In this document: positions 1 through 40,018 of the stretch, one piece after another
Position numbering within the stretch: the stretch's first letter is position 1
Layout: every line of letters begins with the position of its first letter
IMG/VR virus record: IMGVR_UViG_3300038406_000217
Location: 1 to 40,018 of that record
Direction: 5' to 3' (one strand)
Length of the DNA: 40,018 nucleotides
From: a virus
Lineage: Duplodnaviria > Caudoviricetes
Program-made: the position numbers and the translations under genes
The notes under the pieces: model-generated
The model's input: the letters and a program-made list of their open reading frames with translations, nothing else
The model's database searches: none
Told to the model about the DNA's origin: nothing

Positions 1-47
1 CCCCGGTGGTCCGAGCCGCCCGTGAACGGGCAGCCGCCGCCGGGGCC
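1..47. repeat. Terminal overlap, left copy (matches 39972-40018, 45/47 identical)
   Basis: CCCCGGTGGTCCGAGC[C/A]GCCCGTGAA[C/A]GGGCAGCCGCCGCCGGGGCC at both ends. Confidence 0.9.
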
Positions 48-284
48 GCCGCCGGGGCCGCCGCCGGGGCCGCCGCCGGGGCCGCCGCCGGGGCCGCCGC
101 CGGGGCCGCCGCCTGGGACGCCGCCTGGGACGCCGCCGGGGCCGCCGCCGGGGCCGCCGCCGGGGCCGCCGCCAGGGCCGCCGCCAGGGACGTGCTCGCG
201 CCGACCGTCGACCAGTTGCAGACCTCAGCCATCCAGCTGTTCACCACCATGATCCGACCCGACGAGGAGACCGATGTCCGATAG
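1..284 (+). CDS. 3' part of an Ala-rich repeat protein that begins at 39539 and crosses the circular junction
   Basis: Same frame as the 39539 ORF after joining; VVRAARERAAAAGA is shared by both ends; AAAG/AAWD/AAAR repeats, stop at 284. Confidence 0.8.
   Translation, partial: PVVRAARERAAAAGAAAGAAAGAAAGAAAGAAAGAAAWDAAWDAAGAAAGAAAGAAARAAARDVLAPTVDQLQTSAIQLFTTMIRPDEETDVR
33..188 (+). repeat. 13 tandem 12-bp units G(C/A)CGCCGCC(G/T/A)GG
   Basis: Read directly: AAAG x6, AAAW, DAAW, DAAG, AAAG x2, AAAR x2. Confidence 0.92.
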
Positions 285-630
285 CGACACACAGGTGCGG
301 CCGTTCGGCGCCGTGCTACAGGAGCTGGCCCGCGGCCAGGTGCACAACCAGCTGTCCGAGCACCTGGCCGGGCTGACCGCCGCGGTCCGGGAAACCGGCC
401 GCAAAGGCACCCTCACCCTCACCCTCACCGTCGACCTGGCCGGGAAAGGCGCCGAGGCGCTCACCGTCACCGCCCGGGTCGAGGCGAAACCGCCACGGCA
501 GGGCCTGCCACCGTCGATCTTCTTCGCCGACCAGGCCGGCAACCTCACCCGCCACGACCCGAACCAGCCCACCCTGCCCCTACGCGCCCTACAGGACGCG
601 GACAACACCCGGAAGGACGCAACCGCATGA
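274..630 (+). CDS. Conserved phage hypothetical protein (type usually upstream of DUF2303)
   Basis: RBS GAGGAG; ETGRKGTLTLTL...FFAD..GNLTRHDPNQ pattern; ATGA-coupled to the next gene. Confidence 0.75.
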   Translation: MSDSDTQVRPFGAVLQELARGQVHNQLSEHLAGLTAAVRETGRKGTLTLTLTVDLAGKGAEALTVTARVEAKPPRQGLPPSIFFADQAGNLTRHDPNQPTLPLRALQDADNTRKDATA

Positions 631-1451
631 CCACCGATCCTGGAACCGGTGATGTGCAGGCGGCGGTCGACGCCGGCCTGGCCGCCGCCGAACCAGCCCA
701 ACTCAACCTCGGCGGCTACTACGCGATCACCACCCAACGTGGCACCCAACTGGTCGACCTCACCGGCGACCAGCACCGCGACCACCCTAAGCGCACCATC
801 CGCCGCGTGGTCGTCGACGACGTCGCCAGCTTCGTCACCTACCTGGCCAAACACGGCACCACGGCCACCGAAATCTACGCCATGCGTACCGCGCTGGCCA
901 TCGAGGCGCAGATCGACGCCCCCGGCCAGGGCGAACCGGACTGGTGCGCACACCGGGTCACCCTGGCCCTGCAGCACACCCGGCAGTGGGTCGACTGGCG
1001 CGACCACGACCGGAAGCTGCTACCCCAGGCCGGCTTCGCCGAGTTCATTGAGGACCACCTGCCCGACATTGCCAGCCCGGCCGGGGCGGAGATGCTCGAG
1101 GTCGCCCAGACCCTGCACGCCAACACCAAGGTCGCCTTCTCCAGTGGGTACCGAATCCAGGACGGTCAGCGGCGCCTGACCTACGTCGAGGACACCACCG
1201 GCACCGCCGGTGCCCGCGGGGAGCTGACCATCCCCACCCACTTCGTCCTCGGCCTGGAGGTGTTCCGCGGCGACGGCACAGCCGAGGAGCTGACCGCCCG
1301 GCTGCGGTACCGCATCACCGACGGCCGGCTGTTCCTGGGCTACGTGCTCGACCGGCCCGAGCAGGCGGCCGACCGCGCCTGGCAGCCCTACATCACCAGC
1401 CTCGACAACGAGCTGCCCCAGCCGATCCTCGCCGGCCACACCACCGGCTGA
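627..1451 (+). CDS. DUF2303 (YfdQ-like) family protein
   Basis: SFVTYL..H, W..HR..L.L, Q..FAEFIED, IP..F.L...VF, ARLRYRI motifs. Confidence 0.8.
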   Translation: MTTDPGTGDVQAAVDAGLAAAEPAQLNLGGYYAITTQRGTQLVDLTGDQHRDHPKRTIRRVVVDDVASFVTYLAKHGTTATEIYAMRTALAIEAQIDAPGQGEPDWCAHRVTLALQHTRQWVDWRDHDRKLLPQAGFAEFIEDHLPDIASPAGAEMLEVAQTLHANTKVAFSSGYRIQDGQRRLTYVEDTTGTAGARGELTIPTHFVLGLEVFRGDGTAEELTARLRYRITDGRLFLGYVLDRPEQAADRAWQPYITSLDNELPQPILAGHTTG

Positions 1452-1471
1452 CCAAACCCGAACGCGGGTGA

Positions 1472-1497
1472 CCCGCGGCCGTTTTCCCGGCCGCGGG
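1472..1497 (+). terminator. GC-rich intergenic hairpin (terminator or processing site)
   Basis: CCCGCGGCCG-TTTTCC-CGGCCGCGGG perfect 10-bp stem; no U-tract. Confidence 0.4.
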
Positions 1498-1536
1498 CCA
1501 CCCGGCGAAACGCTTCGAAGGAAGGGACGACCCCCG

Positions 1537-2400
1537 GTGACCGGGCTCAACCTGCTGGACATGCCACCGGCTGATGGTGGGGTGTCGATCGCCGGCCCAC
1601 CGGCCGCATACCGCGGCCAGCCGCCGTCGACGGTCGACCAGATGCGTGGCGTACTCACCAGCCTGGACGCGGCCCGGCCACGCTCCCAGCAGACCGCCCT
1701 CGGCCCCAGCGAACTGGGAACCCCCTGCCAGCGGCAGATCGGCATGAAGCTGGCCGGGTTGCCGCGGCAGCTGCCGGACGCCCGGCCGCCGTGGGCGCCG
1801 ATGCAGGGCACCGCCATGCACGTGATGATGGCCCAGGCTCTCGAGCACCACAACCAGCAGCTGGGCCGGGTGCGGTGGCTGATCGAGCAGCGGGTGCAGG
1901 TCGATGCGGAGATCGCCGGCGCCGGCGACGCCTACGACGTCGAGCACAACATGGTGGTCGACTGGAAATACGTCGGCGTCACCGCCCGCCGCAAAGCCGG
2001 CCGCAGCACCGTACCCAACCACGAGCTGGTCTCACCCGACTACCGGGTCCAGGCCCACCTGTACGGCTACGGGCACGCCCGCGCCGGCCGGCCCGTGCGT
2101 TGGGTCCGGCTCGTGCTGCTGGCCCGCAGCCACGACTACGACGACACCGTCGAGTGGACCGAGGCGTACCAGCCGCGTATCGCCATCGCCGCGTTGGACC
2201 GGTACTACGCCACCCAGGACCTGATCCGCAACCTGAACCTGAACACCAGCCCCGCCCTGTGGGCGGCCGTACCCGCCCACGTGTCGCAGGAAACGTGCGA
2301 CTGGTGCCCGTTCCGCCGCCCGGGTGGCCCGGCCGACGGTTCGGGCTGCCCCGGCAACACCGCCCAGCGCGCCGCCTACCAGACCCGGGGGCTCCTGTGA
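1537..2400 (+). CDS. Cas4-like / RecB-family PD-(D/E)XK exonuclease
   Basis: GPSELG.PC.R, GTAMH, IEQRV, D..D, VVDWK, Q.HLY, CDWCPF...C (4 Cys); GTG at 1537 follows GAAGGGA. Confidence 0.8.
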   Translation: MTGLNLLDMPPADGGVSIAGPPAAYRGQPPSTVDQMRGVLTSLDAARPRSQQTALGPSELGTPCQRQIGMKLAGLPRQLPDARPPWAPMQGTAMHVMMAQALEHHNQQLGRVRWLIEQRVQVDAEIAGAGDAYDVEHNMVVDWKYVGVTARRKAGRSTVPNHELVSPDYRVQAHLYGYGHARAGRPVRWVRLVLLARSHDYDDTVEWTEAYQPRIAIAALDRYYATQDLIRNLNLNTSPALWAAVPAHVSQETCDWCPFRRPGGPADGSGCPGNTAQRAAYQTRGLL

Positions 2401-2495
2401 GCACCTACCGGCCGGCCGGCGGCGGCCCGCCGCAGATCACCCCCGGCGACCTTCCGTACAAGACCAGACGGAAACTCCAGAAAGGACGGCCACTC

Positions 2496-2831
2496 ATGCC
2501 CAAACCCACACCGCCACGCGAAATCCAGCTCACCGACATCGAGCACCGGTTCCAGCTGGCCGCGTTCGGCCCAAACCCGGCCATCTCGACGTCCGACCGG
2601 GGCGGCTACTCGATCCGCATCCGCACCGCCCTCAGCATCGGCCCGGACGGCTACCGCACCGAAAAGTACGACTACTTCTACACCGACCACACCGGTCTGA
2701 TCACCCAGGCGCCGCGTGGCCATGCGAAGACCTACCGGCCCGGGCGGATCCCACCCGGGCAGCTTCAGGCCGCGATCGCCAAGTACGCCGCGATCGCCAA
2801 GTGCAACACCAACCAGAGAGGACAGTCATGA
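2496..2831 (+). CDS. Hypothetical protein (alternative start GTG 2397)
   Basis: RBS GAAAGGA before ATG 2496; normal composition; ATGA overlap with the next gene. Confidence 0.6.
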   Translation: MPKPTPPREIQLTDIEHRFQLAAFGPNPAISTSDRGGYSIRIRTALSIGPDGYRTEKYDYFYTDHTGLITQAPRGHAKTYRPGRIPPGQLQAAIAKYAAIAKCNTNQRGQS

Positions 2832-3553
2832 CACAGCCACAGGACGCCGCCAACGAACTGCTGATGGGCGGCGGCGCCACGAGTTGCAAGTTCGAAACCC
2901 TGGGTGACACGTGGGTTGGCACCATCGTCGAGCCGCCGAAGGCCCGGCAGATGACCAAATACAAGAGTGAGGAGCTCGACTTCTGGCCGTCGGGGGACGC
3001 GAAGATGCAGATCGTGGTGCCGATCCAGACCGAGCAGCGTGACCCGGCCAACCCGGCCGACGACGGCCGGCGGATCCTGTTCATCCCACCCCGGATGATG
3101 ACCCCCGTGCGGGAAGCCGTCCAGCGCGCCGGAGCCAACGGCCTGCACATCGGCGGCCGGATCGCCGTGCGGTGGGTCTCCGGCGCCGGGCAGGTTGAGG
3201 GCGACCCGAAGGTGTACGCCGCCGACTACGCCCCGCCGGCGATCGACCCCGGCAACCTGCTCGCCGGCGGCAACGGCGCCCAGCCCGCCGCCCGCGTGGT
3301 AGCCCCGAGCGCGCAGGCCACCCCGGTCGCCGCGGCCCCGGCAGCAGCCCCACCGGCGGCCCCGGCGGCCCCGGCGGCGGCTCCGGTTGCGGCCGCGCCG
3401 GCGGGTGGGGGGCTGCTCAACCAGCCGCCGCTCTCCCAGGCCGGCCCGCCACCGGGTGTCGACCCGGGCGTGTGGGCCGCGCTGCCCGACCAGCAGCGGC
3501 AGGCGATCCTCGCCGCCATGGCCCACCCCGCCACCACCGCCGTCCCGTTCTAA
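2828..3553 (+). CDS. Single-stranded DNA-binding protein (actinophage type)
   Basis: LMGGG...KF...GD...GTI N-terminal domain, Ala/Pro linker, C-terminal PF; sits between exonuclease and primase. Confidence 0.65.
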   Translation: MTQPQDAANELLMGGGATSCKFETLGDTWVGTIVEPPKARQMTKYKSEELDFWPSGDAKMQIVVPIQTEQRDPANPADDGRRILFIPPRMMTPVREAVQRAGANGLHIGGRIAVRWVSGAGQVEGDPKVYAADYAPPAIDPGNLLAGGNGAQPAARVVAPSAQATPVAAAPAAAPPAAPAAPAAAPVAAAPAGGGLLNQPPLSQAGPPPGVDPGVWAALPDQQRQAILAAMAHPATTAVPF

Positions 3554-3563
3554 CCCGCCCCCG

Positions 3564-3605
3564 CCGGCGCCGGCCCCGACCCCACTTCCCCGGGGCCGGG
3601 GCCGG
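3564..3605 (+). terminator. GC-rich hairpin after SSB
   Basis: CCGGCGCCGGCCCCG / CGGGGCCGGGGCCGG, 15-bp stem with 1 mismatch. Confidence 0.45.
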
Positions 3606-3631
3606 GGCACCACCACCGGAAGGCCCCCGAG

Positions 3632-6600
3632 TTGCCGAACCAGCACAGCATCCCCGCCACGGCCGTTTTCGACCCGGACGCGGTGAGACGGTGGCTGCAC
3701 CTGCTCCACGGCAACACGGCCGGCCTCACCCACATCTGCTCGGTCGGCGACTGGACCGGCCAGGTGTTCGCCGACCTGGAAGCCGCCGCCCGGCACGTCA
3801 CCTACCTGAACGGGCAGGGCAGGGAAGGGATCTACACCCGCGTCACCACCCTCCGCGCCGCCCTGGCACCCGGCCGCCGCGGCGGCGCGGTCGACACCGC
3901 GGCGCTGCCCGCGCTGTGGGCAGATGTTGACCTCGCCGGCCCCGGCCACCAACACGACCCCACCGGGCACGGTGGGAAAGATCTACCACCGGATGAGGCC
4001 GCCGGCCGCCGGCTCGTCGCCACCTCCGGGCTGCCCGAACCCACCGTGTGGATCCACTCCGGCGGCGGCCTGTACGCGCTGTGGTTCCTACACCGGTCCG
4101 CCGAGCTGGCTGAGCAACCCGAGCTCCTCGATCAGGTGAAGGGCCTCTCCACCGGGTGGCAGGTTGCGCTTGAAGCGGCCGCCGCCGGTCACGGTTGGCA
4201 CTACGGCCGCGGCGTTGGTGACCTCGCCCGCGTCCTACGCATCCCCGGCACCGTCAACCGCAAGGCCGGCCTGGCCCGCCCCTGCCGGCTCCTGAGCACG
4301 CACGGCCCCCGGTACACCCTCGACCAACTACAGGCCGCCCACGACCTGACCCGGCCGGCCCCCGCACCCGTTCCGGCGCCCCCAGCCAGGGTACTGCTGC
4401 CACCTACCGCACCGGCCGGGCCGGCCAGGCGCAACGACGACGACCCCGGTGAGGACCTCAACCGCCGCGCCACCTGGCAGCAGATCCTCGAACCGGCCGG
4501 CTGGCGAACCCACTACCAGGCCGGGCAGGTCACCCACTGGACCCGCCCCGGTAAACCGTCAGGCACCTCAGCCACCACCAACGCCCTGGGCACCGACCGG
4601 CTACACATCTTCACCACCAGCGCCCCCCCGCTGGCCGCCGGCGAGTCCTACCACAAGTTCGCCACCTGGACCCTGCTCTACCACGCCGGCGACTACCGCG
4701 CCGCAGCCGCCGAGCTCGCCCGGCAAGGCTACGGCGCTCCGCTGACCCGCAACCACGACGACCTGGTCGCCCTCCTCGGCCACGACCCCGACGCCACCCT
4801 CACCACACCACCAACCCCCACCAACCCCGCCCCAACCCGCCCCCGGCTCGACGTCACCAACACCGCCCTGGCCGCCGACTGGCTCCGCAACCAGCTCGGC
4901 CGAGGCCCCCTCGCCGGCATGCTCGACCGCGGCGGGCACATCGTCCACACACCAGCCGAAGGCGAAGACGGCTACCAACCAACCAGCACCGACCAGCGCG
5001 ACCACGACGGACCAGCCCAGATCCGCACCGTCACCGCCTCCACCCTCGCCTCCCGCATCACCTGGACCTGGACCTGCCACCGCACCCTCGCCGACGGCAC
5101 CACCCGCCCCGCCATGTTCCCCACCAGCGCCGCCCGCGTCCCCGTCGACGTACCCGACATGCTCCCCCACCTCCGCCACCTCGCCGGCGTCACCCACACC
5201 CCCCTCGTACGCCCCGACGGCACCCTCCTCACCACCCCCGGCTACGACCCCACCACCCGACTACTCCACCTCCCCGCCCCCCACCTCGACATACCCGCCG
5301 TACCCGACCACCCCACCCACAGCGACCTCACCGACGCCCTCACCCTCCTGGGCGAGATGACCGCCGGCTTCCCCTTCGTCAGCGAGCATGACCGGGCCAA
5401 CTACCACGGCCTGCTCCTCACCCCCCTGCTCCGCCTCCTGTGCCCACCCCCATACAAACTGTTCGCCATCGGCGCCCCCATGCCCGGCTCCGGTAAAACC
5501 CTCCTGGCCACCTGCGCCCGCATAATCCACGGCGGAATCTTCCGCGCCGAAATGCCCGAAGACCAGGCCGAACTTCGCAAAGCCATCTCCACCATTTTGG
5601 ATATCACCACCGGCCCCGTCATCCACTTCGACAACGTCACCGGCTACGTCACCAGCAGCGTCCTCGCCGGCTTACTAACCTCCGGCCGCTGGGAAGACCG
5701 CCGGTTGGGCACCATGGAACAGATCACATGCCCCAACGACCGCGTCTGGACCTTCACCGGCAACAACCTCACCTTCGGCGGAGACCTCCCACGCCGAACC
5801 GTCTGGTGCACCATCGACGCCAAAATGCCCAACCCCGAAAACCGCACCCAATTCGCCATCAACGACCTCGAACAATGGGTAACCAAACACCGCGGAAACC
5901 TACTCGCCGCACTACTGACCCTCATCCGCGCATGGGTAGCGGGCGGGCGACCCAAACCAACACCCACACGCTCAGACGGATTCGCCGCATGGGCCGGCAC
6001 CATCGCCGGAATCCTCACCCACGCCGGCCTACCCGGCGTTTTCGACCATCCCGAATCCGCCCGCGCCGGGGGCATAGACGACGACGGCTGGGGCGCCTTC
6101 CTCACCAACGTCTACCGCGTATTCGGCCACCAGGAATGGATCGCCGCCCAAGTCCTTGACCGGGTCGACCGGCTCGACAGCGCATCCATCCCCCTCGACG
6201 CGCTACCCGGCACACTCGCCGAGCAGCTCGGGAAAGGCACCCCCGCCGGCGCCTCCCGATCCCTCAGCAGATGGCTCCGTAACCGCGTCGGCCGGTGGGC
6301 CGACGGGCTGGCAGTCCAGAGCCGAGGCCAGAACCGCCTGCATCAACACATCTGGCAAATCATCCCCTACCAGGTCCCTACCGACAAAGTGGGTGCGCTC
6401 ACTGCGCCCACTGCGATCGATCCTGAGCTTAGACGCGCGCGACCCTTGGACAAACCGGACACGCTCCCGTTGGACCACGGAAGCGTGTCCGGTTTGTCCA
6501 AGGCGATGCCTGACCGGCCAGAAAACCCCTCGCAGTGGGCGCAGTCATCGCACCCCCCAACCTGCCGAGCCTGCAACAAGCCACTCGACCCGGTCTTCGC

Positions 6601-6658
6601 CGAACGCTGGCAACGCGACCAACTCCACCCATCCTGCGCACCCGAGGACCCCACATGA
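3632..6658 (+). CDS. DNA primase-helicase (RepB/AEP-like primase N-terminus, P-loop NTPase C-terminus)
   Basis: LWADVD, HSGGGLYALW and RVLRIPGTVNRK primase motifs; Walker A GAPMPGSGKT, Walker B IHFDN; TTG start after GGAAGG. Confidence 0.8.
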   Translation: MPNQHSIPATAVFDPDAVRRWLHLLHGNTAGLTHICSVGDWTGQVFADLEAAARHVTYLNGQGREGIYTRVTTLRAALAPGRRGGAVDTAALPALWADVDLAGPGHQHDPTGHGGKDLPPDEAAGRRLVATSGLPEPTVWIHSGGGLYALWFLHRSAELAEQPELLDQVKGLSTGWQVALEAAAAGHGWHYGRGVGDLARVLRIPGTVNRKAGLARPCRLLSTHGPRYTLDQLQAAHDLTRPAPAPVPAPPARVLLPPTAPAGPARRNDDDPGEDLNRRATWQQILEPAGWRTHYQAGQVTHWTRPGKPSGTSATTNALGTDRLHIFTTSAPPLAAGESYHKFATWTLLYHAGDYRAAAAELARQGYGAPLTRNHDDLVALLGHDPDATLTTPPTPTNPAPTRPRLDVTNTALAADWLRNQLGRGPLAGMLDRGGHIVHTPAEGEDGYQPTSTDQRDHDGPAQIRTVTASTLASRITWTWTCHRTLADGTTRPAMFPTSAARVPVDVPDMLPHLRHLAGVTHTPLVRPDGTLLTTPGYDPTTRLLHLPAPHLDIPAVPDHPTHSDLTDALTLLGEMTAGFPFVSEHDRANYHGLLLTPLLRLLCPPPYKLFAIGAPMPGSGKTLLATCARIIHGGIFRAEMPEDQAELRKAISTILDITTGPVIHFDNVTGYVTSSVLAGLLTSGRWEDRRLGTMEQITCPNDRVWTFTGNNLTFGGDLPRRTVWCTIDAKMPNPENRTQFAINDLEQWVTKHRGNLLAALLTLIRAWVAGGRPKPTPTRSDGFAAWAGTIAGILTHAGLPGVFDHPESARAGGIDDDGWGAFLTNVYRVFGHQEWIAAQVLDRVDRLDSASIPLDALPGTLAEQLGKGTPAGASRSLSRWLRNRVGRWADGLAVQSRGQNRLHQHIWQIIPYQVPTDKVGALTAPTAIDPELRRARPLDKPDTLPLDHGSVSGLSKAMPDRPENPSQWAQSSHPPTCRACNKPLDPVFAERWQRDQLHPSCAPEDPT
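6391..6555. repeat. Nested inverted-repeat element (candidate replication origin)
   Basis: 27-bp arms 6444-6470/6477-6503 (1 mismatch) flanked by perfect 16-bp inverted repeats 6401-6416/6530-6545. Confidence 0.85.
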
Positions 6659-7062
6659 GCCAGCACCTGATCACCACCCGCGCCCGCAACACCACCTGCC
6701 CCGGCTGCGCAGCCCCAATCCTCACCGCAATCGACGCCGGCCTCCCCGCCCACGTCAACCCCACACCAATCCCCCCACAGCAAGAAGCCACCATTCTGCT
6801 CACCGGCGCCTGGACCTACACCCACACCACCGCCGGCTACCTAATCCACCGCCACCCCGACCACATCCGCACCGGCCAACCCACCGGCCCAATCCACCAA
6901 CAACACAAATGCCCAACCCCACCACTCATCCCCACCACCACCCACACCACCGAAACCAGCCAACTCCGCGCCCAGCTCGCCGAAGCCCGCACCGCCGGAA
7001 AAGCCACCCGACACGCCGCCCGACTCCGCGCCGCAAACGCCAGAAAGGCCCACCATGCCTAA
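6655..7062 (+). CDS. Hypothetical protein, putative Zn-binding (CxxC...HxC)
   Basis: ATGA overlap with primase stop; RBS GAGG; CPGC and HKC motifs. Confidence 0.65.
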   Translation: MSQHLITTRARNTTCPGCAAPILTAIDAGLPAHVNPTPIPPQQEATILLTGAWTYTHTTAGYLIHRHPDHIRTGQPTGPIHQQHKCPTPPLIPTTTHTTETSQLRAQLAEARTAGKATRHAARLRAANARKAHHA

Positions 7063-7099
7063 CCCCGCAAACGGTCACTGGACAGAAAGGCAGACAACG

Positions 7100-7597
7100 A
7101 TGAGTAACGCAACCGATCCTCAAACCGGCGAAGTCCGACTAGTGGGAATCACCCAGTTAACAGCCGACGCCATCAACGCAGAGGCGCTGAAGGCGATCAG
7201 CAAGCACGGCTTCTGGAATACACCGGCGGCACCGTCGATGACGAACGCCGATCGGCTGGTGATCCTCGTCGAAGAGCTAGGCGAATGCGGCCGAGCCATG
7301 ACATACGACGAAGGCGACCCAACCAAACTAGAGCGCGAGCTGATCCAGGTCGCCGCTATGGCGGCAATGTGGATCGACGGCCTGAACCCTCACAGCCGGC
7401 GGGCGGAAGAGCTGGCCGCCAGCCGCGAAACTGCAACGCCGACCCCACCGCCCACGGTTGCCTCGGTTGCCCGTGATGCGTATGTTGACCGACCTGCCCA
7501 AGCGGCTGCGGGGCCGCCGGCCCCAGGTGCAGGTCCGGAGGTGGGCGCGGCCAGCTCCGAGCCGCTGAGGGCCGCTGAGGCCGATGGCCATGCCTGA
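7100..7597 (+). CDS. MazG-like NTP pyrophosphohydrolase
   Basis: ILVEELGE...ELIQVAAMA all-alpha motif; RBS AGAAAGG before ATG 7100. Confidence 0.7.
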   Translation: MSNATDPQTGEVRLVGITQLTADAINAEALKAISKHGFWNTPAAPSMTNADRLVILVEELGECGRAMTYDEGDPTKLERELIQVAAMAAMWIDGLNPHSRRAEELAASRETATPTPPPTVASVARDAYVDRPAQAAAGPPAPGAGPEVGAASSEPLRAAEADGHA

Positions 7598-8081
7598 GCA
7601 GACAATCGGGGTGCGCACCCTCAACGCCATGCTCCGCATCCCCCTTGACCAGCGCCTGCAAAAGCCCCTCCTGGTCACCCCGCTCGACGGCGACGGCTGG
7701 CAGATCCTGGATGGCCACCGCCGCCACGCAGCCGCCCGCCAACTCGGCCTGCCCCACCTGGACGCCATACTCCGCCGCGACCACGGCCCGGCCCACCGGC
7801 TACAGCAGCAGCTCGCCATCCACACCCAGGCCGCCGCCTTCGACCCGATCGCCGAGGCGCAAGCGCTACACGTGCTGATGTGGCAGCACAACCTCGACCG
7901 TGGCGACATCGCCCGCGCAGTCGGGAAGTCCCCCGGCTGGGTCCGGGACCGGGTGCTGCTGCTCCAGCTGGAGCCAGCCGAACGGGACCTGGTCCGCGCC
8001 GGGCGGATGCCGCCCGGCGCCGCGCTTTCGACCATCCGCGCCACATGCCGCTGCGGCGAACGAACCCAGGACACACCATGA
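7590..8081 (+). CDS. ParB/Srx-like N-terminal domain protein with HTH
   Basis: PLLV......WQILDGHRR..AA..LG, then IARAVGKSPGWVRDR. Confidence 0.75.
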   Translation: MPEQTIGVRTLNAMLRIPLDQRLQKPLLVTPLDGDGWQILDGHRRHAAARQLGLPHLDAILRRDHGPAHRLQQQLAIHTQAAAFDPIAEAQALHVLMWQHNLDRGDIARAVGKSPGWVRDRVLLLQLEPAERDLVRAGRMPPGAALSTIRATCRCGERTQDTP

Positions 8082-8977
8082 CCCGCCAGCATCCGGTCCA
8101 CGACACCATCGCCGCCCTCACCCGCGTACACCACCAACACATCCACATCACCCCCACCACCAGCTACCGCGTCCACGCCCCCTGCCTACTGCAACAGCTC
8201 GCCGACGAACTCGGCGTCTCCGACCGCGGCACCGGCGGCCACACCACCCCCACCGCCGGCCGGGCACTGGTCGCCACCGACGCCTTCGACCTGTGGCAGC
8301 AGATCCACACCCTCACCCACAGCTGGGCCACGGAACTGCAACTCGACCAACGCCCATACCACCGGCGGATACACGGCGGCCGAGGCGCCGACCGGCCCAC
8401 CCGACAACGCCAGCCGCCCCCCTGGTACGCCACCCTCACCCTCGCCGACGACACCCCCGCCGAGGTGCTCACCCGCATCGGCACCCGCCTCGGCCAGATC
8501 ACTACCGTCCCCCCACCACCGCCGGTCGCTCGCCAGCCGCAGCCGGATCCGACCCGGCACCGGCTGCCCCCGGTTGGCCGGCTGCTGCGGCTGGTGGCCG
8601 GCACCGCCACCGGCCGCGGCCTCGACCAGCTCGCCGACACCATCTGGCGCCACACCACCCGCTGGCACACCCAGATCCAGCAGATGCTCACCGGCCGGGC
8701 CGAGCAGCGGGGCATCCGCGGCGCCAGCTGCCCGCAGCCCGGCTGCGCAGCCTGGTGCGGCCGGCACCGCCACCCGCCCAACCTCTGCCCAGACGACACC
8801 TGCTGCGCTGCGGCCGGCTGCCAGCCGGCCGCAGTGCTCGACATCCGCCACGACGGCGGCTACCTGGTCCCCGCTGTCGTCCTCGTCCGCCGTGAGGTGG
8901 CTGGTGAACCGCTGTCCTGGTTGACCTGCCTGGCTTGCGGCTGGTCCCGCAATCTCGCAGCCTTGGAGGTGGCATGA
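8078..8977 (+). CDS. Hypothetical Cys-rich protein (position typical of a late-gene regulator)
   Basis: ATGA-coupled; CP..GC and C..CG.S motifs; just upstream of the packaging module. Confidence 0.6.
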   Translation: MTRQHPVHDTIAALTRVHHQHIHITPTTSYRVHAPCLLQQLADELGVSDRGTGGHTTPTAGRALVATDAFDLWQQIHTLTHSWATELQLDQRPYHRRIHGGRGADRPTRQRQPPPWYATLTLADDTPAEVLTRIGTRLGQITTVPPPPPVARQPQPDPTRHRLPPVGRLLRLVAGTATGRGLDQLADTIWRHTTRWHTQIQQMLTGRAEQRGIRGASCPQPGCAAWCGRHRHPPNLCPDDTCCAAAGCQPAAVLDIRHDGGYLVPAVVLVRREVAGEPLSWLTCLACGWSRNLAALEVA

Positions 8978-9363
8978 ACGTCTGGCCCCGGCGGCGGCGG
9001 CGCAAAACCGAACATGCCGGCGGCCCGGTCGTCTCCGAACAGCCGTACCCGGTCACTGTGGCGCACCTCGCGGCTCGTGTGACCGAGCTGCACGCCCTGG
9101 GCTTCACCCGCGCCGAGATCGCCGACCACACCGGCCACGGCTACGCCCACATCGCCGCCGTAGCCGGCCAGCTCGGTCTGCTGTTCACCCGCGACCCGCC
9201 CTACCCGCCGGCGCCGCCCGCCCTACCCGACCGCGACCGGTGGACCCGCTCACCTACCACACCGGCGGGGCCGGTGTGGCGGGCTGCGGCGGCTGTCCGG
9301 CCCGGGTATGCCATCTACCCGCCACGCCGGCGGGCCGGCCCTGGTTTGACCCCAGGGACATGA
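8974..9363 (+). CDS. Hypothetical protein with HTH-like segment
   Basis: RBS GGAGG, ATGA overlap; LHALGFTRAEIADHTG. Confidence 0.55.
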   Translation: MNVWPRRRRRKTEHAGGPVVSEQPYPVTVAHLAARVTELHALGFTRAEIADHTGHGYAHIAAVAGQLGLLFTRDPPYPPAPPALPDRDRWTRSPTTPAGPVWRAAAAVRPGYAIYPPRRRAGPGLTPGT

Positions 9364-9375
9364 TCATGACATGAT
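9346..9375 (+). promoter_or_regulatory. Candidate sigma70-type promoter for the packaging/structural operon
   Basis: TTGACC-18 nt-CATGAT with TG extension, upstream of TerS. Confidence 0.5.
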
Positions 9376-9499
9376 GCGGGCACCGCGCCGGAGTGTGCCC
9401 GCATCCAGGCCCCGCGCGTCGCACCCGGCCGCTGCCCGCCGGCGGCCGACCGGAAGATCACCAAGGGGCGGGGCGCAAAACCAGACACCGGGGTGAGCG

Positions 9500-9997
9500 A
9501 TGCGCAACCCGCACCCCGGCCACCGGCCCGTCACCGACCACGACCGCGACCAGATCCGGGCGCTACACGCCCAGCACCTGTCCCGCAACCAGATCGCCAA
9601 GCAGCTCGGCCGCTCCACCCACACCGTCACCAAGCTCGCCCGCGAGCTCGGCCTCAGCTTCGACCGGGCCAACAGCCCGGGGCTGAAGGAGGCCACCGCC
9701 GCCCGGGTGGCCGACGGCCGCGCCCGCCGCACCCAGCTGGCGCTGCGGCTGCTCGAGGACGCCGAACGACTCCGGCAGCAGCTGTTCACGCCGACGATGG
9801 CATACAACTTCGGCGGCAAGGACAACACCTACAACGAGCACCAGCTGAACCAGCCGTCGTTCCGGGACCAGCAGTACCTGATGCACGCCATCGGCATCGC
9901 GGTCGACCGGGCGGTCCGCCTCGACGCCTACGACAAGATCGACGAGTCGCTGTCCGGAGTAGACGCCTGGCTCGCCGCCATGACAGGCACCCAGTGA
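9500..9997 (+). CDS. Terminase small subunit (HTH type)
   Basis: N-terminal HTH (SRNQIAKQLGRS); GTGA-coupled to TerL. Confidence 0.7.
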   Translation: MRNPHPGHRPVTDHDRDQIRALHAQHLSRNQIAKQLGRSTHTVTKLARELGLSFDRANSPGLKEATAARVADGRARRTQLALRLLEDAERLRQQLFTPTMAYNFGGKDNTYNEHQLNQPSFRDQQYLMHAIGIAVDRAVRLDAYDKIDESLSGVDAWLAAMTGTQ

Positions 9998-11286
9998 TCC
10001 AGCCGCTGACCGGCAAAGCAGCCCTCAGCGTCAGCCTGGCCACAGCCCGGTACAACATCTGGGAAGGCGCCGTTCGCTCCGGCAAAACCGTCGGCTCCAC
10101 CTTCCGCTGGATGTCCTACGCCCGCAACGGCCCCACCGGCAACCTCGCCATGATCGGCAAAACCGAACGCACCCTCAAACGCAACGTCATCGACCCGATG
10201 ATCGAGCTGGTCGGCGCGAAACGCTGCCGCTACCTCGCCGGCGCCGGCGAGCTGTTCCTCTTCGGCCGCCGCATCTACACCGCCGGCGCCAACGACACCC
10301 GCGCCGTCGAGAAGATCCAAGGCCTCACCCTCGCCGGCGCCTACGGCGACGAAGTCTCCACCTGGCCCGAAAACCTATGGAACATGCTCGGCACCCGGCT
10401 TAGCATCCCCGGCGCCCAGTTCTTCGGAACCTGCAACCCCGCCGGCCCCGTCCACTGGCTGAAGGTCCTACTCGACCAGGCGGCGCTGTGGCTCGACCAC
10501 GACGGCACGGTATCGACCGGGCAGGATAGCGACCCGCTCAACCTGCACCGGTTCAGCTTCACCCTCGGCGACAACCCACACCTAGCCCCGGACTTCATCC
10601 AGGCCTTGAAGCGGCAGTACGCGGGCCTGTTCTACAAGCGGTACATCCAAGGTCTTTGGGTGCCGGCCGAGGGTGCGATCTTCGACATGTTCGACACCAC
10701 CCGGCACGTTGTCGCCGAGCTGCCGGCCATCACCCGATGGATCTCGATGGGTATCGACCACGGCACCCGCAACCCGTTCCACGCCGGTGTGCTCGGCCTC
10801 GGTGTGGACCAGAAGCTGCACCTGGTACGGGACTGGCGTTGGGACTCCGCCCGCCAGCGCCGGCAGCTGAGCGATGCGGAGTACAGCCGTGAGGTCCGGG
10901 CCTGGCTACAGACCGTGCCTATCCCCACCACCGGCCTACGTGGCGTCATGCCTGAGTACACGGTGGTGGACCCGTCCGCGACCGGGTTCCGCGTGCAGCT
11001 GGTCCAGGACGGGCTGCAGAGCATCCTGGCTGACAACGCGGTCCTGCCCGGAATCCGCACCCTCAGCACCCTGTACGCTCTCGACCTGCTCGACATTCAC
11101 GAGTCCTGTACGGAGCTGATCCGGGAGACGATCGGCTACTCGTGGGACGACAAGGCTGCGGCGAAAGGCCTGGATGAGCCGCTGAAGGTTGCCGACCACG
11201 GGCCCGACATGAAGCGGTACGCCGCCCACACCACCCGCAGCATCTGGCGCAGCGAGCTGCGCGAGCGTCTCCACCTTGTAGCCTGA
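9994..11286 (+). CDS. terL: Terminase large subunit (PBSX-like)
   Basis: EGAVRSGKT Walker A, YGDE Walker B, TCNP, DNPHL, GIDHG, VDPSA, DHGPD nuclease motifs; start GTG 9994. Confidence 0.93.
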   Translation: MIQPLTGKAALSVSLATARYNIWEGAVRSGKTVGSTFRWMSYARNGPTGNLAMIGKTERTLKRNVIDPMIELVGAKRCRYLAGAGELFLFGRRIYTAGANDTRAVEKIQGLTLAGAYGDEVSTWPENLWNMLGTRLSIPGAQFFGTCNPAGPVHWLKVLLDQAALWLDHDGTVSTGQDSDPLNLHRFSFTLGDNPHLAPDFIQALKRQYAGLFYKRYIQGLWVPAEGAIFDMFDTTRHVVAELPAITRWISMGIDHGTRNPFHAGVLGLGVDQKLHLVRDWRWDSARQRRQLSDAEYSREVRAWLQTVPIPTTGLRGVMPEYTVVDPSATGFRVQLVQDGLQSILADNAVLPGIRTLSTLYALDLLDIHESCTELIRETIGYSWDDKAAAKGLDEPLKVADHGPDMKRYAAHTTRSIWRSELRERLHLVA

Positions 11287-11300
11287 CCGAAGGAGCCATT

Positions 11301-11618
11301 GTGCCGCCTCTGGAAATCCACCCTCCGACGCCCGGCCGGATCGTGCTGTACCGGCTCACCGATGCCGACGCCAACCTGATCACCCAACGACGTGGGACCG
11401 CCGGACCCGGCAACCCGGTCGCCGCCGGCCAGGCCTACCCGGCCATGGTCGTACGCACCTTCGGCGGCGGCGACGCGGTTAACCTGCAGGTGCTGCTCGA
11501 CGGCTTCGACACCTACTGGGCGACCTCCCGCGAGCAGGGCGAGCCACCCGCCGGCGAAAAGCAGGCGACCCCGGGCAACATCCCGCCCGGCACCTGGTGC
11601 TGGCCCCCGCGGGTCTGA
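11301..11618 (+). CDS. Conserved phage hypothetical protein
   Basis: RBS AAGGAG; PT.GRIVLY...PAMV...VNLQV..DG...W.WPPRV pattern. Confidence 0.75.
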   Translation: MPPLEIHPPTPGRIVLYRLTDADANLITQRRGTAGPGNPVAAGQAYPAMVVRTFGGGDAVNLQVLLDGFDTYWATSREQGEPPAGEKQATPGNIPPGTWCWPPRV

Positions 11619-11828
11619 TCCGGAGCGGCCGGGCCACCATGCTGCCCATAAGGGGAGGCGAGGTCAGGGCAAGTCCAGCCTCCGCCCGCAGCGGGACCGC
11701 GCTGGCCGGCGCCCGGAGCCGAAACTGACCGGGGGCCTTCGACCCTCCCCGCCCTCCAGGAAGGACCCGGGTGCCGTACTGCGGCTGGGCACCCGGGTCC
11801 GCCCCCACCCGGGCCGACTCCGGATCAG
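11615..11828 (+). ncRNA. Candidate structured non-coding RNA between the TerL-adjacent gene and the portal gene
   Basis: 11-bp closing stem 11615-25/11818-28; nested stems 11652-58/11744-50 and 11662-67/11725-30; 13-bp hairpin 11763-75/11788-800; no convincing ORF. Confidence 0.5.
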
Positions 11829-11900
11829 CCTGTATCCCTGACCGACTGACCAGACGTCCACAATCACCGGTCAACATTCACCACCCGCCGGGAGGCAGCC

Positions 11901-13463
11901 ATGCCGCTTCCCGCCGGCGGGAAAACCCCGTGGCCCCCGCAGCACTGCCAGCCGGTCAACCGGCAGCTCGCCACCTGGGCCGCCTGGTACAGCGGCGACG
12001 CCGAGCAACTCCAGGCCGTCTACGGCGGTGACCAGGCCACCGGCGCCGGCGCCGAATTCTTCGCCTCCGAAACCGGCGGGTTCAAACCCGGAGTCCGCAA
12101 GGTCGTCGACGCGGTCCGCCGCTGGTTTTGGGGTACCCGCAACCCCACCGGCCAGCCCCGGCAGCGGCTCCACGTCCCCCTCGCCGGCGACATCGCAGCA
12201 GCATCAGCCGACCTGCTGTTCTCCGAACCACCCACAGTCACCGTCGAGCACCAGCCGACCCAGGCCCGGCTCGCCGAGCTGGTCGACGACGGTGTCCACG
12301 CCACCCTTCTGGAGGCGGCCGAGCTCGCGGCCGCGTTCGGCGGGGTGTACCTGCGGGTCCTGTGGGACCGCAGCCTCCGCGACCGCCCCTGGCCGAACGC
12401 CGTGCACCCCGACGCCGCCGTACCCGAATGGCGGCAAGGCGCCCTGACCGCGGTCACATTCTGGCGGGTCGTCGCAACCCGCGGCCGGATAGTGTGGCGG
12501 CACCTCGAGCGGCATGAACCCGGCCGGATCCTGCATGGCCTCTACCAGGGTGAGCAGGATGAGCTGGGAACGCCGGTGCCGCTGGCCGACCAGCCGGAGC
12601 TCGCCACCCTCGCCACGGCCGTGGACGCCCAGCAGGCCATCGCCACCGGCCACACCGGTCTGACCGCCGTTTATGTGCCGAACATGCGCCCCAACCGGGT
12701 CTGGCGCGGGTCGGCCTACGCGGCGCCGCTGGGCCGGTCCGACTACGCCGGTGTAGAGCCGCTGATGGACGCGCTGGACCAGACCTGGTCCAGCTGGATG
12801 CGTGACATCGAGCTGGGCAAGTCACGGATCATCGTCCCCCGCGCCTACATGCAAAACCAGGGCTCCGGCCGGGGTGCGACCGTCGACCTCGACCAGGAGG
12901 TGTACGAGCCGGTCAACACCCTGGGCGGCGACGAAAAGGGCCTGGAGATTGAGCAGGTTCAGTTCAGTATCCGGGTTGAGCAGCATAGCCAGTCGGTGAT
13001 CGAGCTGAAGACTCAGATCGTCGCCTCGGCCGGCTACTCCGCGCAGACGTTCGGCCTGACCGGGGAAGTCGCCGCCACCGCCACCGAGGTGGCCGCCCGC
13101 GAACGCCGGTCGCTGATCACCCGTGACCGGAAGATCCGCTACTGGCGGCCCGCGCTTGCCGAACTGCTGCACGCCCTGCTCGCCGTCGACAAGGCCGTGT
13201 TCGGTTCGCAGGTGGCGCCTACCCGGCCGGCCGTCGAGTTCGCCGACGCGGTCTCCGTCGACCCTGAGGCTGAGGCGCGCACCCTCCAAACGTTGCACGA
13301 AGCCCAAGCGATCTCCACCGAACAGAAAGTCCGGCGGCTTCATCCCGACTGGGATGATCCGAAGGTCGCCGCTGAGGTGGCGCGGATTCTGGCGGAGACC
13401 GGGCAGGCGGTTGAGAACCCGGACACCTTCACCGGCAACCCGCCGCCTCCGCCGCCGGGGTAG
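11901..13463 (+). CDS. Portal protein (SPP1 gp6-like)
   Basis: RLHVPLAGDIA..SADLLF, YVPN, LGRSD, GYS.QTFG motifs; RBS GGAGG; synteny. Confidence 0.9.
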   Translation: MPLPAGGKTPWPPQHCQPVNRQLATWAAWYSGDAEQLQAVYGGDQATGAGAEFFASETGGFKPGVRKVVDAVRRWFWGTRNPTGQPRQRLHVPLAGDIAAASADLLFSEPPTVTVEHQPTQARLAELVDDGVHATLLEAAELAAAFGGVYLRVLWDRSLRDRPWPNAVHPDAAVPEWRQGALTAVTFWRVVATRGRIVWRHLERHEPGRILHGLYQGEQDELGTPVPLADQPELATLATAVDAQQAIATGHTGLTAVYVPNMRPNRVWRGSAYAAPLGRSDYAGVEPLMDALDQTWSSWMRDIELGKSRIIVPRAYMQNQGSGRGATVDLDQEVYEPVNTLGGDEKGLEIEQVQFSIRVEQHSQSVIELKTQIVASAGYSAQTFGLTGEVAATATEVAARERRSLITRDRKIRYWRPALAELLHALLAVDKAVFGSQVAPTRPAVEFADAVSVDPEAEARTLQTLHEAQAISTEQKVRRLHPDWDDPKVAAEVARILAETGQAVENPDTFTGNPPPPPPG

Positions 13464-13466
13464 CCG

Positions 13467-15359
13467 GTGCCCACCGACCCGAACCTGGCCGAACGCCTCG
13501 CAGCCGACCTGGTCGACCTGTACACCACGGTGGAGACCCGGCTGGCCACCGACATCGCCCGCCGGCTCGCATCCGGCCTCGACCGGCCCGACTGGGCCGA
13601 ACGGAAACTGGCCGAGGTGGGTCGGCTGCGCCGCTGGGCGCAGAACCTGACCGGCCGGCTCGAGGGGCAGCTCGGTGAGCAGGTCGGGCAGACGCTGACC
13701 CTGGCGTACATGCGCGGCGGCGCGGCCGGGCTGGCCGAGGTAGCCACGTTGCAGTCCACCCACGCCGACTGGATCGACCTGGCCGGCCTCACCCGGATGT
13801 CCGATCGGCTCCGTGCCGCGGTCGCCACCCGGCAAGGGCTCCTCGCCGCCGAGCTGGCAGACCTGCGCACCGCCCTACCCGGCATCGACGCCGTTCAACG
13901 CTTGCAGTTCAGTCTCACGGCGAAGCTGCGGGGCACCCACCTGCGGATCACCCGCTGGGCTGAGGACGCCTACCGGCAGGTGGTCGGCCGGGCCGCCCCC
14001 GACGTGCTACTCGGCCTGGCCACCCGCCGACGCGCCACCCAGGTCGCCTGGGAACGGCTACTCGAGCAGGGTGTGACCGGGTTCGTCGACCGTGGGGGGC
14101 GCCGGTGGAATCTCGCCTCCTACGTGGAGATGTCCACCCGCACCCATGTTGCCCAGGCCGCGGTCGAAGGGCACCTGGACCGGCTCGCCGCCGCCGGCCT
14201 CGACCTGGTCATCGTCTCCGACGCACCCCAGGAGTGCCACCGGTGCCGCCCCTGGGAAGGTGAGATCTTGACCCGGTCCGGCGGCGGGCAGACCGTGATT
14301 AGCCGGGAACACGCCACCGAAGACGGGCACACCGTCAAAATCCAGGTGGCGGGCAGTGTCGATGACGCGGTCCGCGGCGGGCTGCTACACCCCAACTGCC
14401 GGCACAGTCTCAGCGCCTACCTGCCCGGGGTCACCAAGCAGCCCACCGGCACCGCCGACCCGCAAGGTGACGCCGACCGGCAGCGGCTGCGGACCCTGGA
14501 ACGACAGGTCCGCCGGGACAAGCTGCAAGCTGCGGGGGCGCTCACCCCGCAGGCGCAGGCGGCCGCGCGCGGCCGCGTACGCGCCGGGCAGGCCTCGATC
14601 CGCGACCACGTCGCATCGTCCAGCGTGTTCCGGCAGCCGCACCGGGAACAGATCAACCTCGGGCACAGCCCGCCAGGGCTTCGCCCCACCCGCCCCACCA
14701 TCCCCCCGCCGGCGCCGGCGCCGCAGATCGCGCAGGTCGCCCTCACCCGTACGGAAGTCCGGCAGGCTGTCGAGGCCGAGTTGTCACGGCAGAGCAGCAT
14801 CGCACCCCAGGCCGCTGGCCGGCTTCGGCGGGTCAGCCAGGACTGGGACCACGACGCCGACGGAACCCTGGCATACTTTGACCGGAGCTTCGCCGAGATA
14901 CACCTGCACCCCGACTGGTCATCGCCGGCCGCGCCGTTGAATGAGGCATCGGTGCGAATGTCGACATCCAGCGGCTGGTGGACCCCCAGCGGTGCGGCCG
15001 GTCCGCTACAAACCGTGGTGGCGCACGAGTATGGGCATCACATCACGGTGGAGATGTTCCGGGTGATCACGCCCGGAGGCGCTCGGCGGCTGCTGGAAAC
15101 GATCCGTGACCAGCTGGGCATCCCACTGGATGCGCACCTGGACCAGGTGGGGCTTGGGATGGCTGCGGTGATGCGACGCATCACCGCAGCGGTACGGAAC
15201 CACCCCCTGGTGGTCGACCGGGTGTCCGGGTACGCCGCTACCAATGGCAGCGAACTGCTGGCCGAGGTGTGGCAGGAGTACTCCACGATGGGTGACCGGG
15301 CCCGGCCGCACATCCGGGCGATCGGGGACGTGATGCGGGACCTTGCGGAGCAGCAGTGA
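13467..15359 (+). CDS. MuF-like phage minor capsid protein with C-terminal zincin metallopeptidase-like extension
   Basis: GRRWNLASYVEM..RT, C..C.PWEG, GLLHPNCRH; C-terminal HEYGH and SGYAATN..ELLAE. Confidence 0.8.
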   Translation: MPTDPNLAERLAADLVDLYTTVETRLATDIARRLASGLDRPDWAERKLAEVGRLRRWAQNLTGRLEGQLGEQVGQTLTLAYMRGGAAGLAEVATLQSTHADWIDLAGLTRMSDRLRAAVATRQGLLAAELADLRTALPGIDAVQRLQFSLTAKLRGTHLRITRWAEDAYRQVVGRAAPDVLLGLATRRRATQVAWERLLEQGVTGFVDRGGRRWNLASYVEMSTRTHVAQAAVEGHLDRLAAAGLDLVIVSDAPQECHRCRPWEGEILTRSGGGQTVISREHATEDGHTVKIQVAGSVDDAVRGGLLHPNCRHSLSAYLPGVTKQPTGTADPQGDADRQRLRTLERQVRRDKLQAAGALTPQAQAAARGRVRAGQASIRDHVASSSVFRQPHREQINLGHSPPGLRPTRPTIPPPAPAPQIAQVALTRTEVRQAVEAELSRQSSIAPQAAGRLRRVSQDWDHDADGTLAYFDRSFAEIHLHPDWSSPAAPLNEASVRMSTSSGWWTPSGAAGPLQTVVAHEYGHHITVEMFRVITPGGARRLLETIRDQLGIPLDAHLDQVGLGMAAVMRRITAAVRNHPLVVDRVSGYAATNGSELLAEVWQEYSTMGDRARPHIRAIGDVMRDLAEQQ

Positions 15360-15607
15360 CCAGCGTGATGCCGATGCAGTGTTTCGCCTGCACCCGTCTG
15401 CATCTATCGCATGACCCGGACACAGGCACCCAGCGGGCGGCTACCTGCCAGGCGTTCCCCGGTGGCATCCCGCGGGTGATGGCCCTCGGCGGTGATCACC
15501 GCCGGCCGCTGCCCGATGACGGGGGGCTGCGGTTCGTGCAAGCCGAAGGCCAGCAGGCGGCTACGGCGTTCGCTTTCTGGCAGCGCACCTTCGAGGCGCG
15601 GCGCTGA
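15356..15607 (+). CDS. Small Cys-rich protein, candidate partner/immunity for the MuF extension
   Basis: GTGA-coupled; C..C...C.AFP.GIP......H..P.PDD.G..F pattern. Confidence 0.65.
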   Translation: MTSVMPMQCFACTRLHLSHDPDTGTQRAATCQAFPGGIPRVMALGGDHRRPLPDDGGLRFVQAEGQQAATAFAFWQRTFEARR

Positions 15608-15807
15608 GACACGCCCGCGTGGCACCACCCATCTAGACCACCGCCTCCACCTGTCGGGTAGCCAGTCATGCCCGCGTAGCGGCACAGCGTGGATCCGGGT
15701 GGGCCAGGGCAACGGCCGATACGCGGCCCTGGCACAACACAGTTCCGCAAGCTCCGGCCAGGCGCCGGTGCTCACCACACATCCAGCGCGCCCCCAGGAG
15801 GGACCGC

Positions 15808-16740
15808 ATGACCCAGCCCCAGCCCAACCCTGCCCCGGCCCAGCCGGGACAGCAGCCCACCCCGCCGGCCGGCCAGGCGCCCGCCAGCGGCCCTCCGCAG
15901 TACCCGCAGCAGCCCCAGGGGCAGCCGGGCCAGGTGCCCGCACAGCCCACCGGGCAGCCGCCGGCCGGGCAGCCGCCGGCACCGCCGGCGTGGCCGCAGC
16001 CGTACCCGGGCCAGGTGCCCGGACCGTACGGCCAGCCGGCCTACCCGCCGCCCTACGGCCCGCCAGGCTGGCCGTACCCTCAGCCCCAGCCGGGGCAGGG
16101 CTGGCCGGGCCAGGCGCCCGGACAGCCACCGCCGGCTGGGCAGCCGCAGCAGGCGCCACCGGCCGGCCCGCCGGCGCCCAGCTGGACACCACCGCCGCCG
16201 CCCCCACCCGGGCCACCAGCCGGCCCGCCACCGGCCGGGCAACCCGTCACCGGGCCGGCCGGTGGCGACGACCCCGCCGGCGACGGGGGCCGGGACATTT
16301 CCGGCCTGCCGCAGTGGGCGCAGCAGCAGATCACCGCGCTGCGTAAGGAGGCCGCGGACCGGCGGGTCGCCGCCCGCACCGCGACCGTCGGGCAGCACGC
16401 CTACCAGGTGGCCACCCAGGCGGGGGTCAACCCGGCGGCGCTGCTCGGCTCCACCGCCTGGGCGGCCGCGGCCGCCCAGCTCGACCCGAACGCGGCCGAC
16501 TACGGGCAGCGGCTGACCTGGACGGTCCAGTCGCTACTCGCAGCCAACCCGTGGATGGCCACCCCCACCACCCCACCCGGCCAACCCGGGCAACCGCCCA
16601 CGCCGCCGGCGCAGTCCGGCGGCGACTTCGGCGGCGGCACCGGGGCGGGCACCCCCATCACCGAGCAGCAGCTTGCCCAGATGACGCCTGAGGAGATCGA
16701 CAAGGCGCTCACCGACGGCAAGCTGAAGCACCTCCTGTAG
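15808..16740 (+). CDS. Capsid scaffolding protein with long Pro/Gln-rich N-terminus
   Basis: RBS AGGAGG; LP.WAQ..I..LRKEAA..R and C-terminal MTPEEI.KA..DGKL..LL; directly before MCP. Confidence 0.8.
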   Translation: MTQPQPNPAPAQPGQQPTPPAGQAPASGPPQYPQQPQGQPGQVPAQPTGQPPAGQPPAPPAWPQPYPGQVPGPYGQPAYPPPYGPPGWPYPQPQPGQGWPGQAPGQPPPAGQPQQAPPAGPPAPSWTPPPPPPPGPPAGPPPAGQPVTGPAGGDDPAGDGGRDISGLPQWAQQQITALRKEAADRRVAARTATVGQHAYQVATQAGVNPAALLGSTAWAAAAAQLDPNAADYGQRLTWTVQSLLAANPWMATPTTPPGQPGQPPTPPAQSGGDFGGGTGAGTPITEQQLAQMTPEEIDKALTDGKLKHLL

Positions 16741-16773
16741 ACCGGCCAGCGGGCCGGGGAAGGACCACGCACC

Positions 16774-17658
16774 ATGGCAATTCTTCGATTCCGGCCCGAA
16801 ATTTGGTCGGCCCGTCTCCTCGTGGCCCTGCGCACCGCGCTGGTCTACGGCGGGCCGCTGGTCGTCAACCGCGACTGGGAAGGCGAAATCTCCCAGGCCG
16901 GCGACACCGTCCGTATCACCTCCATCGGCGACCCCACGATCGACGACTACGTGGCCAACTCCACAGTGATCACCCCGGAGGAGCTGACCGACGCGCAGCG
17001 GACCCTGGTCGTGGACCAGGCGAAGTTCTTCGCGTTCAAGGTCGACGACGTCGACGCCCGGCAGGCCGCCGGCAACGTCATCACCGAGGCCATGTCCCGC
17101 GCCGCGTACCGGCTGCGTGACACCATCGACCAGTTCATCGCCGGGTTCTACACCTCGGTGCCCGCGGCGAACCAGGTCACCGACGTCACGATCGACTTCT
17201 TCGCGGCGGACGCCGCCGCGCAGGCCGCGGAGTGGCTGAAGTTCTACGACCAGGTGCTGGTGCCGCTGAAGGTCAAGCTGGACGAGGCCAATGTGCCGAG
17301 CGAAGGCCGGTACTGTGTCATCCCGCCGTGGGGGCACGGCGTGCTGCTGCGCGACAACCGGTTCATCGACGCCAGCGCTTCCGGCACCACCGAAGGCCTC
17401 CGCAACGGCCGCGCCGGCCGCGCGGCCGGGTTCGACATCGCCATCTCCAACAACACCCCGTCGCCGGAGGCCAACCATAGCGTGGTCACCGCCGGCACGA
17501 ACATCGCGATCACCCTGGCGGAGCAGATCAACAAGACCGAGGCCTACCGGCCCGAGTCGAGCTTCTCCGACGCCGTCAAGGGCCTGACCCTGTTCGGTGG
17601 CAAGGTCATCCGCCCCGAGGCGCTCGCCCGCTGCATCGTCGACTTCACCACCAGCTGA
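16774..17658 (+). CDS. Major capsid protein
   Basis: FRPEIWS, NRDWEGEI..GDTVRI, F.FKVDDVD..Q, FSDAVKGL..FG.KV.RPE motifs. Confidence 0.9.
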   Translation: MAILRFRPEIWSARLLVALRTALVYGGPLVVNRDWEGEISQAGDTVRITSIGDPTIDDYVANSTVITPEELTDAQRTLVVDQAKFFAFKVDDVDARQAAGNVITEAMSRAAYRLRDTIDQFIAGFYTSVPAANQVTDVTIDFFAADAAAQAAEWLKFYDQVLVPLKVKLDEANVPSEGRYCVIPPWGHGVLLRDNRFIDASASGTTEGLRNGRAGRAAGFDIAISNNTPSPEANHSVVTAGTNIAITLAEQINKTEAYRPESSFSDAVKGLTLFGGKVIRPEALARCIVDFTTS

Positions 17659-17676
17659 TCGGAGATCTGATCAACC

Positions 17677-18045
17677 ATGGCAACCACACAGGTCCCCTAC
17701 TCGGATCTGGTCCCCAACGGGGACCTCACCCAGCCGGCCGGCACCACCCTGGTGGTGGCGCCGACCGACAACATGCAGATCTCCGACGCCGTCCCGGAGC
17801 TGACCGTCCTGCGGGTGGCCAACACCGGTATCGAGCAGGACATCACCGTCAAGGCCGGGCCCAACCCGCCCGCTCTGGCCGGTGGCCTTGGTGACCTGGT
17901 CGTCACCGTGGCCGCGACCACGGGCGTGGAGTTCATCGGCCCGTTCGAGTCCGGCCGGTTCCTGCAGGCCGACGGCAGCATGCTGGTCGAGGCCGAAACC
18001 GACGACGGTGCGATCACCGCGTTCCGCTTCCCCCGGAACACCTGA
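17677..18045 (+). CDS. Putative virion (head-associated) protein
   Basis: RBS GGAG; beta-rich, IGPFESGRF.Q.DG; directly after MCP. Confidence 0.65.
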   Translation: MATTQVPYSDLVPNGDLTQPAGTTLVVAPTDNMQISDAVPELTVLRVANTGIEQDITVKAGPNPPALAGGLGDLVVTVAATTGVEFIGPFESGRFLQADGSMLVEAETDDGAITAFRFPRNT

Positions 18046-18383
18046 TGACCACCGAGGTCGGTTACTTCGTCGGTGAGGGCGGCGGCAAGCCGATCCGCAT
18101 GACACTGCCCCTTCCGAAGCCGATGCAGCAGCAGCTGACGAAGGGGTACCTGCGGCGGGTCAACCAGGACGGCACCCCCTACCGCCAGTACGAGCCGGAA
18201 CCGTCGGCCGAGAACACCGGCGGCGACCGGCCGCCGCCCGCCGCGGAGCCACCGGCGGAGTCCGCGTTGAAGGCGGAGTGGGTCGGGCACGCGGTCCGCG
18301 CCCACGGGCTCACACCCGACGCTGCCGAGGCGATGACCAAGGCCGACCTGATCGAACGGTTCGGCCGCAAACCCGGGGCATAG
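18045..18383 (+). CDS. Hypothetical protein with small helical C-terminal domain
   Basis: TGATG coupling; SALKAEWV...MTKADLIE motif common in post-capsid genes. Confidence 0.65.
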   Translation: MTTEVGYFVGEGGGKPIRMTLPLPKPMQQQLTKGYLRRVNQDGTPYRQYEPEPSAENTGGDRPPPAAEPPAESALKAEWVGHAVRAHGLTPDAAEAMTKADLIERFGRKPGA

Positions 18384-18479
18384 GGGGCAGCCCCCTACTC
18401 GAACTACCAGACGGGCTGCCATTCGCAGGTAGCCCAAGGGTCCCGGCCCCTGGCGCCCCCCTTGCCGGGGGCCGGGACC
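18381..18479 (+). terminator. Three tandem hairpins (terminator or mRNA stabiliser)
   Basis: TAGGGGGC-A-GCCCCCTA; GGGCTGCC/GGTAGCCC; GGTCCCGGCCCCTGGC/GCCGGGGGCCGGGACC. Confidence 0.45.
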
Positions 18480-18502
18480 AGCCACAGTAGAGGAGAAGCC
18501 TG

Positions 18503-18949
18503 ATGCCCGGTCTACGTATACGGCTGCTGGCCGACCGGTCCGGCGGCACACCGGCCCGGTCGGCGAACCTGCCAGGTGCCCCGCCGGGCACCTGGCCGCT
18601 GGCTGGTGTGCGGATGGTGGGCGAACCACCCGCGCTATGCCGGCTGCCCACCTCCTGGGTGGCCCGCGGGATCGCCGCAGGGTGGCTGACCGGGGAGGGC
18701 CACCAGGTGGTGACCCGCCCGTCCGGGCCGGCATCCGACCCGTGGCGGCCGGACAAGCTGCCGCACATCCTCCACCACTATTCGGCGCTTGTGCTGCACA
18801 CCATCGACGGTGACCTGCGTTACCGGGTGACCCACCAGCCGGACAAGTACGCGGCCGACGGGGATGACACCACCCCGGTCACCGATGCGGCGTATGCGGC
18901 TGGTGCGACCCGGGTGGACCACTTCTACGGCGTGGAACTGGAGGGCTGA
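18503..18949 (+). CDS. Hypothetical protein
   Basis: RBS GAGGAG; fills the gap in the operon with typical codon usage. Confidence 0.65.
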   Translation: MPGLRIRLLADRSGGTPARSANLPGAPPGTWPLAGVRMVGEPPALCRLPTSWVARGIAAGWLTGEGHQVVTRPSGPASDPWRPDKLPHILHHYSALVLHTIDGDLRYRVTHQPDKYAADGDDTTPVTDAAYAAGATRVDHFYGVELEG

Positions 18950-18952
18950 CCG

Positions 18953-19423
18953 GTGGCGGACTTCGTGTTCAACCGCAGCCTGGGTAGGGTGGCCGAGCTC
19001 GCCGAGCGGGTCAACGCCAGCGACCCCACCGACGCGGTGTTCGTGGTCGCCGCGTTCAACACCAGCGCCACCGACGCCACCCTCAAGGACCTGGACACGC
19101 TCGCCGCGGTGGAGGCCGACGGCAGCACCGCCGAGGTCACCAACTCCGGCTACGCCCGTAAGGTCCTCGACGAAGGTGATGGAGTCACGGTCACCTACGA
19201 CGACACGAACGACCGGGTCGACGTGGACGTGCCGGACCAGACCTGGACCGCGGTCGCCGCGGGTACGGCGTGGACGGATCTGCTGTTCGCCTACGACTCC
19301 AACTCCGCCGCCGGTACCGATACCAACATCGTGCCGATGACGTTCCACGACTTCGCGGTCACCCCGGACGGGTCCGATGTGACCGCCCAGATCGCCACCG
19401 GCGGGTTCTACCGGGCGTCGTAA
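18953..19423 (+). CDS. Putative virion structural protein
   Basis: RBS GGAGG; acidic beta-rich, E.T..GYARK, D..D.TW, FAVTPDGSD. Confidence 0.7.
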   Translation: MADFVFNRSLGRVAELAERVNASDPTDAVFVVAAFNTSATDATLKDLDTLAAVEADGSTAEVTNSGYARKVLDEGDGVTVTYDDTNDRVDVDVPDQTWTAVAAGTAWTDLLFAYDSNSAAGTDTNIVPMTFHDFAVTPDGSDVTAQIATGGFYRAS

Positions 19424-19444
19424 CCCGAGGAGCGGACCCCGCCG

Positions 19445-21571
19445 ATGGCCATCTCAATCCGCGAGGTCGTCACCGATGTGGCGATCTCCACCACCGCGTC
19501 GGTCAGCACCGGAGCCGGCACGCTACCCACCGACCTGCTGCTGGCGGTCGGCATGTCCGAGTTCTACAACCTCGCGAGCGAGGCGTTCGGGCCGCCGACG
19601 GGTGGCGGCTGGACCGTACAGGCCACTGCCGAGCTCGCCGGCGACAACACCAAGATCCGGTTGTGGACGAAGACCGCCCCCGGTGGTGCGACCCAGGTCG
19701 ACCTGGACCCGATGATCGACGAGGGTATCGCCCTGGCGGTGCTCGTGCTCGAAGGTGCCGACCTCGGCGCCCCGGTGGAGGACGCCGACGGCGCCGCCTC
19801 GTCGGCCGCTACCCCGTCAGTGCACGTCGCACCGTCGATCGACCCCACCAGCACCGACGCCCTCCTGTTGTGTGCGGCCGCTTCCGCGGTGTTCGGTGGC
19901 GTCGCCGCCTACACCCCACCGGGTGGCATGGCCGAGCAGTACGAGGTGGGCACCGCCGGCGGGGGCAGCGCCACGTTCACCGCCGCGGTCGAGCAGCTCG
20001 CCGCGGCCGGGGCGACCGGCACCCGGTCGTTCGGCTTCGCCAACAACGGTGTGGCCGGTGTGGCGCTGGCGGTCGCGGTCAAAACCGGCGCCCCGATCAT
20101 CACACCGTCCAAGGTGGCCGACCGGGGCAGCGCCCAAAACCTGACTAGCTCCCAGTCGACGGCCGTGGACCTGCCCGACGGTGGCGACATCGCGGTCGGG
20201 AACGTGTTGATCGCCCGGCTGGCGATGGACAACACGGGCGGCGGCGGCCAGGCCACCACCGTCTCCATCTCGGACCCGCGCGGCAACACGTGGACGGTCG
20301 GTGCCGCAGCCAACCAGGACCCGGGCGCGGCCGCCGCCGGGGTCTCCTGCCGGATCGCCTACTGCGTGGTTGAGAACGCCTACACCGACGGTGATGACCT
20401 GACGGTGGAGTTCGGCAACAACACGGCCGCCGACTCCACGGTGGTGGAGGAGTGGGCGAACATCGACACCGTCGCCCCGGTGGCGGTCGCCCAGGTGACC
20501 AACGCCGGCGCGTCGGCAACCCCGTCGGTGGCGATCACCCCCACCGCCGCCGACCAGCTGGTCTACGCCGCGATCGGCATCGAAGGGCCCGCCGGCGACA
20601 CCTACACCCAGGACACGGACACCACCGACGGCGCCTGGTCCGGGCTGACCAGCCTGTCCACCACCTCCGGCACCGCCGCCGCCAACGCCACCGTCCGCGG
20701 GGCATCGAAGCTGGTCACCACAGCGGGTACCCCGGCTGAGCAGACGTGGAATCCGGGGATCACGTCCCGGGACTGGGCTGCGGTCGCGATCGTGTTCGCC
20801 CCGGCCCCGGGCGTGATCATGGGCGCGGTCGGGCAGGTTGTCGACACGTCAACCGCCCGCACGGTCACCGCCCGGAAGGCCGCCGCAGCCGGCCAGGTCG
20901 CGACCGCCGAGACAGCCCGGCCGGTCACCGCCCGAAAAGCCGCCGCAGCCGGCCAGGTCGCGTCTGTCGAGACGGCCCGGCCGTTCACCGTGACCGGCCC
21001 GCAGGTCATCCCGGTCGGGCAGGCCGTCGAGGACGGTATCGCCGGCGTGGTCGGTACGGCCAAGGCCGCCTTGGTCGGGCAGGTCAACGAGGCGGAGGGC
21101 GCCCAGTTTGTGGGTGTCGCGAAGACCGCCACGGTCGGCGCAGCCACCACCGCCGACCAGCCCCGGCCGGTCGGCGCAGACAAGACCACGACGGCCGGGC
21201 AGGTTACAGCGGTTGACACAGCCCACCCGCTGGCCGCGGTGCGATCCCACCACGTGGAGCTGGCCGGTCAGGCAGACGCGGCCCGGCCGGTCACAGCCGC
21301 TGGCACCCTGGCCGGCACGGTCAGCGGGGTGGTGGACACCGCCACCGCCCAGCCGGTGGTGTGGGCGCCCAAAGCACGGCTGATCACCTTGGCCGTCGAT
21401 GCTTCCACCGCCGCGTTGTTGACCCTGGTCAGCTCGCCAAGCATCGCAGTGATCACCCCCGGCATCCTCACCCCGGCCGGCACCCAACCGACGCTCACCC
21501 CGGCCGGCAGCTCGCCGGCGCTGGCCACCGCCGGCACCTCACCGACGCTGCTCACTGGAGGCCAGCCGTGA
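19445..21571 (+). CDS. Large fibre/adhesin-like virion protein
   Basis: RBS GAGGAG; two related A/T/G/V-rich beta domains plus ~9 C-terminal ~20-aa repeats (GQV.TA.TARPVT). Confidence 0.7.
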   Translation: MAISIREVVTDVAISTTASVSTGAGTLPTDLLLAVGMSEFYNLASEAFGPPTGGGWTVQATAELAGDNTKIRLWTKTAPGGATQVDLDPMIDEGIALAVLVLEGADLGAPVEDADGAASSAATPSVHVAPSIDPTSTDALLLCAAASAVFGGVAAYTPPGGMAEQYEVGTAGGGSATFTAAVEQLAAAGATGTRSFGFANNGVAGVALAVAVKTGAPIITPSKVADRGSAQNLTSSQSTAVDLPDGGDIAVGNVLIARLAMDNTGGGGQATTVSISDPRGNTWTVGAAANQDPGAAAAGVSCRIAYCVVENAYTDGDDLTVEFGNNTAADSTVVEEWANIDTVAPVAVAQVTNAGASATPSVAITPTAADQLVYAAIGIEGPAGDTYTQDTDTTDGAWSGLTSLSTTSGTAAANATVRGASKLVTTAGTPAEQTWNPGITSRDWAAVAIVFAPAPGVIMGAVGQVVDTSTARTVTARKAAAAGQVATAETARPVTARKAAAAGQVASVETARPFTVTGPQVIPVGQAVEDGIAGVVGTAKAALVGQVNEAEGAQFVGVAKTATVGAATTADQPRPVGADKTTTAGQVTAVDTAHPLAAVRSHHVELAGQADAARPVTAAGTLAGTVSGVVDTATAQPVVWAPKARLITLAVDASTAALLTLVSSPSIAVITPGILTPAGTQPTLTPAGSSPALATAGTSPTLLTGGQP

Positions 21572-22248
21572 CCGATGTCGGCGACTGGCGGGTCCCCACC
21601 CTCACCGTGAGTCCCTTTGACGGCACCACCGCCGCCGCGCTGCAGATCGAGGCCCCCGACGGCACCCCCACCGCGCAGACCCCCACCTCGCAAGACGACG
21701 TCCCGGCCGTCGGTACGCAGACGTGGACCGGGCAGGGCTACGAGCTCACCACCCCGGGGGAGTGGATCGAACGGTGGACCGTCACCGGCCAGGGTGCCAG
21801 CAAAGCCCGCCACCTGATCCTGGTCGCCCCCGACCCGGCCGCCCAGCTCACCGGCACCAGGGTGTACGCCACCACCGGCGACTACGCCACCCACCTGCGC
21901 GCGGCCCCACCCACCGGCGCCCGCCGCGCCCTGGCCGAGGCCTCCCGCGACGTCGACGACATGCTGCTGACCGCCGTCTACGACGTCGACGACGACGGGC
22001 TACCCACCGACCCGGCGGTGGCCGCGGCGCTGCGGGACGCCACCGTGATCCAGGCCGACTACCGGCGCGGCCTGGGTGACCCGCACGGCCGGGACGCCGG
22101 CCGGCTGGTCGCCGGGCAGATCGGCTCCGTCTCGGTCACCCGCTCGGGTACCCCGGGTGGGCAGGGCGCCCCGGCGCGGTTCGCGTCGAAAGCCTGGCAG
22201 GTGCTGCAGGTGGCCGGGTTGGTCGGCTACGGCCCGCTGGTGTGGTGA
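21568..22248 (+). CDS. Head-to-tail adaptor-like protein with extra N-terminal beta domain
   Basis: GTGA-coupled, RBS GGAGG; YAT..D...L..ASR.VD..L..A.Y...LRDAT..QA...IGSVS. Confidence 0.7.
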   Translation: MTDVGDWRVPTLTVSPFDGTTAAALQIEAPDGTPTAQTPTSQDDVPAVGTQTWTGQGYELTTPGEWIERWTVTGQGASKARHLILVAPDPAAQLTGTRVYATTGDYATHLRAAPPTGARRALAEASRDVDDMLLTAVYDVDDDGLPTDPAVAAALRDATVIQADYRRGLGDPHGRDAGRLVAGQIGSVSVTRSGTPGGQGAPARFASKAWQVLQVAGLVGYGPLVW

Positions 22249-22598
22249 GCCGAGTGGACTGGGCCGAGTTTCTCGAGCAGCTGCTGCCGGAGCCACACAC
22301 CGTGACCGTCGAGCCGTACGAGGGCGGCGGCGCGTTCGGCGACGTGCACGGGAGCGGGGCCGAGGTGTTCCCGTGCTTCGTCGACCACAAGCGGAAGCTT
22401 GTGCGGGTGCAGACCCAGGACGCCGCCGGCCACGAAGTGGTCTCCTCAACCACCGTGTTCGCGCCGGCGGGCACCGTCGCGCCGGCCGGATCCCGGGTGA
22501 CCCTCGCCGACGGCACCACCTCCCGGGTGCTCGCGGCTGCCGGCCGGGACCCGGCCGGTGCCGACCTGCCCGCCCACGTCGAGCTGAACCTGGAGTAG
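22245..22598 (+). CDS. Head-closure (stopper) protein
   Basis: H.VTVEPY.G.G..G, RKLVR....G.EVVSS, P.GSRVT, H.EL.L; synteny. Confidence 0.7.
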   Translation: MSRVDWAEFLEQLLPEPHTVTVEPYEGGGAFGDVHGSGAEVFPCFVDHKRKLVRVQTQDAAGHEVVSSTTVFAPAGTVAPAGSRVTLADGTTSRVLAAAGRDPAGADLPAHVELNLE

Positions 22599-22603
22599 CA
22601 GCC

Positions 22604-22957
22604 GTGGCCGACGGGCGTGTGGAGATCAGCTGGCACGGTGACGAGATCGCCGCCCAGCTGGCCGGCGCCACCCCCCGCGGGCTGCGCCTGGCCGGCGAGC
22701 ACCTGCTGCAGGTGAGCCGCACCGAGGTGCCGATCGAAGAGGCCACCCTGGAACGTTCCGGGGTTGTTTCGGTGGATGAGACCAAGGGGCAGGCGGCGGT
22801 GTCCTACGACACCTCGTACGCGGTCCGGCAGCATGAGGACATGACCTTGCGCCACCAGGGTGGCCGGAAGGCGAAGTACCTGGAGGGGCCGATGAACGCC
22901 GAGCGGGACACCATGCTCGCGCTGATCGCCGCCGCCGCCCGCCGGGGGCTCGACTGA
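22604..22957 (+). CDS. Neck / HK97 gp10-like minor capsid protein
   Basis: VPIEE.TL.RSG, VSYDT.YAVRQHE, H..G..AKYLE; RBS GGAG. Confidence 0.75.
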   Translation: MADGRVEISWHGDEIAAQLAGATPRGLRLAGEHLLQVSRTEVPIEEATLERSGVVSVDETKGQAAVSYDTSYAVRQHEDMTLRHQGGRKAKYLEGPMNAERDTMLALIAAAARRGLD

Positions 22958-22958
22958 C

Positions 22959-23204
22959 ATGGCCAGGGGCCAGGTCGCGTTCCGGGTGCAGCTAGAGCTC
23001 GGCGAGCCACGGCCCGGGGCCTGGTGTGATCTCTGCCTGCTGCCCCGGGCCGTGGCCTGGCCTCTGTACGGCGTCTACCCGGGTGGGGTGTTCAGCCTGG
23101 GCGAGCTGGTCGCCTGCCCGGTCCACGTGGACGTGCAGGCCGTGACACGCCAGGCGTGCCAGCGGGTCGCCGAGCAGCTACACGGCCGCGTGGTCGAGGG
23201 CTGA
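22959..23204 (+). CDS. Small hypothetical protein (CxxC...CxxH)
   Basis: Starts 1 nt after the previous stop; WCDLC and CPVH. Confidence 0.5.
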   Translation: MARGQVAFRVQLELGEPRPGAWCDLCLLPRAVAWPLYGVYPGGVFSLGELVACPVHVDVQAVTRQACQRVAEQLHGRVVEG

Positions 23205-23287
23205 CCGGCATAGCCGCAGGTGGCAGCGACGTTGATCGTCCACACCAGTCTTTCCGGACGGCGGATATCGATTTCTAATGTGGAGGC

Positions 23288-23743
23288 GTGGCCGTGGGCT
23301 GGACCTCTGATCTGCTGACCGGCCTGGCTGTGCACCTGGCCGCCGCCGCGGTCGGAACCTGGCGGCCCACCGGCGCCTACACCGCCGCCGAGACCGGCAT
23401 CGTGATCCGCGGCATCCCGCAAACCCCGGACCGGCTGATCACCCTCGCCCCCTACCCGCTCGACGGGGGTGAGCACCGGGGGATGGCCGACCACGACACC
23501 GCGGTGCAGATCCGGATCCGCGCCGGCACCGACCCGCGCACCTGTGACGACCTGGCCGACGCCGTCTTCGAGCTGCTCGACTCGCTCGGCAGCGACGGGC
23601 CGGTCAACCTGGGCGGAATCCCGGTGCTCGACATGTGGCGCCAGTCCTACACCTCCCTCGGCGTCGACACCAACGGCCGGTGGGAGCGTAGTGAGAATTT
23701 CTATCTGTTGGCGATGCGCCCCACCGTCAACAAAACCGACTAG
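23288..23743 (+). CDS. Tail terminator (minor capsid protein 3-like)
   Basis: RBS GGAGG; P..PDR.I.L.PY, VQ.R.R, LG.D.NGRWE.S.N. Confidence 0.75.
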   Translation: MAVGWTSDLLTGLAVHLAAAAVGTWRPTGAYTAAETGIVIRGIPQTPDRLITLAPYPLDGGEHRGMADHDTAVQIRIRAGTDPRTCDDLADAVFELLDSLGSDGPVNLGGIPVLDMWRQSYTSLGVDTNGRWERSENFYLLAMRPTVNKTD

Positions 23744-23758
23744 ACTGCATACATAGGA

Positions 23759-23809
23759 CCCCGGCGGGTGCGCTAACACCCCCGGGGCGTGGCCAACCTG
23801 ATGAGAGGT
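23759..23809 (+). promoter_or_regulatory. Structured 5' leader of the HNH gene (hairpin plus RBS-occluding hairpin)
   Basis: CCCCGG..GGTG-CGCTAA-CACC.CCGGGG, then ACCT-GATGAG-AGGT over the SD; TAGACT -10-like hexamer at 23741-46. Confidence 0.45.
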
Positions 23810-23813
23810 CGAC

Positions 23814-24428
23814 GTGTCACAGCGTACCTGCAACCTGGCTGGATGCGACCGCAAGCACTACGCCAAGGACCTCTGCCAGTCGCACTACCGCAGCGCCCGA
23901 AGCCGTGACCCGACGCGGCCACAGTGTACCCAGCAGGGCTGCGATGCGGCGCTCTACGCTCGGGACTGCTGCCGGCGCCACTACTGCGAACGCTATCTGC
24001 CGGGTTACTGGCACCGCTCGGACGTCTCGGCGAAGCACCGAGAGATCAACCGCCGGTACCACCACGCGAACGCAGCTCGGCGCAACCAGCAGACACAGTC
24101 CTGGCGCCAAGCCAACCCGGGCAAGGTTCGCGCCCATCGCGAACGGTGGCGTGCGGCGAATCCCGAACGTACCCGTCAGCTGAGCCGCGAGAACCAGGCC
24201 CGTAGAAAGGCCAGAGCGCTCGCCACGTCGGTTGAGCCGGTTGACTACGCCGCAGTCTTGCACATGCACGGCATGGTCTGTCACCTTTGCCGGCGCCCGA
24301 TCTCCCACCGGCGGTACCTGCACTTCGACCACGTGATCCCGCTTGCCCGTGGCGGTCACCACGTGGCGAGCAACATCCGTCCAGCGCATAGGCGCTGCAA
24401 CCTCCGTAAGGGCAGTCGGCTGGTCTGA
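23814..24428 (+). CDS. HNH endonuclease with N-terminal Cys-rich repeats
   Basis: C..C, HFDHVIPLARGG.H...N...AH..CN..KG; two C....C....YA...C..HY modules. Confidence 0.88.
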   Translation: MSQRTCNLAGCDRKHYAKDLCQSHYRSARSRDPTRPQCTQQGCDAALYARDCCRRHYCERYLPGYWHRSDVSAKHREINRRYHHANAARRNQQTQSWRQANPGKVRAHRERWRAANPERTRQLSRENQARRKARALATSVEPVDYAAVLHMHGMVCHLCRRPISHRRYLHFDHVIPLARGGHHVASNIRPAHRRCNLRKGSRLV

Positions 24429-24467
24429 CTCCCGCACCGACTGAACGACCGACTGAGGAGCCGTGCA

Positions 24468-25232
24468 ATGGCGACCACCCCGACCACCCGCGTGACCCAG
24501 CTGGCCCGCCGCTACCGCATCGACATCGACACCGCCGTCTTCCCCGCGAGCAACTACGTGCAGCTGGTTGGCGTCGAGGACGCGAAGCTGATCGAGGAAC
24601 GGCGGGTCGAGGACGACGAGATGTACGACGACGCCGGTGCGGGGCGGGAGGCTGTCACCGGCTACAGCTGGCGCATCGAGGCGAAACTGGCCTATTCCAC
24701 CAACCTGGCCGGCACCGTGCTCGACACGGTGCATACGTTCCTGCGCGGCAAATTCAAGGCGACCCGGGACTCCTCGGCGCAGGCGGAGGAGTTCGGCATC
24801 CGGTTCTACGACCGGGCCGGCCTGGATGACGGCATGTCCAGCGAGGGCCGCTGCTACGTCAAGGCGTGGACCCTCCCCGGCGGGAAGGGCCGCGACGCCA
24901 TCGACGTCGTGCTGCAGGGGCAGGGGGCGCTGGCCGACATCGTCAACCCGGCCGGGTCGCTGCTCCCGACCGTCACCGGCCTGGACCCGGCCGCCGGCCT
25001 GGAAGCCGGCGGAGAGCTGATCTCCATCTTCGGGCAGCACTATGCGCCCGGTGGTGTGGACGACGTGACCGACGTGGACTTCGGAGCCACCCCCGCCGCC
25101 GGGTGGACGACGATCTCCGACAGCCACATCGTGGCGATCGCCCCCGCCGGCGCCGGCACCGTGGCGGCGCGGGTCACCACCGCCGCCGGCCAGTCCGCAG
25201 ACACCGCCGCCGACAACTACATCTACACGTAG
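24468..25232 (+). CDS. Major tail protein with C-terminal IPT/TIG-like domain
   Basis: RBS GAGGAG; LARR...D, RFYDR, L.GQG; C-terminal PTVT.LDPA.G..AGG..I.I.G...V.FG...I.A.AP. Confidence 0.8.
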   Translation: MATTPTTRVTQLARRYRIDIDTAVFPASNYVQLVGVEDAKLIEERRVEDDEMYDDAGAGREAVTGYSWRIEAKLAYSTNLAGTVLDTVHTFLRGKFKATRDSSAQAEEFGIRFYDRAGLDDGMSSEGRCYVKAWTLPGGKGRDAIDVVLQGQGALADIVNPAGSLLPTVTGLDPAAGLEAGGELISIFGQHYAPGGVDDVTDVDFGATPAAGWTTISDSHIVAIAPAGAGTVAARVTTAAGQSADTAADNYIYT

Positions 25233-25235
25233 CCC

Positions 25236-25784
25236 ATGGCGCGGTTCGACGACCTCGACCGGTACTTCGACCCGGGCCTGACGCTGACGGTACGGGGCAA
25301 GGAGTACGTTCTGCCGCTGCCGCCGGCCGAGCTTGGGCTGTGGTGCCGGCGGGTCGCCGAAGCCGCCGGGGCCGTCAACGCGGCCTCCACCCCGCAGGAA
25401 CTGGAGGCCGCGGTGGGCCGGGTCCACGCCCTGCCGGACCTACCCGGTGACCTGACCCTGCCCGAACGCACACTCGGCGACGCTTACCGCCAGATGGTGG
25501 CTGATGGCGTGCCGGACCCGTACATCACCTTCTGTGGAAACACCGCCTACGTGTGGATCATCGGTGGTGAGCAGGCCGCCGAAGCCTACTGGACCTCCGG
25601 TGGCCGCCCGGAAGCGCTGGGCCCGGGGAACCGGGCCTCACGCAGGGCAGCGGAACGCACTGGCGGGACCAGTACGGCCGTGGCCAGCGGGACGAGGCCA
25701 CCGGCCTCTACGAGTGGTACGAATACCCGGCAGAGGTCACGGAGCAGAGGCAGGGGACACCGGTCTCCTGGGCGCAGCTCCTGA
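25236..25784 (+). CDS. Tail assembly chaperone (G, unshifted)
   Basis: Between MTP and tape measure; L.L...GK.Y..P, LG..Y.QM.ADGV, AE.YW. Confidence 0.8.
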   Translation: MARFDDLDRYFDPGLTLTVRGKEYVLPLPPAELGLWCRRVAEAAGAVNAASTPQELEAAVGRVHALPDLPGDLTLPERTLGDAYRQMVADGVPDPYITFCGNTAYVWIIGGEQAAEAYWTSGGRPEALGPGNRASRRAAERTGGTSTAVASGTRPPASTSGTNTRQRSRSRGRGHRSPGRSS

Positions 25785-25957
25785 CCAGCTGGGCTCTGGT
25801 CGAGCAGGATCTGCACCAGGTGTACAGGATCGACGTCGAGGACCGGGCGCTGATGCGGACCCGGTCCTGGCGGTGGTTGCAGACCCGCATCTTCGGCCTG
25901 CTGAACACGGACAGCCGGTTGCACCGCGCCCTGGCACCCGACCCCGAGGAGAGGTGA
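25607..25957 (+). CDS. Tail assembly chaperone GT extension reached by a -1 frameshift (not in ORF track)
   Basis: -1 frame is open 25571-25957 and encodes GLYEWY...W.LVEQDL...Y.ID...RSWRWL..RI.GLL...SRL; candidate slippery C CCG GAA at 25607-13. Confidence 0.7.
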   Translation, partial: PGSAGPGEPGLTQGSGTHWRDQYGRGQRDEATGLYEWYEYPAEVTEQRQGTPVSWAQLLTSWALVEQDLHQVYRIDVEDRALMRTRSWRWLQTRIFGLLNTDSRLHRALAPDPEER

Positions 25958-25964
25958 GGCGCCG

Positions 25965-27902
25965 GTGGCGCTGAAACTGGGTGAACTGGTCGCCTTCATC
26001 ACCATCGACGGCGACGAGTTCGATCGGCGGCTGGCCCGGGCGCACGACGACTTCGAGGGGTTCGGCGGCAAGATGCAGGTCGCCGGGGCGGCGGCCGGCG
26101 CCGCGGCCGGGGCGGCGCTGGCGGTCGGGCTGGTCGGGCAGCTGGACTACACCGCGGCCAACGACAAGCTGGCAGCCCAGTTGGGTTCCACCCCGGCCGA
26201 AGCCCAGCGGCTGGGTGAGATCGCCGGGGACCTGTGGGCCGGCGCCTGGGGCGAGTCGATGCCCCAGGTGAATGAGGCGATCCGCTCCGTGGTGCAGAAC
26301 ATCGACGGGATGCGCGGGGCGAGCGACGAGGCGCTGCACGACATCACCGCCAAGGCGATCGACCTGGGCGCCACCTTCGACCAGGACATCGGGCAGACCT
26401 CCCGCGCCGCCGGGAAGCTGATCAAAACCGGGCTGGCAAAAGATGCTACCGAGGCGCTCGATCTGCTGACCCGCGGCTTCCAAACCGGCGCCAACGAAGC
26501 CGACGACCTGCTCGAGACGGTCTCCGAATACTCCACCATGTTCCGCGACCTGGGCCTGGACGGGCAGCAGGCCTTCGGCCTGGTATCCCAAGGCCTGCAG
26601 GCAGGCGCGCGGGACGCCGACACCGTCGCCGATGCGATCAAGGAGTTCGCGATCCGCGCCCAGGACGGCTCCGAGCTGTCCGCAGCCGGGTTCAAAACCC
26701 TGGGTCTGTCCGCTAAGGACATGACCGCGGCGGTCGCCGCCGGCGGCCCCGCCGCAGAGCAGGCCCTCGGCACCACCCTCGACCGGCTACGTGAGATCGA
26801 GGACCCGGCTAAGCGGAACGCCGCCGCCGTGGCCCTGTTCGGTGCGAAGGCCGAAGACCTGGGCGATGCCCTGTTCGCGCTGGACCTGGACACCGCCGCC
26901 GACCAGCTCGGCACCGTCGACGGCGCAGCGGCCAGGATGGGTGAGACGCTGAACGACAACGCCAAAGTGCAGCTGGAATCGCTGAAACGCCAGGTGCAGC
27001 AGGTGTTGATCGACAAGATGGCCGCCGCCGTGCCGCACCTGCAGGCGGTCGGCACCTGGATGGCCGAGCACAAGGCGATCGTGGTGCCGCTTGTCGGCGT
27101 CCTCGGAACGTTCGCCGCGGTCATCGCAGTGATCACCCTGGCGACCAAGGTGTGGACGGTCACCCAGGCCGCGCTCAACGTGGTGATGCTGCTCAACCCG
27201 ATCGGGCTGATCGTGCTCGCCATCGTCATACTGATCGGCATCATTGTGCTGATCGCCACGAAAACCACCTGGTTCCAGACCCTGTGGAAGCACGCCTGGG
27301 GTGGGATCAAGGCGGCCGCGTTGGCGGTGTGGAACTGGCTACGATCAGTGTGGCCCATGGTCTTCGACGTGCTGACCGGCCCGACCCGGCTGGCGCTGAA
27401 GGTGATCACCGGGGTGTGGCGTGCGATCAAGGGTGGCGCTTCGGCCCTAGTTGGTTGGCTGGTCAACCGGTTCATGGCGATGGTGTCCTTTGTGACCGGG
27501 CTACCCGGGCGGATCCGCCGCGCCGCCGCCGGCATGTGGGACGGCATCCGCGACGCCTTCCGCAGCGCAGTCAACTGGATCATCAGCCGGTGGAACAACC
27601 TCAGCTTCACCCTACCGTCGGTGACCGTGATGGGCCTCACGTTCGGCGGATTCACACTGTCCACACCGAACATCCCGCATCTGGGCGCCGGCGGACGGAT
27701 CGTATCCTCCGGCCTGGCCGTGGTCGGGGAGCGTGGCCGGGAGCTGCTGCACCTGCCCCGCGGCGCCGCCGTGCAGCCGCTGCCCGCCGGCGGCGGCCCT
27801 GGCATCATCCGGATCCTGCTACGCGGCGACGGGATCCTCCGTGGGCTGCGGGATGAGGTCGCGGTGCAGGGTGGCAACGTGCAACTGGTCCTCGGCGGCT
27901 GA
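25965..27902 (+). CDS. Tape measure protein
   Basis: 645 aa, helical and Ala-rich; DLLET..EYS, GARD.D.VADAIKEF, ALFG.KAEDL, hydrophobic/W-spaced C-terminal half, VGERGRELL.LP. Confidence 0.9.
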   Translation: MALKLGELVAFITIDGDEFDRRLARAHDDFEGFGGKMQVAGAAAGAAAGAALAVGLVGQLDYTAANDKLAAQLGSTPAEAQRLGEIAGDLWAGAWGESMPQVNEAIRSVVQNIDGMRGASDEALHDITAKAIDLGATFDQDIGQTSRAAGKLIKTGLAKDATEALDLLTRGFQTGANEADDLLETVSEYSTMFRDLGLDGQQAFGLVSQGLQAGARDADTVADAIKEFAIRAQDGSELSAAGFKTLGLSAKDMTAAVAAGGPAAEQALGTTLDRLREIEDPAKRNAAAVALFGAKAEDLGDALFALDLDTAADQLGTVDGAAARMGETLNDNAKVQLESLKRQVQQVLIDKMAAAVPHLQAVGTWMAEHKAIVVPLVGVLGTFAAVIAVITLATKVWTVTQAALNVVMLLNPIGLIVLAIVILIGIIVLIATKTTWFQTLWKHAWGGIKAAALAVWNWLRSVWPMVFDVLTGPTRLALKVITGVWRAIKGGASALVGWLVNRFMAMVSFVTGLPGRIRRAAAGMWDGIRDAFRSAVNWIISRWNNLSFTLPSVTVMGLTFGGFTLSTPNIPHLGAGGRIVSSGLAVVGERGRELLHLPRGAAVQPLPAGGGPGIIRILLRGDGILRGLRDEVAVQGGNVQLVLGG

Positions 27903-27905
27903 ACG

Positions 27906-30053
27906 ATGACCTTCCCCGTAGATCCACTCGATGTGACGATCGAGGCGGCGTTCGGTGCCGACCGGACCGCCGCCCCCGGCACCTGGACGTGGACCGACCT
28001 CACCGGCCGGTGGCACCCGAGGTCGGATCTGCGGGTACGGACCGGACGCCGGGAAGGTGCGCGGCAGGCCGAGGCCGGCGAGATCACCTTCACCCTGGGG
28101 AACACCGACGGGCAGGTCACCCCGGAAGATCCCCGTAGCCAATGGTGGCCACATGTGGACGAGGGGCTGCCGGTGCGGGTCACCCTCGACCCGGGGGTGG
28201 GTGACCCGCAGGTATTCGGCGGCCTGGTGGCGTCGCTGCGGCCGCACTGGCCAGGCGGGTCAGCCCGCCTGGCCAGGGTCGACGTGGTCGCCTCCGGGCC
28301 GCTGCGGGCCACCGGCCGCGGCGAGCAGCCGCTGCCTTCGGCGCTGCGCCGCCACATCACCGGCTCCAACGTCGACCCGATCACGTACTGGGCGTTGAAC
28401 GGCGGCGCGCTGTCCACCGCCGGGCTGCTCACCGCCGGCCGCGGCGGGTCGATGCGGCCGCTGACCGGCGCGGTCAAGTGGTCGGCCGGCCAGGTGGCGC
28501 CGTGGCTGGAGCCGGGCGTCGCCATCGAAGGCGACGCCACGATCGTCGGCTCCGTCACCGGAAGCATGTCGCAGGCCCCGGCCGCGTCGATCGTCACACA
28601 CATGCGGCAGGCCGACGGCGGCGGCGACGGCCCATCCACACTGGATATCCGCGGCAACACCGACGGCGGCGGCAGCCGGTGGCTGATCACCTTCACCCCG
28701 GCCACCAGCGACATCCAGGTGCAGCTGCTCCACGACGGCGCGTCGGTGTTCGTCGACAACGTCACCTACGAGCCGCTGTTCAACAACGACCCGCACTGGC
28801 TGAGCTTCGCCGCGTTCGCCAGCGCCGGGAACATCTCCTGGCAGCTCACGGTCGACGGCACCATTGCGATCTCCGGCGTGGAGGTGTCGCAGCCGCTCAC
28901 CGGTGTGGGGGCGGTCAGGTTGTCCTACGCCCCGGGCGCCGGCGGCGGCACCCCGCTGGCGCTGTCGCACGTGGCCGTGTGGGATGAGAGCCTGTCGGGG
29001 CTGGCACCGGCCGCAGCCGGGTGGACCGGCGAACACGCCGGGTTCCGCGCCCTGCGGATCTGCGCAGAGAACGACATCCCGTTCGAGCTGATAGGTGACA
29101 CCGACGACACGGAGCTGATGGGGCCGCAGTACCCGGCCGCCCTGGTCGACGTGTTACGCGCCTGCGAGGCGGCCGACGACGGCATACTGTCCGAAGCCGG
29201 GTTCGGCTACCGGTACCGCACCCGCGCCTCCCGCTACAACCAGAGCCCGGCGTTGACCATCGACGCTGCGCTGCGGCAGCTGGGGCGGGCGTTCGAGCCG
29301 ATCCGTGACGACCAGCGGGTGCGGAACGAGTGGACGGTCAGCCGCCGCGACGGCGGTGAGGCTACCGCGCTCGACATCGCCGACCAGGTCCGCCGCGGGC
29401 GTAAGGACGACAGCCTCGACGTGGAGGCCCCTGACGATATGCGGCTGGCTGACCGGGCCAACTGGGAGCTGACCCGCTCGGTCGGCCGCACACTGCGGTA
29501 CCCGGTGCTGGAGATCCCGCTGCACGCCGCACCCGGGCTGGTCGAACAGGCGGCCGCGGCCCGGCTGGGGGACCGGGTGCAGGTGCTCAACCCGCCGACG
29601 CAGCATCCACCCGGCCCGGTCGACCAGGTGATCGAGGGTATCGAGCACACGGTGCGGGGCCGGCGGCACTGGACCTGGCAGGCGGTCGTCACCCCCGCCG
29701 CCCCGTGGACCGTCGGGGCGTACGCCGGCGACGCGGAGGAGCCGGACCCGGACACGCCGATGCGCTACTCCCCCTACGACTCCCGAACCTCCGCCGCCTT
29801 CGAGGTGGGCACCGACACCAGCCTGGAGGTCACCGACCAGACCGGCGGCAACGACCTGTGGTCCACCGTGGCCGACTTCCCGTTCGATATCCGGGTGCGT
29901 GGCTGCCGGCTGCGGGTGACCGCGATCAGTGCCCCGACGGGCGCGGCCCAGGCGATGACCGTGCAGCTCACCCCGGTCAACACAACCACCGGGGTGAGCA
30001 TCGACGCCGGCGAGCAGGTGGAGCTGTGGCAGCCGGCCAGGTACGCACTATGA
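27906..30053 (+). CDS. Minor tail protein (baseplate hub, LamG-like insert likely)
   Basis: WTDLT, GR....., L.N.DG..TP; YW.L; MGPQ, E.AD.G.L, N...V.R..G; follows TMP. Confidence 0.75.
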   Translation: MTFPVDPLDVTIEAAFGADRTAAPGTWTWTDLTGRWHPRSDLRVRTGRREGARQAEAGEITFTLGNTDGQVTPEDPRSQWWPHVDEGLPVRVTLDPGVGDPQVFGGLVASLRPHWPGGSARLARVDVVASGPLRATGRGEQPLPSALRRHITGSNVDPITYWALNGGALSTAGLLTAGRGGSMRPLTGAVKWSAGQVAPWLEPGVAIEGDATIVGSVTGSMSQAPAASIVTHMRQADGGGDGPSTLDIRGNTDGGGSRWLITFTPATSDIQVQLLHDGASVFVDNVTYEPLFNNDPHWLSFAAFASAGNISWQLTVDGTIAISGVEVSQPLTGVGAVRLSYAPGAGGGTPLALSHVAVWDESLSGLAPAAAGWTGEHAGFRALRICAENDIPFELIGDTDDTELMGPQYPAALVDVLRACEAADDGILSEAGFGYRYRTRASRYNQSPALTIDAALRQLGRAFEPIRDDQRVRNEWTVSRRDGGEATALDIADQVRRGRKDDSLDVEAPDDMRLADRANWELTRSVGRTLRYPVLEIPLHAAPGLVEQAAAARLGDRVQVLNPPTQHPPGPVDQVIEGIEHTVRGRRHWTWQAVVTPAAPWTVGAYAGDAEEPDPDTPMRYSPYDSRTSAAFEVGTDTSLEVTDQTGGNDLWSTVADFPFDIRVRGCRLRVTAISAPTGAAQAMTVQLTPVNTTTGVSIDAGEQVELWQPARYAL

Positions 30054-30062
30054 GGAGTGGCT

Positions 30063-30506
30063 ATGCCGCTTGCGGGTGACACGATCCGGGCGTTGGACTT
30101 CCCGGCCGCGGCCGAGAACGAGGCGACCACCGACATCACCGGGATCAGCTCCACCACCTACATCCCGGGTGCCAGCACCTGCGAAACCGTGTTCGTTGCC
30201 GGCACCTCCGGCAAAGTCGAGATCAAGGTCAACGGCCGGATCCACAGCGACGGCACCAACCGGATCTGGCTCAGCTACGAATTGTACGAGGGTGCCTCCG
30301 CGGCCGGGACGCTGATCCAAGCCGGCGAAGACAACAACGCCATATCCACAAAGACCTCCGGTGCGGAGGAAGGGCAGAGCCAGTCCAAGATACACACCGG
30401 GCTGACCGTCGGGGCAACCCACTTCGTCCGCACCGTCCACCGGGTGGCCGCCGGCTCCGGCGGTGCGGTCACACACCGGCGGATCTCCGTCGACTCAACC
30501 AACTGA
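30063..30506 (+). CDS. Minor tail protein
   Basis: RBS GAGGAG; P.AG..IRA.D, FVA.TSG.V, TGLT.G. Confidence 0.65.
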   Translation: MPLAGDTIRALDFPAAAENEATTDITGISSTTYIPGASTCETVFVAGTSGKVEIKVNGRIHSDGTNRIWLSYELYEGASAAGTLIQAGEDNNAISTKTSGAEEGQSQSKIHTGLTVGATHFVRTVHRVAAGSGGAVTHRRISVDSTN

Positions 30507-30520
30507 GAGGAGACCGGTCG

Positions 30521-31408
30521 GTGAGCTACGCACCGCAGACCCTGCTCGACGCCCGCACCTACCTGCGCCCGCGCACCGGCCTGCCGTGGGCGTCGCTGGG
30601 AATCGTGGGCGACACCGCGCACGATGGCGGCTACCACTGCGGTGAGGACCGGCTGATCCCCGACGACTACTCCGCCCGCACCGCCCGCGACCGGGCCGGC
30701 CTCACCGACGCCGCCAGCGCCCTGGACATCGGCAGCTTCCCCCGGCTGGTGCTGCTGACCTCCTTCCTGACCTTCGAAGCCCGGGCCGGCCGGCTGGGCG
30801 ATGTGCGGGAGCTGATCGGCCCCGGTGGTGACGGCCGGGCCTACCGGTGGGACCACCTCGCCGGCTGGTCGCCGGTACGCCGCGCCGCCGGCGACTCACA
30901 CGAGACGCACCTGCACATCTCCTACTACCGGGACTCCGAGCGGCGCTCCAAGCTCGGCCCGTTCCAGCGGTTCTTCGAACCCAGAGAGGAAGACATGCCC
31001 CTCACCAACGACGACGTGAAGAAGATCTTCAACACCGACGGGATCATCCGCGCCCCGTCCTCGGCCGCCACCGCCGGCACCAACCAGTTCTGGACCGCCG
31101 CCAGCTACCTGGCCAGCATCCGCAACTGGGCAGTCGCCGCGGCCGAACGGGCCGCCAAGATCGAAGCCCGGCAGGTCGCCATCCTGGCCGCAGTCACCGA
31201 TGACGACACGGCGGCCCAGATCGAGGGGTCGCTGACCGCCTTCCGGACCGTGCTGCTCGAGCAGCTCGGTGAGGTGCTAGTGCCGGCTGTGCTGGCCGGG
31301 CTACGCGAGCAGCTCGACGACGTCGCCGACGAGCGGCTGGTCGCCGCCGCGGAGGCCGGCGTCCGGGCCGCGCTGGGCGGGCTGGACCAGCCAACCGAGC
31401 AGGTCTGA
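30521..31408 (+). CDS. Endolysin (Zn-peptidase-like catalytic domain)
   Basis: GIVGD.AH..GYH, ASALDI, H..HLHIS, then EEDMP linker and helical C-terminus; heads the lysis cassette. Confidence 0.7.
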   Translation: MSYAPQTLLDARTYLRPRTGLPWASLGIVGDTAHDGGYHCGEDRLIPDDYSARTARDRAGLTDAASALDIGSFPRLVLLTSFLTFEARAGRLGDVRELIGPGGDGRAYRWDHLAGWSPVRRAAGDSHETHLHISYYRDSERRSKLGPFQRFFEPREEDMPLTNDDVKKIFNTDGIIRAPSSAATAGTNQFWTAASYLASIRNWAVAAAERAAKIEARQVAILAAVTDDDTAAQIEGSLTAFRTVLLEQLGEVLVPAVLAGLREQLDDVADERLVAAAEAGVRAALGGLDQPTEQV

Positions 31409-31418
31409 GCGTCGCTGT

Positions 31419-31688
31419 GTGGGTGAGATCGCGGCACTCGTCTCGGCTGGCGGCGCCGGCGTGCTCGTCATCGTCGTCGGCTACCTGCTGCGGTCCAACC
31501 GGGAGGACCGCAAGCAGTACGAGGAGGCGATCGACCGGGCCGAGCGGCGCGCCGACGCGGCCGAAGCGCGTTCGCGGTCCTCACGCGAACGCACCGAGCA
31601 GGCCCGGCAGGCGCGGTACGCGGCCGAGGAGAAGCTTGCCGAGGCCCGCGCCGAGCTGGCCGCGCTGCGCCGCCAGGGGGCGCTGTGA
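31419..31688 (+). CDS. Lysis-cassette membrane protein (1 TM + coiled coil)
   Basis: N-terminal hydrophobic helix then charged heptads. Confidence 0.7.
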
Positions 31689-32263
31689 GCCCTGACACCA
31701 CCCGCAAGCTGACGGAGGTGGCGCGGCGGCAGAAACGGCGCACGGTGGTCGCCAGCGTGGTTGCCGGGGTGGCGCTGCTGGCGATGGGCTACGGCATCGC
31801 CACCATGACCGTACGCACGGCCGAAGAAACGGAGCGGGCCGACCGGGCGGTCACCGCGGTGGACCAGCTGTGCGGGCAGGTGCGGCAACTCGGCGGGCTG
31901 TGCGTCGTCGACCCGGCCGAGCTACGCGGGGAACAGGGCGCGCCCGGCCCGCCCGGGCCACAAGGGTTACAAGGGTTACAAGGGTTACGAGGGCCGGCCG
32001 GCGCCCCAGGTGAGCGGGGTGAACCTGGAGACCAGGGCGTGCCAGGTGAGCAGGGTGAGCAGGGATTCGCAGGCCCCGACGGCCTACAAGGACCTGCCGG
32101 CCCGGCGGGACCAGCTGGTCCTGCCGGGCCTCAGGGCCTGGCCGGGCCGCCGGGGCCTGCCTGCCCCGACGGGTGGCACCAGGCGGAGCTCGTTGTGGTG
32201 ACCCCAGACGGAGGGCTACGCCGCATCCTGGCGTGCCTCCCAGACGAACAGGAGCAGAGTTGA
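31685..32263 (+). CDS. Membrane-anchored collagen-like protein
   Basis: TM helix, LC..V..LG..C, ~26 Gly-X-Y triplets, CP.GW...C. Confidence 0.8.
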
Positions 32264-32532
32264 GTCAGGTCAATGAGTACGTGCCGGATCCGAACGACAC
32301 CGAGCCGCTACGCCGGCCGGCCACCTGGACCGCGATCGCCACCGCCGTGATCGGCCTGGTGGCCGCGTTCGGGCTGGACCTGCCCCCACGCGCCGCAGCG
32401 GCGGCGCTCATCCTGGCCGGCACCGTGGGGCCGCTGCTGGTGTGGCGGTGGGGCCGCCGGCGTGCCTGGTCCGGCGCCACCGTAGCCGACATGCGGACCC
32501 GACCCGCGCCGGGCACGCAGCCGCACCGGTGA
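32260..32532 (+). CDS. Putative holin (2 TM)
   Basis: RBS AGGAG, TTG start overlapping the previous stop; EP...TM-FGLDL-TM-R.R. Confidence 0.65.
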
Positions 32533-32534
32533 CC

Positions 32535-32564
32535 TTGACAACTGGATCGGTTGGGTGCCAGGAT
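32535..32564 (+). promoter_or_regulatory. Promoter of the CRISPR mini-array
   Basis: Consensus TTGACA, 18 nt, TG-extended CAGGAT; predicted start ~32570-71, at the first repeat. Confidence 0.6.
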
Positions 32565-32570
32565 GCCAGT

Positions 32571-32755
32571 CGTCTTCCCGGTCGCGTAGACCGGGCTCCA
32601 TTGTGGCGTGCCGGCCGAGGCACGGCGCCGGCAGGCCGCCGAGCGTCTTCCCGGTCGCGTAGACCGGGCTCCATTGCGGCGTGTCCGCGCGTTCGGCCCC
32701 GATCACCGTCGAGCCCTGCGTCTTCCCGGTCGCGTAGACCGGGCTCCATTGCGGC
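32571..32755 (+). CRISPR. Cas-less CRISPR mini-array: 3 repeats, 2 spacers (type I-G/I-U-like repeat)
   Basis: (C)GTCTTCCCGGTCGCGTAGACCGGGCTCCATTG(C/T)GGC at 32571-607, 32644-680, 32719-755; internal stem CCCGGTC/GACCGGG; unique spacers of 36 and 38 nt. Confidence 0.9.
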
Positions 32756-32770
32756 ATCGCACCCCTATGT

Positions 32771-32816
32771 GGCGGCGGCCCCCGGTCCCCCCGGCCGGGG
32801 GCCGCCGCCGCGTTTC
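32771..32816 (+). terminator. Intrinsic terminator closing the mini-array transcript
   Basis: Perfect 15-bp stem GGCGGCGGCCCCCGG / CCGGGGGCCGCCGCC, then GCGTTTC. Confidence 0.7.
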
Positions 32817-32829
32817 CGCCCGGCCCCTG

Positions 32830-32859
32830 TTGACGACCCTGCCACCGTAGGGTGATACT
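32830..32859 (+). promoter_or_regulatory. Promoter for the 32868 gene (leaderless mRNA likely)
   Basis: TTGACG-18 nt-GATACT, ATG 8 nt downstream, no SD. Confidence 0.55.
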
Positions 32860-32867
32860 CCCCGGTC

Positions 32868-33158
32868 ATGATGCAGATCGACGGCTACATGATCACAGTG
32901 TGGTGGGACGCCAGCCAGCGGACCCTACGGGCCCGCGGCACCACCAAGATCGCACGGTTGGCGCTGCTCGGCGAGCAGCACACCGACGGCGACCTGGTCC
33001 TGGCACGCGACCAGATCGCGCAGGTGCGGCACCGGCCGGCCGGTGCGCTGGTCAACGGGTCGATCACGCTGCACACCACCGCAGGCCGCAAGCACACACT
33101 GCACTTCCGGCGTAAGCACAACGACGACTTCGCCCGCCTCGCCCAGGCCCTCGAGTAA
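32868..33158 (+). CDS. Small PH-like / DUF4429-like protein (moron)
   Basis: I..V...PAGALVNG.I.L.......LHF......F..L..AL pattern; own promoter and terminator. Confidence 0.65.
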   Translation: MMQIDGYMITVWWDASQRTLRARGTTKIARLALLGEQHTDGDLVLARDQIAQVRHRPAGALVNGSITLHTTAGRKHTLHFRRKHNDDFARLAQALE

Positions 33159-33163
33159 CCAAC

Positions 33164-33213
33164 CCGCCCCGCCCCCTCCGGAACCTTCCCCGGGGGGCGG
33201 GGCGGATTTCGTT
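33164..33213 (+). terminator. Intrinsic terminator
   Basis: CCGCCCCGCCCCC / GGGGGCGGGGCGG 13-bp stem followed by ATTTCGTT. Confidence 0.7.
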
Positions 33214-33254
33214 GTCACCAAAGGGCAGCGAGGAGTGATCCGGGTCACTCCGGA

Positions 33255-33602
33255 GTGACCGGTAACGGCCGTACGGCGTTGGACCCGGTACCGGCGGGAG
33301 GAAGGATCACCAACTTCCGCCATGCCCTCCGAACCTTGACGGCCGTGGTCTACGTACCGGCGGGCCGCGCCGCGGACCGGTGGCGATACGAGTGCGCCCG
33401 GTTGTGCCTGGCGATGCGCTGGACGCTGGTGGCGCTCACCGCAGATCCGGGCACCGCGCGGCGGCTACTGGTGGAGGGCCGGGCGGTGCGGGTGGTGGTG
33501 GCCCGGCCGGCGCATGCCCGGCAGGTGCAGCTGCCGGTGGTGGTGGTTACCGACCCGACCGGCCGGCCGCAGGATCCGGGGCGGCCGCGCAGGCTGCGTT
33601 GA
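33255..33602 (+). CDS. Hypothetical protein resembling a catalytically dead serine-resolvase N-terminal fold
   Basis: AVVY, C...C....W.LV....D, G.A..VVV spacing; the YxRVS motif is absent; 3' end overlaps the integrase end. Confidence 0.45.
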   Translation: MTGNGRTALDPVPAGGRITNFRHALRTLTAVVYVPAGRAADRWRYECARLCLAMRWTLVALTADPGTARRLLVEGRAVRVVVARPAHARQVQLPVVVVTDPTGRPQDPGRPRRLR

Positions 33603-34386
33603 GCGCCGGAAGCCGGGCGACCGCCGCGGCCAGCCGGGGGCCGGCGACCAGCACATACCCGAGCGTGGTCGTGATCCGGCTGTGGCCCATGAGGACCTGA
33701 ACCTCTTCGATGCTCGCGCCGTTGGCGACCAGGGTGGTGCCGTACCAGTGCCGCAGCTGGTGGGCGGTGACGTCCACCCCGAGGGCGAGGTACTCCGCCC
33801 GCAGCCGGCCGCTGACGTAGTCGCCTGACCGGCCGGGCGCCACCGTCCCGGCCGGCAGCCCGGCGACCGCCTTCCATACCGCGGGGTGGGTGGGCACCAC
33901 GCGCGCCTTGCCGCCCTTCCCGCGGACTACCCGTAGCCGCCCCTCGGTGACGTGCTCCCGGTGCAACCCGGCGATCTCGCAGCACCGCAGCCCGGCATAG
34001 GCCGCCATCGTCGACCAGGATCGGCACGGCTGCCGGGCGCGCTGCAGGATGGTCGCCAGCTGGTCGTCGGTGCAGGGGTTCGGCAGCCCGGCCGGTTGCG
34101 GTGGGCGGCGCAGCGTCCGGGCCTCGTCCCGGTCCAGGTGCCCGGTGATGACCGCCCAGGCCGCGAAGGCGCGGAAGGCCGCGAGGTAGGTGCGTTTCGT
34201 GGCTGGATCCCGGTAGGGGGTCAGCCACATGGCGATCTCGTCGCCGGTGGCCGTGGGCACCCCGTGGGGCAGCTCCCGGTGCGCCGCCCAAAGGACAACG
34301 CCGTATGTGCGGATCGTCTTCGCGGCCCGGCCCTGCAGGGCCAGCGCCGCAAGAAAATCCTCGATCAGGTCACCGTCTGGGTTCAC
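33547..34386 (-). CDS. int: Tyrosine integrase (short, no arm-binding domain)
   Basis: AGLR..E, V.GKGGK.R.VP, HQLRH, LMGH..I.TT..Y catalytic residues. Confidence 0.92.
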   Translation of the reverse strand: MNPDGDLIEDFLAALALQGRAAKTIRTYGVVLWAAHRELPHGVPTATGDEIAMWLTPYRDPATKRTYLAAFRAFAAWAVITGHLDRDEARTLRRPPQPAGLPNPCTDDQLATILQRARQPCRSWSTMAAYAGLRCCEIAGLHREHVTEGRLRVVRGKGGKARVVPTHPAVWKAVAGLPAGTVAPGRSGDYVSGRLRAEYLALGVDVTAHQLRHWYGTTLVANGASIEEVQVLMGHSRITTTLGYVLVAGPRLAAAVARLPALNAACAAAPDPAAGRSGR

Positions 34387-34886
34387 GCTGTAGTCATCGG
34401 CCGGTCGGGGCCTTGGGGGCGTGGCCCGGCTGGGCGGGAGAGTCGGACCGGCCGGGGGTGGTGGGTGCTGGGCTGCGGGCGGGTGCTGGCCTGGTCGGGG
34501 GAGCCGGGGTGTGACCGGGTGGTCTGGGGACGGAGCTCGTTCGGGGGAGGAGAGGTGACGATGTGGGTGGATCCGGGATAGCGGGAAGTTAACCTGTGGG
34601 GGTTGGGCTCACCGGCCCGGGTGACCACCCGCGGCCGGGTCGAGACAGCCGGGGTCGGCTCGGCAACTTCGACCGGAAACAGGTCGAGCACCCGCACGTC
34701 GAGCGCCGCCGCGATCCGCTGTAGGTCGTCAAGGTCGATCGCGGTTGCGCCGGTGAGCCTGGCCGAGATCGCACTCTGGGACATGCCGGTCGCCTCTGCG
34801 AGATGCCTGCCGCTGATCCTGCGGCGTGCCAGCAGCGCTCGGATTTCCTCAGCGACCTGTGCGCTTAGCGTGGGTCTCGTCGTCAT
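34383..34886 (-). CDS. Immunity repressor (XRE HTH) with long disordered C-terminal tail
   Basis: VA.EIR..LARR.IS...LA..TGMSQSAIS.RL.G.....LDDL..IA.AL.V; divergent from cro, GTGA-coupled to int. Confidence 0.85.
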   Translation of the reverse strand: MTTRPTLSAQVAEEIRALLARRRISGRHLAEATGMSQSAISARLTGATAIDLDDLQRIAAALDVRVLDLFPVEVAEPTPAVSTRPRVVTRAGEPNPHRLTSRYPGSTHIVTSPPPNELRPQTTRSHPGSPDQASTRPQPSTHHPRPVRLSRPAGPRPQGPDRPMTTA

Positions 34887-34892
34887 GGCGAC

Positions 34893-34922
34893 ATGATGAC
34901 CCGCTGAGCGGGTCATAGGCAA
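34893..34922 (-). promoter_or_regulatory. Repressor promoter with 21-bp palindromic operator (34896-34916)
   Basis: Minus strand TTGCCT-18 nt-CATCAT, 6 nt before ATG; ATGACCCGCT-G-AGCGGGTCAT perfect inverted repeat. Confidence 0.65.
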
Positions 34923-34985
34923 CCCCTGTAGGTCATCTACGGGTCAGTCGTTCGGCTGATTCTCGGATCGGCTACCAGCCAGCCC

Positions 34986-35014
34986 TTGACGTTGCCAGAA
35001 AATCTGGTCATCGT
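34986..35014 (+). promoter_or_regulatory. Early lytic promoter with related operator (34991-35011)
   Basis: TTGACG-17 nt-CATCGT, 6 nt before the cro ATG; GTTGCCAGAAAATCTGGTCAT resembles the left operator. Confidence 0.65.
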
Positions 35015-35020
35015 GTTGGC

Positions 35021-35263
35021 ATGCCCCATAACGAGACGATCCGCCGGAAGGTGCGGGCTGAGCTGGCGTACTGGGGGATCAGCGGGCGCCAGCTGGCCGG
35101 CAAGGTCGGCATGTCACAGTCGGCGATCTCCGCCCGGCTTTCCGGTCAGGTCGAGTTCCGGATCTCGGAGCTTCAGGCCATCGCCGATGCGGTCGGGGTT
35201 CCGCTGGCCCGGTTCCTGCCCGAGCCCGTGCCCGCGCCGGAGCCGGCTGGTGACCTCCGGTGA
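35021..35263 (+). CDS. Cro-like XRE HTH regulator
   Basis: 80 aa single HTH, divergent from the repressor, first gene of the early operon. Confidence 0.85.
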   Translation: MPHNETIRRKVRAELAYWGISGRQLAGKVGMSQSAISARLSGQVEFRISELQAIADAVGVPLARFLPEPVPAPEPAGDLR

Positions 35264-35385
35264 ACGAAGTGAACGAAGTGAACGAAGTGAACCCCGGCAG
35301 GCCAGCGGACCGGCCACCGCCACGGCCGGTCAGAAACCGCCCGCCGGAGCCTCCCCGGCCCAAGCCACCGGTCAAGCCGCGATGA
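35260..35385 (+). CDS. 41-aa Pro-rich microprotein (not in ORF track)
   Basis: MNEVNEVNEVNPGRPADRPPPRPVRNRPPEPPRPKPPVKPR; GTGA overlap with cro and ATGA overlap with the next gene. Confidence 0.5.
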   Translation: MNEVNEVNEVNPGRPADRPPPRPVRNRPPEPPRPKPPVKPR

Positions 35386-35615
35386 GCGCCAACCCGGGGC
35401 GGCACCGCGCCCCCGAGCAGCCTGACCGGCACGTCGATGACCGGAGCAGGGAACGGATCGGCGCCCACGTCCCGGCCGCCGGCCCGTTCGCCGGCGCCAC
35501 CATTCCCGCCCCCGAGCTGGTCGGCCAGCTCCGGACCGAGCGCAGTGCCCTCGGCCCGGTCCTGGCCGTCGTGGTTCTCTGCCTGCTGCTGCTGTGGCTG
35601 TGCGGGAACTGGTGA
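35382..35615 (+). CDS. Small protein with C-terminal TM helix
   Basis: MSANPGRHR start; hydrophobic C-terminus; coupled on both sides. Confidence 0.55.
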   Translation: MSANPGRHRAPEQPDRHVDDRSRERIGAHVPAAGPFAGATIPAPELVGQLRTERSALGPVLAVVVLCLLLLWLCGNW

Positions 35616-35980
35616 GCCGGATGGCCAACCTGGACTTCCCGGTGATCGTCATCACGATCGCCGGTGGCGTGGTCACCGCCGTAGGTAGCGCGTACGCCAC
35701 CGTGGCGTGGGCCACCATCACCGGCCTGCCGAGCCTCGACGTGGCCCAGCTGACACTGCTGCCGCTGTGGCTGGCCGGCCAGGTCGTCACCACGCTGCTG
35801 CTCAGCCCACGCCCGCCAGCCACACCCCGGCGCCCGGCAGCGGGCGCCCCGAAGCCACCCGCCCGGGCTGTGCCACACACACAACCCACCGCGTCAGCCG
35901 CAGCCAAGCCCCCCCGGCCGCTGCGGACGGGCGCAAACCACACCTGTGGGCACCAAGCCCGGGCGGGTGTTCACAGCTGA
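35612..35980 (+). CDS. Membrane protein (2 TM)
   Basis: GTGA coupling; two hydrophobic segments. Confidence 0.55.
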   Translation: MSRMANLDFPVIVITIAGGVVTAVGSAYATVAWATITGLPSLDVAQLTLLPLWLAGQVVTTLLLSPRPPATPRRPAAGAPKPPARAVPHTQPTASAAAKPPRPLRTGANHTCGHQARAGVHS

Positions 35981-36043
35981 ACGACGTCGGCCCCGCGCCG
36001 GTGCAACGGGCGGGGCCACACCGGAGCGTGAAAGGAGATCCGG

Positions 36044-36730
36044 ATGTCTGAAACCCTACCGCAGGCTGGCGTAGAGGTGCGCTGCGGCTGCGGCATCCTG
36101 CTGCCCGCCCAGGAAGCCCACGCCGGGTTCGTTGACTGCGAATGGTGCGCGACCGGCCGGCCGTCGCCGGGTGGGTGGACCAACCGGCCTGGTCCAGTGA
36201 ACCCGCCGTGGTGCTCACAGCGGCAGGTGGCGGCCGCCGCGCTGCGCTGGGCCCGCACCCACGGCGGCTGGCAGTCCAGCAGCAACTCCTCCTGGCGTCA
36301 GCCGTCCACCGGCGCCACCGTCACCATCCTGCGTGACCTGGTCGATACGGACGGCACCCCGCTGGTTGAGCTGGTGATCCGCCCCGCCGAGGCCGGACTG
36401 CCGGTGTTCCTGCCGGTCTCCTCGGCCCGTCAGGCGGTCGACCTGCTGGTCGTCTACGGGCTGCTGCCCAGCTCGTTGGCCGGCGGCTACGCGGACGGGT
36501 ACGGGGCCGGGTGGCGGGCGCACGCCCCCCGGCCGGCCGCCGCGAGCTCGCGGCGGCGGCGGGCCGAGCTGGCCCGGCTGGTCGGCCACGCCCAGGCGGC
36601 CCTGTGGCTGCCCGGTCAGGAACCGGCGCAACGGCTCGCCGAGCTGCGGCGCCTGTTCGAGACGGCCGGCCACGGCGACCCGCTGCAAGAAGCGCCACGC
36701 AAGCGTCTGGTGCTCGGGGGGCGGCCGTGA
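36044..36730 (+). CDS. Hypothetical protein with N-terminal Cys/His cluster
   Basis: RBS AAAGGAG; CGCG...H...CEWC. Confidence 0.65.
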   Translation: MSETLPQAGVEVRCGCGILLPAQEAHAGFVDCEWCATGRPSPGGWTNRPGPVNPPWCSQRQVAAAALRWARTHGGWQSSSNSSWRQPSTGATVTILRDLVDTDGTPLVELVIRPAEAGLPVFLPVSSARQAVDLLVVYGLLPSSLAGGYADGYGAGWRAHAPRPAAASSRRRRAELARLVGHAQAALWLPGQEPAQRLAELRRLFETAGHGDPLQEAPRKRLVLGGRP

Positions 36731-37032
36731 CCGCCGGGCTGATACTGCTGCGCCTGGCCGGTGTGCTGCTGCTGGTCACCTTCGCGGTCCTGGTGACGTG
36801 GCGGATCACCACCATCCACGCCCGCGGGTGGCGCGCGCGGGCGGAGCGGGCCGAGGAAGCCCTGCAAAGGTTGCGGGCCCAGCAGCGGCAGCGGCGTGAG
36901 CCGCTGATCGTCCCACCCGGCCTGTTCGAGGCCGCCGACCGGGCGTTGGCCGCGGAAGCCTCCACGGTGCTGATGCGGGCGGTCACCCCGGCCGCGACCG
37001 AGCTGCTGCGGCAGGTGGGCAGACCCCGATGA
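36727..37032 (+). CDS. Membrane protein (1 TM + coiled coil)
   Basis: GTGA/ATGA coupling on both sides; hydrophobic N-terminus. Confidence 0.6.
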   Translation: MTAGLILLRLAGVLLLVTFAVLVTWRITTIHARGWRARAERAEEALQRLRAQQRQRREPLIVPPGLFEAADRALAAEASTVLMRAVTPAATELLRQVGRPR

Positions 37033-37367
37033 GCGCCGTACTGGCCTTCGAGGTGGCGGCGTGGATGCTGCGGGCGGCTTGCCGCCCGGCCGACGTCGAC
37101 GCCAAGCTGTTCTTCCCGCAGCGGCGGCACAGCACCGCAGCGGCGCCGGCCAAGGCATTCTGCCGCCGCTGCCCGGTCCGCACCCAGTGCCTGGACTACG
37201 CCCTGAGCCACGAGCGGCAGCTGACCGGGCGTAAGAACGGGCACCGGCACGGCGTGTGGGGCGGCACCAACCCGACCGAGCGGCAGCAGATCTTCCTCTG
37301 CCGGGCCCGGCTCTGCGGGCACACCGACCGGTCACGCTGCCGGCTGGGGTCGCGGAGCACCCGGTGA
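37029..37367 (+). CDS. whiB: WhiB family transcription factor
   Basis: W...AAC, LFFP, AK..C..CPV..QCL.YAL, GVWGG....ER. Confidence 0.92.
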   Translation: MSAVLAFEVAAWMLRAACRPADVDAKLFFPQRRHSTAAAPAKAFCRRCPVRTQCLDYALSHERQLTGRKNGHRHGVWGGTNPTERQQIFLCRARLCGHTDRSRCRLGSRSTR

Positions 37368-37834
37368 GCCCCGACCTGCTGCTGCTGGTCACCTTCGGCC
37401 CGGCTGTGATCGCCGGCGCGGTCGCCACGCTGCTGCTGCTGTCCTCGATCTGGCGGGACCCGGGCCGCCCGACCACAGCCGGGTGGACCCGCGAGCAGCT
37501 GACCACGCTGCTGCTGGCGTGCGCGCCCGGCGGGGCGCACCGGGCGGCCGGCCCACGCGCCTGCGACCTGATCGCCGCCACCCCGGCCGGCTACCAGCCG
37601 CGGCACGGGTTCGACGAGATCCCACCGTCGCTGGTGTGCCCGCTTGCCCTGATGACCCCGGTCGAGCGGGCACGGGAGCTGGTGCGGCAGCTCCCCGGGG
37701 CGGAGCTGTGGTGGCCGTGGGCCGGCCAGGCCGATCGGCCCACCCGGGTGCGGCTACGCGCGTGGGCGATCGCCCACCGCCACGGCATCCGCCCACTGCT
37801 GGGGACCTTCCAGCTCCAGGGTGTGCTGCCGTGA
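37364..37834 (+). CDS. Hypothetical membrane protein
   Basis: GTGA coupling on both sides; N-terminal TM. Confidence 0.55.
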   Translation: MSPDLLLLVTFGPAVIAGAVATLLLLSSIWRDPGRPTTAGWTREQLTTLLLACAPGGAHRAAGPRACDLIAATPAGYQPRHGFDEIPPSLVCPLALMTPVERARELVRQLPGAELWWPWAGQADRPTRVRLRAWAIAHRHGIRPLLGTFQLQGVLP

Positions 37835-38181
37835 CCGCCGCGGTCGGCACCATCTACCTGCTTCACTTCGAAGCGCCCTACCAGCACGCCCGGCACTACC
37901 TCGGCTGGACCGGTGGTGAGCTGACCACCCGGCTGGCCGACCACGCGGCGGGTAACGGCGCCCGGCTGCTGGCGGTGGTCGCCTCGGCCGGGATCCAGTG
38001 GCGGCTGGCCCGGATCTGGGACGGCACCCGCGCGCGGGAGCGGCAGATCAAACGCCAGGGTGGCCTTTCCCGATCCTGCCCACTGTGCGGCATCCGACCC
38101 TTACGCACCGCCGACCGGCGGTCCTTGCGCGCTCTGCCGGCCATCTACCCCACCTACACCCGCAACGGAGCCCGCCCATGA
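37831..38181 (+). CDS. GIY-YIG-like endonuclease
   Basis: TIYLLHF...HYLGWT...RL..H..G.GA...ER..K, CP.C. Confidence 0.7.
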   Translation: MTAAVGTIYLLHFEAPYQHARHYLGWTGGELTTRLADHAAGNGARLLAVVASAGIQWRLARIWDGTRARERQIKRQGGLSRSCPLCGIRPLRTADRRSLRALPAIYPTYTRNGARP

Positions 38182-39509
38182 CCGCCACCGCTGTGTTGGA
38201 GCTGGCGCCGCAGCAGGCCGAGGCGATCCGCAAGGCCACCGCCTGGTGGCAGGACCGGAGCCAGCAGGTGTTCCGGCTGTTCGGTTTTGCTGGCACGGGC
38301 AAGACGACCCTGGCGCGGCACCTGGTCGAGCAGCTCGGCTGCACCCGGGTGGTCTACGCCGCGTTCACCGGCAAAGCCGCATATGTGCTACGCACCAAGG
38401 GCTGCCTCGACGCGCGCACCATCCACTCACTCATCTACCTGCCCAGTGAGAAGACCAGGGCGAAGCTGCGGGAGCTGCACGACCAGCTGGCCCAGGAGCT
38501 CGACCCCACCACCCGGGAGATCCTTGGTGCGCAGATCCGGGCCGAGGAACGGAAGCTGGAGACACCGAACTGGATCCTGCGGGACCCGGACGAGTCGGAC
38601 CTGACCGGCTCGCAGCTGCTCGTGGTCGACGAGGTGTCGATGGTCGGCGCCCCGATGGCCGCCGACCTGCTCTCCTTCGACGTGCCTACCCTGGTGCTGG
38701 GGGATCCGGCGCAGCTGCCTCCGGTTGAGGGCGGCGGCTGGTTCATCGACACCGTCCCGGACCATCTGCTGACCGACATCCACCGCTCCGCGTTGGACAG
38801 CCCGGTGACCCGGCTGGCCACCGCGGTACGTGGCGCCCCAGCTGGTGACCGGCTCTACGGCATCCCCGGCGCCGACGGCCACAGCGGCCGGGCCGAGCAG
38901 GTCAGCGTGGCCGACCTGCTCGCCGCCGACCAGGTGCTGGTCGGCACCAACGCCACCCGCTGGCAGGCCATCCACCTCCTCCGCGCGCTGCGTGGCCAGC
39001 TGGGGGACCTGCCCGTGCCCGGCGACCGGATCATCGCCCTGGCCAACAGCTGCGACGCGGAGGTGTTCAACGGGCAGCAGTTCGACGTGATCCAGGCCGA
39101 GGTCGATGACCGGTACGAGGACCGGGTGCGTCTGGTGGTCGACGACGACGAGGCGACCCGGCGGCTGATCACCTGCTGGCGCGCCGGGTTTCAAAGCTTG
39201 GAGGGGGAGAAGCGGGCCAAACGCGACGGCCGCGGCAGTGTGGTGGCCGCCACGTTCGGGCAGGCGATCACCGTCCACAAAGCCCAGGGCAGCCAGTGGG
39301 ACCGGGTGCTGGTGGTGGACGAGGCTGCCGTGTTCGCCGGTATCGAGCAGAAGACGAAGGCCCGGGTTCGGCGGGAGGCCGGGCTGCCCGACCGGGGTGA
39401 GGCGGCCGCCGCCGGGCACCTGGCCGGGCAGCGCTGGCTGTACACCGCGATCACCCGCGCCGCCCAGCAAGTCACGATCATCCCCCGCATCCGCGGGGTC
39501 CTCACATGA
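38178..39509 (+). CDS. Dda/RecD-like SF1B DNA helicase
   Basis: GFAGTGKT, AFTGKAA, TIHS, VDEVSM, GDPAQLPPV, TVHKAQGSQW, LYTAITRA. Confidence 0.9.
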   Translation: MTATAVLELAPQQAEAIRKATAWWQDRSQQVFRLFGFAGTGKTTLARHLVEQLGCTRVVYAAFTGKAAYVLRTKGCLDARTIHSLIYLPSEKTRAKLRELHDQLAQELDPTTREILGAQIRAEERKLETPNWILRDPDESDLTGSQLLVVDEVSMVGAPMAADLLSFDVPTLVLGDPAQLPPVEGGGWFIDTVPDHLLTDIHRSALDSPVTRLATAVRGAPAGDRLYGIPGADGHSGRAEQVSVADLLAADQVLVGTNATRWQAIHLLRALRGQLGDLPVPGDRIIALANSCDAEVFNGQQFDVIQAEVDDRYEDRVRLVVDDDEATRRLITCWRAGFQSLEGEKRAKRDGRGSVVAATFGQAITVHKAQGSQWDRVLVVDEAAVFAGIEQKTKARVRREAGLPDRGEAAAAGHLAGQRWLYTAITRAAQQVTIIPRIRGVLT

Positions 39510-39538
39510 AGCATCCGATAGCGGGAGGAGCAACACCA

Positions 39539-40018
39539 ATGCCAGAGTCCACCATGGTCCGCCCCCTGGACCTCGACCAGATCCGCCTCGGGAAAGGGGC
39601 GCACGCCCCGTGGATCGGAGACCAGCTGCCGCGCAGCGGCCCACCTGCCTGCCTGATGGAGGCCGTGGCCTGGGTCGCCGGCGAAGACTGGACCGACGAA
39701 CCCGCCTGCGCCAGCCCGGTCCTCGGCGTGTACGGCCGCAGCCTCAACGACGTGCTGAGCGATGACCGGCGGCAGCAGCTGCGGCCGCTGATCCCCCGCC
39801 TGATCGGCACCGCCGGAGACGGCCTCGATGAGCAGCGGGGGTACCTGGCGCTCGACTGGCTCATCAGGACCTGGACACCAGCGTGGCTGGACCTCGCCGG
39901 GCTGGCCACAGAAGCGGCGCAGCTGCGGCAGCTGCGCCGCATCGTCGACCTGGTCGCCGCGCAGCAGGCCGCCCCGGTGGTCCGAGCAGCCCGTGAAAGG
40001 GCAGCCGCCGCCGGGGCC
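39539..40018 (+). CDS. 5' part of the Ala-rich repeat protein (continues to 284 across the junction)
   Basis: RBS GGAGGAG; CLMEAVAWVAGE.WTD.PACASPV...LND...R..L..LIP.L.GT; open to the window end. Confidence 0.8.
   Translation, partial: MPESTMVRPLDLDQIRLGKGAHAPWIGDQLPRSGPPACLMEAVAWVAGEDWTDEPACASPVLGVYGRSLNDVLSDDRRQQLRPLIPRLIGTAGDGLDEQRGYLALDWLIRTWTPAWLDLAGLATEAAQLRQLRRIVDLVAAQQAAPVVRAARERAAAAGA
39972..40018. repeat. Terminal overlap, right copy (matches 1-47)
   Basis: 45/47 identity to the window start. Confidence 0.9.

What the first reader, a model, noticed from the sequence alone, without database searches (positions are those of the whole stretch)
32571..32755. Phage-borne, cas-less CRISPR mini-array with type I-G(I-U)-like repeats
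Seen: three 36-37 nt repeats (1 mismatch in total) with a 7-bp internal hairpin and a 3' end CTCCATTGCGGC, separated by two unique spacers (GTGCCGGCCGAGGCACGGCGCCGGCAGGCCGCCGAG; GTGTCCGCGCGTTCGGCCCCGATCACCGTCGAGCCCTG). No cas1/cas2/Cascade/cas3 genes are present in the genome. Known: virus-encoded mini-arrays borrow host Cas proteins to attack competing viruses; from memory, repeats of this length ending CTCCATTG(C/A)(G/A)GC occur in actinobacterial type I-G systems. Inference: the prophage reprograms the host I-G effector against rival phages/MGEs or host genes. By eye I found no full self-match for either spacer.
Basis: partly seen in the sequence, partly recalled or inferred. Interest (0 to 1): 0.9.

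Follow-up and report, generated by a model that had tools for sequence, protein, structure and literature searches.

The report
Actinophage type I-G CRISPR mini-array
A sediment actinophage with an integrase carries a three-repeat, two-spacer CRISPR array and no cas genes; its repeat and a shortened leader match a type I-G array from the same sediments that holds a spacer against this phage, so the phage likely borrows its host's Cas proteins to fend off rival viruses, a known strategy, although its own targets were not found.

Summary
In detail: three 36-nt repeats (one mismatch) and spacers of 37 and 39 nt lie after the holin of a 40-kb phage with integrase and repressor and no cas gene. The repeat is type I-G. 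Repeats 5 to 9 nt away, mainly in the hairpin loop, flank csb1/csb2 and cas3g or cas4g-cas1g operons. In sediment runs holding the phage, a high-depth resident repeat is identical over nt 5-36. One of its spacers matches this phage's terminase (30/30, TTC flank), which most likely identifies the host. The 36-39 nt before the array match the resident leader's core, but about 60 nt with conserved leader motifs are missing. The cassette is therefore likely transcribed but unable to gain spacers. Sister strains carry other DNA in this slot. No convincing target was found for either spacer. A second actinophage's I-G mini-array matches related phages with a TTG flank, which supports phage-against-phage use indirectly. 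Verdict: new member of a known kind (virus-borne mini-array). The scan noted I-G phage mini-arrays on other DNA before.

The parts
32532..32571 (+). Shortened leader: core of the resident type I-G leader, joined almost directly to repeat 1; holds a promoter-like site (TTGACA 32535-32540, 18 nt, CAGGAT 32559-32564 with TG before it)
   Evidence: 36-39 nt match (1-2 differences) to leader-like contigs in runs X1, X3, X4; core lies at -38 here and at -97 to -100 in 5 host leaders. Promoter function is inferred; the sigma-70 scan did not call it.
32572..32607 (+). Repeat 1 (36 nt; one base change in the predicted 8-nt 5' handle of crRNA 1)
32608..32644 (+). Spacer 1 (37 nt); no target found
32645..32680 (+). 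Repeat 2 (36 nt); nt 5-36 identical to the high-depth resident repeat
   Evidence: column conservation against 26 host repeats
32681..32719 (+). Spacer 2 (39 nt); only lead is a 24-nt match to a terminase gene of another phage, without a TTN flank
32720..32755 (+). Repeat 3 (36 nt, intact, not degenerate)
32767..32813 (+). 21-bp GC-rich hairpin, likely a terminator; belongs to the phage backbone
   Evidence: fold z = -4.78, 0 of 200 shuffles as stable; 32762-32800 is shared (2-3 differences) by sister strains that lack the array; no U tract, not called by the scan
10255..10287 (+). Protospacer in the terminase large subunit gene (10258-10287 or longer) with TTC flank (10255-10257), matched by a spacer that follows this repeat in run X1
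   Evidence: (X1 record 6, loose end) compared; gene identity
33547..34922 (-). Tyrosine integrase and repressor (temperate lifestyle inferred)

Best explanation
This is a cas-less type I-G CRISPR mini-array on a phage with an integrase, likely taken from its host's own CRISPR locus and likely used to load the host's Cascade and Cas3 with guides against rival mobile elements. Shown: the array; its I-G repeat; a resident repeat identical over nt 5-36; a resident spacer matching this phage with a TTC flank; a leader core shared with resident leader-like contigs; loss of about 60 nt of leader holding conserved motifs; replacement of the cassette in sister strains. Inferred: a promoter in the leader core drives a transcript from about repeat 1 to the backbone hairpin in the lysogen; host Csb2 cuts each repeat 4 nt after the stem to give two crRNAs with 8-nt handles and full-length spacers; host Cascade and Cas3 then destroy DNA with a match next to a TTN motif. 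Also inferred: the array cannot gain spacers, so it changes by recombination or by replacement of the whole cassette. The targets are unknown.
For: Repeat family: 52 loci carry the motif; closest repeats differ by 4 nt, all in the loop (Gordonia amarae); 6 of the 7 loci whose genes I scanned hold type I-G genes. Geometry (36 nt, 7-bp stem, 12-nt tail) equals that of the characterised I-G repeat cut 4 nt after a 7-bp stem to leave an 8-nt handle (passages of 10.1101/2022.08.08.503147). Spacers of 37 and 39 nt fall in the host range (755 of 790 host spacers are 35-39 nt). Cognate system in the habitat: repeat nt 5-36 at depth 2500 (X1) and 5833 (X4) against 9-12 and about 3 for the phage. Of 3 long contigs that start with this repeat, 2 continue into phage sequence: this phage's terminase (30/30, TTC) and the tape measure gene of related phage G416 (36/36, TTG). 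Parallel case: the I-G mini-array of phage L001 has a spacer matching one gene of 6 related phages at 23-28/37, all 6 with TTG; 30 shuffled spacers reached at most 26.
Against: No convincing protospacer for either spacer in IMG/VR, JGI metagenomes (spacer 2 only), GenBank phages, plasmids, 401 family genomes, 12 related phage records or the contigs of 4 runs at 85% likeness. Expression is untested; the sigma-70 scan does not call the site. The resident repeat differs within nt 1-4. The resident array's cas genes were not seen, so its link to an active I-G operon rests on the repeat and leader family. A phage that is itself targeted would also gain from jamming the system rather than using it. 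Sister strains do well without the cassette (depth 79 in X2).
Confidence: 0.62

Rival explanations
1. RNA anti-CRISPR: the guides serve as decoys that occupy the host's Cascade, or as repressors of the cas promoter (Cracr or Racr mode), protecting a phage that the host already targets.
For: A resident spacer matches this phage's terminase with a TTC flank, so there is something to escape. No foreign target was found. Phage arrays that repress cas promoters and compete for Cas proteins are described for types V-A, I-E and I-F (passages of 10.1101/2024.10.29.618823; 10.1101/2023.03.03.530964).
Against: Spacers are full length and all three repeats are intact, whereas the described Cracr RNAs have shorter spacers or degenerate repeats. 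In 55 related loci a TTN flank plus 11-nt seed (at most 1 mismatch) gave 2 hits for spacer 1 (one place seen twice, 17/37) and 0 for spacer 2. The true host's cas promoter could not be read.
Confidence: 0.2
2. Neutral passenger: a piece of host leader and array picked up by recombination into a variable slot after the lysis genes, without benefit.
For: The slot is polymorphic, with at least three alleles, and an allele without the array is the abundant one in X2. No target found. Repeat 1 has a base change.
Against: The part of the leader that was kept is the part with a promoter-like site, now placed 7 nt before repeat 1; the core is also kept in a third allele (X3 record 12); repeats are nearly perfect; a separate phage carries an I-G mini-array after its holin whose spacer points at related phages.
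Confidence: 0.15
3. Not CRISPR: a dispersed REP- or IS-type repeat, or an assembly chimera between phage and host array.
For: No single contig of run X1 spans the whole array, and spacer 2 and the repeat 3 junction are not covered there.
Against: The repeat belongs to long cas-linked arrays. In X1 the holin-leader-repeat 1 junction (record 1, depth 9) and repeat 1-spacer 1-repeat 2 (record 4, depth 12) are at phage depth with no other letters, and carry the phage's own repeat 1 variant.
Confidence: 0.03

Closest known systems
Virus-borne mini-CRISPR arrays of Saccharolobus portogloboviruses SPV1/SPV2 (Medvedeva et al. 2019, PMC6858448; passages read)
   Same: 1-2 spacers, no cas genes, repeat and leader similar to the host's, promoter in the leader.
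   Different: Bacterial type I-G rather than archaeal; SPV leaders resemble the host's and are thought to allow acquisition, whereas this leader has lost about 60 nt with conserved motifs; SPV spacers have known targets, these do not.
Bacteriophage and prophage mini-arrays (Faure et al. 2019, not read; seen as summarised in passages of PMC7099407 and PMC6858448; survey in 10.1101/2023.03.03.530964)
   Same: Temperate phage, cas-less, repeat like the host's, leader unlike the host's, which is thought to preclude acquisition.
   Different: Here the leader can be traced to a deletion of the resident leader. The terms I-G and I-U do not occur in the main text of the 2023 survey; its tables S8 and S10 were not among the supplements I could search, so I-G cases may be listed there. 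It names a mini-array in Saccharomonospora phage PIS 136 without the type in the passage seen.
Type I-G CRISPR-Cas (Thioalkalivibrio sulfidiphilus, 10.1101/2022.08.08.503147; Bifidobacterium lactis, PMC12915315; passages read)
   Same: 36-nt repeat, 7-bp stem, predicted 8-nt handle, TTN-type flank; the leader-repeat-spacer-repeat-terminator design used for editing in B. lactis is the same layout.
   Different: No cas genes and no complete leader on the phage.
Cracr and Racr RNA anti-CRISPRs (10.1101/2024.10.29.618823; PMC10651486; passages read)
   Same: Phage-encoded, repeat-derived small RNAs after a promoter, depending on host Cas proteins.
   Different: Not a solitary repeat; spacers full length; repeats intact; no match to a cas promoter found; the term I-G does not occur in either main text.

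Membership tests
Type I-G CRISPR array | 36-nt repeat with 7-bp stem and 12-nt 3' tail, matching repeats next to csb1/csb2/cas3g operons | tested here: met
Type I-G CRISPR array | Unique spacers of host length between regularly spaced repeats | tested here: met
   37 and 39 nt; 755 of 790 host spacers are 35-39 nt
[quoted passage not shown] | Adjacent cas operon | tested here: not met
   not filed as a complete system
[quoted passage not shown] | Full leader with the conserved motifs at -52, about -131 and at the repeat junction | tested here: not met
   Motifs in 22, 23 and 21 of 37 upstream regions of host arrays (the 37 include non-leader regions); none of the three in the phage
Virus-borne mini-CRISPR array | 1-2 spacers on a virus genome without cas genes | tested here: met
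Virus-borne mini-CRISPR array | Repeat identical or nearly identical to the host's | tested here: met
   nt 5-36 identical to a resident high-depth repeat that carries a spacer against this phage; nt 1-4 differ at one or more places; host link inferred
Virus-borne mini-CRISPR array | Spacers do not match the carrier | tested here: met
   best 25/37 and 24/38; no TWN-flanked seed match above 22/37
Virus-borne mini-CRISPR array | Spacers match other viruses of the same host with a valid PAM | tested here: inconclusive
   No target found; one 24-nt lead without TTN
Virus-borne mini-CRISPR array | Transcribed, processed and active with host Cas proteins | not testable with these tools
   needs small-RNA sequencing and an interference assay
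Cracr (cas-repressing RNA anti-CRISPR) | Shortened spacer or degenerate repeat | tested here: not met
Cracr (cas-repressing RNA anti-CRISPR) | Partial match with PAM in the host's cas promoter | tested here: inconclusive
   No good match in 55 related loci; the true host's locus is not held
Racr / solitary repeat unit | Single repeat without an array | tested here: not met
   three repeats (definition)

The most novel reading that the evidence does not exclude
The phage, already targeted by its host's type I-G array, stole the front of that array, cut the leader down to a promoter-only cassette, and uses the two guides to tie up or redirect the host's I-G Cascade: a first RNA-based counter-defence for type I-G, kept in a swappable slot where sister phages carry other cargo.
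Probability: 0.18. Interest if true: 0.65.

Novelty: new member of a known kind. Interest (0 to 1): 0.42.

Why it matters
It extends phage-against-phage use of CRISPR to type I-G in actinomycetes and gives an unusually clear view of how such a cassette is built. The leader can be aligned with the resident leader from the same sediments and shows what was kept (the promoter-like core) and what was lost (the conserved motifs next to the first repeat). That makes a stated but untested idea testable: that phage mini-arrays are expressed but cannot acquire spacers. It also maps a candidate minimal promoter and candidate acquisition motifs for I-G leaders. Without targets or expression data it remains an addition to a known class.

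Tried and rejected
Exact repeat: 0 matches in GTDB genomes, IMG/VR, JGI metagenomes, GenBank phages, and 0 of 401 class-level genomes at up to 2 mismatches; the host is not among the genomes searched. Spacer 1: N-tolerant scans of IMG/VR in two frames found 0; best GenBank phage hits have E>=0.1; 27/37 matches in G002/G003 are within the shuffled range of 25-28 and have no TTN flank. Spacer 2: N-tolerant scan of JGI metagenomes found 0; GenBank hits have E about 7. The L067/L068 terminase match (30/39, 24 in a row, antisense) is kept only as a lead: chance per position is about 1e-12 for the 22-mer searched, so it is not easily chance if some 1e10 GC-rich positions were scanned (my assumption), but the flank is AGC, position 1 is mismatched and only 6 of the last 14 bases match. 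Homing or cut-and-rescue against the sister allele: the contigs with the 273-nt allele show no piece matching either spacer. 790 host spacers from other genomes do not target the window (best 20 nt). A looser repeat scan of IMG/VR gave 3 loci, 1 real (L001) and 2 chance. Rfam: nothing near a gathering score. No attP found in 34380-35020 in 121 genomes. The leader core with 1 mismatch hit 6 of 401 family genomes; not followed up. No RNA holder listed. A note that the X3 allele holds a full leader was withdrawn: the two X3 loose ends agree at only 0.67. Literature: no paper held all of mini-array, CRISPR, phage and type I-G; the listings showed no actinophage I-G mini-array by title or abstract start.

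Full report
1. Observation. The array is real. Repeats lie at 32572-32607, 32645-32680 and 32720-32755. Repeat 1 has one base change at nt 33. In register with host repeats the unit is 36 nt and the spacers are 37 and 39 nt. The longest exact run at 55-95 nt spacing is 38, against 10-14 in 20 shuffles. Neither spacer matches the phage itself (best 25/37 and 24/38).

2. Carrier. The window is a whole phage record of 40,018 nt with a 47-nt terminal repeat. PHROGs finds terminase, portal, capsid, tail, holin, integrase, repressor, a second repressor-like gene, WhiB and a helicase, and no cas family among 51 ORFs. Thirteen I-G Cas proteins give no tblastn hit and Cas1 is absent. The array sits between the holin stop (32530-32532) and a 21-bp hairpin (32767-32813), about 800 nt from the end of the integrase. 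The few named homologues point to Micromonosporaceae: integrase 44% to Phytohabitans rumicis, lysin 53% to Catellatospora. The host family is inferred.

3. Repeat type. A loop-tolerant pattern found 52 loci in GTDB genomes, 51 in records titled as Actinomycetota taxa and one single copy in an alphaproteobacterial record. The closest repeats differ by 4 nt, all in the loop (Gordonia amarae). I scanned 30 ORFs from 7 of the 52 loci: 6 loci hold type I-G genes (csb1 and csb2 in all six, with cas3g, cas4g-cas1g, cas8g or the Cas3-adjacent gene), and one single-copy locus holds carotenoid genes. The fold (7-bp stem, 12-nt tail) has the geometry of the characterised I-G repeat, which Csb2 cuts 4 nt after the stem to leave an 8-nt handle; that system uses a TTN PAM (passages of 10.1101/2022.08.08.503147). 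The cas genes and leaders lie on the same side in the host loci, so the + strand is the likely sense strand.

4. The cognate system where the phage lives. Five public runs hold part of the region; I laid four, all sediment metagenomes kept as contigs. X1 may be the window's own source, and the four may be one campaign. In X1 and X4 short contigs identical to repeat nt 5-36 have depth 2500 and 5833, while the phage has depth 9-12 and about 3. Dividing by the depth of the leader-like contigs gives roughly 60 and 95 copies per leader (my estimate). The resident repeat differs within nt 1-4. Three long contigs start with the repeat. The letters after it match, in one, this phage's terminase gene at 10258-10287 (30/30, preceded by TTC), and in another the tape measure gene of related phage G416 (36/36, preceded by TTG). 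The third is unassigned. The simplest reading is that the resident array belongs to this phage's host and has acquired spacers with TTN flanks. I could not see the rest of those contigs, so a rival phage's mini-array cannot be excluded as the source, and the resident cas genes were not seen.

5. The leader. Host I-G leaders are phased. Of 37 distinct upstream regions (some are not leaders), 22 have a GCTCG motif at -52 or -53, 23 at about -131, and 21 a GCGAGC-like motif at the repeat junction; 5 have a TTGACAAC-like core at -97 to -100. The phage has none of the three motifs and has the core at -38. Window 32532-32567/70 matches, with 1-2 differences, six contigs in X1, X3 and X4 (depth 5.7-46). 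In X1 and X4 their flanks show the distal and the -52 motifs in the host spacing. So the phage leader is the resident leader's core with about 60 nt missing. That these motifs serve spacer acquisition is inferred from their position and from what is known of other type I leaders (recalled; search listing only). The kept part reads TTGACA, 18 nt, CAGGAT with TG before it, ending 7 nt before repeat 1. Promoter function is therefore likely, not shown.

6. A swappable slot. A close sister strain in X2 (depth 79) and one in X3 have 32535-32761 replaced by 273 other letters and keep the holin and the hairpin. A third allele (X3 record 12) has 82 other letters, then the leader core, then 58 letters that are not shown to be leader-like. 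More distant relatives lack the array: of 10 related phage records searched, only G001 has this repeat.

7. Targets. None found with confidence; the searches are listed under Tried and rejected. The one lead is a 24-nt run of spacer 2 in the terminase gene of phage L067/L068, with an AGC flank and 6 of the last 14 bases matching. Indirect support comes from phage L001, which has a two-repeat I-G array after its holin. Its spacer matches one small gene of six phages that share the lysin or integrase with the window's phage, at 23-28/37 with the peptide conserved, and all six have TTG in front. The six are related, so they are not independent. Thirty shuffled versions reached at most 26/37. The window lacks that gene (best tblastn E 0.012).

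8. Mechanism. Most likely (0.62): in the lysogen the cassette is transcribed from the kept core, host Csb2 makes two crRNAs, and host Cascade with Cas3 destroys incoming elements that match. The array is frozen and turns over by replacement. Rivals: RNA decoy or cas repressor (0.2), neutral passenger (0.15), artefact (0.03). Shown and inferred steps are separated in Best explanation.

9. Comparison. It works like the virus-borne mini-arrays of Medvedeva et al. 2019 (passages) and those summarised from Faure et al. 2019 (not read; passages of PMC7099407). It meets the structural criteria of that class; the targeting criterion is open. It is not a complete I-G locus, not a solitary repeat and not a typical Cracr. 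I found no paper on an I-G mini-array in an actinophage, but the 2023 survey's tables could not be searched and Faure et al. was not read. This scan has noted I-G phage mini-arrays on other DNA (unchecked AI notes).

10. Verdict. New member of a known kind; interest 0.42. The traced leader deletion and the spacer link to the host are the useful additions. Missing targets and missing expression data limit it.

Noticed in passing
L001:2997-3105 (IMGVR_UViG_3300037478_000259): Another actinophage has a two-repeat I-G mini-array (second repeat degenerate) after its holin and a small ORF with a signal-like N-terminus and two cysteines. Its spacer points, with a TTG flank, at a similar small gene in six related phages.
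   Followed up: partly
L054:8855-9070, L055:8454-8663, L105:11611-11826, L106:13639-13899, L108:6070-6285, L109:15087-15332: A conserved gene of about 70 codons (signal-like N-terminus, then a two-cysteine peptide) lies after the holin in these phages; it could be a secreted signalling or exclusion peptide. The window's phage lacks it.
   Followed up: partly
window 32830-33158 (+): A 96-aa ORF with its own promoter-like site, weak DUF4429 hit below cut-off, PH-like neighbours as leads only and 2 homologues. Kept in sister strains; a candidate lysogen-expressed gene.
   Followed up: partly
window 33160-33330 and 33602-33607: Two more variable slots: the X2 sister strain has 59 other letters in place of 171, and 329 extra letters at 33602.
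   Followed up: no
L002-L053, 170 nt before the first repeat: Actinomycete I-G leaders share strictly phased motifs at -52, about -131 and at the junction; I did not find out whether this is published.
   Followed up: partly
window 23814-24428 (+): An HNH endonuclease gene sits among the tail genes, before the major tail protein.
   Followed up: no
window 33547-34922 (-): Repressor and integrase are co-oriented and overlap, and the repressor has a long low-complexity tail, a layout recalled from phages with integration-dependent immunity; no attachment site was found.
   Followed up: partly
window 1-200: A 12-nt tandem repeat of about 15 copies at the start of the record, next to the 47-nt terminal repeat.
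   Followed up: no
window 32608-32644: Predicted crRNA 1 folds on itself (z = -2.14, 8 of 200 shuffles as stable), which could lower its loading.
   Followed up: no
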